A stretch of DNA of 64,000 nucleotides from Patescibacteria group bacterium. Lineage in GTDB: Bacteria; Patescibacteriota; Patescibacteriia; 2-12-FULL-60-25. Numbering within the stretch: the stretch's first letter is position 1; each line of letters opens with the position of its first letter. The notes under the pieces were generated by a model. The model was not told the origin of the DNA. It did no database searches and saw only the letters and a list, made by a program, of their open reading frames with translations. Of the stretch, positions 1 to 64,000 are shown in pieces. The stretch covers positions 15,327-79,326 of the forward strand of contig JARGGJ010000004.1 in assembly GCA_029210915.1 (NCBI GenBank), in the 5' to 3' direction. The position numbers and the translations under genes were made by a program.

Positions 1-3000
1 CACAGCCTACATTTTGCAATGTGCAGGATTGTGAGGCGCTTGGTATTAAATATGCCTTGCCATCATCGGCCGGGTCGCTGTATTCGGGATAAACGGGGTT
101 GTAAACCAAATCAAAGGATGAAGCGAGTTTGCGATATTCGCCATAGCTCGAGCAGACAGATGGGCAGTAATCTTTCGCTGTTAGAGTTGCGGGGATCTCG
201 GGAGCGGTAGGATCGTTTACATCGGTGTAGCCCTGGCAACCCACTTCGGTCTGGCGGCAAACTCGGGCAAAGTTTTTACATGATGGATGATCTTCATCGT
301 CATTACCCGTACATTCATATTCATCCGGGGCAATCTTAATATGGCTCTCATCAAGTTCGGCGAGTTCCTCGACGTAATCGGTAACATATTCACCTTCTTC
401 CAATTCGATAGCGTCTATATATAGGAAGTCGGCAAGATTGATGTAGACGCGCGTTACCACAACATCAGCCGGAGATACGAACTGGCAGATTAAACGATGC
501 CATTCTTGGTCGCCCGGAATTTCTTTAAAGGTTAATCTGTTACCACCGTCATCCCAATAACAATCTTCAAAGTTTGCAGGTTCGGTGGTTATGCGATTTT
601 GCGAAGTTATTGCCGTATCATTAAAGAAATCCATGTTCACACGCCCAAATGTATCGCCGTAATTAATTTTTGATTTGAAATAAAACGAAAGTGTATAGTT
701 GCGATTTGGTGTTAAGGGAACAACCTGATAAAGCATGTAGCCGGCAGCGGAATCCAAAGTTAGTGAACGAGTTCCATCGTATGCTTCTTCGGTTGTGTTT
801 ATGTTTTGATATACAGCATTAGCAGAACTCCAAGAATCGATACCTTGCAATGATAACGCACCGTTTTGTTCTACTTCCGTTACCTTTTCGAATGAACTGT
901 TGTTGATTAGATTAAATGCCGATTCACCTGGTTTAAAATTATAAACTTTAGTACATCCTTCGGAAGAACAAGGCTCCGCACCGCCATCGAGGTAAACCCT
1001 TGAGCCTTCTGTCAGAGTACCTTCCCAAAGTCCATCCGGCGAGGCTGAACTGGTTACATAACGATTTGTAGCAAACCACATACAACCGATATTTTCAGCG
1101 GAACAAGCCCCGCGTTCTACGGTGTAGCGTAACGCGCTAAGAGGTTCACCTTTTGATGATTGGTATGTACGGCAAGAGGCGTATTGCTCTGAGCATTCGG
1201 GAGAGTCGAATTTATAAATCGGTCGCTCGGCTAAGCAATAACCGTAACCGTCTACACACTCACCTTTTTGATCCGTTCCTAGACAACTGACCATGTCACC
1301 ACATTCTTCTTGGCGGATACCAAGCTCCGGCATTAATGTATCGCCATAGCCAACCGAACGGCATTGATAATTGGGAGCAGCTAAAATCCAGTTAGGATCA
1401 ATGAGATGACACCATGGATGATCTTTATCGAGCTTGCCTTCATCGTTACAGTTGTAAAAACCACGGACAACCTCTCCCAAAGTTACATAGCTACCATTAT
1501 GTTTAATATTATATGGCGAGTTGGCAGCCATCTCAAAACCGATAGGCAAAATACGCGCCAAACGCAGTTTCTTTAAATTACCGGCACAATACGCACGTTG
1601 ATAGCAAGATGGGTCTGTATTGTTAGCAATATCACTTTCAGGGATTAATTCCCAATTGGGATTTAATCCATTCGTTCTTGGATTGCTGGATGAATTCTCG
1701 TTACCAATACCGGTTGCTTTGCCAACAGTTAACGCACCATCTCGTGAGCCCAAATTAATAGCTATAGCTAAAGCTTGATCCATTGCACAGTTCCACTTGG
1801 TTCGCATTGCCGAGCACGTTGATAATTCCGTTACTAAATCCTTATCTTCCTGAGAATAAAATGATGGGATGATAAAATCTCCCAGGGATTTGGCAAAAGC
1901 TTGTCGCTCGTAATAATTTTGTGTATCTCCTGACGCGTCTTCATTAACAAGAGAGTTAAAAATAACATTATATTTTTGTGTGTCACCGTAAAAGGTACCC
2001 TCAATATTATCCGAAGGAGTAAGAAGTTTTTGCAAAAAACCAAAAGCCAAACGATTTAAAAATGTTGATAAAGTTAAAAAGCCCAATCCCTCGAGTCCGG
2101 TTTCCCAAAAAGCCTGTACCATGTAAGCCTCTTGTTTATCATTTTGAACTTGCGCCATTGCGGTCGGCTCTATGTTGCGCATTCCCTCGTTTGCCATTAA
2201 ACTTGGCCATTGAATGCGTTGCGTAATTTTATCGATAACCGGGACCATGCCTTCAGATTCTTGGCGAGAAAGTTTTGCGCGCCTATCTTCGCTTAAAATA
2301 GCATCAACATAATTTGATTGAATTTCCAAGCCCACATGCAAGTCATTACCGTATGGCTCGAAGGATGCTCTGTGAATATTTAATGCATCTCCTGAGTTTA
2401 TCATGTCCGCAATCGCGTCAAAATTATCTACCATCGCGGAGAGTGTACAAGTGGCACCGTTAAGCGGTCCCATATCACTCATACCTAAACCCAGTCTAAT
2501 GTCTAATGGGCTGGGTTTTTTACAAAGTGTAGTGAAACCAAATGAAGTTTGGTCGCCGCTGCCAAAATCCGCAGAGAATTGTCCTATCGCATCAAATCTT
2601 TCAAAGAAAACACCCGAAGCCTGATCTGCATGATATTCTAAATAATCTCCAAAATCAGCTTCATAAAAACTTGGTTTTCCATCGGGCCTGTCTACACCCA
2701 AAATCATGTTAGCCGTATCATAAGCAAAATTAGTTGTAAAATAAGCCATTGAATCCAATAGTGCGCCCATAGCAGCCAACTTAATCTTAAACTCAGTACC
2801 TTGCGCGATAGATTCTTGCCTGCGATACCACCAATCACCGGTACGTTCTTGCCACGCTGCGATTTCTTGATAATGCTCTGCAATACAATTATAAAATAGT
2901 GCCATTCTAGCCTCACCATTTGTTGCAGTACCTACGGGTGTCGCTGAAAGAATGGTCATGCAAGAAGCAAGTTCCGGAGTCATCGGCGGCGGAGATGCGT

Positions 3001-3124
3001 CATAAGGAACTGACGTTTCAGCGGATACGGAGTGTACGCTAAGCACAGATAAGACCAACATTGCGACAAAAGCAAAGCCTAAGCTTATGAGTTTAATTGT
3101 ATTTTTTAAATTGAGTTTCCTCAT
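1..3124 (-). CDS. Large secreted Cys-rich protein, more than 1040 aa, C-terminus cut by the window edge
   Basis: Absent from the ORF track because no stop lies inside the window. Hand translation from the ATG at 3124-3122 gives MRKLNLKNTIKLISLGFAFVAMLVLSVLSVHSVSA/ETSVPYD (Sec signal). The frame was spot-checked at 841-961 (EGCTKVYNFKPGESAFNLINNSSFEKVTEVEQNGALSLQG, CBM/jelly-roll-like) and at 1-61 (KAYLIPSASQSCTLQNVGC). Its start lies 4 nt after the stop of the upstream gene. Confidence 0.75.
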   Translation of the reverse strand, partial: MRKLNLKNTIKLISLGFAFVAMLVLSVLSVHSVSAETSVPYDASPPPMTPELASCMTILSATPVGTATNGEARMALFYNCIAEHYQEIAAWQERTGDWWYRRQESIAQGTEFKIKLAAMGALLDSMAYFTTNFAYDTANMILGVDRPDGKPSFYEADFGDYLEYHADQASGVFFERFDAIGQFSADFGSGDQTSFGFTTLCKKPSPLDIRLGLGMSDMGPLNGATCTLSAMVDNFDAIADMINSGDALNIHRASFEPYGNDLHVGLEIQSNYVDAILSEDRRAKLSRQESEGMVPVIDKITQRIQWPSLMANEGMRNIEPTAMAQVQNDKQEAYMVQAFWETGLEGLGFLTLSTFLNRLAFGFLQKLLTPSDNIEGTFYGDTQKYNVIFNSLVNEDASGDTQNYYERQAFAKSLGDFIIPSFYSQEDKDLVTELSTCSAMRTKWNCAMDQALAIAINLGSRDGALTVGKATGIGNENSSSNPRTNGLNPNWELIPESDIANNTDPSCYQRAYCAGNLKKLRLARILPIGFEMAANSPYNIKHNGSYVTLGEVVRGFYNCNDEGKLDKDHPWCHLIDPNWILAAPNYQCRSVGYGDTLMPELGIRQEECGDMVSCLGTDQKGECVDGYGYCLAERPIYKFDSPECSEQYASCRTYQSSKGEPLSALRYTVERGACSAENIGCMWFATNRYVTSSASPDGLWEGTLTEGSRVYLDGGAEPCSSEGCTKVYNFKPGESAFNLINNSSFEKVTEVEQNGALSLQGIDSWSSANAVYQNINTTEEAYDGTRSLTLDSAAGYMLYQVVPLTPNRNYTLSFYFKSKINYGDTFGRVNMDFFNDTAITSQNRITTEPANFEDCYWDDGGNRLTFKEIPGDQEWHRLICQFVSPADVVVTRVYINLADFLYIDAIELEEGEYVTDYVEELAELDESHIKIAPDEYECTGNDDEDHPSCKNFARVCRQTEVGCQGYTDVNDPTAPEIPATLTAKDYCPSVCSSYGEYRKLASSFDLVYNPVYPEYSDPADDGKAYLIPSASQSCTLQNVGC

Positions 3125-3127
3125 AGT

Positions 3128-3862
3128 TTATTGATTTGCTTGTTTTTCGGTTTCCATTTCTGTTTCTAATTCTATTAGCGCGTCATTCATTAATTTCATT
3201 AAATCGTCATCTGAAATTTTTTCCAGATCTTCTTGGGTTATTTTTCCTGTTTGCAGTATTACACTTCTTAGAACTGCCGGATCTTTAGGTATTTGCTCTT
3301 TCATGGTTTCTATGTCGATTCCCATGTCTTCGACTGTTTCTTGATAGTTACTGGAGCCTGGGCCGGTACCCATTAAAACGTCATTGAGCCGAGTTGATGG
3401 GTCTTGCATGTCGGAAATATTGGTTGGCAGTGTTGTAGTTGGCAAATTAAACTTCATGGCGCCGATGTCGCAAGTTTCTCCGCTTTTACAAAGAGGGTTT
3501 TCGCCCATAGCGATTTTTACATTATCCGGAACATCATCGCCGGCGGTACTCCAAAGATAGGGTGATGTTTTGTAAATGTTTTCCTCGGCCCAATCGGAAA
3601 GGCCATCGCCATCGGTATCGGTACGTTTTTGTAATGACTCGTATTCGGCAATTGGATCTTGAATGAGTTCACGATTTTTTTCGAAATCATCGATGGATGC
3701 CAAGAACGGTGAGTAGATACCTTGACGAACACGAAGTGCGGAAAAAACAAAAATAAAACCCGCACCTATCACTAATGCGATAATTGCAAGTTTTTTCTCT
3801 GTGTTTAGCTTTTTCCATTGCATCCGGATCGAACCACTTTCTTGGGCGTTTTCCTCCTGCAT
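3128..3862 (-). CDS. Membrane-anchored protein with a thrombospondin-type-3-like acidic Ca-binding motif
   Basis: 244-aa ORF with an N-terminal TM helix (LAIIALVIGAGFIFVFSAL) and a DTDGDGLSDWAEE motif. Tightly coupled to the downstream secreted-protein gene. Confidence 0.65.
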   Translation of the reverse strand: MQEENAQESGSIRMQWKKLNTEKKLAIIALVIGAGFIFVFSALRVRQGIYSPFLASIDDFEKNRELIQDPIAEYESLQKRTDTDGDGLSDWAEENIYKTSPYLWSTAGDDVPDNVKIAMGENPLCKSGETCDIGAMKFNLPTTTLPTNISDMQDPSTRLNDVLMGTGPGSSNYQETVEDMGIDIETMKEQIPKDPAVLRSVILQTGKITQEDLEKISDDDLMKLMNDALIELETEMETEKQANQ

Positions 3863-3942
3863 AGATGCGTAGCTATCATATCATAATAGCAATCAAAAAA
3901 GAACGCGTTTTATACGTTCATTGTGCATAAAATTACCTGCCA

Positions 3943-3976
3943 CGAACTACGAATTTCGAACTACGAACTACGAATT
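3943..3976. repeat. Tandem cgaactacgaa(ttt) units (intergenic copy)
   Basis: cgaactacgaatttcgaactacgaactacgaattt. The same family occurs at 47088-47163 (in leuS) and 51387-51426 (in dinB). Confidence 0.9.
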
Positions 3977-4043
3977 TTTTGATTAGTCATTTTGCATGGG
4001 ACAACCAAACATCGACCCTTTCCATGAATCTTTTATGAGATTT

Positions 4044-4070
4044 ACTAGGACTAGGACTAAGTACTATGAC
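4044..4070. repeat. taggactaagtactatgac-family element
   Basis: The 19-mer taggactaagtactatgac is identical at 4052-4070 and 18331-18349. A reverse-orientation relative cctagtcctagtcctagtcctagtcatagtggtag lies at 43408-43446. Confidence 0.9.
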
Positions 4071-4088
4071 TTTAGTGTAAGTTTTAGG

Positions 4089-4451
4089 TTATTTCTCCCA
4101 CTCTACCTTTACCTGTTTGCCATCTTTGCGGATGGGGATGCGGATTTCCAAGATACCGTTTTTGATTTTGGCTTCGGTGGCATCGGAGGCAACGTGGTAT
4201 GGGAGTACGATAGAACGGCTAAAGGCTCCCCAGTAGCATTCCTCGTAAAACCAGTCTGTGGCTTGCTCTTTTTTTTCATGTTCGCGCTTGCCACGGATTG
4301 TGAGCAAATCGCCATGTACGGAAATGTCGAGATTGTCGGGCTCTACTCCGGCTACAAGTGAGCGAATAACAAGCATATCGCCATCGCGATAAACATCCAC
4401 GGAAAGTTGACCCTCATCACCCGAGGGCATCCAATCTGAAAGTTGGTTCAT
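4089..4451 (-). CDS. Hsp20/alpha-crystallin small heat-shock protein
   Basis: 120 aa with an alpha-crystallin domain pattern: SVDVYRDGDMLVIRSLVAGV...ISVHGDLLTIRGKRE...GAFSRSIVLP...AKIKNGILEIRIP. The overlapping plus-strand ORF 3996-4361 is a shadow. Confidence 0.9.
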   Translation of the reverse strand: MNQLSDWMPSGDEGQLSVDVYRDGDMLVIRSLVAGVEPDNLDISVHGDLLTIRGKREHEKKEQATDWFYEECYWGAFSRSIVLPYHVASDATEAKIKNGILEIRIPIRKDGKQVKVEWEK

Positions 4452-4588
4452 ACAAACTTATTATATCATAATGAAAGAATAACCAATAACCAAACTCCAA
4501 TAACCAATCAATCACCAATAATCAAATTCCAATCACCAATTAATTTCCGATAAACAATTTAAAAAAACTCCAAAAACCACTATTACGA

Positions 4589-4664
4589 CCCCCTTTAGCA
4601 AAGGGGGATAATTACACAAAGTGTAATTTGGGGGATTTCCGAAAGCCCCCTTTATGAAAGGGGG
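4589..4664. repeat. Cluster of GC-rich palindromic elements (intergenic)
   Basis: CCCCCTTTAGCAAAGGGGG, AATTACACaaaGTGTAATT, GGGGGATTTCCGAAAGCCCCC, CCCCCTTTATGAAAGGGGG. Lies between the vanW-like stop and the hsp20 start. Confidence 0.9.
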
Positions 4665-4717
4665 ACGAAATAAAAAAAACACGATTCACCGTGATTTTTT
4701 TTATTTCCGGGGGAATG

Positions 4718-6613
4718 TTACTCCTCCACCGGAACCACCTCACTACCATCCCCTGCCTCCGTATCGGTTGCGGGTTTTTCTACGCCGATTAAGCAGACCG
4801 CTTGCCAGGGGCGGTAATGACTTAAAAAAGTCTCCTCGCGAACTTGGCCGTCGGCATATGTGATTGTTGTACTGAATTTTGCATCAGCGCCCGCATGGGC
4901 TGATTCGGTGCATTTCTTTTTACCAGGAGCCAAATCTGTGGTTTCGATAAGTTTGGTTGGAGGCGCGGCGGTAATGTTGTAGATGATTGGTTTGCCAACT
5001 TCCACATTGCGGCCATCGTTAGTACCCCAGAACTCGAAGATTATTTCCGTACCTACAATGTAGGCGTTAATGTATACGTGCTTTGACGTATCGTTAAGGA
5101 ATCTGAAATCCGGGGCTGGGTCGTAGATGGTTGCGTCTGTACCTGCCGGTTCGTAGTAAGAAACGCGATACGAGTGATTACGGCGCTCGGTAATTTTTAA
5201 GCCCGTGTCTACAGCTCCGCGGAACATGGTTGTACCAATTTGGCATAATCCTCCGCCGTATTCAGGTTTGGTTTCGTTGCCTTTGATAACAAGTTCGGGA
5301 AGCCAGCCGTGGGCGCCGTCGATTTCACCCAAAGCCTTTAACATAGAGAACTCTTCACCCGGAGCCAGCAATGTGCCGTTAACGTGATCCTCTACGGCTT
5401 TGGTGATGTTGCGGGTGCGATTATAAGGTGAACCGCGGAAATTGGATTTACCAACTCCAATAAGCTCAACGATGCCCAGTTCTTCCAGATTGTTTCCCGT
5501 TATTTTTCCGTGTTCTTCTTCGACAACAAGAGGGAACGTGGAAGTTGGCGGCCAAGAAGTTAGAATGGGTTCTAAAGTTTTATCGATATTTACCACTCTT
5601 CCCAATGTACCCGCTTCAAAAGATACAATTTTACCATCTTTTACTTCCATTTTACCGGTTTTACTTTCCATCTCGATTTCTTTAGCCAGCATATGGACAC
5701 TGGAGGCAAAAGCTGTTTTATCGATGGTGGCGTTTACACCGTCATCCGCGGAGACTATCCAACCGGCTAACATTTTAGGGTCGATTTTAAACTCCTCATC
5801 TTCATGGGTAAGTACGAGTTGAGGCCGAGATAATACTTCTTTTACACTATTGATAATGGCGCTTAATTCATCGGATTGCCTCTCCGCTTTCATGTCTTTA
5901 ATATGAAGTGTAATGGTTTTGAAATCAAGTATTTGCGCTTGGGCTTTTAATTTATCAAATACACCTTGAGTATCCAAAGTTTTGCCATCTTTATCGGGGA
6001 TGACTATGACCTCGGGCGGTTCATCTTGATATGTTGAAATTTCAAATGTCGCATCAACCGGATCGAATAATTTATCTTTATACTCGCTTAATAATGCCTC
6101 TTCCACTCTGCGCTCATCGATACTGATGTTTACGTCCAAATTATAAGCGCGTATTCGGGAACGGAGGATTTGGTATAAAACCTTTCTTAGTTCATCGGCA
6201 CGGCCAATATTATAAGAATCGGATACGGCTTTATCTATGTCATATAAAACGATATCCGGCAGATCGCTATTGGCAGAGGCTTGCAGATTCACCTCTTGCC
6301 CATCTAACGAAAAATGCAAACCGCTTTTTAAGGCTGAATCAGTTGCCTTGATTAGAGTTTCACGAGCTTCGTTTGGAGTTTGACCATCAAGCCTTATATC
6401 CAATACTTTGACGCCCGGATATATCTTGCCCTCGTACATACGCATGTATGCAAAAGCTCCAAATGCAATTATGGTACTCAATAACAACAAAACGCCTAGG
6501 GTGATCCCGGTCCATAAGAGCACAGGTTTGGCGATATCTACTTTGCTCTTATTTTTTGCTGCCGGTTTATTTTCGAGTTTCTTGTTCTCCGAATTCTTGG
6601 GTTTGTCTGACAT
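4718..6613 (-). CDS. VanW/YoaR-like cell-wall-associated protein
   Basis: 631 aa with an N-terminal TM anchor. C-terminal VanW-type signature GGGLCQIGTTMFRGAVDTGLKITERRNHSYRVSYYEPAGTDATIY. Confidence 0.85.
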   Translation of the reverse strand: MSDKPKNSENKKLENKPAAKNKSKVDIAKPVLLWTGITLGVLLLLSTIIAFGAFAYMRMYEGKIYPGVKVLDIRLDGQTPNEARETLIKATDSALKSGLHFSLDGQEVNLQASANSDLPDIVLYDIDKAVSDSYNIGRADELRKVLYQILRSRIRAYNLDVNISIDERRVEEALLSEYKDKLFDPVDATFEISTYQDEPPEVIVIPDKDGKTLDTQGVFDKLKAQAQILDFKTITLHIKDMKAERQSDELSAIINSVKEVLSRPQLVLTHEDEEFKIDPKMLAGWIVSADDGVNATIDKTAFASSVHMLAKEIEMESKTGKMEVKDGKIVSFEAGTLGRVVNIDKTLEPILTSWPPTSTFPLVVEEEHGKITGNNLEELGIVELIGVGKSNFRGSPYNRTRNITKAVEDHVNGTLLAPGEEFSMLKALGEIDGAHGWLPELVIKGNETKPEYGGGLCQIGTTMFRGAVDTGLKITERRNHSYRVSYYEPAGTDATIYDPAPDFRFLNDTSKHVYINAYIVGTEIIFEFWGTNDGRNVEVGKPIIYNITAAPPTKLIETTDLAPGKKKCTESAHAGADAKFSTTITYADGQVREETFLSHYRPWQAVCLIGVEKPATDTEAGDGSEVVPVEE

Positions 6614-6696
6614 ACAACATTAGTTAAAAGTCTATCAAGTTAAAAGTCTATCAAGCTGGCTCTCTGTGATCAATGAGAGATAAAAGTTTATAAAAC

Positions 6697-6909
6697 TTAG
6701 AAGTTTTTTATTAATTGGTTTAAAAGGTTTTTAGCGAGTTCTTGGGAGGCTTGGGTTTCGAGGCCCGGGGATGCGAGTAGAAGGTTTACAGTATCGCCTT
6801 CTTTAACCTCTCCCACAACTTCGGATTCAGAAACAATAAAAGATTGTCCATCCGCTAGAGATAACGTAACTTTGCCATCTTTATTACTTACAACTTTTGC
6901 CTTAATCAT
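6697..6909 (-). CDS. Small hypothetical protein (DUF3006-like?)
   Basis: 70-aa ORF co-directional with vanW-like and smc. MIKAKVVSNKDGKVTLSLADGQSFIVSESEVVGEVKEGDTV resembles small beta-barrel DUF3006 proteins. The family call is weak. Confidence 0.5.
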   Translation of the reverse strand: MIKAKVVSNKDGKVTLSLADGQSFIVSESEVVGEVKEGDTVNLLLASPGLETQASQELAKNLLNQLIKNF

Positions 6910-6965
6910 AGATGCATACTACCTACTATTTTTGGTTTAAACAATATCCAATCGCATGACTTATT

Positions 6966-7068
6966 AATAACCAATAATCAATATTCCAATCATCAATAAA
7001 TAACCAATAATCAATAACTTAATAATCAATTGGTGATTCATTGGTTATTGGGACTTGGATATTGGTAT
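6966..7068. repeat. ccaataacc/ggttattgg-family hairpin
   Basis: The left arm is rich in aataaccaataatcaata units and the right arm reads cattggttattgggacttggatattgg. Other loci: 4478-4541, 10400-10558, 16881-16911, 28280-28318. Confidence 0.85.
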
Positions 7069-7090
7069 ATTTCCACAATATGTGGAGGTA

Positions 7091-7227
7091 ACAAATAAAG
7101 ACCTCAAACAATCCGCACCCAAGAAATCTAGTTGTAGGATGATACGAGTCGTAAGACCAGTTTCAACCTACTATTAGATCCCATGCTTGTCGTGGACGCG
7201 GATTGTTTGAAGCCTCTCTTTATTTGT
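7091..7227. repeat. 137-nt extended hairpin (possible ncRNA)
   Basis: ACAAATAAAGA-cc-TCAAACAATCCGC (7091-7116) pairs with GCGGATTGTTTGA-agcctctc-TTTATTTGT (7198-7227). The 80-nt interior has further pairing (ATCTA..GTAGG / CCTAC..TAGAT). Confidence 0.8.
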
Positions 7228-7443
7228 CGCTTCTTGATTGAATGTTCAGTTGATTATGTTTTATATCACGATTTAGTGTTTGTGTCAAGGGTTTGTGCTT
7301 GTATAACGTTGTTTAAAAGCCAACGATGACAAATGACGTCTTGCCGTATGCAAGACGTATTAAGGTACACCAAAAGTATCTCATGCGTTCAGGGGTGCGT
7401 CAAGACTCTAATATTGGCTTATTTTAGCTAAAAAACAAAATGG

Positions 7444-7612
7444 TTTGTAAAGTTAAAAGTTTATAAAGTTTGTAAAGTATAAGTGGACAGAACTTGTAGA
7501 TTTTCAATTATGTCAATCAAGCCAAAAATAACTAATTCTTCAAGAGTGACTTCAAGCCTCTCTTTATGAACTTGTTACTTTATGAACTTTATAAACTTTA
7601 TGAACTTGTTTA
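7444..7612. repeat. ataaagtt/aactttat-family hairpin downstream of smc
   Basis: tttgtaaagttaaaagtttataaagtttgtaaag ... ctttatgaactttataaactttatgaacttgtttac. Siblings at 16705-16813 and 38121-38175. Confidence 0.9.
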
Positions 7613-9817
7613 CTTTTTAAGCATGTCTTGCATTTTTACGGACAAGAGCTGGGAAGTGCCGTTATCGCCCATACTGACACCGTAGAGGATGTGGGCTCGT
7701 TCCATGGTGGCTCTGTTGTGGGTTACAACAACAAACTGAGTTTGATCGGCCAGAGAGCTGATGATTTCGGCGAATTTTCGTGAGTTTGACTCATCGAGGG
7801 CGGCATCAACCTCATCGAGTACAACAAATGGAGATGGGTTAGTGGCCATGATTGCGCAAATGAGCGCGATGGAGCAAAGCGCGCGTTCACCGCCCGATAG
7901 GAGCGCGATGGCTTTAAGGCGTTTGCCCGGGGGTGTTGCCTGGATATCGATGCCGATTGGACCGGCAGAGGAATCGACGGGTTTAACAACTATCCCCTCT
8001 TCGTTAACTTCGGGTTCCGGAAAAACCTCGCTTAAGCCGGCCTCGCCTCCGCCAAAAAGCTTTTTAAAGTAAAGACCAAACTCGTGATTCAGTTTGCGAA
8101 AAGCCGTGCGGCTGCGCTCTGATATTGTTTGATCCAGTTCTTTGATAATGGTTTCGAGTGATGCCATGGCACCAACCAAATCCTCGGTTTGGGTGGTTAG
8201 CTCTTCATAGCGCTTTTTGGTTTCTTCGTATTCTTTCATGGTCTCGGGGTCGATTCCGCCGATCCATTCGAGCTGGGCACGAAGCTTGGTTAATTGCGGA
8301 GCAAGTGATTCCGGGTTTCTGATATCCGTAGCTTTGGAGGCCAGCGATGCCAAATCCGCTTCTTGCTCGGGAATGTGCATGCGAACATCTTCCATAAAAG
8401 CATCACGGCGGGTTTCTATGCGCGCCAGCTCTACCGATGCTTGGCTTTTACGACCTTCGGCGCGTGCGGCTTCGGAGCGTTTGGCGGATAATTGGCGTTG
8501 AACATCAAAAATATGCGAGCGATTCTTTTGTTCGTTGGCATTAAAATCTTCGAGTTCTTTTTGAACAGCCTGAATTTGGTGAGTAATATCATCCATGGCT
8601 GTTACCAGCTCTTCCATTTCTTTTTTGAGCTTGGGATCGGCATCCTTTTCTTGCTCGGGCTCGGGAGCCGGGCGCTGGAGTTTGGAGGTAAGATCGGTAA
8701 TTTGCGCGCGGATGCTTGAGGCGAGTTGTTTGATTTTTTCTACGTCCATTTTATCGGATTCGATGGCTTGCAACAAAGTATCCTGGTCTTGACCGAGAGC
8801 TTCGATGGAACTGATGATTTTAGAGAGTGGCAACGGAGCCCAAGGTTTTTCGGAACGGACTTTGGCTATCTCAACCGATGTTTCGAGCTTAAATTGTTTT
8901 TCACGGAGCTTTGTGCGCTCTTCCATCAATCGATTCAAAGAGGCTCGCAGTTTGCCGAATTCTTCGGATGGCGGGTTGGCGCTTTCCATGGTACGCAGTT
9001 CGGCCTCGCTTTTTTCGGCCTCTGCACTCGCATCATCAGCTTCTTTAGCGGCTCTGTCGCGAGAGGCTTTTGCCGTACTTAAAGCGGATTCGAGATCGCG
9101 ATACATGGCGCCATAATATTGTGTTTGCAGTAATGCCAGCTCTTGCTCGAGAGTTTCGCGTTTTTCCAAACGTTTTACCTGGCGTTCGAGCGAGTTTAAG
9201 CGTGGTTGAATTTCGCGGATTAAAAGCTCGGATTGCCGAAGATTATCGCGCGAGGCATCGAGCTTGTTCATGCTGGATTGGCGCTTGAGTTGGAATGGGC
9301 GCAAACCCGCGGCTTCATCAAAAAAAGCTTTGCGCTCTATTGGAGTTGCAGAGAGAACATCGTCTACCATGCCTTGGCCGATAACGCTGTAGGTGCGCTG
9401 GCCTATGCCTGCTTGAGCTAAAAGCATCACTACATCTGTAAGGCGGGCACCTTGTTTGTTTATTTCGTATTCCGATTGACCATCGCGATAAAGCCGGCGT
9501 GTTATGACAATTTCCGAATAATCCAGCTCGGGCTTATCATCGTTTTCCAATGTCATGGAAACCTCAGCGAACCCTGAGCGGGGCTTTTTCTCTGTACCGG
9601 AAAAAATTACATCTTCGGATTTTTTACAACGTAAAAGTTTTAGGCTTTGCTCGCCCATTACCCAACGCGCCGCATCGGCAATGTTTGACTTGCCGGATCC
9701 GTTGGGGCCAACAACACCGGTTACGCCCCTGCGGCCATCTTTATCGAGCTCATATTCCAAAACAGTTTTACTCGCGAAAGTTTTAAAACCCTGCAATTCC
9801 AAGCGTTTGAGATACAT
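7610..9817 (-). CDS. smc: SMC-family chromosome condensation ATPase, unusually short (735 aa), no recognisable hinge
   Basis: SMC head motifs: FKTFA..., Walker A GPNGSGKSN, QGMVDDVL, signature LSGGERALCSIAL, Walker B FVVLDEVDAALD. The roughly 420 aa between the head halves is heptad-like coiled coil only. Confidence 0.85.
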   Translation of the reverse strand: MYLKRLELQGFKTFASKTVLEYELDKDGRRGVTGVVGPNGSGKSNIADAARWVMGEQSLKLLRCKKSEDVIFSGTEKKPRSGFAEVSMTLENDDKPELDYSEIVITRRLYRDGQSEYEINKQGARLTDVVMLLAQAGIGQRTYSVIGQGMVDDVLSATPIERKAFFDEAAGLRPFQLKRQSSMNKLDASRDNLRQSELLIREIQPRLNSLERQVKRLEKRETLEQELALLQTQYYGAMYRDLESALSTAKASRDRAAKEADDASAEAEKSEAELRTMESANPPSEEFGKLRASLNRLMEERTKLREKQFKLETSVEIAKVRSEKPWAPLPLSKIISSIEALGQDQDTLLQAIESDKMDVEKIKQLASSIRAQITDLTSKLQRPAPEPEQEKDADPKLKKEMEELVTAMDDITHQIQAVQKELEDFNANEQKNRSHIFDVQRQLSAKRSEAARAEGRKSQASVELARIETRRDAFMEDVRMHIPEQEADLASLASKATDIRNPESLAPQLTKLRAQLEWIGGIDPETMKEYEETKKRYEELTTQTEDLVGAMASLETIIKELDQTISERSRTAFRKLNHEFGLYFKKLFGGGEAGLSEVFPEPEVNEEGIVVKPVDSSAGPIGIDIQATPPGKRLKAIALLSGGERALCSIALICAIMATNPSPFVVLDEVDAALDESNSRKFAEIISSLADQTQFVVVTHNRATMERAHILYGVSMGDNGTSQLLSVKMQDMLKK

Positions 9818-9830
9818 AATTTCAACACCA

Positions 9831-9916
9831 CAAAGTCATAACGTCTATAACGGGAAACGTCTTAACGGTAATTCCTAAAAACTCCGTTAGGACGTTAAGA
9901 CTTTATGACGTTTACC
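9831..9916. repeat. gtcataacg/cgttatgac-family hairpin upstream of smc
   Basis: caaagtcataacgtctataacgggaaacgtcttaacgg ... ccgttaggacgttaagactttatgacg. Sibling at 54930-54992. Confidence 0.9.
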
Positions 9917-10049
9917 TAATAGTAATACGGATTGTATTTTAGGCTAGATAAAGCGAAACGTCAATTGACTAACCAACCCAATGTCTAATGTCTAAGGTCT
10001 AAGGTCAAGGGTTGATAATATGGTGGATATGTAGTAGTGTGGATTTGTT

Positions 10050-10394
10050 ATGACAGATTATATACAACGCAAAGAACACTTTAAGGATTCAATGGCCGAT
10101 ATCTTGAGGCGCAAAGTGGAGTTTCCACTTGGGTCTTTGGTTACGGTTGTTGATGCTAAGCTTACAAATGATCTTAGATTCGCTAACACGGTTTTGAGTG
10201 TTTTGCCAATTTCGGCCGAGGAAGATGTGCTTAAAGCTTTGGATCAATTTAAACACGATATATTAAAAGAGATGGCCGATACATTGCATATGCGCCGTCT
10301 GCCAAAATTACATTGGAGTTTTGATAACTCGCAGCAGGTAGGCGCGGATATTAATGATTATATCAACGAGCTAAAGGAGCAAGGGAAACTTTAG
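10050..10394 (+). CDS. rbfA: Ribosome-binding factor A
   Basis: 114 aa. RbfA-like length and pattern (ILRRKVEFPLGSLVTVVDAKLTNDLRFANTVLSVL) and the classic rbfA-nrnA neighbourhood. Confidence 0.7.
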   Translation: MTDYIQRKEHFKDSMADILRRKVEFPLGSLVTVVDAKLTNDLRFANTVLSVLPISAEEDVLKALDQFKHDILKEMADTLHMRRLPKLHWSFDNSQQVGADINDYINELKEQGKL

Positions 10395-10399
10395 CTCAC

Positions 10400-10558
10400 A
10401 ATTACCAATCACCAACAAAACAATAACCAATTAATAACCAAAATCCAATAACTCAATAACCAATAGTTCGAGGGTTGACTTTTGTTGCATTTGGGTTTAG
10501 TGTTGGTTATTGGTTTATTGGATATTTATTGATGATTGGAACTTGGTTATTGGTTATT
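10400..10558. repeat. ccaataacc/ggttattgg-family hairpin between rbfA and nrnA
   Basis: Arm 10400-10465 (attaccaatcaccaac...aataaccaat) against arm 10501-10558 (tgttggttattggtttattgg...ggttattggttatt). Confidence 0.9.
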
Positions 10559-10567
10559 TCAAGTGAT

Positions 10568-11530
10568 ATGAATTTCGAGAATCGCTTAAAGCAATTACAC
10601 GACGCGCTCAAAAGTTCGGAGCGCGTGCTTTTGATTGGGCATCAAAAGCCGGATGGCGATGCTTTGGGATCTACGAGTGGATTTTATAGTTGGTTAAAAC
10701 GTGAAGGAAAAAAGCCGACTTTGTATTGCAAGGATTTGCCGGCACAGCAGTATAAGTACTTAGATGCTTTTTTTGATTATAAAGATGATATCAAAGTCTT
10801 TGATATGAAGTATGACATGGTAATCATGTTTGATTCGGGAGATATGGTTTATGCTGGGGTTGATGCACTTATCCCAAAGCTCCCCAACTCCCCTACTTTG
10901 GTAAATATCGACCATCATAAAACAAATCAGTTTTATGGAGATGTAAATATTGTTAACGTGGAAGCGACCTCTACCTGCGAAGTTGTGGCGAGATTTTTTG
11001 AGGCGAATAATGTGCTGATAGATTCTACAATGGCGACTTCGCTGATGACCGGGATTCTAACAGACACATCGCACTTTAGTAATGCGGCAACTACAAGCCA
11101 AGGAATGGATGTGGCGGGGAGGTTGATTGCAAGCGGCGCGCGCATGAACGAGATTACAAAATATTTACTTAAGAATAAAGAGTTGCCAATTTTAAAAATT
11201 TGGGGCTTGGCACTATCGCGATTACACAAAAATGAAACTCAAGATATTGCGGTAACATTTGTAACCAATGAAGACTTTTTAAAATACGGAGTCTCGCCAA
11301 ATGCCGTAGAGGGTATCTCTAATTTTTTACAAGGTGTAACCGGAAACGCGGAATCAATTTTGGTTTTGCATGACCGCGGTGATGGAACAATAAAGGGTTC
11401 AATGAGATCCGTAACCCGCGATGTCTCAGCAATAGCCAAACTTTTTGGTGGAGGTGGGCATAAGCTTGCGGCAGGGTTTGCCATCAAAGGTACCATCAAA
11501 GAGACGAAGGAGGGGTTTGAGATCAACTAA
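10568..11530 (+). CDS. nrnA: DHH/DHHA1 phosphoesterase (NrnA-like oligoribonuclease/pAp phosphatase)
   Basis: Motifs HQKPDGDALGS, NIDHHKTN and GGGHKLAAG. The track ORF starts at a TTG at 10475 inside the ggttattgg repeat hairpin. I trimmed it to the ATG at 10568 (MNFENRLKQLHDAL). Confidence 0.85.
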   Translation: MNFENRLKQLHDALKSSERVLLIGHQKPDGDALGSTSGFYSWLKREGKKPTLYCKDLPAQQYKYLDAFFDYKDDIKVFDMKYDMVIMFDSGDMVYAGVDALIPKLPNSPTLVNIDHHKTNQFYGDVNIVNVEATSTCEVVARFFEANNVLIDSTMATSLMTGILTDTSHFSNAATTSQGMDVAGRLIASGARMNEITKYLLKNKELPILKIWGLALSRLHKNETQDIAVTFVTNEDFLKYGVSPNAVEGISNFLQGVTGNAESILVLHDRGDGTIKGSMRSVTRDVSAIAKLFGGGGHKLAAGFAIKGTIKETKEGFEIN

Positions 11531-11611
11531 TTAATGCATAATGTATAATGCATGATGCATAATGGATGAAAATATTTTATTATTCATTATGCATTATTAA
11601 TTATGCATTGT
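11531..11611. repeat. gcataatg/cattatgc hairpin between nrnA and clpP
   Basis: ttaatgcataatgtataatgcatgatgcataatgg ... ttcattatgcattattaattatgcattg. Confidence 0.9.
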
Positions 11612-11784
11612 GTTTTAGCACTCTTGGTATTTGACTGCTAAATCATTATCCCTTATACTGGATTTACGTTAAAAGATGAAAGTAACAAGTTCATCAAGAT
11701 AAATGATTAATACAATTAATGAAATATTCGAAGTTCGTCGAGCTGAGCTCGATTCGTCGTTCGAAATTCGATGTTCGAAAGTAT

Positions 11785-12396
11785 ATGAATCCCTATCAAA
11801 TTACATCACAAGCTCCAGCTAGCTATCTGATACCAACTGTTATTGAAAAAACTCATAATGGTGAGCGTGCATACGACATTTACTCGCGTTTGCTTAAAGA
11901 TAGAATCATAATGCTGGGAACAGCCATTAATGATGATATTGCAAACATTGTAATTGCACAGTTATTGTTTTTGGAAAGCCAAGATAAAAGTAAAGATATT
12001 AAGTTATACGTTAACTCACCGGGCGGATCTGTGACTGCGGGGCTCGCGATTTATGACACGATGCAACATATTAGTTGTGACGTTTCAACGATTTGTACCG
12101 GCCTTGCGGCATCGATGGGAGCCGTATTACTTGCCGGCGGAGCTACGGGAAAACGTTTCGCGCTCCCCAACTCCGAGATTATGATTCACCAAGTTTTGGG
12201 TGGATTTGAGGGGCAAGCAACGGATATTAAGATTCACGCAGAAAGAATCTTGAAGACTAAGGAACAACTGAATAAAATTTTATCCAAGCACACCGGTAAA
12301 CCGCTTAAACAATTAGAAAAGGATACGGATCGTGATTATTTTATGGATCCCAAGGAAGCTAAAGCTTATGGGTTGATTGATAAGGTGCTTGAGTAA
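11785..12396 (+). CDS. clpP: ATP-dependent Clp protease proteolytic subunit
   Basis: [28 protein letters not shown], catalytic Ser in [17 protein letters not shown], His in IMIHQ. The track start at 11719 adds 22 repeat-derived residues, so I trimmed to the ATG at 11785. Confidence 0.9.
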
Positions 12397-12519
12397 TTGT
12401 CTGAACCACGATTCGTAGGATTAATGGATTAACGTGATTATTCTTCTTATACTTCCAGAATATAAATGAGAGAATAATCTAGTTAATCCGTTAATCGAGT
12501 AAATCAAGGTTCAAGACAA
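12397..12519. mobile_element. MITE-like hairpin element, copy A (about 120 bp)
   Basis: Terminal inverted repeats TTGTCTGAACC / GGTTCAAGACAA. Internal complementary blocks acgattc, gattaacg/ccgttaatc, gattattct/agaataatc. No ORF. Confidence 0.7.
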
Positions 12520-12552
12520 AAAAATCCCTCGAGTTAATCGAGGGATTTTTTA
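12517..12552. terminator. Bidirectional terminator between clpP and gyrA
   Basis: aaaaaaa-ATCCCTCGA-gttaa-TCGAGGGAT-tttttt. Confidence 0.85.
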
Positions 12553-12634
12553 TTTCTATATAAATTGAATTACATCCTATAGAGATTTTGGTTAATTTGT
12601 TTTGATAATTAAGGTTAATCCGGGTCCTGGTAGT

Positions 12635-15136
12635 TTATCCGTTCAGCTTGTTTTCTTCATCTTTGCCTACGAATGTGACGGAGGAGACGCTGTCGCCGGC
12701 ATCTTTGAAGCGCATTAGGCGGACTCCTTGAGTGTCGCGGCCGAGGAGCGGTACGTTGGAGTAGGCTTGGCGGATAACTATGCCGTGTTTGCTTATCATC
12801 ATTAAATCGCGCTCTTCCTCGGATAGGGCGATGAAGGCGGCAACCACTTTGCCGGTTTTGGCAGTTACCTTCATGGCGCGGACTCCGGAGCCTCCGCGAT
12901 TTTGGACTTTGAATTCCTTAATGTTTGTTTGTTTGCCAAGGCCAAGCGAGGATAAAGTAAAGAGGGTGAATTTACCTTTTTTGGCCAGTTCGGAATTGAT
13001 TATATCCATACCCACAACCGAATCATCCTTTTTGAGTTTAATACCGCGAACCCCGGAAGCGGCACGGCCCATTGGGCGCACATCTTCCTCGTTGAAGCGG
13101 ATTGATTGGCCGTTCTCCGTGACAATGGAAACCTCGTCTTTGCCTGTTGTTGGCTTGACCCATTCCAAATCATCACCTTCGTGCAAGTTTATGGCGATTA
13201 AACCGCTTCGGCGTACGTTTTTAAAATCTTCGAGAGCAACTTTTTTGATTGTGCCTTGGGAAGTTACCATCATCATATACTTCATGCCGTTCATATCGGC
13301 CAGAGGCAAGGCTTGAGCGGCGCGTTCACCCGGAGAAAGTTGAAGGAAATTAACTATGGCTTGGCCTTTGGATGTGCGTGAACCTTGTGGGATTTCGTAG
13401 GCTTTAAGTTGGAATACGCGACCGCGAGAGGTGAAGAAGAGGATGTCCGTATGAGTTCGTGTGGAGAACATTTGGAAGACTTCATCTTGCTCTTTGGTGC
13501 TTAAACCGGTTATACCTTTGCCCCCGCGCCCTTGGGTGCGGAATGTGTCGGGAGGCAGGCGCTTAATGTAGCCATCGCTTGTGAGCATTACGATTGCGGT
13601 TTCATCGGGAACCAAATCAACCATGGAGAATTCACCAACCGGATGCGGGATAACTTTTGTACGGCGGGCATCGCCAAAGCGTTCTTTTAGATCTAAAACT
13701 TCGCCTTTAATAATCTCTAACATCTTTTTAACTGATTTCAAAATTGCTTCGAGCTCTTTAATGAGTGCTAATTTTTCTTGATATTCCTGTTCAACCTTTA
13801 AACGCTCGAGGTTTGCTAATTGTTGCAAGCGCATCTCGAGAATTGCCGTCGATTGGATCTCGGAGAGCTTAAAGTTTTTCATGAGGTTTGCGCGTGCCTC
13901 ATCTTTATCTTTGGATTTTTTGATTGTTTCGATGACTTTGTCGATCTTGAGCAGAGCGATACGTAAACCCTCCAAGATATGCGCGCGGTCTTTGGCTTTG
14001 TTTAAATCGAACTCGGTGCGACGCCTTACAACCTCTTTGCGGTGGTTGATGTACTCTGTGAGAATGTCTTTTAGGGTTAAAACACGGGGCTGCATTCCGC
14101 CTTCCGTGAGAGCTAGCATGTTTACATGAAAAGTCTCTTGCAAAGGAGTCATCTTAAAAAGCTGGTTCAAAACTTTTTTGGGATAAGAATCTTTTTTAAG
14201 ATCGATAACTATACGGATTCCATCTTTATTTGATTCATCGCTTAAACCGCGGATACCCTCTATCTTTTTTTCTTGTACAAGGGTTGCAATCTTTTCGAGA
14301 AGTGTTGATTTATTAACCGCGTAGGGAATCTCGCTGACGAGAATGCGGAACTGGCCGGCTTTTTCCTCGATAATCTCGGTGGCCGCTCGCATAACTATTC
14401 CGCCTTTGCCGGTTGCGTAGGCTTGTTTGATCTCGTTTTTATCGTAGATGATACCGCCGGTTGGAAAGTCGGGACCGGGAATAAGTTTGATTAAATCATC
14501 AACTTCGATTTCGGGATCATCAATTATGGCCGTGATGCCATTGCAAAGCTCGGTAAGATTGTGCGGTGGGATGTTGGTGGCCATACCAACGGCTATACCA
14601 AGAGTTCCGTTTAAGAGAAGGTTGGGAAGTTTTGCCGGCAAAACGGTTGGTTCTTTTTTGGAGCCGTCGAAGTTTGGTGCAAAATCCACCGTTTGCTTTT
14701 CGATGTCGAATAAAAGCTCTTCGGCAATAGCAGAGAGTTTGGCCTCGGTATATCTGTATGCGGCAGCGCCATCGCCATCAACGGAGCCAAAGTTTCCTTG
14801 GCCTTTAACCAACATGTAGCGCAAGCTAAAATCTTGAGCCATGCGGACCATTGCATCATAAACCGCGGTATCGCCGTGAGGGTGAAAATCACCAAGCACA
14901 CGACCAACAACAGTAGCCGATTTGCGAAATTTAGCCGTAGAACGCAAGCCCTCTTGCCACATGGCGTAGAGAATACGGCGATGCACCGGTTTCATGCCGT
15001 CGCGGACATCGGGAAGGGCGCGGGTTATAATGACAGACATCGCATAATCCAAATAGCATGTCCGCATTTCTTCGGAGAGAGATTGTGGAATCACGTGGCC
15101 GATTCCTTTGTGCTCTTTTGATTCTTGTTCGTCCAT
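12635..15136 (-). CDS. gyrA: DNA gyrase subunit A
   Basis: 833 aa. [23 protein letters not shown], active-site Tyr context [11 protein letters not shown], and a C-terminal beta-pinwheel repeat region. Confidence 0.95.
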
Positions 15137-15148
15137 AACTTACTTTCA

Positions 15149-15232
15149 ATAATTAATAATTTTACATTTAATGAATAATAAAGCTTTTCATGATGAATAT
15201 CTTTATTATTTGTTATTTATTATTTGTTAATT
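15149..15232. repeat. aataataaag/ctttattatt-family hairpin upstream of gyrA
   Basis: aataattaataattttacatttaatgaataataaag ... ctttattatttgttatttattatttgtt. Half-sites also at 28205-28230, 35284-35313, 38634-38665 and 40271-40300. Confidence 0.9.
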
Positions 15233-15844
15233 GGCGTTTTGTGCATCGATTGTTACACCCGGTGGAATTTGGAAATCGTTTGATGAAGGAGTTTCGGAGG
15301 ATTCATTTGAGGGTTGAAACAAATCACTGTGACCGGAAGACTCCATTTGTGCCGAAGTTGTTGCATTGTCTGCCGAAGTTGATGCGTTTATTTGATCTAT
15401 TGTTTGCAATATGGCGGCCTGTTCTCTTAAATCCATTAAATGATCTTCTTGCAGTGAATCTATTTCTTCGACCATTACGTTGATGTTATCGTGAATAGTA
15501 CTTTTTAGCTCCCCGTAATTTACCTCGCCCGTAGTACCGGTTTCGTTGGTTCCGATTGCTCCGGCAATGGTTTGGCGCATGGTATAAACCCAGCCAATAG
15601 CAATTGCCAAAACACAAACGATGACTCCGGTCCATAAAGAAAACCGTTGCACTGTGTCTACAGGTTGGCGCATTGCGGCATGAGCCAAAATCAGCTGGCG
15701 CTTTTCTTCGGAAGACATGATGCGCGGGCGCTCGGGAGCCGGAGTGCTTGCAGCTGAAGCAACACGCTTTGATGCGGTTCGGCGGGTACGCTTTGGCGCT
15801 GCGGTTATTACCTCATCTTCATTTGTAGCTTTTTTACGGGGCAT
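15227..15844 (-). CDS. Hypothetical single-pass membrane protein
   Basis: 205 aa with a basic N-terminus, one TM helix (LWTGVIVCVLAIAIGWVY) and a Ser/Thr-rich tail. No family recognised. Confidence 0.55.
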   Translation of the reverse strand: MPRKKATNEDEVITAAPKRTRRTASKRVASAASTPAPERPRIMSSEEKRQLILAHAAMRQPVDTVQRFSLWTGVIVCVLAIAIGWVYTMRQTIAGAIGTNETGTTGEVNYGELKSTIHDNINVMVEEIDSLQEDHLMDLREQAAILQTIDQINASTSADNATTSAQMESSGHSDLFQPSNESSETPSSNDFQIPPGVTIDAQNAN

Positions 15845-15855
15845 ATCCTCCTTTT

Positions 15856-15937
15856 AAGTAACAAGTATCAAGTAGCAAGTTCATCAAGAGATACCTAAGC
15901 AACTCTTGATGAACTTGTTACTTTTATCTTGATGAAC
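15856..15937. repeat. catcaagag/ctcttgatg-family hairpin
   Basis: aagtaacaagtatcaagtagcaagttcatcaagag ... ctcttgatgaacttgttacttttatcttgatgaac. Sibling at 40316-40393. Confidence 0.9.
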
Positions 15938-15941
15938 AGTA

Positions 15942-16586
15942 TTAAGTACGTTCCACTACCATAACAATAACATCTTCGACGGGTAGATCTTTTTTGGTTA
16001 TTTTTAGTTTGTTTACGTTTTCGCGTTTACAGACACCGAGCGCGTTACAGAACTGATCAACCGTACCAAGATCTGTTTTAATGCCCGGTATTTGATAATT
16101 AATGGGCACTACAACGCGGGGTTCGATTTGTGACATGGCTTTTGATGCCGCTTTTGCATCCAGCGCATCGCCTCCGCCAACCGGTATAATTAAAATATCT
16201 ATATTTCCCAAATGTTCGATTTCATCATTGGTGAGGGCGCGGTTTAGACCTCCTAAAAAAGCAATCGACATATCCTCGGCTTCGATGCGATAAATGATTG
16301 GGCGTTTTTTACCTTCATCGGCGGCAGGGTCTTGGATGCCGTAAACAAAAACACCGTGAACTTCGTATTCACCGGGATCGGAAACTATAAACGGAGAACC
16401 GGCCACTCCATCTATATTGAATAGTTTTGTATCTTGGTTGGAAAGCAGGAGAAGCTCCGGCTCCAGGGCGCGCGGTAGGCGCATGGCGGCCTCATTTTGA
16501 AATGGGTCGGTCATGAGCATGCAAGGCTCTTCCCCTTGCTTGGTTTCGATGCGTATTGATGAGTATCCTTGCCAATATATTTGCAT
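15942..16586 (-). CDS. MBL-fold (UPF0173-like) protein with a degenerate metal-binding motif
   Basis: MQIYWQGYSSIRIETK...LMTDPF...IIPVGGGDALDAKAASKAMSQIEPRVVVPINY matches the UPF0173/Lactamase_B_3 layout. The expected HxHxDH position reads LLLLSNQD. The track start at 16679 was trimmed to the ATG at 16586. Confidence 0.75.
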   Translation of the reverse strand: MQIYWQGYSSIRIETKQGEEPCMLMTDPFQNEAAMRLPRALEPELLLLSNQDTKLFNIDGVAGSPFIVSDPGEYEVHGVFVYGIQDPAADEGKKRPIIYRIEAEDMSIAFLGGLNRALTNDEIEHLGNIDILIIPVGGGDALDAKAASKAMSQIEPRVVVPINYQIPGIKTDLGTVDQFCNALGVCKRENVNKLKITKKDLPVEDVIVMVVERT

Positions 16587-16704
16587 AGTTTTTACCTGTT
16601 TTAACCCAGAAATTTTAACACAGCAGACCCAATTCGGCAAGGGTATTTTGAACCAGGATTGTCGATAAAATATGACCAAAAAATTAACAAATATTTACCA
16701 AAAA

Positions 16705-16813
16705 TCAGTTCATAAAGTTTGTAAAGTTCATAAAGTTCATAAAGTTTGTAAAGTGGTTATGATGGGTTGATTGGCTTTATGAACTTTATGAACTTTTAAC
16801 TTTACAAACTGAT
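16705..16813. repeat. ataaagtt-family hairpin between ruvC and the MBL-fold gene
   Basis: atcagttcataaagtttgtaaagttcataaagttcataaag ... ctttatgaactttatgaacttttaactttacaaactgat. Confidence 0.9.
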
Positions 16814-16895
16814 CTGGAAAGTTTGGAGGTACTTGTTTCTTGGTAAAGATTTGGTCAATATTTTAATTTGGATCCTTTTTATTGGTTATAATTGG

Positions 16896-17405
16896 TTATT
16901 TGATTGATTTGTGTCTTTTTTGGTTGGTTTGATAAGTGAGGCCTCCGGCGATAGCGATGGCCAGTGCGTCGGCGGCGTCGTCCGGTTTGGGCGTTTCTGT
17001 GAGACACAGCAGGCGCGTGACCATGTACTCGATTTGCTTTTTATCGGCAGCGCCATGGCCGGCAACCGTTTGTTTGATTTCGTTTGGGGTGAGCTCAACC
17101 GTTGGAAGATTGGCATCAGCCAAAGCAAGGAGAATGACACCGCGTGCCATGCCAACGTTTATTGCAGTTTTGACGTTGCTTTGAAAAAAGAGATGCTCTA
17201 CGGACGCTACATCCGGATTAAACCTGCGGATAGCTTCCGTTAAATCATTGCGGACGGTTTGCAGACGCTCTGTAAATGGAGCGTCGGATGGTGTATCGAT
17301 GCAAGAATGCCAAACGTGAGTTAATTTGGAATTTTTTATATCGATGATTCCAAGGCCGGTACGGCCAAAACCCGGGTCGATGCCGAGGATTCGGAAATCC
17401 CCCAA
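16896..17405 (-). CDS. ruvC: Holliday junction resolvase RuvC
   Basis: FRILGIDPGFGRTGLGII... is the typical RuvC core. The track ORF (ATG 17543) adds about 46 residues encoded by three palindromic elements and overlaps the yebC stop. Alternative starts are the in-frame TTG at 17405 (MGDFRILGIDPG) or the ATG at 17453. The C-terminal residues run into a ggttat repeat. Confidence 0.85.
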   Translation of the reverse strand: MGDFRILGIDPGFGRTGLGIIDIKNSKLTHVWHSCIDTPSDAPFTERLQTVRNDLTEAIRRFNPDVASVEHLFFQSNVKTAINVGMARGVILLALADANLPTVELTPNEIKQTVAGHGAADKKQIEYMVTRLLCLTETPKPDDAADALAIAIAGGLTYQTNQKRHKSIK

Positions 17406-17408
17406 TCC

Positions 17409-17495
17409 GACGCTTTGCGTCGAATGTCCCCCTTTGACGAGGGGGCTATTCATGCAATTGCACTTTGCGTGATTATCCCTCTTTGCTAAAGAGGG
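17409..17495. repeat. Three palindromic elements between yebC and the ruvC core
   Basis: GACGCtttGCGTC, CCCCCTTTGACGAGGGGG, CCCTCTTTGCTAAAGAGGG. Confidence 0.9.
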
Positions 17496-17532
17496 TAGCT
17501 TGTAGACTTGGTCTGTCGCGTGTGACTGAGCG

Positions 17533-18252
17533 TTACTCGGCATTTGTGTAGACGTTGGTTATATCATCGTGCTCTTCGAGTTTGGCGATGATTTCTGCGA
17601 CTTTGGATGCGACATCTGAGTCGATTGGGATTGTGGATTTGGGGATCCATTCCAAGCCTGCGGATGTGATGTTTAGTTTGACTTTGGTTGCGGCATCGTT
17701 GATGCTTGAGAGATCAGCGGGAGTTGATACAATCACGCTCCCCTCCTCTTCGTGCGCAATATCCTCGGCACCGGATTCGATAAGCTCCATCTCAACATCA
17801 TCGCGAGCAGACTCGGGGATTAAATTTGTTCTAATTATTCCTTTTTGATCGAATAGATAGGTAACCGCTCCTTGGCCAGCGAGAGAACCTCCGTTTTTAC
17901 TTAAAATTAGTTTTACCTCGTTACCAGTGCGATTGCGATTATCGGAAACACATTCGATGATTAGCGCCGTGCCTCCGGGCGCGTATGCCTCGTAGACAAG
18001 CTCTTCTATGATGGATTCACCAGCTCCACCGGAACCGCGTGTAATTGCGCGTTCGATATTATCTTTGGGCATGTTACTGGCGCGAGCTCTATCGATTGCC
18101 AGGCGCAACTGAAAGTTCATATCCGGGTTGGGGCCTTTGCCTCGAGCCGCGACCTCGATTTCGCGTGCGAGGCGTGTAAAGTTTGCCGCGCGTTTGGCGT
18201 CGGCGGCGCCTTTCTTGTTTTTAATTGTAGACCATTTGCTGTGACCAGACAT
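17533..18252 (-). CDS. YebC/PmpR-family transcriptional regulator
   Basis: 239 aa. MSGHSKWSTIKNKKGAADAKRAANFTRLAREI... is the canonical YebC N-terminus, and the yebC-ruvC order is common. Confidence 0.9.
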   Translation of the reverse strand: MSGHSKWSTIKNKKGAADAKRAANFTRLAREIEVAARGKGPNPDMNFQLRLAIDRARASNMPKDNIERAITRGSGGAGESIIEELVYEAYAPGGTALIIECVSDNRNRTGNEVKLILSKNGGSLAGQGAVTYLFDQKGIIRTNLIPESARDDVEMELIESGAEDIAHEEEGSVIVSTPADLSSINDAATKVKLNITSAGLEWIPKSTIPIDSDVASKVAEIIAKLEEHDDITNVYTNAE

Positions 18253-18462
18253 AAAATGTAAACATTACCAAATATTAAACAAATACTTACAAAGTTTTAC
18301 AAAATAATCCTGTTATGACAACTAAGAATTAGGACTAAGTACTATGACTTGTGTTTGATTAAGTTACCCCAAAGTTTAATTGCGGGCAAGTTCTTGACTT
18401 GGGATTTCTTTTGATGCAATATTCTTTACTTCCGATGCACCTTTAATTTTACGGAGGAAACA

Positions 18463-18753
18463 ATGGGGCTGGTGGCCATGATAATCCGATCGCACGCCGA
18501 TGGAACCGTTAAGGTTGCGGTAAAACGAAGCTGTGTCAAAGAAACGCCTTGTGCGCACGGTATAGTTTTGGGTACTTTGACCAACGATTCGAGTGGTATA
18601 AGTACCATAATGAGTTTAGCCGGTATGGATAATGATATCGGCGAGAATGTAGCTACGGCGCTTGAAGAGTTGTTGGCGAAAGCTTTTGAGTTGGGAATGA
18701 ACGAAGCTGAACAGATCGGCAAATTAACTTCTCCAACTTATCCCCCTCCGTAA
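18463..18753 (+). CDS. Hypothetical protein
   Basis: 96 aa. Strong SD (acGGAGGaaacaATG), a TTGACT-17-CAATAT promoter candidate upstream and a stem-loop plus T-run terminator at 18801-18824. The antisense ORF 18426-18722 has none of these. No family recognised. Confidence 0.55.
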   Translation: MGLVAMIIRSHADGTVKVAVKRSCVKETPCAHGIVLGTLTNDSSGISTIMSLAGMDNDIGENVATALEELLAKAFELGMNEAEQIGKLTSPTYPPP

Positions 18754-18795
18754 GCTGATATCGCCAAAGGCGATCAAGAGCTGATGGTTGATGGC
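18754..18795. repeat. gatatcgccaaaggcgat...agagctgatgg element
   Basis: gctgatatcgccaaaggcgatcaagagctgatgg. The second copy, gccgatatcgccaaaggccgattaagagctgatgg, lies at 50689-50728. Both are just 3-prime of plus-strand orphan genes. Confidence 0.85.
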
Positions 18796-18800
18796 TTTTA

Positions 18801-18824
18801 GACGCAGACTCTGCGTCTTTTTTG
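18801..18824 (+). terminator. Terminator of the 18463-18753 gene
   Basis: GACGCAGA-ctc-TGCGTC-tttttt. Confidence 0.8.
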
Positions 18825-18828
18825 TACT

Positions 18829-18853
18829 CAAAAACGCCCTGGTGGGCGTTTTT
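18829..18853. terminator. Bidirectional terminator (serves rpoC on the minus strand)
   Basis: aaaaa-CGCCC-tggt-GGGCG-ttttt, about 45 nt past the rpoC stop. Confidence 0.75.
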
Positions 18854-18895
18854 GAGGTGCAGTGGCGACTACCTTGGGTCGCCGCTACAGTTGTT

Positions 18896-21800
18896 TTATT
18901 CTGATTTTTCTGTTTTTTCTGATTCTAATGCTTCGGGTTTTACGTTGTCGATTTCTTCGGGGTCGTAATCGCCATCTTCAGTGTCCGCGTCTTCTTCATC
19001 ATCTTCTTCTTGAAGCTCTGGGAAAAGTTCCGGGTGATGGTAGGAGAAGCCGGTTCCGGCTGGGACTAAGCGACCGATGATAACGTTTTCTTTTAAGCCT
19101 TCGAGCAAGTCGACTTTGCCGGTTATGGCAGCGTGTATTAGCACGCGAGCAGTCTCTTGGAAGGATGCGGATGAAAGGAAGGATTCGGTTGTGAGCGCGA
19201 CTTTGGTAATACCCATGAAGAGTTCTTCGAGAACTGCCGGTTCGCCGCCGGTTTCCACGACTTTGCGATTAACATCCTCGGAACGAGCGCGTTCAACGAT
19301 TTCGCCCGGTAAAAGCTCGGTATTGCCGGAATCGCGTACGTAGGCGCGCGAGAACATTTGGCGAATGATAACCTCTATATGTTTGGAGTTGATGCGTTGG
19401 CCTTGGGTTGCGTAGATAGAGAGAATCTCGCGGAGAACATAGTTCATAACTGCAGGGCGGCCCTTTGTTTTGTAAAGGAGGTGCAAATCCCAGTGACCCT
19501 CGGTGAGCACATCACCGGCCTGCACTTCATCGCCGTCTTTAACGAGAATCTTAAAGCCAACCGGAGTTTGATACTCGTGAGCGGATTTACCTTCCCAAAC
19601 AATAAATATCTTGCGTTTGTCGAGGCGTACCGTACCTGTGTGCTCGGATACAATCTCTGTACCATCTTTGCGTACAATAATTACCTGGCCTTCTGTTACT
19701 TTGCCGCCATCTTCCACTTTAACTTCATCCTTAGCGGTAACTACAAATGCATCTTCACGCATTTCATCGGCAAGGATGCGGATAATTTTACCTGTTCTAG
19801 CTTGGTCTACAATACGTTGACCGCCAATGACTTGGATTTCGTGAGCTTCGGGTTCCGCAATTTCAATTTTACCGGAAACCTCGGCCATAACAGCTTTGTG
19901 TTTAGGGATGCGGGCCTCTACCAATTCTTCAACACGAGGAAGACCTTGGGTAATATCAACACCTGTTGCAACACCACCGGTGTGGAAGGTGCGCATGGTA
20001 AGCTGAGTACCAGGTTCACCAATGGATTGAGCGGCAACAACACCAACAGCGGCTCCAAGGTTTACGTGTTCGTTATATGCCAAGTCGTAACCATAACATC
20101 TGGCGCAAAGACCGCGGGCATTACGGCATTTCATAACGGAGCGCACATGAGCTTCGGCAAGCGGTTTCTCTGCGGCTTTCAAGATTTGAATGTGTTCATC
20201 TGTAATAAGTGTATCTTTGGCGACAATCACTTTCTTGGTATCCGGGTGTTTGATTTCTTTTACGGTGTAACGACCCAAAATACGGGTTAGCAAGCCTTCA
20301 CCGATTTCTTCACACTCTTCGTGTGTTAAGAGGTGGCCATCATCATCTCCACAGTCTTCGCAGGTGATAATAACATCCTGGGCTACATCTACAAGACGGC
20401 GGGTTAAGTGGCCGGCGTTGGCGGTTTTAAGAGCCGTATCGGTTAAACCTTTTCTGGTACCGTGGGATGAGATGAAATATTCCAAAACGTCCAAGCCTTG
20501 GCGGAAAGAGGATTTGATGGGAAGCTCGATAATACCACCGGAAGGGTTGGTAACGAGGCCTTTCATACCCACAACTTGCATCAGCTGAACAATGGAACCG
20601 CGGGCGCCGGAATCAATCATAGCCGCAACGGATCCCTCTTTATTAAGTGCCGATTTGGAAAGATTTTTAATGCGATCCTGAATGTCAGACCAAACTTTAA
20701 TAATTTGAGTATAACGTTCGCGTTTGGTGAGTAAACCATCTCTGTATTGTTCTTCGATAATCTTAACGCGGCCGGCGGCTTCTTCCATAATATCATCCTT
20801 TTCCACGATGGTTGGAAGGTCACCGACACCGTAAGAGAAACCGGATTTGGTAATATATTTGTAACCCAGCGCTTTGATTCTATCCAAAAGTTGAGCGGTT
20901 ACCTCAAAACCAAATTGATCGATCGAGCTTTGCGTGATTTCGGCAAGTTGTTTTTTGCCAAGCAAGTCGTTTTTAAACGGCATACCTTCGGGCAAGATTC
21001 GATTAAACAAGACACGACCAACGGTAGTCTCTGTAGGTTTTTCACCGGGGTTTAAGCGAACATTGATTTTTTCACGAATTGGCAGATAACCGGCTTGATA
21101 TGCGTAGACAGCCTCGTCTGTAGATGCGAAGTTACGTGTTTTATCACCCTCGGGTTCAAACATCGAGGTCATGTAATAGACTCCCCAAACAATATCTTGA
21201 GATGGAGTTGTAACAGGGGTTCCGGTGGCCGGTTTAAGCAAGTTCTTGGTAGACAACATTATATCGCGAGCCTCGGTGCGTGCTTCTTCGGTTAACGGGA
21301 CGTGAACAGCCATTTGATCTCCATCGAAGTCGGCGTTAAAAGCGGAACAGACCAATGGATGAATTTGGATGGATTTGCCCTCGATAAGAACCGGTTGGAA
21401 ACCTTGGATGCCCAAGCGGTGAAGAGTTGGAGCACGGTTTAGAAGAACGACAGCATCACGCGCTATGTTTTCCAGAATATCCCAAACCTCGGGATTATCG
21501 GATTCGATAAACCTGTTGGCACTGCGGATATTGTGAACGATCTCTTGTTTGATGAGCTGGGAAATGATGAATGGACGGAACAGCTCGAGAGCCATGGTTT
21601 TAGGCAATCCGCATTGATGCATTTTTAGATATGGACCAACAACGATAACGGAACGGCCGGAATAGTCTACGCGTTTACCAAGTAGGTTTTGGCGGAAACG
21701 GCCTTGCTTTCCTTTTAAGCCATCAGCTAAAGATTTTAGCTGGCGTTTTTTACCCGTTGAGGCTAATACGGTTTTTGAATGGCGAGCGCTGTTATCAATA

Positions 21801-22921
21801 AGTGCGTCTACAGCTTCTTGAAGCATGCGTTTTTCGTTTCTGGTAATAACCTCTGGGGCATGAAGTTCGATTAGACGCTTTAAGCGATTGTTGCGATTGA
21901 TAACACGGCGATATAAATCGTTTAAATCGGAGGTGGCAAACCGGCCTCCATCCAAAGCAACCATCGGGCGCATATCCGGAGGAGTGACAGGCACAACTTT
22001 CAGTACCATCCAATTTGGTTCAATTTTTTGTTGATTGAATGATTTTAAGAGTTTTAGACGGCGAATGAGATGCTCGTATTTTGCACCGCCGGCTTTTAAC
22101 AACTCTTCTTCCAAGACAGCAACCGTAGCGTCTACATCAATCTTTTTTAAGAGTTCATCCAAAGCCTCGGCTCCGATTTTGGCTTCAAAAATATGACCGA
22201 ATTTTAGCGCGTACTCGTGGTATTCGTTCTCGGAAAGAATCTTAAGCGGTTGAAGAGTTTTTAATTCTTTCTCGGCTTCGCTGTTATCTTCGTCGAGTTC
22301 GGTGAGCTTGCGTTCTTTATCGCCATGAGCACGATCGAGTTCTTTGGTTTTTTCGGCCTCTTTCATGTCGGCCTTTTCATTTATACGCTGAACATTGCGC
22401 TCGTACTCGGATTCGATTTGTTTGCGTTTGCCTTTATACTCTGTACGCAATTGCTCGATAACTTGCTCACGAAGCTCGTCATCGACTTCGGTGACTATGA
22501 AGGATGCAAAGTAAACAACCTTTTCCAGATTCATAACCGAGAGGTCGAGCACGGTACCGATGCGCGATGGAACACCGCGCAAAAACCAGATATGTGTAAC
22601 CGGCGCGGCAAGCTCAATGTGACCCATGCGTTCGCGGCGAACAAGTGAGTGAGTTACCTCCACTCCGCATTTGTCGCAGATGATTCCTTTGTAGCGAATC
22701 TTCTTATATTTTCCGCAATAACATTCCCAATCTTTTGATGGGCCAAAAATCTCTTCGGCAAATAAGCCGCTTTTCTCGGGTTTTTGTGTGCGGTAGTTGA
22801 TTGTCTCAGGCTTTGTTACCTCGCCGTAAGACCAGTCGCGGATTGTTTCGGGCGAAGCAAGCTTGAGCCTAATGCCGTTAAAATCCGTGGTTTTGACGTT
22901 TTCTGTTTGAAAAAATGACAT
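18896..22921 (-). CDS. rpoC: DNA-directed RNA polymerase subunit beta-prime
   Basis: 1341 aa with the catalytic [14 protein letters not shown] motif and a poly-acidic C-terminal tail. Immediately downstream of rpoB. Confidence 0.97.
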
Positions 22922-22930
22922 AAGCGAGGA

Positions 22931-25900
22931 TTAAGATTTAGGAGATACTTCATTATTAGATTCCCAGGTGAACTCTTCCGTTGCCGAGGCTGTTTGTTTG
23001 ATTACCGCGGGTTTTGTTTCTTCCAGACGTTTTCCGTTCTTTAACAGTTCAACCTCCAAACACAAACCTTTAAGCTCGCGCATAAGAACGTTGAATGATT
23101 CTGGAACGTTGACTTTGGAAATCGGCTCGCCTTTGATGATAGCCTCGTAAGCTTTAGAACGGCCAACAACATCATCAGATTTGATGGTAAGAATTTCTTG
23201 CAAAGTATGAGCAGCGCCGTAAGCTTCCAAAGACCAAACTTCCATTTCTCCAAAACGCTGACCACCTGATTGAGCCTTACCTCCCAATGGTTGTTGAGTG
23301 ATAAGTGAGTAAGGGCCAATGGAGCGTTGGTGAATTTTATCTTCTACCATGTGAACCAGTTTCAAAATGTAGTTGTAGCCAACTGTTGGCGCGTGTTCGT
23401 AAGATTCACCGGTTCGGCCATCAAATAATTTAATCTTTCCGTCCTCGGGATAGTTGCCTTTGGCTAATTCTTCGTGAATTGTTTGTTCGGAGATACCATC
23501 AAAAACCGGAGTGGCTACATTATATCCACCGGCATTAGCCGCGAGACCCATATGCGTTTCCAAAATCTGACCCAAGTTCATACGAGAAACAACGCCAAGC
23601 GGGGAAAGAATGATATCGACCGGTGTTCCGTCTTCCAAGAAAGGAAGATCCTCTACGGGAACGATGCGGGATATAACACCCTTGTTACCGTGGCGGCCGG
23701 CGAGTTTATCGCCAACTTGGATTTTGCGAAGGTCGGCTACGGCTATAACGATGCGTTTTAATACACCGGGTTGAAGCTTATCGCCGTTTTCGCGTGTGAA
23801 GGTTGTGATGCCTACAATTTTACCGCGAGCACCGTGCTGAAGGTAAAGCGATGTATCGCGGACATCGCGGGCTTTTTCTCCAAAGATGGCACGCAGAAGT
23901 TTTTCTTCGGCGGATAAATCGGTCTCGCCTTTTGGTGTGATTTTACCAACTAAAATATCACCGGATTTTACTTCGGCACCAATACGGATTACACCGTTTT
24001 CATCCAGATTTTTGAGTTTTTCCTCGGATACATTTGGGATATCGTTGGTAACAACTTCGGGGCCAAGCTTGGTATCGCGGACATCCATGGCGAAGTGCTC
24101 GATATGCACAGAGGTGAAACGATCTTGATGAACCAAGCGTTCGGAAAGGATAATAGCATCTTCAAAGTTGTAGCCGTCCCAACAGAGATATGTGCAAAGC
24201 AAGTTTTGACCGAGAGCGAGTTCCCCGTTTTGGCAGGATGCTCCGTCAACTAAAACTTCGCCGGCATAAACTTTTTGATCTTTATCTACACGAACATGTT
24301 GGTTTAAACAGGTTGATTGGTTGGAGCGTTGGAATTTGATTAGCTCGTAGCGATGTATCTCGCCACGTTCCGTTGTTATTTCCACATGATTCGCGGCAAG
24401 TGATGTGATAGTGCCATCATCCGGAGCCAAGATGGCATGGCCGGAATCTACAGCCGCACGACGCTCTACACCCGTGCCGACAATCGGAGCATCGGGTTTG
24501 ATGCATGGCACAGCCTGGCGTTGCATGTTGGAACCCATAAGCGCGCGCTGGCCATCATCGTGCTCAACGAAAGGAATGAGGGAAGTTGATATTGATAGAA
24601 TTTGTTTTGAGGAAACATCCAGGTAATCTATTTCGTGAACATCGACAACCGTAGGCTCGCCGTTTTTACGAGCAGGTGTACGGTCTACCAAAAAGTTTCC
24701 TTGTCTATCGATTGGGGTTGTGGCCGGGGCCGTTGTTCCACGCTCTTCGGTGAAGGCGTTTAAGTAAACAATTTCACCTGTAACTTTTGGAATCAAAGGA
24801 ATTTGAGTGAGTGGAAGATCGGTGAGTTTTTTGGCGATTTCTTTGGTTACTTCATTGCCGGCTTTGGCAATGGATTTTCCGGAACCGTCGTTAACATCTA
24901 CACGCAAGATTCCACCAACAGCATCTTTGCCGTCGTTTTGCGCCCAGTTCTTGACCTTGCGATATGGAGTCTCGATAAATCCATACTCGTTGATACGAGC
25001 ATAGCTACTCATGTGGCCAACAAGACCGATGCTTGGGCCTTCGGGAGATTGAATGGGGCAAATACGGCCATAGTGAGTGCGGTGCACATCGCGGACTTCG
25101 AAACCGGCACGCTCGCGGGTTAAACCTCCGGGGCCTGTGGCTGATAAACGACGTTTATGCTCGAGCTCTGAAAGCGGATTGGTTTGATCCATGAACTGCG
25201 AGAGTTGGGATGACATGAAGAACTCGCGCACAGCGGCAATAACCGGGCGGGCGTTGATAAGCCTGCCGGGAGTCAGCACGCTAATATCCTGGGTGCTCAT
25301 GCGATCTTTGATGATGCGCTCCATGCGAGCCAAACCAATGCGGAAACGGCCTTTGATAAGCTCACCAATGGCGCGGACACGGCGATTACCCAAGTGGTCG
25401 ACATCATCCGGTTCTTCTTGAGTATTGTTTAATCTGATTATTTCTTTAAGAATGGCTACCAAATCTTCTTTGGAAAGGATACGGTTCTCTTCGGCAAAAA
25501 CCATTTCATGATCCCAAGGCATGCCAAAGCGTTGATTGAATTTATAACGACCAACCGGACCCAAGTCATAACGCTCGAACTTGAAGAACATGGAGTGAAT
25601 AAGCGACTTGGCGTTATCGGCAGTGGCGAGATCACCCGGGCGTATGCGTTTGTAGACTTCGATATAACCTTCGTCTTCGGTTTTGGCGGAATCTTTGGCC
25701 AGAGTTGATTCGATGTATTTGTTCATCGGGTGAATATCAACATCTTCGAAGGCTTTCAAAATATCCTCATCTTCCGTTAAACCAAAAGTTCTAAGCAGTG
25801 AAGTTGCGGCCACTTTGCGTTTGCGGTCGATTTTGACGTAAATGACATGATTGGAATCGGTCTCAAACTCAAGCCAGGCACCGCGGTCGGGAATAACTTT

Positions 25901-26386
25901 AGCGCCATAGTAACGGCGGCCGCGCGCGCTTTCGGCGGTAAAGAATGCACCGGCGGAACGGACCAGCTGAGAAATAACAACACGCTCGACACCATTGATA
26001 ACAAAAGTACCGCGGTCTGTCATGACGGGAAGATCGCCTAAATATATTTCTTGTTCTTTGGATTCACCGGAACGCTTGTTGACCAAACGAGTTTTTACGC
26101 GAAGAGGAGCCTCGTAAGTGATGCTCTTTTTCTTTGATGTCTTCTCGTCAAACTTTGGTTCGTCTAAAAAATAATCAACGAATGAAAGTTCGAGATCACG
26201 GCCAATAAAATCTCGGACCGGGGAAATCTCGTGAAACAGATCTTTGATACCTGTTTCGATGAACCAGCGATAGCTTTGCTTTTGAACCTCGATTAAATCG
26301 GGTAAAGCCATGGCATCGCGTGATGCGGTAAAATAACGACGCTCGCGATCTTTTACATCTTGGCGTCTGAAAACCATTTTACTCAT
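22931..26386 (-). CDS. rpoB: DNA-directed RNA polymerase subunit beta
   Basis: 1151 aa with conserved blocks throughout (GDKLAGRHGNKGVISRI, GGQRFGEMEVWSLEAYGAAHTLQE). Confidence 0.97.
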   Translation of the reverse strand: MSKMVFRRQDVKDRERRYFTASRDAMALPDLIEVQKQSYRWFIETGIKDLFHEISPVRDFIGRDLELSFVDYFLDEPKFDEKTSKKKSITYEAPLRVKTRLVNKRSGESKEQEIYLGDLPVMTDRGTFVINGVERVVISQLVRSAGAFFTAESARGRRYYGAKVIPDRGAWLEFETDSNHVIYVKIDRKRKVAATSLLRTFGLTEDEDILKAFEDVDIHPMNKYIESTLAKDSAKTEDEGYIEVYKRIRPGDLATADNAKSLIHSMFFKFERYDLGPVGRYKFNQRFGMPWDHEMVFAEENRILSKEDLVAILKEIIRLNNTQEEPDDVDHLGNRRVRAIGELIKGRFRIGLARMERIIKDRMSTQDISVLTPGRLINARPVIAAVREFFMSSQLSQFMDQTNPLSELEHKRRLSATGPGGLTRERAGFEVRDVHRTHYGRICPIQSPEGPSIGLVGHMSSYARINEYGFIETPYRKVKNWAQNDGKDAVGGILRVDVNDGSGKSIAKAGNEVTKEIAKKLTDLPLTQIPLIPKVTGEIVYLNAFTEERGTTAPATTPIDRQGNFLVDRTPARKNGEPTVVDVHEIDYLDVSSKQILSISTSLIPFVEHDDGQRALMGSNMQRQAVPCIKPDAPIVGTGVERRAAVDSGHAILAPDDGTITSLAANHVEITTERGEIHRYELIKFQRSNQSTCLNQHVRVDKDQKVYAGEVLVDGASCQNGELALGQNLLCTYLCWDGYNFEDAIILSERLVHQDRFTSVHIEHFAMDVRDTKLGPEVVTNDIPNVSEEKLKNLDENGVIRIGAEVKSGDILVGKITPKGETDLSAEEKLLRAIFGEKARDVRDTSLYLQHGARGKIVGITTFTRENGDKLQPGVLKRIVIAVADLRKIQVGDKLAGRHGNKGVISRIVPVEDLPFLEDGTPVDIILSPLGVVSRMNLGQILETHMGLAANAGGYNVATPVFDGISEQTIHEELAKGNYPEDGKIKLFDGRTGESYEHAPTVGYNYILKLVHMVEDKIHQRSIGPYSLITQQPLGGKAQSGGQRFGEMEVWSLEAYGAAHTLQEILTIKSDDVVGRSKAYEAIIKGEPISKVNVPESFNVLMRELKGLCLEVELLKNGKRLEETKPAVIKQTASATEEFTWESNNEVSPKS

Positions 26387-26497
26387 GGTGTGACGTGTTT
26401 AATCCCGAGAAAAGCCTTAGCCGGACCAGAACTGCAGACATAAGAGCGGAGAGTCTGGCGACAGTAAGAATTTAAAGCGGGTTTTTTAGATAAGAAA

Positions 26498-26527
26498 CAA
26501 AAAGCCTCCGAAAGTTCGGGGTTTTTG
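26498..26527 (-). terminator. Stem-loop flanked by A and T runs inside the rpoB leader (possible attenuator or insulator)
   Basis: Minus-strand reading aaaaaCCCCGAActTTCGGAGGcttttt, about 115-140 nt upstream of the rpoB ATG. Confidence 0.4.
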
Positions 26528-26649
26528 GATGGGTTTATTTTTAGACAGAAGTGATATGCATGAAATAATGTTGACTCCCTATTTTGGAGAGTTTTTTGCC
26601 GCTTAATGCAGCAGATAATTTTTCTGTCAAATTTTTGTTTACTCGCGCG

Positions 26650-26678
26650 ATTATCACATTATTGAGCTTAGTTGTCAA
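26650..26678 (-). promoter_or_regulatory. Candidate rpoBC promoter (TTGACA-17 nt-GATAAT on the minus strand)
   Basis: The plus strand shows tgtcaa at 26673-26678 and attatc at 26650-26655. This implies a leader of about 255 nt before the rpoB ATG. Confidence 0.45.
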
Positions 26679-26774
26679 GCTTTCTGTGGATGAATCTTAT
26701 AATCATCTTTTGTAAACCTTGGCAATATTTGATACTTTTTAAGTTAACTCAGCAAAAAACAATAATAGAGCCAC

Positions 26775-26804
26775 TTGACATATCCCCAAATTCCTGCTTA
26801 AATA
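26775..26804 (+). promoter_or_regulatory. Promoter P1 for ORF246
   Basis: TTGACA (26775-26780), 17-18 nt spacer, TAAATA. The ATG lies 58 nt downstream with a GGAGG SD. Confidence 0.6.
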
Positions 26805-26861
26805 AATAATCTTGCTTTTTATCTGGCAAAAAAACGTTCATTACAAGAATCGGAGGCGGTT

Positions 26862-27602
26862 ATGCTTCAAACCTATCTACAAAAAAGAAGGGCGGTTGCG
26901 GAACTTTTGCACTGCGCTGAAAGATTGGCAAAGTGCATCGAGTGCAGACAAGTGGATGACCACTTGTTGGATATTGCGTGGAATCTCCTTCACAGACACG
27001 CCAAGTCACGCAGACTTTTGAAGGAATTCAACGCTCTTTTGCCGGAGGCACTGGAAAAAGCACCTCGCACATCCAAAGGTTACCGCCTCTGCGATGAGCA
27101 GGTGGAGCACCTTGCCCAGGCCAAGCAAACGTTTGAACTGCGGGCATACGCCTTAAGCGTTGAACTGGCGGAACTGGCGGAAAGCCGGCTAAAACGCGAT
27201 CTTGAAGCCCTGAACGAGTGGTGGAAGCACTGCTCCGCCGAAGAACGAGACATCGCTTTTTCGGCGATTGCTTCGGCAACAGGTGCCAACAAGCCGGCAC
27301 GATTGCTCTCGGCGGCAAAGGGCGAGAAGCGCATCATGCTTTTGGCTCTAGGCATGGAGGCTGTCGAGCTTGTCTACAAGCAAGCTCGAGTGCAAGCCGC
27401 GAAATGGAAAGCTTTGAATGACAAAGACCAAAGAAAGGTCATGAAAAGCATCCATACGCACACCGGAATGGATCCGAATGAATGGTGGAGCCGAGCCACC
27501 ATCATTGAAAGGACAAAGGTTTTGAAAGAGCTTCTAGGCGTTCTGGAAGATGCGGAAGAGGCAAAAAAAGCTCTGAAAAAGAGCAAAACCGGTACCGCCT
27601 AA
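26862..27602 (+). CDS. Orphan hypothetical protein ORF246 (mostly helical, no recognisable motif)
   Basis: 246 aa. SD GGAGG 5 nt before the ATG, own TTGACA promoter at 26775 and terminator at 27608. Higher G+C than the neighbours by eye. Confidence 0.65.
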   Translation: MLQTYLQKRRAVAELLHCAERLAKCIECRQVDDHLLDIAWNLLHRHAKSRRLLKEFNALLPEALEKAPRTSKGYRLCDEQVEHLAQAKQTFELRAYALSVELAELAESRLKRDLEALNEWWKHCSAEERDIAFSAIASATGANKPARLLSAAKGEKRIMLLALGMEAVELVYKQARVQAAKWKALNDKDQRKVMKSIHTHTGMDPNEWWSRATIIERTKVLKELLGVLEDAEEAKKALKKSKTGTA

Positions 27603-27607
27603 CCTTG

Positions 27608-27636
27608 ACCCGACTGTAAAGTCGGGTTTTCTTTTT
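27608..27636 (+). terminator. Intrinsic terminator after ORF246
   Basis: ACCCGACT-gtaa-AGTCGGGT followed by tttcttttt. Confidence 0.8.
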
Positions 27637-27725
27637 ATCTATTTTTAGCCTAATTTTGTAAATTTGGCTTAACTAAGGCAATATTTTTTTGGCTAAGTTC
27701 AGCTTAAAAAACATGCCAAGCACTC

Positions 27726-27754
27726 TTGACAAAATGCTCTTTTTGTGGTATAGT
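27726..27754 (+). promoter_or_regulatory. Promoter P2 driving the structured RNA region
   Basis: TTGACA (27726-27731), 17-nt spacer, TATAGT (27749-27754). This is the best promoter match in the window. Confidence 0.65.
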
Positions 27755-27760
27755 TATTTG

Positions 27761-28190
27761 TTCATTAAATGAGATACCGCCAATAATCATCTCGAAAGAT
27801 ATAGAGGAGGAAGGCAACTCTTGCAGATACCCAAACATGGGAATTCTGCGGAACGAGTAAGAACCTATGAAAATCCGGTTTCGACTGGAATTCCATAGTA
27901 GTACTGCTCACAGATATTCAGCGCTTCGGTGTTATGGATATCCGCCGTCTCCGCATTTACTTGCGGAGCCCTCTAGATCCTTCCAGATGATATTAAACAA
28001 TAATGTCTCGAAAGACGTGGGGGAGAGAGATTCTCTCTGTGGGCGGGCGTTTTAACGTCATGTACCACAGGTGCTCCATAGACCTTAATGCAGTTTGGTT
28101 TTAGGACTGAACTAACATTTTGATGCTATGGTGCGGATTTACCGGTATTTTTAATACCAGGTAATCCCCTCCGCATCTATCGAGATATTT
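27761..28190 (+). ncRNA. Candidate novel structured RNA of about 430 nt (free ncRNA, or a very long leader of the 61-aa ORF)
   Basis: No ORF with an RBS. Many helices: GGAATTC/GAATTCC (27840/27888), UUCG-loop hairpin (27921-27934), CTCCGCA/TGCGGAG (27949/27962), GCTCCATAG/CTATGGTGC (28071/28126), nested TGCGGA..ACCGGTA..TACCAGGT..TCCGCA (28131-28175). An internal duplicated module CAATAAT-NTCT-CGAA-AGAN-G-rich occurs at 27781 and 27998, with a compensatory A:U to G:C change. Confidence 0.5.
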
Positions 28191-28327
28191 TGATACCTAA
28201 ATTACAAATAATAAATAATAAATAATAAAGATTGTGTCACTTTGTGAATTTAATTATACTATCTATGTAATGTGATACTAATTGGTTATTGTTAATTGAT
28301 TATTGATTATTGATTATTTCAAGTTTT

Positions 28328-28513
28328 ATGCCCAAGCAAAAGAGTCATGAGGTTATGCCTCAAAAATCTGATGAGATAGTGATAACTATCAACCCTTTTG
28401 ATATCGAAAAACGTGTCAGAAAACCTTTACCGCCTCCATCGCGGTTTCATAAGGACAAATCAAAATATTCTAGAAAACAAAAACATGGGCAGGATTTTGG
28501 AAAAAATGAATAA
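28328..28513 (+). CDS. Small basic hypothetical protein (61 aa)
   Basis: MPKQKSHEVMPQKSDEIVITINPFDIEKRVRKPLPPPSRFHKDKSKYSRKQKH. It lies between the structured RNA region and the terminator at 28576. No SD. The track start at 28310 is inside a ggttattg repeat. Coding status is uncertain. Confidence 0.35.
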   Translation: MPKQKSHEVMPQKSDEIVITINPFDIEKRVRKPLPPPSRFHKDKSKYSRKQKHGQDFGKNE

Positions 28514-28575
28514 GTGGAAGGATGTTAGAAAAATGGCTTAAATAAAGCTTTTATTCTACGATCTTTACACCAAAT

Positions 28576-28602
28576 AAAAATCGGGCATTTTGCCCGATTT
28601 TT
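28576..28602. terminator. Bidirectional intrinsic terminator
   Basis: aaaaa-TCGGGCA-ttt-TGCCCGA-ttttt. It closes the P2 unit. Confidence 0.8.
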
Positions 28603-28627
28603 ATGTTTACAAAAAGCGGGCAGAGGC

Positions 28628-28656
28628 TTGACAATTACCCTGTTTTTTGCTAAGGT
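28628..28656 (+). promoter_or_regulatory. Promoter P3 for ORF526
   Basis: TTGACA (28628-28633), 17-nt spacer, TAAGGT. Confidence 0.6.
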
Positions 28657-28662
28657 TTCAAA

Positions 28663-28939
28663 TCTTCGAAATGGAAATCTTCATGGAGGGGAAAGCGATT
28701 AGCTTTTGTTTACATGACTCCGGCCGGCGCTGGACTCTATGTACACATGGGCACCCTTGGCTCGCATTATGCAAATGCAAAAACGTGAGTCGCCTCCATA
28801 AAGATTTCCGATTCCGGGAATTACATGATGGTAATTAGCATCATGTCAAAACACTCCTCTCCGGCTTACAACCAAAGAGGATAAAACTTAAACCGAACCT
28901 TACATTTTTTCTCAAGAAGTTTGTGAAAGGAAAAAGATC
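28663..28939 (+). promoter_or_regulatory. Structured 5-prime leader of ORF526 of about 275 nt (candidate cis-regulatory RNA)
   Basis: Long-range closing helix GGAAATCTTCATGGAGG (28674-28690) with CCTCCATAAAGATTTCC (28793-28809), enclosing about 100 nt with sub-hairpins. Then CATGATG-gtaattag-CATCATG (28825-28846) and CCTCT...AGAGG (28856-28880). Confidence 0.45.
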
Positions 28940-30520
28940 ATGAGCGAAAATAAAGAAGAACAGATCATCGATCTCCACCTCCGATTCAACACAGTGATCT
29001 CAGTCCCCAAAAAAGCAGTTGCGATGGGCTCCGAACGGTATGCAAAATTCGCGTTGCGCAATGTTGAGGCAACCGTGCGGGTGAGTGTGCCCAAATGGGC
29101 GTTGGACTCGGGAGATATCAAGGTTCCCAAGGAAAGAAAGGGGATTTTGGGATCGTTCGAGATTCTGATGAACGCGTCTCTGCCCGACGAGACCCTTGCA
29201 TTTGAGCTAACGCGTGAAGATTACGCGAGGCTGGATTTGCTGAAGGTGGAGTTCGACAGAGATTCCGTGCCGGGGATGGTGCTCGTTAAGATCGAGTTGC
29301 CATTGCCGGCAGCAATTGTTGAGAAGCAGATCAATGCGTCCAGAAAATACATGGGTACGGATTGTTCTCAATCGGCTGGCTGTGTTGTGGTGAACAACGT
29401 GGCAGGGGTGAAACCGCCGCACCAGGGTACGGGTCGAGGACGGTACCGAGGCAAGAACGTTGGAAACAGCCAACCGTTGAATCATGAGTTGAATACGATC
29501 AATGGTTACTGGTTCGACTACTGGGTGAACCGTCCGGAAGACCCGGAGGAGGCGGCGCCCGGAACGGTGGTGAAGTACACTGACACGTACTTCTGGCCTG
29601 CGGAGTGCAAGCTGTGTGTTCAGGTAAGCGACGAGATGCTCGCTGATCCCAAGGATCTGGTGATGGAAGAGCGAGGTCAGCTCACGCACAAGCACACGGC
29701 GCTTATGGGAGCGCACGCCAACTTGCTGCGAACCATTGCAGATGGATATTTCCGGATCTATATGGTGCCGGAGATCGTTCCGTTTGTCGTTGGCAAAGGC
29801 CAAAGGAACTTCTTCACACACAAGTTCCCAGAATTGGTCGCCGCGCTGGACAACAATAAAGTCTCGGCAATGCTGCAAGGCTCGGGGCATTTTCAGCCCC
29901 GAGACGAGGTAGCATATGACTTTTACTGTTGTAATGGGGCGAACGATCCGAACTCCGGTTCGGTGTTCATGACCTCGGCGTGCTTTGGGCGCACTCAACC
30001 CATTTACCACATGCAGTGGAAGGATGGGCGCAGGCAACCGGTGATTCGGGATGGAGAGAAAGTACTCAACAATCAAGTTGGGCACTTGGTCATTCTCTCC
30101 GACCTGACAGCTCATCAGCTGGAAGGAGCTGTGTTCGAAGCCATGGTCGATGGCACCATGGACAGGTTCTACGAGAAACACGGTTTGCTCTTTCCGGATG
30201 AAGCATTTGCAGGTGATGATTTTGTGGCGGCACAGAGCCACAAGAAAGCAAATCGCGAAGCCAAACAGGGCGACGGCAATGGTGTTCGGGAGAGCTCGAA
30301 GAAGAGCGTCAAGCCCGATCCCGAGCCCGAGCCTGAGCCTGAACCGAAGCCTGTTCAGTTTGGGAGCTTCGATGATGTGCTCCCTCCCCTGCCCGAAGAA
30401 TCCGAACCCGAGGAGTCAGAAGATGATCCGGGTGAAGAATCCGATGGGGAGGATGAGCAGGAAAACGAGAAAACTCAAGACGACGACACCGGTGACGAAC
30501 CCTCGGACTTCCCGGTCTGA
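28940..30520 (+). CDS. Orphan hypothetical protein ORF526 with a PEPEPEPEP linker and poly-acidic C-terminal tail
   Basis: 526 aa. AAGGA RBS, own TTGACA promoter 280 nt upstream, terminator at 30548 and a TGA stop. G+C is high enough to open a 344-aa antisense shadow ORF. No catalytic or DNA-binding motif recognised. Confidence 0.75.
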   Translation: MSENKEEQIIDLHLRFNTVISVPKKAVAMGSERYAKFALRNVEATVRVSVPKWALDSGDIKVPKERKGILGSFEILMNASLPDETLAFELTREDYARLDLLKVEFDRDSVPGMVLVKIELPLPAAIVEKQINASRKYMGTDCSQSAGCVVVNNVAGVKPPHQGTGRGRYRGKNVGNSQPLNHELNTINGYWFDYWVNRPEDPEEAAPGTVVKYTDTYFWPAECKLCVQVSDEMLADPKDLVMEERGQLTHKHTALMGAHANLLRTIADGYFRIYMVPEIVPFVVGKGQRNFFTHKFPELVAALDNNKVSAMLQGSGHFQPRDEVAYDFYCCNGANDPNSGSVFMTSACFGRTQPIYHMQWKDGRRQPVIRDGEKVLNNQVGHLVILSDLTAHQLEGAVFEAMVDGTMDRFYEKHGLLFPDEAFAGDDFVAAQSHKKANREAKQGDGNGVRESSKKSVKPDPEPEPEPEPKPVQFGSFDDVLPPLPEESEPEESEDDPGEESDGEDEQENEKTQDDDTGDEPSDFPV

Positions 30521-30547
30521 GATATGAACCTTACTTAACTTGTTAGT

Positions 30548-30575
30548 GCGGCTGTAAGTTACAGCCGCCTTTTTC
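30548..30575 (+). terminator. Intrinsic terminator after ORF526
   Basis: GCGGCTGT-aagtt-ACAGCCGC followed by cttttt. Confidence 0.8.
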
Positions 30576-30626
30576 TCTCGTGCATTTGAATTCAAGTGCC
30601 CGGGAGCTGAAAGCTTTCATAGTTTG

Positions 30627-30655
30627 TTGACAGAAAGTGTTGCATTTAATAGCAT
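30627..30655 (+). promoter_or_regulatory. Promoter P4
   Basis: TTGACA (30627-30632), 17-nt spacer, TAGCAT. Confidence 0.5.
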
Positions 30656-30661
30656 AAAAAA

Positions 30662-30826
30662 ACAATGCGGTTTGCAAGTTGCGAAACGAAGCGCGACCGG
30701 TAAAGAAATTCATGGTTACTCAATTTATTGAGTTCTCTCTCCTCCTATGAAATTCCATACCATCTTTGCGGCAACGTTTCGCAGCTTACAGACCACATAA
30801 AAAAACACCCTTTACCGGGTGTTTTT
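30662..30826 (+). ncRNA. Candidate small RNA of about 160 nt
   Basis: Lies between P4 and the terminator at 30801-30826. Long-range helix TTGCGAAACG (about 30690) with CGTTTCGCAG (about 30775), inner CTCAAT-tt-ATTGAG hairpin and an exposed CU-rich stretch TCTCTCTCCTCCT. Only a 12-codon ORF without an RBS. Confidence 0.4.
30801..30826. terminator. Bidirectional terminator shared by the P4 unit and the rodZ-like gene
   Basis: aaaaa-ACACCC-tttacc-GGGTGT-ttttt. It abuts the stop of the 30825-31592 gene. Confidence 0.75.
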
Positions 30827-31592
30827 AGTTTATGGTTGAGGTGGCGAAAGATTCGGTTGTGGTAGAGTAATCCTGAAAATAGCGGATGGTTTCATTAGGT
30901 GGAGCCGGCCCTTGAATGGGGGCATATGTGATGTATCTGGTTAATTTTGACTCCAATCCATAACGTCGTTTGGCAATGATATCCAATTTGGTTAAACCCC
31001 GCGGAATATCCATGTTTAATGCAAATGAGCCATCTTCTTCCACAACTGCAAAAATACCATTAACAACTACCGAGGCCGTGGGATCGGTTTTTCCTTGGAT
31101 TATTATGCGCGGGCCGGTGATTTGTTCGTTATCTGCCGGCGAGGTTACAGTGAGTGATGGGGACTCGCGAAAAATTTTTGCCTCGTTCCAAACGTAATAC
31201 CCCAATAAAAAAAATATCGGAATAATTATTAAAAAAGGTAAATATTTTGTTGGAGTAAAAAATTCACTGCGTTTTATCTTATGCGTGAACGAATAATTTT
31301 TTGTAGTGTTTCTTATTTCAAAACCATCGCGAACCAAGGCGGCTCTGTACTTTCCAAGGATAAACGGGATTCTGCCATCCAATGCCTTGGTTAGCGCGCG
31401 AACATGCCTCTCGGAGTAATAGGGATCGTTTAATGAGGAGAAATTCTCGCTTTCTAAAGCTTCAATAATATATTCAGAGATACCTGATATTTTTGATAAT
31501 TCTTTTACTGTCCAGCCTCGGAGCTCGCGAAGTTCTTTTAAATCTATTCCAAAACTCTGATCTGTTCCGATACTTTTTTTTATAAAACCCAT
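30825..31592 (-). CDS. RodZ-like HTH (XRE-type) membrane protein
   Basis: 255 aa. N-terminal HTH (LRELRGWTVKELSKISGISEYIIEALE), central TM helix (YLPFLIIIPIFFLLGYYVW) and an extracytoplasmic beta-rich domain. Confidence 0.75.
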   Translation of the reverse strand: MGFIKKSIGTDQSFGIDLKELRELRGWTVKELSKISGISEYIIEALESENFSSLNDPYYSERHVRALTKALDGRIPFILGKYRAALVRDGFEIRNTTKNYSFTHKIKRSEFFTPTKYLPFLIIIPIFFLLGYYVWNEAKIFRESPSLTVTSPADNEQITGPRIIIQGKTDPTASVVVNGIFAVVEEDGSFALNMDIPRGLTKLDIIAKRRYGLESKLTRYITYAPIQGPAPPNETIRYFQDYSTTTESFATSTIN

Positions 31593-31598
31593 AATACC

Positions 31599-33941
31599 TT
31601 AATACCTCCTTTCAGTCTCCTCGTCAACCTCATCATCTTCGTCACTCTCCTCCTCCTCTTCCTCGTCAGTATCTTCGTAATCATTATCCGGATTATTATT
31701 ATTATCTTCTTCTTCCTCTTCTTCTTCGATTTCATCTTCCTCAACTTCTTCCGCTTCATACTCGTCCGCCGGGTCATTAGCGTTTGTAAAATCCGCTTTG
31801 AGGATTTCGCGAGGTTTAGCGCCATCGGCAGGGCCTATAAAACCTTCTTCTTCCAAAAGATCAAGGATGCGCGCAGCGCGAGCATAACCAACCTTAAGGC
31901 GCCTTTGGAGCAATGATGCACTGGCTTTACCGGCGCGGATTATTTCTTCTTTTGCTTCATGAAGCAAAGCATCACCACCCTCACCGCCACCGCCTCCTGA
32001 TGAAAATATTGATTTAGATCTATCATGCTCTACAACTTCGGGGTCGTAATCCGCGGGTTCGTATTTGGATTTTAGATATTCAACTACGCGATTAATCTCG
32101 TCATCCGCCAGATAAACACCCTGAATACGTCGAGGTGATGAAAGCTCGGCAGTGGAGTAAAGCATATCGCCCCGGCCAATGAGTTTCTCGGCGCCGGATT
32201 GGTCGATGATGGTGCGCGAATCCATGAGTGATGCAACGGAGAAAGCGATACGCGCCGGGATGTTGGCTTTAATAAGACCGGTGATAACATCTACCGATGG
32301 GCGCTGGGTCGCAAGAATAAGGTGGATACCAACCGCACGCGACATTTGCGCCAAGCGGACAATTTGTGACTCAACCTCTTGCTTGGAGTTGACCATTAGA
32401 TCGGCGAGCTCATCGACTATCATTACAATATAAGGAAGTTTTTCTTTACACCTGGCATTGTAAGTGGCTATATCACGGCACTGCATTTTGGAAAGCATGT
32501 CGAAGCGCTTGTTCATCTCCCTAACCGCCCATTTCATGGAGTTTATTGTTTTGTCGACATCTGTAATAACCGGAGTGATGAGATGCGGTATGCCGTTGTA
32601 TATTGGGAATTCAACACGTTTCGGATCGACTAATATCAATTTGAGATCATCCGGGCCATTGGAGTAAAGAAGCGACATAATGATGCTGTTTAAACACACC
32701 GATTTACCGGAACCGGTTGCGCCGGCAACAAGCAAGTGAGGCATACGGCATACATCGGCATGCCAGGGTTTACCGGTTACATCACGTCCCAAAGAAAAAG
32801 TGAGTTGGCTTTTGCGGTCGCGCCATTCTTTGGTTTCGAAAAGCTCGCGCAGGCCAACAATGGCAACGCTTTGGTTGGGAACTTCGACGCCTACCATGGA
32901 TTTGCCCGGGATTGGAGCTTCGATACGAATTGGGTGAGCAGCGAGCGCCATAGCCAAATCGTTGTGTAGTGCCGTAATTTTGTTTAGCTTGATTCCTTCG
33001 GCGGGTTTGAATGTAAATTGGGTTACAGTTGGGCCAACAGCGACCTCACCCATTTCGACAGGGATTCCAAAAGTTTCGAGTGTGCGTTGAATTAAGAGTT
33101 GACGGCTTTCGATATCACCCGAAGTTGGTTTTTGATCGTGAGTTGTTAGAAGCTCGAAAGGAATATCTATCTTGGGCCTGCGACGGCGGGGTTTTGGCTC
33201 TTTAACCTTTTTGGGTTTGGGAATGCCGGTTTCATTTTCCTCCTCTTCGATTTCTTCTTCGTCGGCTTCCTCCTCCTCTTCATCTTCTTCTTCATCCTCT
33301 TCGGTTTCAGTATCATCTATTTCGTTATTATTTGATGATTTTTTAAACTTACGATTTTTTAATGAAGTTGCGATGGCTACCAAAGGTTTAAAGATGATAG
33401 AGAAAATGCGAAGTACAAAATTGACTACACTCATTAACCAATCGCCAATAGTTGACAATGATGTGTTAAAGATTAAAACCAAAGAGGCGCCAAATATGGC
33501 GGCAAAAAATATTATTGCGCCGGCTACTCCAAAAAGCGGAATAAACGGTTCCGCTAAAATCATTCCCAGTTTACCGGCCGCGGCATCGATGGCTGTTGCT
33601 GTGGCTTTTGAATCTTTGAAAGTTAAAAGATGGATAAGCGGATTAAAACCAATGAAAAACAGTAAAAAACCAATGCCGTTTGATAGCTTTAAAGGTAAAC
33701 GAGACGGTGAGTACAGAAAGATACCGACAGTAAAAATAAAGAATGGCAACACTATTTTATCCCAGCCAAAAACGTGCGCCATGGCAGAATCCAAACCTGT
33801 TCCGACCGCGCCGGCTAAATCAAAAAGGGATAAAAGCAAAAAGATTGCAACGGCAAATAAAATGACAGTCACAATTCCTTTTTGTGTTTGCGCATCTAAA
33901 TTCAGACGAAAGCCATAGCTTTTTTTTCGGCGTCTTCCCAT
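31599..33941 (-). CDS. ftsK: DNA translocase FtsK/SpoIIIE
   Basis: 780 aa. N-terminal TM helices, poly-acidic linker, Walker A VAGATGSGKS, Walker B IVMIVDELADL, gamma domain LLQRRLKVGYARAARILDLLEEEG, plus an acidic tail. Confidence 0.95.
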   Translation of the reverse strand: MGRRRKKSYGFRLNLDAQTQKGIVTVILFAVAIFLLLSLFDLAGAVGTGLDSAMAHVFGWDKIVLPFFIFTVGIFLYSPSRLPLKLSNGIGFLLFFIGFNPLIHLLTFKDSKATATAIDAAAGKLGMILAEPFIPLFGVAGAIIFFAAIFGASLVLIFNTSLSTIGDWLMSVVNFVLRIFSIIFKPLVAIATSLKNRKFKKSSNNNEIDDTETEEDEEEDEEEEEADEEEIEEEENETGIPKPKKVKEPKPRRRRPKIDIPFELLTTHDQKPTSGDIESRQLLIQRTLETFGIPVEMGEVAVGPTVTQFTFKPAEGIKLNKITALHNDLAMALAAHPIRIEAPIPGKSMVGVEVPNQSVAIVGLRELFETKEWRDRKSQLTFSLGRDVTGKPWHADVCRMPHLLVAGATGSGKSVCLNSIIMSLLYSNGPDDLKLILVDPKRVEFPIYNGIPHLITPVITDVDKTINSMKWAVREMNKRFDMLSKMQCRDIATYNARCKEKLPYIVMIVDELADLMVNSKQEVESQIVRLAQMSRAVGIHLILATQRPSVDVITGLIKANIPARIAFSVASLMDSRTIIDQSGAEKLIGRGDMLYSTAELSSPRRIQGVYLADDEINRVVEYLKSKYEPADYDPEVVEHDRSKSIFSSGGGGGEGGDALLHEAKEEIIRAGKASASLLQRRLKVGYARAARILDLLEEEGFIGPADGAKPREILKADFTNANDPADEYEAEEVEEDEIEEEEEEEDNNNNPDNDYEDTDEEEEEESDEDDEVDEETERRY

Positions 33942-33998
33942 GGTTAAGGCTTATTTTACTTTAAAAATACAAAATAGTCTAACTGAATAAAAACGTTA

Positions 33999-35087
33999 CT
34001 ACCCTTGCTCATCCGCAATATCATCGTCTTTAGGATCTTCCGCTTTGCCTTTAGTATCGGATGCCAAATCAATTCCCTCTTTTACGCGCCATGACTCAAC
34101 TATTTCTGCGCGAATTGTTTTCATTATTTCCGGTTCTTGCCTAAGCGCGGCTTTGGCGTTTTCACGGCCTACGCCGAGCTTGGTATCTTTATATGAATAA
34201 CTGTTGCCGGCTTTTTTGATTGCATTCCATTCAACGCCAAGATCCAAGAGATCGCCGGCGATGGAGATGCCTTCGTTATACATTATATCAAACTCACAAG
34301 TACGGAACGGGGCGGCCATCTTGTTTTTAACAATCTTGGTTTTAACACGATTGCCAATGATGCGATCGCCCATTTTGATTTGGGCGCTGCGGCGAACCTC
34401 GATGCGAACCGATGAGTAGAATTTGAGAGCCATACCGCCGGTAGTAGTTTCCGGGTTGCCAAACATGACGCCGATTTTTTGACGAAGCTGGTTGATGAAA
34501 ATTACCGAGGTTTTAGTACGTGAGACAATGGCTGTGAGTTTGCGAAGAGCTTGACTCATGAGGCGGGCTTGGAGACCCATGTGGGAATCGCCCATTTCGC
34601 CTTCGATTTCCGCTTTTGGAGTTAGTGCCGCGACAGAGTCGATGACTATTACGTCGACAGCGTTGGAGCGTACGAGTGTTTCCACAATATCCAATGCTTG
34701 CTCTCCGGTATCGGGCTGGGAGATAAGCATGTCGTTAATGTTGACTCCGATTTTTTTGGCGTAATCCGGATCCAGTGCGTGCTCTGCGTCTACAAAAGCG
34801 GCGAGACCGCCCATTTTTTGCACTTCGGCAATGATATGCTGGGCAAGTGTGGTTTTACCTGATGCCTCGGGTCCGTAGACCTCGATAATGCGGCCGCGCG
34901 GTACGCCCATGACACCGAGTGCGAGATCGAGTGACAGACAACCGGTTGGAACCGTGTCTACCTGCATTTTTTTAGCCTCGCCAAGGCGCATAATTGCACC
35001 CTCGCCAAAGCGTTCTTTAATTTGATCAATAGCTTCTTGAGCGGCCACCATACGAGCGCCGGCCTCATCTACAACTTTTTTAGCCAT
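33999..35087 (-). CDS. recA: Recombinase RecA
   Basis: 362 aa. [18 protein letters not shown] and the L1/L2 regions ([23 protein letters not shown]). Confidence 0.97.
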
Positions 35088-35100
35088 AAAAACTTTTTAT

Positions 35101-35182
35101 AATTAATAAATAACAAATAATAAATAATAAAGCGAGCGGAGGTGATTAATCTTTATTATTTGTTATTTATTATTTGTTATTT
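35101..35182. repeat. aataataaag-family near-perfect 32-bp-arm hairpin in the recA 5-prime region
   Basis: aattaataaataacaaataataaataataaag-cgagcggaggtgattaat-ctttattatttgttatttattatttgttattt. Lies between the SOS box and the recA ATG. Confidence 0.95.
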
Positions 35183-35192
35183 ACGGTACGTT

Positions 35193-35207
35193 GTTCTGTT
35201 TTTGTTC
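35193..35207. promoter_or_regulatory. Candidate LexA operator (SOS box) upstream of recA: GTTC-N7-GTTC on the plus strand
   Basis: gttGTTCtgtttttGTTCtataac. Its reverse complement ttataGAACaaaaacaGAACaac matches the lexA-upstream site at all but one position from TTATAGAAC through the second GAAC. Confidence 0.6.
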
Positions 35208-35374
35208 TATAACTGCAAGCTTAGCAAATTGGCGGGGAGTAGTCATTGGGGATAACTCTGTGCTGCGCTGGCGCTTCGCAAAATTACAAATAATAAATTA
35301 ATAAATAATAAAGAAATCTGAAAGAGTAATCCTTGTTAATTAACATGAAGTACTGGTCAAACCCGGTTCGAGTT

Positions 35375-35398
35375 TAAAAAAGCCCCGAGTCATTGGGG
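35375..35398 (-). terminator. Terminator of the M23 peptidase gene
   Basis: Minus-strand GCCCC-aatgactc-GGGGC-tttttt, about 13 nt after the stop. Confidence 0.8.
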
Positions 35399-35410
35399 CT
35401 TTGGTTTAGA

Positions 35411-38005
35411 CTACGGATAAAGGCAGGCGTTCATCCAGGGGAACTGGCTTTCTCCGCAGATGTTGGAGTAATTGTTGTTTATTATGCCATTGGAGCAGAG
35501 GCCGAAATCGGTGGGAACGCCATCGAGTTCGAGCCAGACTGTGCCAATGACTGTGACACTGGTGCAATAGTAATTGGGCAGTTCTGAGGCGGGGATGCAT
35601 GGTGCCGGGGCAAGGCCCGAGGTGTCTCCCCAGTAGCGATTATTGCCAAGTGAAACTTGCCACCTGAATGAATTGAGTGATGCAACAGGCAGGCTAAATG
35701 TACACTCGGCCGTTTGAGATGTTATGGCGGAGCAACCCGGGGCGGGCCCCCAATCATTTGAGCCGACTACGTATGTGAATTTTGGCATGGTCCAAGTTGG
35801 GCCTTGGTAACGCAGTTTGATACTTACGTAATCCAAACTTTGCGAGGTGCCACCGGAACCGGATGTTCCTGCGGTACCGCCAGTGCTGCTTGTTCCACCT
35901 GTGCCGGATGTACCACCGGTTCCACCGGTGTTGGTGGAATAGCAAGAGCACATACCGGACCAGAAACCGTTATCACACAACTCGTCACCGATGTAACCAT
36001 CACCGCAGAGCGGTGAGCAATCGCGAGTTGTGCCGGTTGTACATTCGGCTTGTAGCGTACCACCTGACCCGGCTGTACCGCCTGTGCCGGATGTTCCACC
36101 TGTTCCTGTGCTTTCGGGATGGCAGGCACAAGTGCTCCATGAATCATCAACGCAAGGCTGGATGCCATAGTAACCACTGGGGCATTTGGAAGTACAATCT
36201 TGCGTTTGGCCGGAAACGCACTCGGGCTGAGGTGATCCACCTGCGCCTCCGGTGCCGGATGTTCCGCCCGCGCCACCGGTTCCCTCGGCGGGGCAGATGC
36301 ACGCACTTAGCGTGTTATCAGTAAGGCATTCTTGAACTCCGCCTTCGCAGATATCATCGCAAGGCAAAGTTGCACCGGGCGGGTTGCATGGGTCGCCGGT
36401 TCCGCCGCCACCGGGGCCGGGCTCGCACATGCAGGGGCCGAATGACTTTCCGTCATCAAGACACGATTGTGTGCCGGACGTTGTACCGCATGAACAAGGA
36501 AGTACGCTTCCGGGTGTACAGATTGATTGCGAGGTTCCGGTTGGGCACTCAAGTGCTGATGATTCGGTGATGAGATCGTTTGATCTGGCACCGGCCACCA
36601 CATCTAAAGTGCTTGGTTCAATTTCGTAGACACAGTTGGAGTTATAACCAAGGCTCTGGAACAGCTCCCAGCTAAGGATTGGTCGCCGTGTTCCGTGCTG
36701 ATTGGCAACGGTTACTTCGCTATCGCCAAAGCCTTTTGCCAAAGCGCCGGGCATAAAGCCAACACCACCCTCGTTTTTTAGAGCGCTAACGAGCTCTTGT
36801 TTTTCCGTAGAGGGATAGTGCTGAATATCGGAATCAGTGTAACCCCAGGATAAGAAGGACTCGTAAGAAAGGAAGACTTGGTAACCCGTGGCCTCGAACC
36901 CGCCGCCGGGGTAAAGCCTGTAGACCTCGGATGAGCCATCGAATTTGATAACCTTGGCATCGAGGACTGTGCTCGTTTCGTGAAATGACGTTTCACGATA
37001 GCAACTCAACTCTTCGCGGGTTGTGGTAATACGGCAAGTACGAGGCAAAGTTTTGTAGTTTGTGACGTTAAGGATTTGATCATCCTCCACGACAAGCCAA
37101 TCTTTGCCTGTCTCCTCATCAAACAGCAATGTACCGATGGGATGGTGAGTGATAGATTCGGCGACAACACCTTGCTCGAGCGAGACTCCGATGTGCTTTG
37201 CAAGAGCGGGTATAAAAGTACTTGGTTTTGTGTAGTACTTTTTGTAGTCCCCGTTCATGCTATCGTTTCCGCGGAGCCAAAACTTGGGCTCGGTAGCTTG
37301 AGCGTCTGCCAAGCTTTGGATTCTGACTCCAAGATGCAAATGCTCGGGGCCTTCGCCGTTTAAAGCGCTTGTTTGAATATACAAGATGACATCATTTGCA
37401 TTGACAGTATCCCCCACTTTCCAATTCAATGCCGGGTTTTGGCCGGTTGGATCGGTTTTACTGCCATGGCCATAAATGGTGAGAAATTTATGGATTGAAA
37501 CCGATTCGCCATCGCCATTTGTGACGGTGATAGGAACTTCCAACACATGTTCAATAACAGTCACCAAAGTTCCATATCCGTCCGCTTTGCCGTAAAAGAC
37601 GATCTTACCATTGGCGATTGGATAGATTTCTTCGCCGGCAACGTAGATTAAATCACGGCCGAGATGAGGAATGCCTTTGTATTCGCTCAAGAAATCGCGA
37701 TTGCCGTAGAGTAAGTTCGCATCTTGGAAATCTTCTGCATTTGTGGGATAGCGAACATCAATTACATAATAAGATGATGCGCTTTGACTCCCAATCTTTG
37801 AGCCGCTGACAGAGTTTCCCTGAACTTCTTCTCCGCCATCGCAGGCAATAATCGCAGAGAAAGCGGTTAATGCGGTTAAGAGTATTAATGATTTATTAAA
37901 ATCGCGGAGCGTGCGTTCGTGGGATGTAATCTTCATGACACGAAGTCCTTTCCGTAAGTGAAGTGACGTTTGGGCGTTTCTTTCGATTGTCGATGTGCGT
38001 TTCAT
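35411..38005 (-). CDS. Secreted/lipoprotein M23 (LytM-type) metallopeptidase with four Cys-rich repeat modules and a C-terminal beta domain
   Basis: 864 aa. Strong SD GGAGGAG, lipobox-like LTAFSAIIAC, M23 motifs HLGRDL...YGHG...HLHLGV. Four C-x-C modules are separated by (G/T/S)-rich linkers (TGGTSGTGGAGGS). One module reads CGDGYIGDELCDNG, like the myxococcal Cys-rich repeat. Confidence 0.85.
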   Translation of the reverse strand: MKRTSTIERNAQTSLHLRKGLRVMKITSHERTLRDFNKSLILLTALTAFSAIIACDGGEEVQGNSVSGSKIGSQSASSYYVIDVRYPTNAEDFQDANLLYGNRDFLSEYKGIPHLGRDLIYVAGEEIYPIANGKIVFYGKADGYGTLVTVIEHVLEVPITVTNGDGESVSIHKFLTIYGHGSKTDPTGQNPALNWKVGDTVNANDVILYIQTSALNGEGPEHLHLGVRIQSLADAQATEPKFWLRGNDSMNGDYKKYYTKPSTFIPALAKHIGVSLEQGVVAESITHHPIGTLLFDEETGKDWLVVEDDQILNVTNYKTLPRTCRITTTREELSCYRETSFHETSTVLDAKVIKFDGSSEVYRLYPGGGFEATGYQVFLSYESFLSWGYTDSDIQHYPSTEKQELVSALKNEGGVGFMPGALAKGFGDSEVTVANQHGTRRPILSWELFQSLGYNSNCVYEIEPSTLDVVAGARSNDLITESSALECPTGTSQSICTPGSVLPCSCGTTSGTQSCLDDGKSFGPCMCEPGPGGGGTGDPCNPPGATLPCDDICEGGVQECLTDNTLSACICPAEGTGGAGGTSGTGGAGGSPQPECVSGQTQDCTSKCPSGYYGIQPCVDDSWSTCACHPESTGTGGTSGTGGTAGSGGTLQAECTTGTTRDCSPLCGDGYIGDELCDNGFWSGMCSCYSTNTGGTGGTSGTGGTSSTGGTAGTSGSGGTSQSLDYVSIKLRYQGPTWTMPKFTYVVGSNDWGPAPGCSAITSQTAECTFSLPVASLNSFRWQVSLGNNRYWGDTSGLAPAPCIPASELPNYYCTSVTVIGTVWLELDGVPTDFGLCSNGIINNNYSNICGESQFPWMNACLYP
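35800..36310 (-). repeat. In-frame tandem GGN/ACN-rich repeats encoding (G/T/S) linkers between Cys-rich modules of the M23 protein
   Basis: Repeated ggtggtaca/ggaacatccggcacagg-type units. They give rise to many shadow ORFs in the track (35754-36324). Confidence 0.85.
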
Positions 38006-38069
38006 GTTCTCCTCCTAATCCACCGCTACTAGTTACGATGGATATTGGGGGGATCATGGATGACTTTTT

Positions 38070-38122
38070 CGTTTATAACCCCATTATTCAACGGGGCAGG
38101 CCGTTTGTAACGTTTATAACGA
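38070..38122. repeat. Conserved 45-50-nt motif upstream of the M23 gene (partner upstream of leuS)
   Basis: cgtttataaCCCCattattcaaCGGGGcaggccgtttgtaacgtttataacgag versus 49358-49402 acgtttataaCCCCGTTatgcAACGGGGcaggctgtttataacgag. Both lie about 65-115 nt 5-prime of a minus-strand ATG. Confidence 0.85.
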
Positions 38123-38186
38123 GTTTATAAAGTTTGTAAAGTTGAAAGTTTGTAAGGTTGAAAGTTTGTAAGGTTATTAAAGAGTG

Positions 38187-38534
38187 AATGAAGTGCAGGT
38201 ATAACATTCGGAAGTATTTGGTATATACGTACTGACTTTGGATTTTTCGTGCTTTGCCCTTGGCCAATTGTGGCGGGGTTTTGCCGAGCGGAATGATTTA
38301 TTTACATACATTCCGTTACGAATTTATCCATCGTTTATTTTTATTGCTTAATACTTGGCTAATGCTTAACGAGGTTTGATTTTATCAAAATGTGTATCAT
38401 CTCCTCTTGATACGTAAGAGCGATAACAAGCCAGTTACCATACCAGCTTGTGGCCGCATCCAAGGCCCGTGATCTCCTTGGGACAGCCCGATCTTTTTTT
38501 TGCATTGCCAAGTTGTTATACCTGCACTTGCATT
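38187..38534. repeat. Segment of about 340 bp bounded by a 16-21-bp inverted repeat (unknown ncRNA or non-autonomous element)
   Basis: gaatgAAGTGCAGGTATAACA (38187-38206) against TGTTATACCTGCACTTgcatt (38514-38534). The interior holds hairpins CGGAATG..CATTCCG, CTCTT..AAGAG, CCAAGG..CCTTGG and a T8 run. No ORF. Confidence 0.75.
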
Positions 38535-38719
38535 TGTTATGGTGCGGGGCGCGAAAGCCTTACTAATAGTGTCGGTTTAATATCGAATTTGGTCAATTCA
38601 AGTGATTGGTGACAAATGACAACCGCTAAAGCGAAATAATAAATAATAAATAATAAATAATAATTTTGCCGAAAAAAAACCAAATATTCTGTTTGTTGAT
38701 TATGACAATTGTTGTTTTG

Positions 38720-40201
38720 TCAGGTGATCTCATTACAAAAAATGGATTGCTTTGTGTATAACTCGTTTTTTTGGCGCAACAAAAACCATAATCGGATGAT
38801 TAAGACGTATGTTCCGACGCAAAAGAAAAAATTTGTGCCCGAAATGTGGATATCCATCCAAGGAAATACTTCGGCGATTCTTGCAGAGAGAAAAATAATT
38901 TTACTTAATCCCAAAGTCGGAAGATTTATAAAATGAATATGAGATCCAAACACAGCGGTAACAGCTCCAAAGAGCATGGCCCATGGCACAATGGGTACGG
39001 CTATTAGATTAGTAAAAAGCCCGGCAAGTGAAATACGTTCAAAAACCAAAGAGATGTAAGGCGTTGTCATGAGGGTAGCGGCAAAAGTTGTAGCGGCTGC
39101 CTCGCGCAGACCCCAAGTTGCGGGTAAATATTTAAACTTTTCGGTAAATATAGGTGTCCAGATAACCAAGCCGATGGTTGCCAAAAAAGATAAGGCGAAT
39201 CCGGCATCAAAAGCAAACATCCACGGATCGTAAAGCGATAGAAGGGCGGCCGAGAGCAAACAAAGATGCCAAATGTTGGGTGAACGTCCAAGGTGACGCG
39301 CTAATAATAAAATCCAACCCATAATGGCGGCGCGCGCAACAGAGGCGGAGAAACCCACGAAGCCAAAAAAGAGAAGCATTGCGGCGGTTGTGATTGTAAA
39401 TGCTTGGTGGCGCCAAAGGCCGATACCGAGCAGGATTGAGAATACGACGGTGACTATGATTGTAAAGTTGGATCCGGATACGGCGATGATGTGGGTGAGG
39501 CCGGCGCGTCGAAAAAGATCTTTTGCTTGCGGAGTTAAATTGCGCTCTCCGTAAAGCAGGCCCGCCACCAGCACACCTTCATCTCCCGGGATCGATGAGT
39601 TGATGCGTTTATTGGCAAGGTTGCGCCAACCGGCAAAAACATTGCGCAAATCGTACCAAGCAGGAGGTGAAACGATGTTAAGTTTGACGCTTTTGCAATA
39701 ACCGTGCGAATAATATTGCCACATGTAAAATTTATATTTCGTATCTCCATCTTCTTGAATCCTGGGCTGCAAATCGCAAGTTATAAGCACTTTTGATCCT
39801 ATCGCGATATCATTTTTAAGATCTATTTGAATTTTAGACGGCGCTTCCAAGAAATTGCCGGCTGGGATTTTAATGTTAGCTTTTTTGCCATATGTTCCCT
39901 GCCAGACGCTTTGTATTGTTGCGGGGGAGGAATCCAGTTTTAGGGGAAGTTTTGGCGGGACCGAGAGATCGAATCGGACAAGCCCCATGGCAAAACAAAA
40001 AATAATCAATGCGAAAAATTTAGTTCCGCCTCTTGTTAGAGAAAACGCCAAACATAAAGCCAATGATAAAATCACCCAAATATTTACCGAATATTTTAAA
40101 AGCGGGGTTATGGAGTGAATAATGATTCCAAATAAAAAAGCCCCAAGATAAAACATCCTCCGGCGCAATTCGAACCAGTGTAAAATTTTCTCTCTCCTCA
40201 T
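38720..40201 (-). CDS. comEC: ComEC/Rec2-family DNA internalisation channel (competence domain only)
   Basis: 493 aa, polytopic. LLYGERNLTPQAKDLFRRAGLTHIIAVSGSNFTII is the ComEC competence-domain signature. No C-terminal MBL domain. Confidence 0.85.
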   Translation of the reverse strand: MRREKILHWFELRRRMFYLGAFLFGIIIHSITPLLKYSVNIWVILSLALCLAFSLTRGGTKFFALIIFCFAMGLVRFDLSVPPKLPLKLDSSPATIQSVWQGTYGKKANIKIPAGNFLEAPSKIQIDLKNDIAIGSKVLITCDLQPRIQEDGDTKYKFYMWQYYSHGYCKSVKLNIVSPPAWYDLRNVFAGWRNLANKRINSSIPGDEGVLVAGLLYGERNLTPQAKDLFRRAGLTHIIAVSGSNFTIIVTVVFSILLGIGLWRHQAFTITTAAMLLFFGFVGFSASVARAAIMGWILLLARHLGRSPNIWHLCLLSAALLSLYDPWMFAFDAGFALSFLATIGLVIWTPIFTEKFKYLPATWGLREAAATTFAATLMTTPYISLVFERISLAGLFTNLIAVPIVPWAMLFGAVTAVFGSHIHFINLPTLGLSKIIFLSARIAEVFPWMDIHISGTNFFFCVGTYVLIIRLWFLLRQKNELYTKQSIFCNEIT

Positions 40202-40315
40202 GACTATTGTGACACGGAAATTGACAAGTTTGTCAAGGGGAAAACTTTACTAAATGACAAATTTTAAATATTAAATAACAAATAATAAAGAATAAAGAAC
40301 TAAACTGATTAAAGA

Positions 40316-40393
40316 AAAAGTTCATCAAGATAAAGTTTATCAAGAGTAGATAATGTTTCTCTTGATGAACTTGCTACTTTAAGCTTGATGAAC
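40316..40393. repeat. catcaagag-family hairpin upstream of comEC
   Basis: aaaaagttcatcaagataaagtttatcaagag ... ctcttgatgaacttgctactttaagcttgatgaac. Confidence 0.9.
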
Positions 40394-40485
40394 GATGAAT
40401 CTAATAAAAAATAAAGTCTTAGTGCAGAGCGACGACTGAAACATTTACCTGATTGACAAGGATTGTTTGTGCGAGGATTGATTTT

Positions 40486-41124
40486 TTAGTGGTGCGGGTT
40501 AAATAACCAAATAGCATTTTCACTTTCGGCGTAATCTTTTGGGGAGATTTCTTCCATTTGAAGAAGAAAGTTTAATTGTTTGTTTTTTTTGCGCATTAAT
40601 ACCAAATCCCTTTTTTCTTTAGAAACCGCCAGGTAAAAAGCGCGTTGAGCAAAGGTGGTGCATACATACTGATCGATATCGATCACGTGTTTTGTGATCC
40701 AGTTTACTATTTCGGTTCCAAAAATCTTATTAACAAATTTTTTAGTAAAATATGAAAACAATCGAGAAAAATCGTATGGAGTGTCCACAGCGTCCAAAAA
40801 GAAACCTCTAAAACGTTCGCGTTCTTGATCGTTTAGAATCGGTATTCTTTTTATGCCTATGTCGTATTTTTTTGGATTCCTTAGGTAGTGTTCGATGCGA
40901 TGAATCTCTATACCGCGGTCCAGAGCCTCTATTATTAAAACATCCGGATGATTTGTTGAGTTTGGGATTACATCAAAAACCAAGGCCACATGACTCCAAT
41001 ATGAAGATGTTGCCCGGCGGATTAATTTTGATAGCCAATAACCTTTTGTATGTACTAAAATTACATCCCCTATTTTTAGTTGGGGCAAGGCCGCTTGCAT
41101 GGTTTTAAAGCGCGCCTTTTGCAT
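40486..41124 (-). CDS. Permuted papain-like amidase (YiiX/YaeF, C92-like), paralog 2
   Basis: 212 aa. LKIGDVILVHTKG...SSYWSHVALVF...IIEALDRGIEIHRIEHYL. Clearly alignable to the adjacent ORF. Confidence 0.65.
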   Translation of the reverse strand: MQKARFKTMQAALPQLKIGDVILVHTKGYWLSKLIRRATSSYWSHVALVFDVIPNSTNHPDVLIIEALDRGIEIHRIEHYLRNPKKYDIGIKRIPILNDQERERFRGFFLDAVDTPYDFSRLFSYFTKKFVNKIFGTEIVNWITKHVIDIDQYVCTTFAQRAFYLAVSKEKRDLVLMRKKNKQLNFLLQMEEISPKDYAESENAIWLFNPHH

Positions 41125-41126
41125 AT

Positions 41127-41795
41127 TTAGTGTTTATTCCAAATCCAATCGCATGCATCGCTTTCGGCGATGTCGGCTGGAGAGGTTGTTTCTTGGATTT
41201 CGATAGGTGTGTATCCGGGGCCTTTAAACACAATATCCGCACGATCCTTCCAATCTACAGCTTCATAAAAAGATTTTTGTACCAAACCGCTACAAGAATA
41301 ACGCTGTCGCCTTAATAGATTCTTTTTATAGAAATCGGAAAATAATGCCAATAAAAATTTTGAGGTTGCCAAAGGATAATATGGCGTATCGATGTTCATT
41401 AGCATATACGAACGAACGCGGGATTTAATACTTGGGCTTAACCAAGAAAAGCGTTTTATGCCTATATCGTATCTAGCTGGATTGTTTAGGTATTTTTCCA
41501 GACGGTGAATCTCTACTCCGCGCTTGAGTGAGCTGTTTATTCCATATTGAATGGATTCTATGTAAATATTGTTAGAATAACCTTTTGTGGCATCAAAGGG
41601 GTAGATAATCATGGCCGTATGATCCCAATACGATTGGGTTACTCTTCGGAGCAATCGCCTCATGACTCCTTTTTTGTGCCTCACCAAAATAATGTCCGCG
41701 ACCTCCAGTTTTGGCAAAGGCCCGTGAATTTTTTCCAGTTCAGATAAGTTGAGCCGCCCGCGCGGCGACTCGTTGCCCCTCTTTTTTATGCTCAT
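41127..41795 (-). CDS. Permuted papain-like amidase (YiiX/YaeF, C92-like), paralog 1
   Basis: 222 aa. LEVADIILVRHKKG...QSYWDHTAMII...YIESIQYG...GVEIHRLEKYL. Its stop lies 3 nt before the start of paralog 2. Confidence 0.65.
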   Translation of the reverse strand: MSIKKRGNESPRGRLNLSELEKIHGPLPKLEVADIILVRHKKGVMRRLLRRVTQSYWDHTAMIIYPFDATKGYSNNIYIESIQYGINSSLKRGVEIHRLEKYLNNPARYDIGIKRFSWLSPSIKSRVRSYMLMNIDTPYYPLATSKFLLALFSDFYKKNLLRRQRYSCSGLVQKSFYEAVDWKDRADIVFKGPGYTPIEIQETTSPADIAESDACDWIWNKH

Positions 41796-41825
41796 AATCT
41801 GTTAGTATGATACAATATTTTTAAT

Positions 41826-42290
41826 ATGAAGACAAAAAAAGTTATCCCGAAAAAGTTAATAAAAAAGCAAAAAACAATAAAGCTCACTAAAAATGATAAT
41901 ATCAAGTGTTTTCCATCCGATTGGTTCGATAAGATGCCGGCACCAATTTTTATTTTGGATGAGAGCGGACAAATACTTTACGCGAATGATGCGTTTTGTG
42001 ATTTAATAAATAAAAAGAAAAAAGCTTGCTTGGCCGTAAAGCCAATGGACATGATGATAGATCAGGCTGAAAATCGAAAATTTTTAAAGGATCTGTTGCA
42101 AGTTTACAGAGGCGTGGCAATTAAAAGGGGTATTTATACATTAAATATTTCGGGCAAAAGCTTTAAAACCCTTTTAGATATAGCGCCGGTTTATGATAAC
42201 AAGAAAAAAATGGTGCAGTATGCAGTAGGCTTGATTTTGGATCACGACTCTAAAAAGGGGCTAAGGAGATTGAGGGATTTGTTTAAATAA
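41826..42290 (+). CDS. Small PAS-domain protein
   Basis: 154 aa. MPAPIFILDESGQILYANDAFCDLINKKK... is a PAS N-cap/beta pattern. Divergent from the C92 pair. Confidence 0.55.
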   Translation: MKTKKVIPKKLIKKQKTIKLTKNDNIKCFPSDWFDKMPAPIFILDESGQILYANDAFCDLINKKKKACLAVKPMDMMIDQAENRKFLKDLLQVYRGVAIKRGIYTLNISGKSFKTLLDIAPVYDNKKKMVQYAVGLILDHDSKKGLRRLRDLFK

Positions 42291-42324
42291 CAAATGGCAA
42301 ATATCAAATAGCAAGAGTAAATTA

Positions 42325-42357
42325 AAAAATCAGAGCTTGAATTGCTCTGATTTTTTT
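42325..42357. terminator. Bidirectional terminator between the PAS gene and trxB, nested in the loop of a repeat hairpin
   Basis: aaaaaa-TCAGAGC-ttgaatt-GCTCTGA-ttttttt. Flanked by the complementary arms aaataacaaatggcaaatatcaaatagcaagag (42285-42317) and ctcttgctatttgccatttgttattt (42372-42397). Confidence 0.85.
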
Positions 42358-42400
42358 CTAACTGTCGCTTCTCTTGCTATTTGCCATTTGTTATTTACTA

Positions 42401-43324
42401 TTATTCTTGTTCCTCCAAAAATTTCTTTGCCTCCAGCGCGGCCATACAGCCGGTGCCTGCAGAGGTGATGGCTTGGCGGTAGACACGGTCCATTACGTCG
42501 CCTGCCGCATAGATGCCACCAACATTTGTTTTAACACCGTCGGTGACGATATAACCTTCGGTATCGCAGGTGATAAGATCTTTGCAGAAATCCGTGTTGG
42601 GGCGGTGGCCGATAGCAATAAAAACTCCGTCGATTGGCATTTCCGATGTTTCATTGGTTAGATTATTTTTAATGCGGATTTTTTCCAGTTTCATATCTCC
42701 CATAAATTCATCTATCTCCGTATTGAACACGAACTTGATTTTGGGATTGGCCTTGGCGCGCTCGAACATAATTTTGCTGGCACGGACAGCGTTTTCGCCT
42801 TTGCGAACGAGGACAGTTACAGATGCGGCGACCTTGGCCAGAGTTTGCGCGTCTTCCATGGCAACATCCCCGGCGCCTACTACAGCAACATTTTTATCGC
42901 GGAAGAAGAAGCCATCGCAAGTTGCGCAACCCGAGACTCCGCGGCCTTTAAACTTTTCCTCGGACTCCGTGCCAAGCCATTTAGCCACGGCTCCCGTGGC
43001 AATGATGACGGTTTTGACTTTTCCGGATGTTTTTTCGCCATGTAAAATAAAACCATCTTCAACTTTTTCGATTTTGGTAACTTTTCCATCCAAAAGATTC
43101 GTGCCGAAACGAGCAGCTTGTTGTTTGGAGCGTTCCATAAACTCAGGCCCCATAATGCCCTCGGGAAAGCCGATGAAGTTTTCGACTTCGTTGGTTGTTG
43201 TGAGCTGACCGCCCGGTTCGGGACCAAGCCAGAGCGCAACGGTAAAACCAGCACGAGCAGCGTAAACCGCGGCCGAGTATCCGGCAGGGCCGGCACCGAT
43301 TATACCTATATCGTAGTTATTCAT
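42401..43324 (-). CDS. trxB: Thioredoxin-disulfide reductase
   Basis: IIGAGPAGYSAAVYAARAG, redox-active CATCDG, VVGAGDVAMEDA. The track GTG start at 43354 was trimmed to the ATG at 43324 (MNNYDIGIIGAG). Confidence 0.93.
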   Translation of the reverse strand: MNNYDIGIIGAGPAGYSAAVYAARAGFTVALWLGPEPGGQLTTTNEVENFIGFPEGIMGPEFMERSKQQAARFGTNLLDGKVTKIEKVEDGFILHGEKTSGKVKTVIIATGAVAKWLGTESEEKFKGRGVSGCATCDGFFFRDKNVAVVGAGDVAMEDAQTLAKVAASVTVLVRKGENAVRASKIMFERAKANPKIKFVFNTEIDEFMGDMKLEKIRIKNNLTNETSEMPIDGVFIAIGHRPNTDFCKDLITCDTEGYIVTDGVKTNVGGIYAAGDVMDRVYRQAITSAGTGCMAALEAKKFLEEQE

Positions 43325-43553
43325 AATATATTTAGTAATTAATATACTTAGCACTCAAACTCGTACTTAGTCGTAATACTTCCTCTTAGCTATACGGGAT
43401 AAATAGCCCTAGTCCTAGTCCTAGTCCTAGTCATAGTGGTAGTAGCTAATGAATTTGTAAGTCGAGTGGTATGTACTTTATTACTTGTACGATTATTTGG
43501 CAACACTCTGATGCTGGTCATAATTACAATGTTGGTTTAGTATAAATATAAAT

Positions 43554-44783
43554 ATGAATAACAAAAAATATTTTGGTTTAGCGAGTTTTATAATGTTTGC
43601 GGTTTTGGCTTTTAGTTTTGGATTTAACGCATTCGCACAAATCACTACCAATGCGGCAAACATAACATCAACCCCCGGATTAATTGAAGAGCCTATTACC
43701 AATCCGGAAAATATTACAAATAAAAACTCTAACACTAAACCTGTAGATGATTTATTTGAAGCTAAGGTGATTGAAATCTTGGAAGAGAGGCCGGTAAGCC
43801 AACCCGATGGATCCGTTGTTGTACAGCAGAAAGTTAAAATGCGAGGCTTAAAGAATATATGGAAAGATTTTGAATTTGAGTTTAATGGGATATCAGAGAT
43901 AATCGCGGTTAGCGGTAATGTATATAAAAAAGGCGACCATGTACTTGTAAACCATCAAATTGATTCGGACGGAAACGACGTTTATTATATCGCGGATTAC
44001 ATAAGGCGTTGGCCGTTGTACTTTTTGGCTTTCTTATTTGCTCTCACTATAACGGTTGTTGGTAAAGCCAGAGGGTTTAGATCTTTAATAGCTCTTATTA
44101 TCAGTTTCTTGATTATTCTTAAGGGCACGATCCCGCTTATTCTTGCGGGCTGGAATCCTCTTGCGGTTGGGATACTGACTTGTATCTTAATATTTATATT
44201 CCTTATCTACATAACGGATGGCTGGAACCATAAAAGTCATTTGGCCATATTGAGTTTGGCGGTGGCAATGGTTATTGTGGCTTTGCTTTCTTGGATTTTT
44301 ACATATTTAACCCGGTTAACAGGAACCTCGAGCGAGGAAACATTGTTTTTAATCGGCATAGGTGAAAAAGCAATCGACTTTAAGGGTTTGTTTTTGGCCG
44401 GTGTGCTGATTGGTGCCTTGGGTGTGTTGGATGACATTGTGATTGGCCAAATAGAAGCCGTAGAACAAATAAAAAAAGCTAATCCCAAGTTGCCTGTAAA
44501 GCAAACTTTTAAATTAGCTCTTGATGTTGGCAATGCCCACATTGGCGCAATGGTTAATACTTTGTTTTTGGCTTACGCAGGCGCATCGTTGCCTCTATTA
44601 ATCTTATTCTCGATAAATGAACCGCCGTTTCTTACATTTGGGCAAGTTATCAATAGCGAATTAATAGCCGGTGAAATTGTAAGAACATTGGTTGGCAGTT
44701 TAGGAATTGCTTTAGCCATGCCGCTTGCAACTTATTTAGCCGCAAGTTTTTACAAACCTAAAAATTCCAACTCTTCGAGTTAG
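43554..44783 (+). CDS. YibE/F-family integral membrane protein
   Basis: 409 aa. N-terminal signal/TM, soluble loop, then multi-TM core with LGVLDDIVIGQIEAVEQI typical of YibE/F. Confidence 0.75.
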   Translation: MNNKKYFGLASFIMFAVLAFSFGFNAFAQITTNAANITSTPGLIEEPITNPENITNKNSNTKPVDDLFEAKVIEILEERPVSQPDGSVVVQQKVKMRGLKNIWKDFEFEFNGISEIIAVSGNVYKKGDHVLVNHQIDSDGNDVYYIADYIRRWPLYFLAFLFALTITVVGKARGFRSLIALIISFLIILKGTIPLILAGWNPLAVGILTCILIFIFLIYITDGWNHKSHLAILSLAVAMVIVALLSWIFTYLTRLTGTSSEETLFLIGIGEKAIDFKGLFLAGVLIGALGVLDDIVIGQIEAVEQIKKANPKLPVKQTFKLALDVGNAHIGAMVNTLFLAYAGASLPLLILFSINEPPFLTFGQVINSELIAGEIVRTLVGSLGIALAMPLATYLAASFYKPKNSNSSS

Positions 44784-45271
44784 TATTTTGTATCATTTAC
44801 CCTTACAGTTTCCGCTTTGGAATCATCATCAACATCAAATTCAGATACCGAGCAAAGCTCGGGGGCAACCTTGCTATTGTGCCCCAATAAATCAAAAAGA
44901 TTTTGTATAACATCGGAGTGCGAAACTATTATTATAGTTTCATGTTCATACTTTTGCCGTAATCCATTTAAAAAAGTCTCGACTCTATTTTTAAAAACCT
45001 CGGCTGATTCAGAAGGATCTATCATGCGCAAATCTTTGGTTAGCATAACGGTAACATCTGGCATACCATCGGAAATTACGTAAGCTGTAGCAGCAGCTCG
45101 TAAAATATCACTGCTGTAAATATAGCCAACTTTATAAGTGCTTAAATGTTTAGCCAGTAATTCGGCTTGGGCTTTACCGCTTTCCGATAAAGCGCCTATA
45201 ACACCCTCATTGTGGTGAAACCCGTTACCATCCGGGTTAGATTCCGCGTGTCTTACGATTAATAACTTCAT
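44780..45271 (-). CDS. Histidine phosphatase (phosphoglycerate mutase-like) family protein
   Basis: 163 aa. MKLLIVRHAESN is the RHG catalytic motif. The later SHSDVIQ may carry the second catalytic His. Confidence 0.8.
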   Translation of the reverse strand: MKLLIVRHAESNPDGNGFHHNEGVIGALSESGKAQAELLAKHLSTYKVGYIYSSDILRAAATAYVISDGMPDVTVMLTKDLRMIDPSESAEVFKNRVETFLNGLRQKYEHETIIIVSHSDVIQNLFDLLGHNSKVAPELCSVSEFDVDDDSKAETVRVNDTKY

Positions 45272-45272
45272 A

Positions 45273-46562
45273 TTATTTTCTACCTATGGATAAATATTGC
45301 CAGCCCGCTTCTTTGGCGCGAGCCGGATCAAAAAGATTACGTGTATCAACAAGCAAATCACCTGCCGATGATTTGCGTAGTTTTAAAAGATCGATTGTGC
45401 GGAATTGCTCCCATTCAGTAGCAACGATTACGGCATGCGCGCCCTCGGATGCTTTGTAAGGGCAATCGATATGCGCGAGCTCATAACCATCCAAATCATT
45501 TGGCGCGACAACAGCGACTGGATCATGAGCAATAACCGTTGCACCGTGATTTAAGAGATATTTAATGATCTCGATCGAGGCCGATTCGCGAGTATCATCC
45601 GTATTTCCTTTAAAAGCCAAGCCGAGAATGGCTATCTTTTTTTGATCCAAACTGCCGAGCTTTTCTTCGAGACGCTTGGCCATGCGAATTCGCGCTTGTT
45701 CATTAAGTTCGTGTGCGGCGTTGACAACGGGTAGCGGAACTCCTTTTTGTTTGGCCAGATGGCGCATCGCGCGAACATCCTTAGGGAAACAGCTCCCACC
45801 CCAACCCGGGCCGGCCTTTAGAAAGTCTTTGCCGATACGCGGGTCGGAGCCGATACCGAGCGCGACGTCTGAAATATCCGCGCCGACTTCTTCGGCCAAA
45901 ACAGCCATCTCGTTGATAAAACTAATCTTGGTGGCCAAAAAAGAATTAGCCGCGTATTTTGTGAGTTCTGCACTGCGGCGATCCATAACAAGTTTGGGGC
46001 AATCTACATGTTCGTAAGCTTGGAGCATGCGATCTTTAGCATCATCGGCTGTAGTGCCGATGATGATGCGGGCAGGATGCAGAAAATCGTAAACCGCGTG
46101 ACCTTCGCGCAAAAACTCGGGATTAGATATAACATCAACTTGGACACCCGAGACTTCGCGGATTATTGCTTCAACTTTTTCCGCAGTACCAACAGGGACG
46201 GTGCTTTTGTCGGCGATGACGGTGTACTCGGTTATATGAGCGCCAATGTCTCGAGCCGCGGCTTCAATATATTGCATATCTACGGATCCATCATCGGCAG
46301 ATGGCGTACCGACGGCAATAGAGATCAGTTCGGCGCCGAGGATGGCATCTTCGTAAGAATCGGTAAAAAATAAACGACCGGCTTGGACGTTTCGTAGAAC
46401 CACGGAGTCTAAACCGGGCTCATATATGGGCATTATCCCCTCTTTAAGTTTTGCTATTTTTTCGGATTGAACATCCAGGCAAGTTACAATGTTACCGAGT
46501 TCCGCGAGGCACGCACCCGAGACTAAACCCACATAGCCTGTACCGATTACTGTGATTTTCAT
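45273..46562 (-). CDS. ugd: UDP-glucose 6-dehydrogenase
   Basis: 429 aa. MKITVIGTGYVGLVSGACLA Rossmann start, catalytic Cys context GWGGSCFPKD. Confidence 0.93.
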   Translation of the reverse strand: MKITVIGTGYVGLVSGACLAELGNIVTCLDVQSEKIAKLKEGIMPIYEPGLDSVVLRNVQAGRLFFTDSYEDAILGAELISIAVGTPSADDGSVDMQYIEAAARDIGAHITEYTVIADKSTVPVGTAEKVEAIIREVSGVQVDVISNPEFLREGHAVYDFLHPARIIIGTTADDAKDRMLQAYEHVDCPKLVMDRRSAELTKYAANSFLATKISFINEMAVLAEEVGADISDVALGIGSDPRIGKDFLKAGPGWGGSCFPKDVRAMRHLAKQKGVPLPVVNAAHELNEQARIRMAKRLEEKLGSLDQKKIAILGLAFKGNTDDTRESASIEIIKYLLNHGATVIAHDPVAVVAPNDLDGYELAHIDCPYKASEGAHAVIVATEWEQFRTIDLLKLRKSSAGDLLVDTRNLFDPARAKEAGWQYLSIGRK

Positions 46563-46636
46563 ATCTATATTAAATCATTTTAAATTCAAATAGCCCAGAT
46601 AATGTCAACCATAAAACCGCCCTAAGGCGGTTTTTG

Positions 46637-49294
46637 TTAAATTACAATGTTTAGAATTCTGCCGGGAACATAGATAACTTTTTTCGGCTCAGTACCATCT
46701 AAATACTTTTTCACATTCTCATCTTGCATAGCTGCTTCCATAGCCTCGGACTCTTTAGCATCGGGCGCGATTGTGATTTCACCGCGGACTTTGCCGTTAA
46801 TTTGGACGCCGAGGGTAATTGTATCTTCGATGAGCAAATCCGGATTGTAAGTTGGCCAAGCTTCCAAGTGGATTGATGATTCGTTGCCAAAATTGTGCCA
46901 GATTTGTTCGGCGATATGTGGAGCGAAAGGCGCTATCAATTTAAGATACGTTTTATAATCATCATCCGTGACTGATTCGGATTCGAGGAGAGTGTTAGTT
47001 AAGATCATGAGTTGCGAAATAGCTGTGTTGAAGCGCATCGCATCGATATCGTCGCCGACTTTTTTGATGGACTTGTGTAAGATTGATTCGTATTTCGTAT
47101 TTCGTATTTCGAATTTCGCGTCCGAAGGATTCGTTGTTCGTAATTCGTCGTTCGTAGTTCGAGTTTGATGGAGTGACCAGATTTTATCCAGGAAGCGTTT
47201 GATGCCTTGGATGCCGTGGGTATCCCAAGGAGCGTCCGTATCAAATGGACCCATAAACATTTCGTAGCAACGAAAAACATCGGATCCGTATTCGGAGATG
47301 ACATCATCCGGATTAACAACGTTACCTTTGGACTTAGACATCTTTATTCCACCCTCACCCAAGATCATGCCGTGAGCTGTGCGCTTGGCATAAGGCTCGA
47401 CTCCGCAAGACTCGGGGATGTGGCCCAAATCGTGTAAAACTTTGTACCAAAAGCGAGAGTATAGAAGGTGAAGAGTGGTGTGTTCCATGCCACCGTCGTA
47501 AAGATCAACGGGCATCCAATACTTGAGAGCTTCGGGTGACGCGAAGACTTGATCGTTTTCCGCATCACAATAGCGCAAGAAATACCAAGATGAGCCCGCC
47601 CAGTTGGGCATGGTATCGGTTTCGCGCTTGGCATTGCCTCCGCAAGCCGGGCAAGTAGTGTTTACCCAATCAATGATGACTGAAAGTGGTGATTCGCCGC
47701 TGTCGGTTGGTTCGTAGTTTTCGACATCCGGAAGAAGAATCGGAAGTTCCGACTCTGCGACAGGTTGCCAACCGCATTTTTCACAATGAATCATCGGAAT
47801 CGGCTCGCCCCAATAACGCTGGCGAGAAAAAACCCAATCACGTTGTTTGTAATTTGTGCAACCATGGCCGGCGCCATGCTCTTCGAGCCAAGCAACTATT
47901 TTTTCTTGAGATTTATCAGTTGTGAGATCGTTTAAAAATTCGGAGTTAATGGAAATGCCCTCACCTATCCAGCATTCTGATTCGACTCTAACATCTTCTT
48001 GAGAGACCGGCGTAATATTGGCCGGAGGATGAGAAAGTTCAGCTAGAGCCGGAGGCACTACCACCTTAATAATGGGTAACTCGAATTTTTTGGCGAATTC
48101 ATAATCCCGTTCATCGTGAGCGGGAACGGCCATGATGGCACCCGTGCCGTAGCCCGCCAAGACATAGTCGGCGATCCATACGGGCACTTCTTTGCCGGTT
48201 GCTGGGTTCACGGCTTTTAGACCATGGATCTCTACTCCGGTTTTTTCTTTATTTTCCTGGCGTTCACGATCTGATTTTTTGCGAGTTGTTTCTTGATAAT
48301 CTTTTACTTCTTTTATATTTTCTATTGCATCATGATCGATCCACGAGGTTAAAAGTGGATGCTCGGGTGAGAGAACCAAGTATGTTGCACCAAAAAGGGT
48401 ATCGGGGCGGGTTGTAAAAACTTCTATCTCGTCTATGGTCCTATGTACATGGTCCTGGCTTTGGTTTTGAGTAATTGCAAATTTTATGAGAGCTCCTTCG
48501 GAGCGGCCGATCCAGTTGATTTGCTGGGTTTTTATCTTATCGAGATAATTAACATCTGAGAGTTCATCGATAAGGCGGTTGGCGTATTTGGTTATACGCA
48601 TCATCCATTGTTCTTTTTCGCGCTTTTCAACCTCACCTCCACAACGCTCGCAAACTCCGCCTTGCGCTTCTTCGTTTGATAAACCGATTTTGCAGGCCGG
48701 GCACCAGTTGATTGTTGTGGTGGTTTTATATACGATGCGTTTTGAATCTCTATAATTGCGAATTGCCAAGTCACCATCTTTTTGAATTTCGGCGGGGATC
48801 TCGAGTTCGGTTATAGGACGAGCCTTCTGCAATGATTCATCAAAATAGGCATTGTAGAATTGAATGAACATCCATTGAGTCCATTTGTAATATTTGGGAT
48901 CTGTTGTGTTGATTTCGCGCGACCAATCAAAACCGGTTCCGAGCGATTGGGTTTGACGTTTAAAAGTTGCGACGTTCTTCTCGGTGATTATGGCCGGTTG
49001 CATCTTTTTCTTGATAGCAGCGTTTTCCGTTGGTAAACCAAAAGCATCCCAACCGATGGGGTACATTACATTTAAACCCTCCATGCGTTTTTTACGGGAG
49101 ACTATATCCAGAGCCGTGTAAGATCGCGGATGGCCAACATGCAGGCCATCGCCCGATGGATATGGGAACTCGACCAGAGTGTAAAACTTTTTATCTTTGG
49201 TATCTGATGGTTGTTTTGCGTGATAAATTCCATTATCTTCCCACCATTTTTGCCATTTTTGTTCGATATCTTGAAAAGGGTATTTGTTTGCCAT
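46637..49294 (-). CDS. leuS: Leucine--tRNA ligase, with two repeat-derived in-frame insertions
   Basis: 885 aa. HIGH motif (GLHVGHPRSY), KMSKSKGN, CP1 editing domain (TTRPDTLFGATY). The segments TRTTNDELRTTNPSDAKFEIRNTKYES and QNQSQDHVHRT are encoded by repeat families also found intergenically. Confidence 0.97.
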   Translation of the reverse strand: MANKYPFQDIEQKWQKWWEDNGIYHAKQPSDTKDKKFYTLVEFPYPSGDGLHVGHPRSYTALDIVSRKKRMEGLNVMYPIGWDAFGLPTENAAIKKKMQPAIITEKNVATFKRQTQSLGTGFDWSREINTTDPKYYKWTQWMFIQFYNAYFDESLQKARPITELEIPAEIQKDGDLAIRNYRDSKRIVYKTTTTINWCPACKIGLSNEEAQGGVCERCGGEVEKREKEQWMMRITKYANRLIDELSDVNYLDKIKTQQINWIGRSEGALIKFAITQNQSQDHVHRTIDEIEVFTTRPDTLFGATYLVLSPEHPLLTSWIDHDAIENIKEVKDYQETTRKKSDRERQENKEKTGVEIHGLKAVNPATGKEVPVWIADYVLAGYGTGAIMAVPAHDERDYEFAKKFELPIIKVVVPPALAELSHPPANITPVSQEDVRVESECWIGEGISINSEFLNDLTTDKSQEKIVAWLEEHGAGHGCTNYKQRDWVFSRQRYWGEPIPMIHCEKCGWQPVAESELPILLPDVENYEPTDSGESPLSVIIDWVNTTCPACGGNAKRETDTMPNWAGSSWYFLRYCDAENDQVFASPEALKYWMPVDLYDGGMEHTTLHLLYSRFWYKVLHDLGHIPESCGVEPYAKRTAHGMILGEGGIKMSKSKGNVVNPDDVISEYGSDVFRCYEMFMGPFDTDAPWDTHGIQGIKRFLDKIWSLHQTRTTNDELRTTNPSDAKFEIRNTKYESILHKSIKKVGDDIDAMRFNTAISQLMILTNTLLESESVTDDDYKTYLKLIAPFAPHIAEQIWHNFGNESSIHLEAWPTYNPDLLIEDTITLGVQINGKVRGEITIAPDAKESEAMEAAMQDENVKKYLDGTEPKKVIYVPGRILNIVI
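47088..47163. repeat. ttcgta/ttcgtagttcg tandem units inside leuS
   Basis: ttcgtatttcgtatttcgtatttcgaatttcgcgtccgaaggattcgttgttcgtaattcgtcgttcgtagttcgag, in frame. Confidence 0.9.
48437..48471. repeat. gtacatggtcctgg-family element inside leuS
   Basis: ggtcctatgtacatggtcctggctttggttttgag. About 25 nt are near-identical to 53486-53516. Confidence 0.9.
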
Positions 49295-49472
49295 AATGGG
49301 AATACTATAAACTGAGCTTGCGATAAACTCAAGTCCTCCATAGTATTGCGTTAATAACGTTTATAACCCCGTTATGCAACGGGGCAGGCTGTTTATAACG
49401 AGTTAATGTGGTTATCTGTAAATACAAAAATCCCCCATTGTGAAATGGAGGATTTGTTTTTTTGGTTGGTAC

Positions 49473-49730
49473 TTAGCGAGCTTCGGCAGGACGAGCCATA
49501 TTGACTACGATCTGACGACCACCCATGTCAGTCTCATTCAACATCTCGATAGCTTTCTCAGCGGCTGCTTCGTCTGTCATTTCGACGAAAGCGAATCCAC
49601 GAGGACGGCGAGTTTCGCGATCTAATGGGATGAACACGGATACTACATCACCAGCTGCGGAGAACATCTCTTCGAGTTCTGCATCAGTTGTGCGATAAGG
49701 AATACCACCTACAAATAATTTTACAGGCAT
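49473..49730 (-). CDS. RRM-type (RNP-1/RNP-2) RNA-binding protein
   Basis: KLFVGGIPY (RNP-2) and RGFAFVEM (RNP-1). The track start at 49772 was trimmed to the ATG at 49730 (MPVKLFVGG). Confidence 0.85.
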   Translation of the reverse strand: MPVKLFVGGIPYRTTDAELEEMFSAAGDVVSVFIPLDRETRRPRGFAFVEMTDEAAAEKAIEMLNETDMGGRQIVVNMARPAEAR

Positions 49731-49957
49731 GCGTATAACATGAATAATTAAACTGGACTTCTTTGCGCACACCAGACGTAAAACTACATCCTACTCCTTC
49801 GACCCTGACAGGGATGGCCCCTATTAGGATGGCATTCGCACGAACATTCCAAGTAGGAGGATAGCACAAATAGTGAAAAAATGCAAGCCCAATCCTCTAT
49901 TTAGCATGACTGTTTGCACCAATATACCCCAAAATGCTATCTTAAATGGGTATAAAT

Positions 49958-50683
49958 ATGAAAAAAATACACTTTTTAACGGTTTTCTTACTTTTTGTGG
50001 CTTTTGTAAAGGCCGGCTGTCAGCAAGAACCTCCCCGAGAGAATGCACCGATAATTTCACAGACACCGGCCTTGGTTTCCTTGGAGGAAGCAAACCAAGC
50101 GGAAGATGAAATTTACGAAAATAAATTAGGCGCCATGCCATGCTTACAATTTAAATATAGCGAGGGATTTTTAAAATGGCTCGAGGCTTACAGAACAGCC
50201 GATTCGGAAGCTGCATTAAAAATGGCTCGAGGCATAAGCTTGCCCGATAATCCGGAACCGCAAATGGTAGAAGCTCTAAAAATGTCACAGACCGAGGGTG
50301 CCCTGCAAACCAGTTTGTGCAATGTTCATAAAGGATTGGGTATTTTTACTTGGGCTGTGGAGTTTGCGGATGAAACGAACATCTATACATATAGAAAGCC
50401 GGATTATAAAAAATTGAACGTAGCAATAAAAGCTAATACAGATGCATCACAGATATATTCGAGTTCTACGGATTTAACACAATTGGCACTACCCTCGTGC
50501 TTGCCAAAAACGATAACCCCTTCGGAGTTAATTTGGTTTTGCGGTACACCTTATGAAAACTGGAAAGAGGTTCATGTAAACAGGAAGCTGGGAAACATGA
50601 AACAAATATCTTGCGAGATCAAAAAAGGAGATGAAACCGTGAAGCCGGGCTTGGGATGTTTAGACCCGAGTGCAGCGAACTAA
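49958..50683 (+). CDS. Hypothetical lipoprotein
   Basis: MKKIHFLTVFLLFVAFVKAGC lipobox, Cys-containing mature part. No family recognised. Confidence 0.6.
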   Translation: MKKIHFLTVFLLFVAFVKAGCQQEPPRENAPIISQTPALVSLEEANQAEDEIYENKLGAMPCLQFKYSEGFLKWLEAYRTADSEAALKMARGISLPDNPEPQMVEALKMSQTEGALQTSLCNVHKGLGIFTWAVEFADETNIYTYRKPDYKKLNVAIKANTDASQIYSSSTDLTQLALPSCLPKTITPSELIWFCGTPYENWKEVHVNRKLGNMKQISCEIKKGDETVKPGLGCLDPSAAN

Positions 50684-50788
50684 TCAAAGCCGATATCGCC
50701 AAAGGCCGATTAAGAGCTGATGGCGGATTAGATCCTGTGGACTGGATCCTGAAATGAATTCCGGATGGTTGCAAACAAAATGCATAGA

Positions 50789-52252
50789 TCAGTTGCCGGA
50801 GACTTGGACATCGACACCTTCGGTTTTGCGGAAGCCGATGCGGTCGGGGGCGTAATCGGAGCTTAAGCCCATCATGGAGGCAAAGATGATGGATTCCTCG
50901 CCGTGGCGGTCGCGGATGGCGTCGATACAATCCCCCAATTCGAGACCATGTCTCGAATATCCCCCTTTGACAAGGGGGCTTTTAAGAGAATATTTGAGTT
51001 GGAGTTGATGATTGGGTGGGACCAAGTCGGACAGAGTTATGGCGAGGAAGGTTACTTGTTCGCCCTGCCAGATTTGTTCCAGCACTTGCGTAGCCGCATG
51101 AACCAAACTGAAAGGATCGTTGGCAGGGTCGACAAACTTAACCGTTTGGCTCAAACCCACCCCAAACCCCTCCCTTGTCAAGGAGGGACTTGTTTCACTG
51201 CTTCCCCCTGACAAGGGGGAGTGAGGGGGTTTGAACGAAGCTTGGATGGTCATGGTGCGGGCGTAATGACCGAAGCTTCTAAGGCGGCGGCCGGCGCGTT
51301 CGGTGAGGCGGATTAGGATTGGCAGAATCAGGTTTTGTTCATTAGCGCGTTTGGGGACGCAGAAGGAGTGACCGACGGACTTAGGGATCGAACTACGAAC
51401 CTCGAACGACGAACTACGATTTTCGGAGTCGAAGTTCTGAGTGTCGTCGCTCGTCGCTCGTCCCACGTCGCTCGCCAGAGGAGATTGTTCGAAGCGGTCG
51501 ATTTCTTGGCCGCTTAGGCGCTCGTGCCAGTAGTAGCCGGCAACTCCCAAGGCGCGGATTAGGTTGCCTACTGGATAGTTTTTTAAGTCGAGGAGATTAT
51601 AGATGCCAAGAAGGTTTAAGCGGCGGCGGATGCGTTTGCCGATTCCGCAGGCGTCCTCGAGGTCGCGGGTGGCGAGTGTAGCATCTAAATTTTCGCGGTT
51701 GATGATTGTAAGGCCGTTGGGTTTTTTTATTTCTGAAGCGAGTTTTGCGAGGAACTTGCTGGGCGCGATACCAACAGAGCATGTGAGCCACTCGCCCACT
51801 TCGGATTGAATGCGCATGCGCGCACGGCAAAGTGCCCAAGAAGCCTCGGCTTCGTCGCGGTACCAGCCGGTTAGATCTAAAAAGACTTCGTCTATAGAGT
51901 AGTGCTCCACCTTGTCTGTAAGTTCGTGGAAAAGGGAAAAGACACGCGAGCTGACGGCGCGATATTTAGCCGGATCGTTTTGGATAAATTTCATTTGCGG
52001 GCAAACTTTTTTTGCGATTTCCATACTCATACCAACTTTGACTCCGCACTTTTTAGCTTCGACAGAGGCGGCAATGACACAGCCGGCTTTGTGCAGATAA
52101 GCGCAGACACCCAAAGGACGCCCGCGAAGCTGGGGGTTTGCCTGCTGTTCAACGCTGGCGAAGTAGGAGTTCATGTCGATGTGACTGTATAACTTTCGTC
52201 GCACGTCACTCGTCCTACGTCCCACGTTGGGTGATTTGAGTGTTATCGGCAT
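50789..52252 (-). CDS. dinB: Y-family DNA polymerase IV, expanded by several in-frame repeat insertions
   Basis: HIDMNSYFASVEQ, SIDEVFLDL, IAPSKFLAKLASEIKKPNG, HhH GIGKRIRRRLN. 487 aa versus about 350-400 typical. The extra segments coincide exactly with repeat elements. Confidence 0.88.
   Translation of the reverse strand: MPITLKSPNVGRRTSDVRRKLYSHIDMNSYFASVEQQANPQLRGRPLGVCAYLHKAGCVIAASVEAKKCGVKVGMSMEIAKKVCPQMKFIQNDPAKYRAVSSRVFSLFHELTDKVEHYSIDEVFLDLTGWYRDEAEASWALCRARMRIQSEVGEWLTCSVGIAPSKFLAKLASEIKKPNGLTIINRENLDATLATRDLEDACGIGKRIRRRLNLLGIYNLLDLKNYPVGNLIRALGVAGYYWHERLSGQEIDRFEQSPLASDVGRATSDDTQNFDSENRSSSFEVRSSIPKSVGHSFCVPKRANEQNLILPILIRLTERAGRRLRSFGHYARTMTIQASFKPPHSPLSGGSSETSPSLTREGFGVGLSQTVKFVDPANDPFSLVHAATQVLEQIWQGEQVTFLAITLSDLVPPNHQLQLKYSLKSPLVKGGYSRHGLELGDCIDAIRDRHGEESIIFASMMGLSSDYAPDRIGFRKTEGVDVQVSGN
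50961..50978. repeat. GC-rich palindrome inside dinB (encodes SPLVKGG)
   Basis: CCCCCTTTGACAAGGGGG. Confidence 0.9.
51164..51233. repeat. Compound GC-rich palindromic element inside dinB
   Basis: CAAACCCCTC-CCTTGTCAAGGAGGG-...-CCCCCTGACAAGGGGG-AGTGAGGGGGTTTG. It encodes KPPHSPLSGGSSETSPSLTREGFGVG in frame. Confidence 0.9.
51387..51476. repeat. Two adjacent low-complexity tandem elements inside dinB
   Basis: atcgaactacgaacctcgaacgacgaactacgattttcgg, then gtcgtcgctcgtcgctcgtcccacgtcgctcgcc. A relative of the second (tcgtcgcacgtcactcgtcctacgtcccacg) sits at 52197-52231 in the dinB 5-prime end. Confidence 0.9.
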
Positions 52253-52318
52253 AGATTTGGAGAGCTTTAAAATGTGGCATTTAAAAATGTTGATTACGCT
52301 TTTTTAATTCACTATTTG

Positions 52319-53191
52319 TTACTCTAATTCCTTTAAATTCGATCTTCTTATGAACAAGGCGTTCTTAGAAGAAACCACAGCCTCACCCGTTTGCTCTTCG
52401 ATTTCTTTGCGTGCATTACCGGCAATTTGACCACCGCTTTTTGCGACTGTTTTATTTTCATTAAGATCTTTTGGTAATTTACTTTTGGAGATTGCTGTTG
52501 TGGAGGCTTCGGCGAGCAGGTTTAAAACCAGTTCCAGATTAGTCATATTATCCCGCAAGTTTTCTTTTTTGAGGCCTTTGAAATTTTTGTAATCCCGAAC
52601 GCTCTTGCCTGACCAGGCTTTTGTAATCTCGTTTGTTAGGATGGCGAATTCCAAACCCTCTTTCATTCCCCTTTCTTGCCACTCATCAGTGAGATCTTTT
52701 CTGACTTCGATGGTTTTAAGTCGTTGGTTAATCCATTCTTTGGAATAGCCTTTTTGCAAGTAAGTGCGCATAGCACGGTTAAAAGCCAATTCCGGATCTT
52801 CGGTTTCTTCGATGCGTTCGTAGCCAACTTGAGCAAGCCAGAGTTTTAAAGGCTCGGCTTTTGGAGAAGGGATAGATTGAATTACGCGCAATAGATCTTG
52901 AGTGGAGAAACAATCTGTGGCGTACTTTTTTCCGTCAGAGGCTAATAATTTCAGTTGTACGATTTTTTCGTACACCTCACTTCCTTCATTTCTTAGCTTG
53001 TTTTTAAGATCACTCCAATATCTTTTGGGTATGGTTGAATCAGTTAGAACTTCGATAATGTCGATGATCGAAAAATACCAAAGCTCCCGACCACTATCCC
53101 AGTGACGGCGGACCTGTTTTTCGTGAAAGAGGATGATCGAGCCATGCTTGGGAGCTTGACCATCTTTATTTTGTCGTTTGTCGAATGTCAT
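52319..53191 (-). CDS. Bro-N/KilA-N-like plus DinD-like (DNA-damage-inducible protein D family) protein
   Basis: 290 aa. N-terminal WYFSIIDIIEVLTDS...PKRYWSDLKNKL (Bro-N-like). C-terminal KGLKKENLRDNMTNLELVLNLLAEASTT...GGQIAGNARKEIEEQTG resembles E. coli DinD from memory. Lies between lexA and dinB. Confidence 0.65.
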   Translation of the reverse strand: MTFDKRQNKDGQAPKHGSIILFHEKQVRRHWDSGRELWYFSIIDIIEVLTDSTIPKRYWSDLKNKLRNEGSEVYEKIVQLKLLASDGKKYATDCFSTQDLLRVIQSIPSPKAEPLKLWLAQVGYERIEETEDPELAFNRAMRTYLQKGYSKEWINQRLKTIEVRKDLTDEWQERGMKEGLEFAILTNEITKAWSGKSVRDYKNFKGLKKENLRDNMTNLELVLNLLAEASTTAISKSKLPKDLNENKTVAKSGGQIAGNARKEIEEQTGEAVVSSKNALFIRRSNLKELE

Positions 53192-53226
53192 ATTTTGTTA
53201 CATGCTACAAGTTACATGCTACATGA

Positions 53227-53472
53227 TTACAGTATCGCCATTTCTTCCAACTCCCACTTTAGTGTTTCGGTATAAAAACGCAGACGAAAAGCATTTGCCT
53301 TATCGGTGACGGAATAGATGTACATTTTGTTGCGGCCTTGGCGCTCGGTGTGGACGAGGTTGACCGAGGTGATGCGGTAGTAGCGATTGTTCCACTTAAA
53401 AATCACAGGCTCTGCTCGATCCTGCCTAAACGTAGCTATAACGTCTACGGGTTCTCCAATGTGGCTATACAT
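53227..53472 (-). CDS. Small hypothetical protein (81 aa) in the lexA-dinB operon
   Basis: MYSHIGEPVDVIATFRQDRAEPVIFKWNNRYYRITSVNLVHTERQG... The track start at 53496 lies in a repeat and was trimmed. No family recognised. Confidence 0.5.
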   Translation of the reverse strand: MYSHIGEPVDVIATFRQDRAEPVIFKWNNRYYRITSVNLVHTERQGRNKMYIYSVTDKANAFRLRFYTETLKWELEEMAIL

Positions 53473-53882
53473 ATTGGTACATGGTCCTGGGTACATGGTC
53501 CTGGCTTTGGCTTGAGTTGCCCTAGTTGTTCTCTTGTTCTTAGGGAGGTGATGAATCCTGCTAGAACTTTATTTATTCTTAATGATAAATTGCGCAATTC
53601 CTCAGCCAGCTCTTTGCTAATGTATTCGCGATCTTCCCCAAGATAAAGCAACGATCTAACTTCTGCACATGAACCTTTTGAAATTATTAAAAATCTTGCA
53701 AATTCCTTATCCCCCTTACGATCAAATCCTTCTGCAATATTGTTCATTATAGACATGCACGCTCTTTCTATCTGGTCTTTGTATGACCAATCCCGGCAAT
53801 TTTTAATCTCGCTATGTATGCGATTTGATAATTCACGTGCTAGTTGCCAGGCGATGATATCTTCGAATTTTTCTATGCTCAT
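53445..53882 (-). CDS. Four-helix-bundle protein (23S rRNA intervening-sequence protein family)
   Basis: FEDIIAWQLARELSNRI...MSIMNNIAEGFDRKGDKEFARFLIISKGSCAEVRSLL is the family signature. The last 30 or so residues are read from the gtacatggtcctgg repeat, so the true C-terminus is uncertain. Confidence 0.8.
   Translation of the reverse strand: MSIEKFEDIIAWQLARELSNRIHSEIKNCRDWSYKDQIERACMSIMNNIAEGFDRKGDKEFARFLIISKGSCAEVRSLLYLGEDREYISKELAEELRNLSLRINKVLAGFITSLRTREQLGQLKPKPGPCTQDHVPICIATLENP
53476..53516. repeat. gtacatggtcctgg-family element (overlaps the 4HB gene end and the orf81 start)
   Basis: ggtacatggtcctgggtacatggtcctggctttggcttgag. Confidence 0.9.
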
Positions 53883-53891
53883 ATACTTAAA

Positions 53892-53960
53892 GTCCTGGGT
53901 ACATGGTCCTGAGTCCTGGCTCCGATCGAAGCCAGGACCATGTACCCAGGACCATGTACG
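53892..53960. repeat. gtacatggtcctgg-family hairpin between lexA and the 4HB gene
   Basis: gtcctgggtacatggtcctgagtcctggct-ccgatcga-agccaggaccatgtacccaggaccatgtac. The arms are complementary. Confidence 0.9.
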
Positions 53961-53967
53961 ATTAAGT

Positions 53968-54576
53968 CTATCCGAATTTACGTATGACAGCCTTAACAGT
54001 CCCTTGAATCACCGGGTCGTAACAGTAAATTGGTTTCATGGTGGAGTTTGCCGGTTGGAGGCGGATGCGGTCGCGCTCGCGGTAGAAGCGTTTTAGGGTG
54101 GCGTAGGCGTTATCGAGAAGCGCGACGACCACATCGCCGTTTTTGGGTGATGGATTGCGCTCGACTACGACGTAATCGCCGTCGAAGATGCCATCTTCGA
54201 TCATGGATTGGCCTTTGACGCGGAGTACGTAGGAGTTGGCGGAGTTGGGCGCGAGATCTACGGGGATGGCGATTGTTTCGTGCTCCTCGACAGCCTCGAT
54301 TGGTACGCCGGCAGTGATTAAGCCGGCTAAAGGGAGCATAATGCTTTTACCCCAGCGCACCGCTTTATCGGTAGGCTCGAGCTCGCGCGCGGCACCGCCG
54401 GCTTTTAAGAAGCCGCGCGAACGCAAAGCTTGAATGTGCACGTGCACAGTTGAGGGAGAAGCGAGGTTTAGGCCATCTGCGATTTCGCGAAATGATGGAG
54501 CGTATCCGCGATCGTTAATGAAGTCGATGATGAAATCGAGGACTTCTTTTTGCTTGGGAGTTAATGGCTGCAACAT
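53968..54576 (-). CDS. lexA: SOS repressor LexA
   Basis: wHTH N-terminus (LTPKQKEVLDFIIDFINDRGYAPSFREIA), Ala-Gly cleavage region (LAGLITAGVP), Ser in VKGQSM, Lys in ATLKRF. The track TTG start at 54606 overlaps the operator and was trimmed to the ATG at 54576. Confidence 0.93.
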   Translation of the reverse strand: MLQPLTPKQKEVLDFIIDFINDRGYAPSFREIADGLNLASPSTVHVHIQALRSRGFLKAGGAARELEPTDKAVRWGKSIMLPLAGLITAGVPIEAVEEHETIAIPVDLAPNSANSYVLRVKGQSMIEDGIFDGDYVVVERNPSPKNGDVVVALLDNAYATLKRFYRERDRIRLQPANSTMKPIYCYDPVIQGTVKAVIRKFG

Positions 54577-54600
54577 ATAAATATTTGTGAGAGGGTTATA

Positions 54601-54615
54601 GAACAAAAATAGAAC
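54601..54615. promoter_or_regulatory. Candidate LexA operator (SOS box) upstream of lexA: GAAC-N7-GAAC
   Basis: ttataGAACaaaaataGAACgaa, 25 nt upstream of the lexA ATG. It overlaps the -10 and spacer of the TTGACC-17-TATTTT promoter candidate read on the minus strand. Confidence 0.6.
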
Positions 54616-54634
54616 GAATGCAGCCTTGGGTCAA
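54606..54634 (-). promoter_or_regulatory. Candidate promoter of the lexA-4HB-orf81-dinD-like-dinB operon
   Basis: Minus-strand TTGACC (plus 54629-54634), 17-nt spacer, TATTTT (plus 54606-54611). Confidence 0.5.
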
Positions 54635-54696
54635 GGGATGAGGGTTGAGCCAAAAATTAGACATTTCCACATAGGTTGTTCCATAGTTGTTCGAAT

Positions 54697-54872
54697 ATTG
54701 TCTGAACCTTGATTCACTTATTGTCTGAACCACGATTCACTCGATTAACGGATTAGCTTGATTATTAATTTATACGGACATCCGAAATATGATGAATAAT
54801 CGAGTTAATCGAAATAATCCTGTAAATCCCACTTCGCCAAGGCTGCGAGGGACACGGTCAAGGTTCAGACAG
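54697..54872. mobile_element. MITE-like hairpin element, copy B (about 175 bp, left terminus duplicated)
   Basis: TGTCTGAACC at 54699 and 54722, with its perfect complement GGTTCAGACA at 54861. It shares the acgattc, gattaacgg and aataatcgagttaatcg blocks with copy A. Lies between the lexA and malic-enzyme promoters. Confidence 0.7.
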
Positions 54873-54929
54873 TCATCTTGCCACACCTCTGACCTGGGCT
54901 TATGATTAAAACTTAATCACTAGGACCGA

Positions 54930-54992
54930 GTCTTAACGTCATAAAGTCATAACGGAGCTCCGTTAAGACGTTATGACGTTATGACGTTTAAC
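54930..54992. repeat. gtcataacg/cgttatgac-family hairpin upstream of the malic enzyme gene
   Basis: gtcttaacgtcataaagtcataacggag-ctccgttaagacgttatgacgttatgacg. Confidence 0.9.
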
Positions 54993-55003
54993 TTTTAAAC
55001 AAT

Positions 55004-56332
55004 ATGAAAGAAGACGCATTAAATTATCATGAGTTTAAAAAACCCGGAAAGATTGGGTTGGCAATTACAAAGCCTTGCGCGACTGCCGCGGAGTTATCAC
55101 TCGCCTATTCGCCGGGTGTGGCTTATCCGTGTTTAGAAATTAAAGATAATCCCGAGGATGCATATCGCTATACATCAAAAGGGAATTTGGTTGGTGTTGT
55201 TAGCAATGGTACGGCGGTTTTGGGTTTGGGGAATATTGGTGCGCTGGCCGGGAAGCCCGTGATGGAAGGTAAGGGAGTTTTGTTTAAAAGATTTGCAGGT
55301 GTTGATGTGTTTGATATCGAAGTTGATGAGCAGGATCCGCAAAAGTTTATTGAGACGGTTGCAAGGCTCGAGCCAACTTTTGGCGGGATTAATTTAGAAG
55401 ATATAAAAGCGCCCGAGTGTTTTGTTATAGAGAAAGCCTTGAAGGAGAAGATGAATATACCGGTTTTTCATGATGATCAGCATGGGACGGCGATCATTGT
55501 TGCGGCAGGTTTAAAAAATGCTTTGCAGATAGTTGAGAAAAAAATTGATCAAGTTAAAATCGTGGTGAATGGTGCGGGTGCGGCGGCGATTGCCATCTCT
55601 CATCTTTTGATTGATGTGGGAGTGAAAAAAGAAAATATCTTTATGCTGGATAGCAAGGGATTAATCTCGCAAAATAGAGAAGATTTGAATGAGTACAAAT
55701 TGTTTTTTGCGCAGAAAAACCCCTCCCCATCCCTCCCCTTGTCAGGGGAAGGCGACGGCGATAAGAGTCATTTTAGCTTAGCTGATGTGATGGTGGGTGC
55801 GGATGTGTTTGTTGGGGTTTCGACAGGGAATATTTTAACCGCCGAGATGGTAAAGACTATGAACGAAAAGCCAATTATTTTTGCGCTGGCTAACCCAACT
55901 CCGGAGATAGATCCAAAACTTGCCCGCGAGGCTTCCCCGGGCGCAATCATCGCCACGGGCAGGAGCGATAATGCCAACCAAGTAAATAATGTTTTGGGAT
56001 TCCCTTACATATTTCGTGCGGCGCTGGATGTGCGGGCAAAAGAAATCAATAAAGAAATGAAGTTGGCTGCGGTAGATGCCATTGCGAGTTTGGCGCAAAA
56101 GCCGGTTCCGCAAAGTGTGGTTGATGCCTACGGGCAAGAGTTTACTTTTGGCCCGGATTACATCATCCCCAAACCGTTTGACCCAAGATTGCTCGTGGAG
56201 ATCCCACCGGTTATTGCGCAAGCGGCAATGGATACGGGAGTTGCGACTAAACCAATAGATGACATGGATGCGTATAAAGCTCGGCTTACGGAAATTTCCG
56301 AGGCCTTGGGGCGTGGGGAGTTTTCGTTGTAA
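55004..56332 (+). CDS. NAD(P)-dependent malic enzyme (short form, no PTA domain) with a palindrome-derived insertion
   Basis: 442 aa. LAYSPGVA, HDDQHGTA, Rossmann VVNGAGAAAIA, ALANPTPEI. The extra KNPSPSLPLSGEGDGDK segment is encoded by a CCCTCCCC-TTGTCA-GGGGAAGG palindrome. Confidence 0.93.
   Translation: MKEDALNYHEFKKPGKIGLAITKPCATAAELSLAYSPGVAYPCLEIKDNPEDAYRYTSKGNLVGVVSNGTAVLGLGNIGALAGKPVMEGKGVLFKRFAGVDVFDIEVDEQDPQKFIETVARLEPTFGGINLEDIKAPECFVIEKALKEKMNIPVFHDDQHGTAIIVAAGLKNALQIVEKKIDQVKIVVNGAGAAAIAISHLLIDVGVKKENIFMLDSKGLISQNREDLNEYKLFFAQKNPSPSLPLSGEGDGDKSHFSLADVMVGADVFVGVSTGNILTAEMVKTMNEKPIIFALANPTPEIDPKLAREASPGAIIATGRSDNANQVNNVLGFPYIFRAALDVRAKEINKEMKLAAVDAIASLAQKPVPQSVVDAYGQEFTFGPDYIIPKPFDPRLLVEIPPVIAQAAMDTGVATKPIDDMDAYKARLTEISEALGRGEFSL
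55731..55752. repeat. GC-rich palindrome inside the malic enzyme gene
   Basis: CCCTCCCCTTGTCAGGGGAAGG. Confidence 0.9.
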
Positions 56333-56416
56333 ATGTACAGTGAGAGAAAAAATTAAGAATTAAGAATTAAGAATTTTGGAGGCCTGCGGCATTAATATTA
56401 AACTTAGTTTAAGAAA

Positions 56417-56441
56417 GCCTCGTGCATTGTGCGGGGTTTTT
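56417..56441 (+). terminator. Terminator, member of a near-identical terminator family
   Basis: GCCTCGTGC-att-GTGCGGGG-ttttt. Siblings lie at 57329-57360, 58484-58511 and 58857-58882. Confidence 0.75.
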
Positions 56442-56526
56442 GACTGATAAACTGTTTTAATGGTTAAATAAAAAGGTTAGGTTGCACAATCAGCCAAGGC
56501 TTAATTTAATAGATAAAATTATATAT

Positions 56527-56913
56527 ATGAATAATTACGGAATATCAAAAGAAGTCGCGATGGGATTTAACGCGGCAGTAGAGAGAGTTAATGAAGTACT
56601 TAAGCGGCACGGATTTGGCGTGCTAACAAAGATAGACGTTGCAGAGCAGATGAAGGAAAAACTCGAAAAAGAGATGGGGCGTTACATAATTTTAGGCGCA
56701 TGCAATCCGCCCTCGGCATATGAAGCGATACAAAATGATGTTGAAATTGGTCTACTTCTACCATGTAATGTGATTGTTTACGAAAAAGAGGGTGGAGTTT
56801 TTGTATCCGCAATAAAGCCGACAGTAGCAATGGGTTTTGTAAATAATGAACAGATCCAGGATATAGCAAAAAAAATTGAGAAGATGCTTAATGAAGCAAT
56901 GGAGGAACTTTAG
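56527..56913 (+). CDS. DUF302-domain protein
   Basis: FGVLTKIDVAEQMKEKL...YIILGACNPPSAYEAI...LLPCNVIVYEKEGG is typical DUF302. Trimmed from the track start at 56482. Confidence 0.8.
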   Translation: MNNYGISKEVAMGFNAAVERVNEVLKRHGFGVLTKIDVAEQMKEKLEKEMGRYIILGACNPPSAYEAIQNDVEIGLLLPCNVIVYEKEGGVFVSAIKPTVAMGFVNNEQIQDIAKKIEKMLNEAMEEL

Positions 56914-57011
56914 TTTTGGTTCAGATCATATGGCCGGTGTAGTAAGTGCGGAGTTTATTAATAAAGATATAATTCGTTGCAACTAACTCAAAATATTACG
57001 ATATCAAAACT

Positions 57012-57314
57012 ATGAACAAACTATACCTAATACCTCTAATCGCGTTTGCATTTATTTCTGCAGGTTGTTCGAGTTCAACAGTTGGTAAAATTGTACAGCC
57101 GGATGAATATTTTGATTTGGAGAATCCTGCGCAAGGTTGCGCGATTAAGGAAACTTGCGGTGATTTGGTTAGCGTGGATTGTGGGATTGCCGCAGATGGG
57201 CCGTTTTATTATGTAGAAAAATCTACAAATAAAATCGTAAGTGATTGTGGTGGTTTTCGTATGGCAGGCGAAAATACCGATGTTTGCCCTCCGGAAGAGT
57301 GGACTTGTGAGTAG
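57012..57314 (+). CDS. Small Cys-rich lipoprotein
   Basis: MNKLYLIPLIAFAFISAGC lipobox, 100 aa, terminator at 57329-57360. Confidence 0.6.
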   Translation: MNKLYLIPLIAFAFISAGCSSSTVGKIVQPDEYFDLENPAQGCAIKETCGDLVSVDCGIAADGPFYYVEKSTNKIVSDCGGFRMAGENTDVCPPEEWTCE

Positions 57315-57403
57315 AAAAATTGCAATTAAAAAAATCCCGTACGTTTGTGCGGGGTTTTTTAATTTACAAAGATGTAGTTGTTGGATAAGATGATTCAATA
57401 AAT

Positions 57404-57880
57404 ATGCTATCTACAAATAAAATGACCGGGGATGACGTTAAGTATGTTTCATCTGTGGCTCAAAAAATTATAGACGAAACAACTTATTATTCAGCCGAAG
57501 CGCGTAGCACGGAGTGTGCTAAGTTTAGCGTAGAAAATTTACAAAAGATTTTAGATAACGACCAGGCAATATTACTTACAGCTAAAGACGGAGATGATAT
57601 AGTGGGATTTTGCTATGGTTTTTTTGATTGTGGAACTTTCTGGGCGGATTGGATTGGTGTTTTGGCGGAATATAGGGGAAAGGGTGTAGCGATGAATCTG
57701 ATGAAGGAGTTAGGTGAATTATTAACATTTACCAATGCTCATAAAATATGGTGTGATACAAGGTGCGCCAATACAGAATCCAATAATCTACTGAAAAAAA
57801 ATGGGTTTGAACAAGTAGCTCAACTTAAAAATCATTGGTACGGGCAAGATTATTATATTTGGGAAAAGTTTTTAAAGTAA
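57404..57880 (+). CDS. GNAT-family N-acetyltransferase
   Basis: 158 aa. Acetyl-CoA binding motif VLAEYRGKGVAMNLM. Confidence 0.8.
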   Translation: MLSTNKMTGDDVKYVSSVAQKIIDETTYYSAEARSTECAKFSVENLQKILDNDQAILLTAKDGDDIVGFCYGFFDCGTFWADWIGVLAEYRGKGVAMNLMKELGELLTFTNAHKIWCDTRCANTESNNLLKKNGFEQVAQLKNHWYGQDYYIWEKFLK

Positions 57881-57892
57881 AAATCAAATATT

Positions 57893-58459
57893 ATGAAAAT
57901 CTTTCTTCGGTTTACTCTATTTCTGCTTTTTATTGTAGGATTCGGATTTAAAGCTGAAAACGCTTATGCAAGAATGCCCGATGTGTATCCGGTTTGGGGT
58001 TATAATGCGCAGGATCATATTTGCCAGATAAAGCAAGAATCGGAACAGGGTTTGGTAAATGAAAATTTATTGGGAGATTACTGGAATATAAGAGAATGCC
58101 GATCTAACCATCCGGAGATAATTTTTTATTCCGGCGGTGGAATCTTGATTTGGTTTTGTCTTTTGATTTTTGTATTCGCCCTCCATTATCTCATCTTCCC
58201 AAAATTAGACAAACGAAATAAAGCGGAGAAGGCCATATTTTTTGTTCAAGATATAATTATTCTGGCGATAGTAATGTTTTTTATCGTTTTATTGCAACAC
58301 TACTTTGATATTCCCATGGCTGTATATAATTACCAATCTGATGCGGATCATATAATCTATTCCACGTTTATTAAAAACCGGATTCCACTTTTTATTGCCG
58401 GAGTTTATATATTGATCTCATCACTAAGATTGTTTTTTGCATATCAAAAGAATAGATAA
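57893..58459 (+). CDS. Hypothetical membrane protein
   Basis: 188 aa. Signal/TM plus 3-4 TM helices. Terminator at 58484-58511. Confidence 0.55.
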   Translation: MKIFLRFTLFLLFIVGFGFKAENAYARMPDVYPVWGYNAQDHICQIKQESEQGLVNENLLGDYWNIRECRSNHPEIIFYSGGGILIWFCLLIFVFALHYLIFPKLDKRNKAEKAIFFVQDIIILAIVMFFIVLLQHYFDIPMAVYNYQSDADHIIYSTFIKNRIPLFIAGVYILISSLRLFFAYQKNR

Positions 58460-58483
58460 TAGAAGATGTATAAGATGTGTTTT

Positions 58484-58511
58484 ATCCTCGTGCTCATTGC
58501 GCGGGGTTTTT
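58484..58511 (+). terminator. Terminator (same family)
   Basis: ATCCTCGTGCtcattGCGCGGGG-ttttt. Confidence 0.75.
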
Positions 58512-58601
58512 GATTTGACTTAAAAATTAGCTTATGGTGATATTGTGCTTGGAGATTTTAAGGTGACCAACAAATTCGGTGATCATTAAGGAGATGCTCT
58601 T

Positions 58602-58835
58602 ATGACGATCCACCTGCTCAGAACGCAACGAGGAGTTGTTATTGCACGTACTTCATTAATGGAGTTGCTTGATGGAGAAGAAGACAGCTATGAAATAGTA
58701 GCTGTGCTCAACATCGATGACGAAAGCTGTTTAACAGCCGACCATCCGGATTTGCAAAAACTTTTGAATGACGCTTTTGTGAGCGGAGCAAAGTGGGGGC
58801 AAAAGAATCCCCAAAAGTACATTTCACATTCATAA
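58602..58835 (+). CDS. Hypothetical protein
   Basis: 77 aa. Strong SD AAGGAG 8 nt upstream, TTGACT-17-GATATT promoter candidate, terminator at 58857-58882. Confidence 0.5.
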   Translation: MTIHLLRTQRGVVIARTSLMELLDGEEDSYEIVAVLNIDDESCLTADHPDLQKLLNDAFVSGAKWGQKNPQKYISHS

Positions 58836-58942
58836 AAGCATTTGCTCTTTTATACTAACCCTGCGCGATGCGCGGGTTTTTTGTTTTACAAAAAATTAAA
58901 CTCTGGATATGATGAATATACCCTGACAATTAAGAAAAAGTT

Positions 58943-59305
58943 ATGACCTCGACCAAGCAAAACAGCAAACTTATAGATGAATATATAGCGCAATTCCCAC
59001 AAGAAGTGCAGGTGATTTTGGTTAAAATTAGAAAAGTGATTAAGAAATCCGCACCGGGTGCGATAGAGGTTATGAGCTATGGAGTTCCTACATTCGATTT
59101 GGACTTGGAGCATTTGATTCATTATGCGGCATTTAAAAAACATATCGGGATCTACCCTACTCCTTCAGCGATTGTAAAATTTAAAAAAGAATTGGAAGGT
59201 TATGAAACGTCAAAGGGAACAATTCAGTTTCCGCTTGATGAACCGATTCCGTATGAATTGATACAGAAGATTGTGGAGTTTAGAGTCGATAGTTGTACGG
59301 ATTAA
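58943..59305 (+). CDS. DUF1801 (YdhG-like) domain protein
   Basis: IDEYIAQFPQEVQVILVKIRKVIKKSAPGAIEVMSYGVPTFDL...HIGIYPTP matches the DUF1801 pattern. Confidence 0.8.
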   Translation: MTSTKQNSKLIDEYIAQFPQEVQVILVKIRKVIKKSAPGAIEVMSYGVPTFDLDLEHLIHYAAFKKHIGIYPTPSAIVKFKKELEGYETSKGTIQFPLDEPIPYELIQKIVEFRVDSCTD

Positions 59306-59346
59306 TTTGGAAGAATATTTTCCTACATAAAAGTGTTGATGATTGT

Positions 59347-60414
59347 ATGAAAAAATTCGCGCTATACAAAATATTTGGGATAGTTGGCGGAGTTGCAATT
59401 ATAGTTTTGCTGATTTTTGGATTTATCAAAGTAATCGACGAAGAAAAACAGGCCTCGTTAAGAACCGCCGAAGTTTCGGCTCCGGGAGAAATAATTAACG
59501 ACACACAAACATCAATCGCCGAGGTTGAACTTGCTGAAGTTTTGCATCCGATGGCAATCGAGAGTTTGCGGAGAGGTAGCTATCCCGGAGGGGATTTTGT
59601 GATAGAGGAAAAACTTGTGAATGGCTCGAACTATGAGCAATATATTGTTTCGTATAAATCGGAAGGATTAAAGATATATGGATTGTTGACCGTGCCTTTG
59701 GCAAAAATGCCCAACGAGGGGTATCCGGCGATAATTTTTGTTCATGGTTACATTCCTCCCAAGCAATACTCTACAACGGGGAACTACCCAACTTACCAAG
59801 CAACTTTGGCGCGCGCGGGGTTTGTAACTTTTAAGCCGGATTTGCGCGGGCATGGCAACTCGGAGGGCGAGGCAGTTGGCGCGCATTATTCGGAAAAATA
59901 TGTTATCGACACTTTAAATGCAATTGCTTATTTGAAAGATTACAAAGATGTTGATGCCGAGCGGATCGGTTATTGGGGGCACTCTAACGGCGGAGAGATC
60001 GGGCTTCGGGTTTTGGTTGTTTCGGATGACATTAAGGCGGCGTCTTTGTGGGCGGGGGTTGTGGGAAGTTACGAAACAATGTTTGAGACGTTAAATTATC
60101 AAATTGATTTTTTACGGAACGTTACATCCACATCATTGGTTCAAGAGAATGGGTTACCAAGCGAGAATCCGGATTTTTGGAACAAGCTGGATCCTTACAA
60201 TTATTTAGATGATGTTGGCGCGCCGGTTCAGTTGCAACATGCAACAGGTGACGAGAGCGTGCCATTCCAGCTTTCGCTAGAATTAAAACAGGCGCTGGAA
60301 GAAGCCGGGAAGAATGTGGAATATTTTGAGTACAAGGGTGATGACCATAACATTGGCGCGAACTCGGGTTTGGCTTGGAGGCGGGCTATAGAGTTTTTTA
60401 ATAAGAATTTATAA
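59347..60414 (+). CDS. Alpha/beta hydrolase (S9 prolyl-oligopeptidase/dienelactone-hydrolase-like), membrane anchored
   Basis: N-terminal TM. Nucleophile elbow GYWGHSNGG. Later GDESVP and DDHNI are consistent with the Asp and His of the triad. The track start at 59293 overlaps the previous gene, so the ATG at 59347 is preferred. Confidence 0.85.
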   Translation: MKKFALYKIFGIVGGVAIIVLLIFGFIKVIDEEKQASLRTAEVSAPGEIINDTQTSIAEVELAEVLHPMAIESLRRGSYPGGDFVIEEKLVNGSNYEQYIVSYKSEGLKIYGLLTVPLAKMPNEGYPAIIFVHGYIPPKQYSTTGNYPTYQATLARAGFVTFKPDLRGHGNSEGEAVGAHYSEKYVIDTLNAIAYLKDYKDVDAERIGYWGHSNGGEIGLRVLVVSDDIKAASLWAGVVGSYETMFETLNYQIDFLRNVTSTSLVQENGLPSENPDFWNKLDPYNYLDDVGAPVQLQHATGDESVPFQLSLELKQALEEAGKNVEYFEYKGDDHNIGANSGLAWRRAIEFFNKNL

Positions 60415-60505
60415 AAGCAAAAAACCTCACGAAGAGTCATGAGGCGTGAGATGTTGGAACGAGAAAATATTTTGTAGCTAAATACGTTATTTTATAATTT
60501 AGTTT

Positions 60506-60784
60506 TTATGACTGCCCAACAGCGATTGCTTCTTGATTACTTGTAGTGCGTTCGCGCAGGCGGAGCTCGAGGCTTGCTGTGTCGCGGTGTGGCGCGACAA
60601 GCGAATCGGACGATCTCTCGTTTACCGAGGCCTTGGTGACTACACTGAGACCGCATCCCTCGATTGCCAATTTGAGGCACGTCCAACCAAAGCGCCGATC
60701 CCAAACGTAGCAAATATTATTACTACGCTCGAGAGCCGCCAAATCCACCTCGTACTCGTGGCCGTTGTAGAAAAACGTATCCAC
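60506..60784 (-). CDS. Orphan hypothetical protein (92 aa)
   Basis: The track ORF starts at a TTG at 60805. The GTG at 60784 is preceded by AGGGGGA 6 nt upstream. TTGACT-17-TAAATT promoter candidate and a stem-loop plus T-run at about 60425-60455. G+C above the local background by eye. Confidence 0.5.
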   Translation of the reverse strand: MDTFFYNGHEYEVDLAALERSNNICYVWDRRFGWTCLKLAIEGCGLSVVTKASVNERSSDSLVAPHRDTASLELRLRERTTSNQEAIAVGQS

Positions 60785-60960
60785 TCTTGATCCCCCTTCC
60801 TTCAAGTTAAGTTTTCGTCAAATGAATTTAACATTTTTTGGGGTTTTAGTCAACGGTACAGCCAGAACTTACGGATAAAGTAGATACTTATTTTGTATTT
60901 TTGCACCTAAATAAGCACTGTGTTAAACTAAAAATAGCTCTTTTTAACGGGGGGGTAAAA

Positions 60961-61281
60961 ATGGAAGCACGGTGCCGTGAAGATAAAAACAGGCCCAGCG
61001 AGCCTCCGTATGCCCGAAAGACTTTGGAAGAAGGAAAGATTGCAACCGGCTTATTTAAAGGCCAAGCACTGATTTTTATTCCGCGATATGTATGTTGCAA
61101 ACTTGGCAAAGAACGTATTCACGCTCTTGCTCGCCGTGTATACGGGCAACTCAGGCTAAATGTTTTTAGAGCCGATAATTTTGAATATAGAAATTCGTAT
61201 TGTTTGGAATTGCCACCAAGCACAACTCTTGCCTACATGTTCATTACAATGTTGCACGAAGAACTCAAAAAATCCCCTTGA
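60961..61281 (+). CDS. Orphan hypothetical protein (106 aa)
   Basis: The ATG at 60961 is preceded by GGGGGGG-taaaa. TTGCAC-17-TAAACT promoter candidate, TGA stop, terminator at about 61287-61312. Divergent from the 60506-60784 gene. Confidence 0.5.
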   Translation: MEARCREDKNRPSEPPYARKTLEEGKIATGLFKGQALIFIPRYVCCKLGKERIHALARRVYGQLRLNVFRADNFEYRNSYCLELPPSTTLAYMFITMLHEELKKSP

Positions 61282-61415
61282 TATAACCGGTTAATTTTGC
61301 CGGTTTTTTATTTTTCTACAAAGCGGTCAATATTTAAAGCTATACATCTTTAAGTGATTTTTTTACTTTACTTTGTGCCTAAGATATACTCATAAAATTA
61401 ATTTTAACGATAACT

Positions 61416-62900
61416 ATGAACAAAAACATCGTTTCATTTGTCAGTTTGAGTTTGATGGCAGTATTTTTATTCGGTGGATGCGGGCAAAAGCAAGCTCAAC
61501 CCCAAGAGCAGGTTGTTCTGGAGCAGACTTATAACATCTCGAGGGAATATGTGGCCTTGCGATATGAAACTGATAATGTTTTGATAAATGCGGAAGAATA
61601 TAAGGATTACGGCACTTGGGATAAAGCGATGAGTGAGATTATTAAAAGATGGGAACAAATGGAAAAAGATGCGCAAGAGTTGGAGGGCATGGCAGACGAA
61701 ATGAGTAAGGCTGAAACAAGTTTAAAATTAATTCCTACAGCTTTGGCTTATGATAAGCAAGAGATATCGAATGTTTTTGACAAAGCTCCGGCCGGAAAAA
61801 AGATAGCGACTTTAGCAAAATGCTTGGGCGTTGACGCCAAGCGAGCATATGCGATTTTGACTCAAGATCAGGCGCAGGTAGAGGCGGATGCGTGGAATCA
61901 AGCCGGTGACACGTTCCAAAAGTTGGAATCTTCGGCGGTTGTGATTAAAGACGGTTGTAAAGTAGCGGGTTTTGTAGGCGGTGTTGTTTTGAGCGGAGGA
62001 ACATCCGCAATAGCAGCCGGTTCAACATTGACTAAAGCGGCGGTAGTTATCAGCGGAGCGGATTTGACTTTAGAGGTTACATCGGACGGAGCGAGTATTG
62101 CGCTTGGCAACAATAATAAAATCTCGGCTATTGCCAACGAGGCGCGTAAAGCAACGGAACCGATTGCCACTATTCTGACCATTACGGATATTCCCAATAA
62201 CTTGAACAAAGGAATTGATAAATTCAATGCGGTAATGGTTGGTTTGGAGCAGTTTAGAGGAGCGGCACAAGAAGGAAAAGTTTTAACTATTGCTTTGCCA
62301 ACCTATACGGGTGAAAAAGAAACAAAACCGATTACCCTGGCAACTTTGGAGCCTGCCGAGGTGGAAGATTGGCTAAAAGAAAATGGCACTGCATATAAAG
62401 CGGAGACTGTTGCTGAGGTGGAACAGACTTTAGGAATAAATCAAAAGGACGTCACGGATGGTTCCGGCGAAGATGATGAAGAAGAGGAATCCACCGGAGT
62501 TAATCAGCCGGAGGAGACTGAATCTTCGAATAGTGAACAACCGCAAGATTCTGCAGAGAGCACCAATTCAGCACAGACAATAGCCGGCAGTTATAGTGGG
62601 AGCGCGATTCTGCAACACGTTGAAGAAGACGTTGAGTCTCCTGATAGCCTGCCCGTAACACTACAACTCAACGAGAACGGTACGGGCACGGTAAATGTGA
62701 ATGGTTTTGGCGGTGATGCATATTACGCCGGTAACAAGGTTAATTTTTCCGTGACGATGAAGGAGGATGGTGCGGTGGTAAAGTGCACGTTCGATGGAAT
62801 AGTAACCCGATACGGCAGTCAGATTAGTATTAGTGGCAATATGAGCTTTTCCATGATGGGTGTTGCTTTTGCCTCTTACAGTTGGAGTGCGCAAAAGTAA
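61416..62900 (+). CDS. Hypothetical lipoprotein with an acidic linker
   Basis: 494 aa. LMAVFLFGGC lipobox, central Gly/Ala-rich amphipathic region, DGSGEDDEEEEST linker. Terminator at 63000-63027. Confidence 0.7.
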   Translation: MNKNIVSFVSLSLMAVFLFGGCGQKQAQPQEQVVLEQTYNISREYVALRYETDNVLINAEEYKDYGTWDKAMSEIIKRWEQMEKDAQELEGMADEMSKAETSLKLIPTALAYDKQEISNVFDKAPAGKKIATLAKCLGVDAKRAYAILTQDQAQVEADAWNQAGDTFQKLESSAVVIKDGCKVAGFVGGVVLSGGTSAIAAGSTLTKAAVVISGADLTLEVTSDGASIALGNNNKISAIANEARKATEPIATILTITDIPNNLNKGIDKFNAVMVGLEQFRGAAQEGKVLTIALPTYTGEKETKPITLATLEPAEVEDWLKENGTAYKAETVAEVEQTLGINQKDVTDGSGEDDEEEESTGVNQPEETESSNSEQPQDSAESTNSAQTIAGSYSGSAILQHVEEDVESPDSLPVTLQLNENGTGTVNVNGFGGDAYYAGNKVNFSVTMKEDGAVVKCTFDGIVTRYGSQISISGNMSFSMMGVAFASYSWSAQK

Positions 62901-63077
62901 GCTTCACCTCAATAAAAACCTCCTAATATATAAAAGGTTAAAAAACTCAAGCATTTTAATAGTCCATTACCGAGCACAACAAAATTCACACATTCGCAAA
63001 AAGCCAACTTAAATTGGCTTTTTTGTTTGTTGTGAGCTAGGATTGAATTACTAAAAGCAACAATAAGAACAATTGCA

Positions 63078-63773
63078 ATGAAAGATTTACAACTTCTGTA
63101 TTTAATTGATCGTGCACAGCGTCTTAAACATAAACTTGAGATAATTGGAGACCTCAAATCCGGTAAAGAGGCAACAGTTTATAGGGTTATGCTGGATGGT
63201 GATTTGGTTGCCATGAAGGTTTATGAAGATCCGGAAAAACGAGCGTTTCAAAATACCGGTAAATATTTGGCGGGTAAAACTTACAAAAAAGAATCCGAGA
63301 GAAGGGCTGTGGCAAAAGGAAATAGATTTGCAAAAAAAATGCAACAAGATAATTGGATAAAACGAGAGTTTTCCATATTGAATAAATTGTACAAATTGGG
63401 TGCAAAAATACCAAAGCCGATATTACAAATTGAAAATGCTGTTTTTATGGAGCTATTGGGAGATATGGAAATTGCAGCTCCCAGATTGTGCAATGTTGAA
63501 TTATCTGTCGATCAAGCTCAAAAGGCTTACAAGCAGATTATGGAAAATATTTTAATTTTTTGGAGTGTTGGAATAATCCACGCAGATTTGTCGGAATACA
63601 ACATTCTTTGGTGGAATAATGAAGCTTACATAATAGATTTTCCTCAATGTATAGATTTAAGGACTAATCCGAACTACAAAGAAATTTTAGAAAAGGATAT
63701 CCAAAATATTGTAAGATTTTTTAGCAAATACTTTAAAATTGATTTCAATGAAGTGATGAGTGGGTTTGTTTAG
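63078..63773 (+). CDS. RIO-type atypical serine protein kinase/ATPase
   Basis: 231 aa with RIO hallmarks: SGKEATVYRV (flexible ATP loop), VAMKVY (Lys), IIHADLSEYNILW (catalytic loop), IIDFPQ (metal-binding). Confidence 0.8.
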   Translation: MKDLQLLYLIDRAQRLKHKLEIIGDLKSGKEATVYRVMLDGDLVAMKVYEDPEKRAFQNTGKYLAGKTYKKESERRAVAKGNRFAKKMQQDNWIKREFSILNKLYKLGAKIPKPILQIENAVFMELLGDMEIAAPRLCNVELSVDQAQKAYKQIMENILIFWSVGIIHADLSEYNILWWNNEAYIIDFPQCIDLRTNPNYKEILEKDIQNIVRFFSKYFKIDFNEVMSGFV

Positions 63774-64000
63774 AACTATTTATCCAAAAAAGCCAATTAT
63801 ATTGGCTTTTTCAAGTTTTAAGAGCTACCGAAGGTTTGATAAATGTAACGAAATAGTGTATGAATACGTTCCAATGGCTACGTATGAACAAACCCATAAA
63901 CAGATCTAAAGTAAGATTGCTGGCAGGCCGGTTTTTTTACACTTTAAAAAAGTATTGTTATTGGCATTTTTCGAATACTGATTTCGCAAGCAAAAGAGAT

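Follow-up and report, generated by a model that had tools for sequence, protein, structure and literature searches.

In-frame short repeats at four variable sites of a DinB-like polymerase gene in a Patescibacterium

Introduction

In Rickettsia, palindromic repeats lying in frame within protein genes were described as the Rickettsia palindromic elements (RPEs; Ogata et al. 2000, 2002, in the account given by PMC10969869), and intragenic ERIC and MITE insertions forming in-frame fusions have been described as well (Delihas 2007, cited in PMC10969869). Heptameric repeats are over-represented, paired inversely and vary fast between species, and slippage has been hypothesised for them (PMC4692102). 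Patescibacteria genomes are among the smallest and most streamlined, yet short repeats made up much of the intergenic DNA in the stretch of 64,000 nucleotides analyzed here (the window), and in this lineage repeats were also written into the conserved enzymes DinB, LeuRS, HflX and TatD. Within the searchable literature, no report was found that places repeats of the heptamer, palindromic or REPIN type in Patescibacteria. A first-pass annotation of the window had proposed that dinB carried at least four insertions of repeat elements and stayed in frame. Here, the identity, position, variation and possible origin of these segments were analyzed and compared with the known systems.

Results

The ORF at 50789..52252 on the minus strand encoded 487 aa and contained zero internal stop codons. 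Pfam detected IMS (PF00817, residues 25-174, E=1e-44) and IMS_C (PF11799, residues 290-419, 5e-12), which are the catalytic part (palm/finger/thumb) and the C-terminal little-finger domain that together characterize a Y-family polymerase. The sequence matches in the PDB were Pol IV, Dpo4 and Dbh (1e-39 to 1e-31), with Dpo4/Dbh chimera structures among them, and Foldseek with the AlphaFold model of the ORF returned DinB, Dpo4 and Dbh structures at E about 1e-26. The catalytic carboxylates D121/E122 (YSIDE) were invariant in 29 aligned orthologs (alignment A1), and D26 (HIDM) was conserved. Since the NCBIfam Pol IV equivalog cut-offs were not reached (best 206 bits compared with cut-offs of 256-399), the ORF is best named DinB-like; the NCBIfam Pol IV matches ended at the linker insert. 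The dN/dS of the core was 0.08-0.09 against five relatives. By these comparisons of sequence, dinB was intact and under strong purifying selection, in agreement with the earlier description of an intact Pol IV core. No LexA box was found immediately 5' of dinB in the window.

The ORF exceeded E. coli DinB by about 135 aa, so the earlier remark on its unusual length was right in substance, but the extra residues had all been ascribed to repeats. Compared to the repeat-poor orthologs of its own clade (399-445 aa), the ORF was only about 50-90 aa longer, and the repeats account for only these 50-90 residues. Part of the excess over classical DinB is a C-terminal region that is found clade-wide.

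Four repeat segments were located in dinB at the places given by the first-pass annotation, using pattern search, TRF, inverted-repeat search and model R1. The annotation had treated all of them as palindromic elements, which held for sites iii and iv (RPE-like) but not for sites i and ii, which were heptamer tandem arrays of SSR type. Site i (52196..52228, minus strand) was an array of about 4.4 units of the sense-strand GGGACGT type, encoding VGRRTSDVRR immediately 5' of the conserved core; the 31-mer lay at 52196-52226, and TRF reported period 7 at 52197-52227 with 4.4 copies. In orthologs, this position was occupied by arrays with other units (TTACATG, GTAATTC, GTACGAT). The array equivalent to site i sat 5' of the ATG in three relatives, in which translation begins after the array, and an in-frame GTG (V17, 52202..52204, minus strand) was present here within the array, with AGGA 8 nt upstream, as a possible alternative start giving MRRKLYSHIDM. 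The MFAH starts of relatives fell at the position equivalent to this GTG. Given the arrays 5' of ATG in the three relatives and the in-array GTG here, some of the site i array may belong to the leader instead of the coding sequence. The GACGNNS unit family, to which site i and the site ii left arm belong, occurred only within dinB in the window and was intergenic in relatives.

Site ii (51387..51476, minus strand) consisted of two inverted heptamer arrays, (GACGWGS)n and (TCGTAGT)n, which were separated by a 24-nt spacer and added about 28 aa to the linker between thumb and little finger. The corresponding period-7 arrays by TRF were 51388-51419 (CGAACTA) and 51444-51474 (TCGTCGC), mutually 78-82% complementary. 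This linker was 35 aa long here, compared to 6-8 aa in 96/105 orthologs at ≤67% identity, and ranged from 10 to 48 aa in 15 close relatives in a census of 120 listed orthologs. The pattern CGAACTACGAA matched 16 times in the window (1.1 expected), and an intergenic array at 3943-3974 was among the matches; pattern search and TRF delimited this array, whose unit ACGAACT is that of the site ii right arm, to 3942..3974 on the plus strand. Two units of the right arm would place their consensus TAG in frame, and both carried mutations, while the TAG was retained in units of harmless phase. The same pattern was found in relative L083.

Heptamer arrays were a general feature of the window, with 29 period-7 arrays compared to about 0.8 expected (TRF with Markov shuffles), and periods 8, 10 and 11 were not enriched in the window by the same approach. 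Their units included GACGWGS, CGAACTA, AATAACC and others, and their occurrence over Patescibacteria loci was patchy. Most arrays were intergenic and AT-rich (unit GC 0.20), and those within ORFs were GC-richer (0.45). The sense-strand consensus was stop-free in 5/7 in-ORF arrays, the other two being the array at 2494-2508, within a 73-aa ORF whose status is doubtful, and the site ii right arm of dinB with its consensus TAG. Two arrays lay in frame in the leucyl-tRNA synthetase gene (47087..47165, minus strand; predicted peptide TRTTNDELRTTNPSDAKFEIRNTKYE), at a site that differed among relatives and held a different unit in L085. The heptamer tracts of dinB comprised 4-5 imperfect units (75-84% matches), and the RNA of sites i and ii folded no better than shuffles.

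Site iii (51159..51231, minus strand) was a compound palindrome in which two hairpin-A-like stems (51168-51187 and 51203-51220) were enclosed by a longer, 25-nt inverted repeat (51159-51183 with 51206-51230), and it lengthened the little-finger beta2-beta3 loop by about 24 aa. Its RNA fold reached -44 kcal/mol (z = -3.5), its matches to model R1 were weak and partial, and it was common to relative L001 with 84% nucleotide identity (62/74). At site iv, the hairpin C5-N8-G5 at 50961-50978 had been recognized before, but the element was larger than described and extended over 50930..50978 (minus strand) as a full copy of a compound element of about 49 nt. It was composed of hairpin A (C5-TTGTCAAA-G5-AT), hairpin B (ATTCGAGAC-ATG-GTCTCGAAT) and TGGGGGAT, encoded SPLVKGGYSRHGLELGD, was the top match of model R1 (80.8 bits, E=5e-30) and folded at -23.9 kcal/mol (z = -3.2). 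Two tandem copies occupied the site in L081 and L003. In the alignment of hairpin B, changes on both sides were seen in 7/9 pairs and 94.7% of cells were paired, the exceptions being G-U/U-G on the sense strand.

The 64 kb contained three full copies of the compound element along with several partial ones, and further copies were found in close relatives only. An intergenic copy followed by a second hairpin A lay at 4586..4664 (plus strand; R1 63.7 bits, fold z = -4.0). This copy, the array at 3942..3974 and the intergenic GACGNNS members of relatives bore out the claim that the repeat families also occur in intergenic DNA. Two more copies (17388..17505, minus strand; R1 77.9 and 22.7 bits) lay immediately 5' of the ruvC ORF or within an N-terminal extension of it, and the Pfam RuvC match of this ORF began only at residue 52. 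Thus, 1/3 of the full copies was inside an ORF and another adjoined the 5' side of the ruvC ORF. In relatives, TatD and HflX contained in-frame copies of the element, which used two different reading frames. The exact-pattern metagenome scan yielded 5 loci, which were too few for statistics of frame or orientation. All coding copies were in sense orientation; stop codons were rejected as the cause, since the antisense frames were open in 23/39 cases. Introns or inteins were also rejected for the segments, which were 30-90 nt long, belonged to no Rfam family, varied freely in sequence and kept the frame; the sole Rfam matches of the elements were chance miRNA. Inspection of the copy flanks, where the junctions are obscured by tandem clustering, showed neither terminal inverted repeats nor clear target duplications. 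In the 64-kb window, neither a transposase nor a homologue of the RAYT-type gene of L081 was found. The L081 gene (14848-15399) scored 81 bits against the NCBIfam cut-off of 80 for REP-associated tyrosine transposase, and the compound element was absent from its flanks.

The four sites varied strongly among orthologs. All 120 listed orthologs were 399-514 aa long with both Pfam domains, and their lengths at site iii, site iv and the N-terminus ranged over 6-49, 17-76 and 0-56 aa. The dinB frames were intact in the seven DNA loci examined. At the DNA level, repeats were present at the four sites in 6/6 close relatives, often from another family, and one peptide/DNA motif was found at different sites in different orthologs. 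Presence/absence polymorphism had been anticipated for true insertions, and presence/absence differences, length variation and replacement were indeed found at exactly these four sites. Palindromic pieces split the arrays in L001 and L002, and the sharing of segments across relatives was mosaic. The four sites are hot spots at which repeats turn over, and not the marks of four single insertions.

In the AlphaFold model, pLDDT fell below 50 for residues 1-16 (site i region), 249-287 (site ii), 345-364 (site iii) and 415-440 (site iv), so that the low-confidence regions coincided with the four sites and the remainder folded as DinB. The segments are therefore predicted to form disordered loops or linkers, as had been expected of surface loops. 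Predicted peptides spanning the segments were SPLVKGGYSR, DVGRATSDDTQ, SPSLTREG and MPITLKSPNVGR. The pN/pS in the four sites was about 0.6-0.9, compared with the low dN/dS of the core, so that the amino acids of the segments changed in a neutral-like manner. At the nucleotide level, shared segments were more conserved than core third codon positions (47/49 for site iv with L081, 62/74 for site iii with L001, 73/90 for site ii with L083).

Discussion

The explanation that we favour, with a probability of about 0.62, is that repeat DNA of the genome itself, selfish or slippage-generated, is tolerated in permissive loops of a functional polymerase and filtered for frame. The permissive places would be the N-terminal tail, the linker from thumb to little finger, one little-finger hairpin loop and the linker that precedes the C-terminal helix. 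For the heptamer arrays, which fill much of the intergenic space, replication slippage would be the most likely cause of both origin and turnover, and orthologous arrays would have different units because the units of an array all change together. The second kind, the REP-like family of about 49 nt with two hairpins and a G-rich tail, tends to cluster in tandem and would spread as DNA, possibly by means of a REP-associated tyrosine transposase like the one of a close relative. The host protein would be under selection to retain only stop-free versions whose length is a multiple of three, and the retained repeats would probably be translated into disordered peptides that lack a function and are tolerated by the enzyme. 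The excess of heptamer arrays, the mutated in-frame TAG units of site ii, the contrast between core dN/dS and segment pN/pS, the coincidence of low pLDDT with the four sites, the variation among orthologs, the other copies of the compound element, the paired changes in hairpin B, the transposase-like gene of L081 and the in-frame arrays of LeuRS speak for this account. The mosaic sharing, the sense orientation of all coding copies, the lack of a transposase in the window and the failure to see terminal inverted repeats or clear target duplications count against it. Purely neutral passengers are at odds with the data because the shared segments were conserved above third codon positions, and the favoured account leaves this conservation above synonymous sites unexplained. 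The excess conservation raises the testable question of whether it is the element, the mRNA or the protein that benefits from the hairpins.

Alternatively, the segments may persist for their role as nucleic-acid structures. Hairpins of mRNA or single-stranded DNA would then regulate dinB by making translation pause where domains meet, by affecting how stable the mRNA is or how it is processed, or by attenuating the error-prone polymerase, with the peptides as a by-product. The very stable hairpins at sites iii and iv, the covariation in hairpin B with its sense-strand G-U/U-G exceptions, the conservation above synonymous sites, the uniform sense orientation and the location of the sites at domain borders are consistent with such a role. 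We consider it unlikely, however, as the elements are replaced by unrelated repeats or absent in close relatives, distant orthologs do without site ii, the compound element also occurs in intergenic DNA and unrelated genes, sites i and ii show no excess folding, and Rfam has no matching family; the covariation would be expected equally if a transposase must recognize the hairpin. Because nucleotide conservation exceeded that of synonymous sites and the sharing between species was mosaic, a lineage-wide system could also be envisaged, in which heptamer arrays and sense hairpins are actively maintained and exchanged by conversion, and either tune or switch expression or generate loop diversity. 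This is a decidedly doubtful reading; if true, such a system would act on an error-prone polymerase and other genes, or diversify protein loops, in ultrasmall bacteria.

A further reading is a contingency (phase-variable) dinB, in which a frameshift caused by adding or losing a single 7-nt unit turns the polymerase off or on within a population. As 7 is not a multiple of three, slippage by a single unit at either heptamer site would cut the enzyme short ahead of the little finger, the turnover of arrays between species was clear, and heptamer slippage has already been proposed (PMC4692102). But the arrays are short and imperfect, which lowers slippage, every listed ortholog was 399-514 aa long with both domains, the seven loci were in frame, and like arrays occur in the essential LeuRS, where off-switching would be lethal. 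A contingency locus is marked by a long perfect tract and frameshifted alleles; here there were 4-5 imperfect units and seven in-frame loci, and phase variation is very improbable. We give as little credence to functional peptides, which might for example act as flexible linkers or as interaction motifs and thereby adjust lesion bypass or the binding of partners in reduced genomes. Linker swaps between Dpo4 and Dbh have shown that the linker affects positioning of the little finger, which a longer linker could alter here, and every site was occupied in all six close relatives. Against this, the pN/pS of the segments was about 0.6-0.9, sequences at the same site were unrelated between close relatives, the segments were predicted to be disordered, and translation begins after the site i array in three relatives. 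Assemblers can be confused by repeats, and the exact dinB protein is absent from the public collection, but an assembly artefact or a decaying pseudogene is scarcely credible for an intact frame with conserved catalytic residues, dN/dS of about 0.09, and the same architecture in many independent assemblies, 1.3-1.4 Mb contigs included.

With this gene, the Rickettsia-type phenomenon has a second, independent case in another reduced-genome lineage, and nature itself has charted the positions at which a Y-family polymerase can accommodate 10-50 additional residues. For annotation, proteins of outlying length and unusual low-complexity peptides in such genomes should be suspected to be repeat-derived.

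Compared to the known systems, the window units GACGWGS, CGAACTA and AATAACC are, we presume, unlike the units of cyanobacterial STRRs. In Nostoc punctiforme, very small palindromic mobile repeats reportedly insert within heptameric tandem arrays, as Elhai et al. are said to have described in 2008. The splitting of arrays by palindromic pieces in L001 and L002 resembles these small dispersed repeats, a likeness by description, but the phylum is another one and the compound element is about twice as long. The arrays here share with cyanobacterial STRRs and the GGGAATC-type repeats of Xanthomonas and Nostoc the over-represented 7-base units, the mainly intergenic position, the inverted pairs, and the large variation in length and sequence between close relatives (PMC4692102). 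In contrast, the units here were diverse, mostly not G-rich and adjoined start and stop codons, and several arrays lay within conserved proteins (DinB, LeuRS), a kind of translation absent from the reports examined.

The compound element is like REPs and REPINs in being a short, imperfectly palindromic, dispersed and clustered repeat, whereas REPs by definition lie mostly outside genes and occur as inverted doublets, and the copies here were tandem, direct and in many cases translated by prediction (PMC3116915, PMC3337134). A further point of likeness to the REPIN-RAYT system is the conserved hairpin with compensatory change, which fits hairpin recognition. A gene in a close relative reaches the REP-transposase cut-off, but the compound element does not flank it and no such gene lies in the window. 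As with intragenic ERIC and MITE insertions, small open-frame repeats extend host proteins (Delihas 2007, cited in PMC10969869), but the compound element had no definable terminal inverted repeats or target-site duplications. The elements also resemble the RPEs, as far as PMC10969869 describes them, which are likewise in-frame palindromic repeats in unrelated housekeeping genes of a small genome, occur in intergenic DNA too, and are translated and compatible with the protein fold, as is probably the case here. In-frame palindromes in predicted surface-exposed regions were found at sites iii and iv (pLDDT < 50), and in-frame copies in TatD and HflX. The differences from RPEs are the length (about 49 nt here, about 100-150 bp in the RPEs of PMC10969869), the two hairpins with a G-rich tail and the tendency to tandem copies, the several families in one gene with repeated replacement at the same sites, and the different phylum with sequences regarded as unrelated by description. 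By this analogy, the RPE-like phenomenon in the Patescibacterium would comprise new repeat types in a new phylum.

Repeat-derived segments in dinB

The dinB ORF (50789..52252, minus strand) encoded a Y-family DinB-like polymerase of 487 residues and internal stops were absent. The Y-family catalytic domain was assigned by Pfam to residues 25-174 and the little-finger domain to residues 290-419. The PDB matches (Pol IV, Dpo4 and Dbh, 1e-39 to 1e-31) extended only to about residue 265, and the alignments to NCBIfam Pol IV models, which scored about 206 bits and under the equivalog cut-offs, stopped at the linker too. The closest database proteins were from Patescibacteria, several of them labelled Uhrbacteria, with lengths of 399-514 aa. 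The gene order lexA, small accessory genes, dinB, 242-aa gene, RRM protein and leuS was kept in relatives. Against five relatives, the dN/dS of the dinB core was 0.077-0.094 (dS 0.8-1.3), and pN was close to pS in the variable sites. Directly upstream of dinB in one relative, an RVT_1 reverse transcriptase and a bAvd-type accessory gene were found (L083:8251-9664 and L084:3095-4508), a pair typical of diversity-generating retroelements.

The first-pass annotation had proposed that palindromic repeat families were inserted in frame at least four times in this intact gene. The four segments were indeed repeat DNA: counts of their motifs in the window were far above those of shuffled sequence, and arrays or hairpins were located at each. 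Site i (N-terminal) contained a 31-mer (52196-52226) made up of about 4.4 tandem units of 7 nt. Site ii, in the linker from thumb to little finger, consisted of two mutually inverted period-7 arrays (51388-51419 and 51444-51474) which were 78-82% complementary, and site iii, in a little-finger loop, of two C-rich/G-rich hairpins (51168-51187 and 51203-51220) inside a 25-nt inverted repeat. At site iv, before the C-terminal helix, the hairpin described at 50961-50978 was present, but it accounted for only the initial third of a longer unit (50930-50978) composed of hairpin A (CCCCC-TTGTCAAA-GGGGG-AT), hairpin B (ATTCGAGAC-ATG-GTCTCGAAT) and the tail TGGGGGAT. In RNA folding, sites iii and iv were very stable and sites i and ii were no better than shuffles.

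The AlphaFold model of the product had a mean pLDDT of 70, and its folded portion matched DinB and Dpo4 structures. As expected for segments placed in loops, the four longer regions of pLDDT <50 were the N-terminal tail (residues 1-16) and three gaps between structural elements: 249-287, which follows the final thumb helix (237-246) and precedes strand 292-298, the first of the little finger; 345-364, between strands 330-340 and 367-377; and 415-440, between strand 400-411 and helix 435-460. Values below 50 were also seen for the C-terminal tail (457-487) and for three short stretches of the C-terminal helix.

Variation of the four sites among orthologs

The orthologs were compared by a 29-sequence protein alignment, a length census of 120 orthologs and a DNA alignment with six relatives. 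The predicted polymorphism of the segments was observed, and length variation was concentrated at the same four places. The stretch preceding the catalytic Asp ranged from 0 to 56 aa (25 in the window), the little-finger loop from 6 to 49 aa (32) and the segment preceding the C-terminal helix from 17 to 76 aa (27). The site ii linker, 35 aa long in the window, was 6-8 aa in 96 of 105 orthologs at <=67% identity and measured 10-48 aa among the 15 nearest relatives.

All six close relatives carried repeats at all four sites, often of a different family. The units of site i were GGACGTG, TTACATG, GTAATTC or GTACGAT across the window and relatives, and units within one array differed together between relatives. 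Site iii was occupied by the compound palindrome in the window and L001, a 14-mer array in L081, an AGGACGT array in L085, an AGGACGT array interrupted by a 36-nt palindrome in L002, and the compound element in L083 and L003. The site iv unit was a single copy in the window, L083 and L002, and two tandem copies 54 nt apart in L081 and L003. More distant orthologs showed other recognisable repeat-derived peptides at site iv (P0019, P0024, P0030, P0031, P0034 and P0069) and site iii (P0027 and P0032), for example VIPAKAGIH, VIPDVIGDPENR...MDSRFHGNDN, SPLVKGDLGDF and VHDVHHVHSVHSV; these loops are therefore hot spots used by other families in other lineages.

Third codon positions of the dinB core were 56-66% identical to relatives. 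Shared segments were more conserved than this (site iv, 47/49 with L081; site iii, 62/74 with L001; site ii, 73/90 with L083; site i, 26/31 with L085), and the sharing relative differed for each site.

In L081, L083 and L001 an ATG (MFAH...) was located after the site i array, which is therefore leader sequence there; L083 retained a vestige of the MPPSLKSPDVGR start upstream. The window, L085, L002 and L003 had no start after the array, and in L002 the upstream ATG was the sole in-frame option. Seven proteins, including that of the window, had exactly 25 residues ahead of the catalytic Asp. A GTG (V17) with AGGA 8 nt upstream lay inside the array of the window. ATG 52252 is considered the more likely, though putative, translation start rather than this GTG.

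The conserved 15-mer GTTCTATTTTTGTTC is probably the Patescibacteria SOS operator that Sanchez-Osuna et al. 2017 reportedly described. It abutted the dinB ATG in L002 and L003, and in L008 and L023 it was no more than about 15 nt away from the match start. In this window, no copy was found immediately upstream of dinB; an exact, LexA-box-like copy was located just 5' of lexA (53968-54606) at 54601-54615 on the minus strand, and a second with one mismatch at 35193-35207. Of 90 fetched loci, 45 had the identical motif ahead of lexA or dinB. Its pattern, GTTC-N7-GTTC, is that of the LexA box of alphaproteobacteria (PMC8565304).

Heptamer arrays in the window and relatives

TRF detected 29 period-7 arrays in the window vs 0.8 per Markov-shuffled copy, and heptamer arrays were the chief building material of its intergenic DNA. 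Many began or finished 1-20 nt from a start or stop codon. Adjacent inverted pairs were frequent among the intergenic arrays (10399-10465/10503-10558, 11532-11569/11579-11609, 28198-28229/28281-28318, 35099-35131/35152-35183 and 42285-42314/42374-42402, for example). Units outside genes were diverse and AT-rich (mean GC 0.20), and none of the 21 arrays not wholly within an ORF was stop-free on both strands. Arrays within ORFs had a higher GC of 0.45, and the sense-strand consensus was stop-free in five of seven. The exceptions were array 2494-2508, whose host ORF (73 aa) is doubtful, and the right arm of site ii, with TAG in its consensus. In this arm, both units with a would-be in-frame TAG were mutated (TCG-TCG and TCG-ATC) and TAG was retained in two units of harmless phase; L083 showed the same pattern. 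This appears to be a signature of open-frame selection and, by the same token, of translation.

In leuS (leucyl-tRNA synthetase; 46637-49294, minus strand), two in-frame heptamer arrays (47087-47165) were positioned between the catalytic and anticodon-binding domains, and a second variable site was found in the editing domain; both had other units or lengths in relatives, the same behaviour as the dinB sites. A small 23S-rRNA-IVP-family gene (53445-53882) was flanked by 14-mer arrays in inverted orientation (53476-53504 and 53932-53959; unit GGTACATGGTCCTG and the complementary sequence), and this unit was that of dinB site iii in L081. Period-9 arrays were also enriched (13 vs about 1.5 expected) and formed intergenic inverted pairs, with tandem arrays of GTTTATAAA, CTTTATGAA and AGTTCATAA at 7443-7607, 16707-16804 and 38102-38143. 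Among distant Patescibacteria, seven loci (L042, L045, L060, L080, L039, L025 and L024) contained 8-17 period-7 arrays per 10 kb and many others had none, a patchy, lineage-specific distribution.

Copies and pairing of the compound hairpin element

The compound element had an intergenic copy at 4586-4664 and two copies at 17388-17505 (minus strand), immediately ahead of the RuvC domain. The ORF called mechanically at ruvC ran through both copies (SPLVKGGHSTQSVGLGDFR); the true start could be an in-frame TTG within GGATTGGGGGAT. Additional copies were present in close relatives and none in about 75 more distant loci searched. Scanning metagenome contigs for the exact pattern gave five further copies. 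Two were outside genes, and the others were in a TatD gene (in a different frame, read as TPSSKGDIQREALDWGIS), an HflX GTPase gene and a dinB ortholog. All coding copies were in sense orientation, and antisense frames were often open. In a 13-copy alignment, seven of nine hairpin B pairs had both-side changes and 94.7% of cells were paired, values reached by no shuffle. The Rfam search returned no family matching the elements. L081 carried a 183-aa gene (14848-15399; 81 bits vs a cut-off of 80 for the NCBIfam REP-associated tyrosine transposase) between the RRM-protein gene and leuS, 3.4 kb from dinB; no such transposase was found in the 64-kb window, including the corresponding spot.

Discussion

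In the simplest account, repeat DNA abundant genome-wide would also land in, or expand within, genes, and the survivors would be those that are stop-free, a multiple of three in length and in disordered loops. Heptamer arrays may turn over by slippage, which has been proposed for heptamers (discussed in PMC4692102). The conservation of segments above third positions, the different partner for each site, the sense-only orientation and the stable folds of sites iii and iv do not fit neatly. They would allow for selection on the hairpins, serving either the mobility of the element itself or the mRNA, or else for gene conversion.

In the searched literature, no report was found of in-frame palindromic elements or heptamer over-representation in Patescibacteria, of heptamer arrays translated within conserved enzymes, or of the two-hairpin element. 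Both phenomena, palindromic elements inserted in frame and an excess of heptamers, are themselves already known. Within the simplest account, the hairpin element would spread in the manner of REP, MITE or RPE elements, to which its mode of spread is likened (PMC10969869, PMC3116915).
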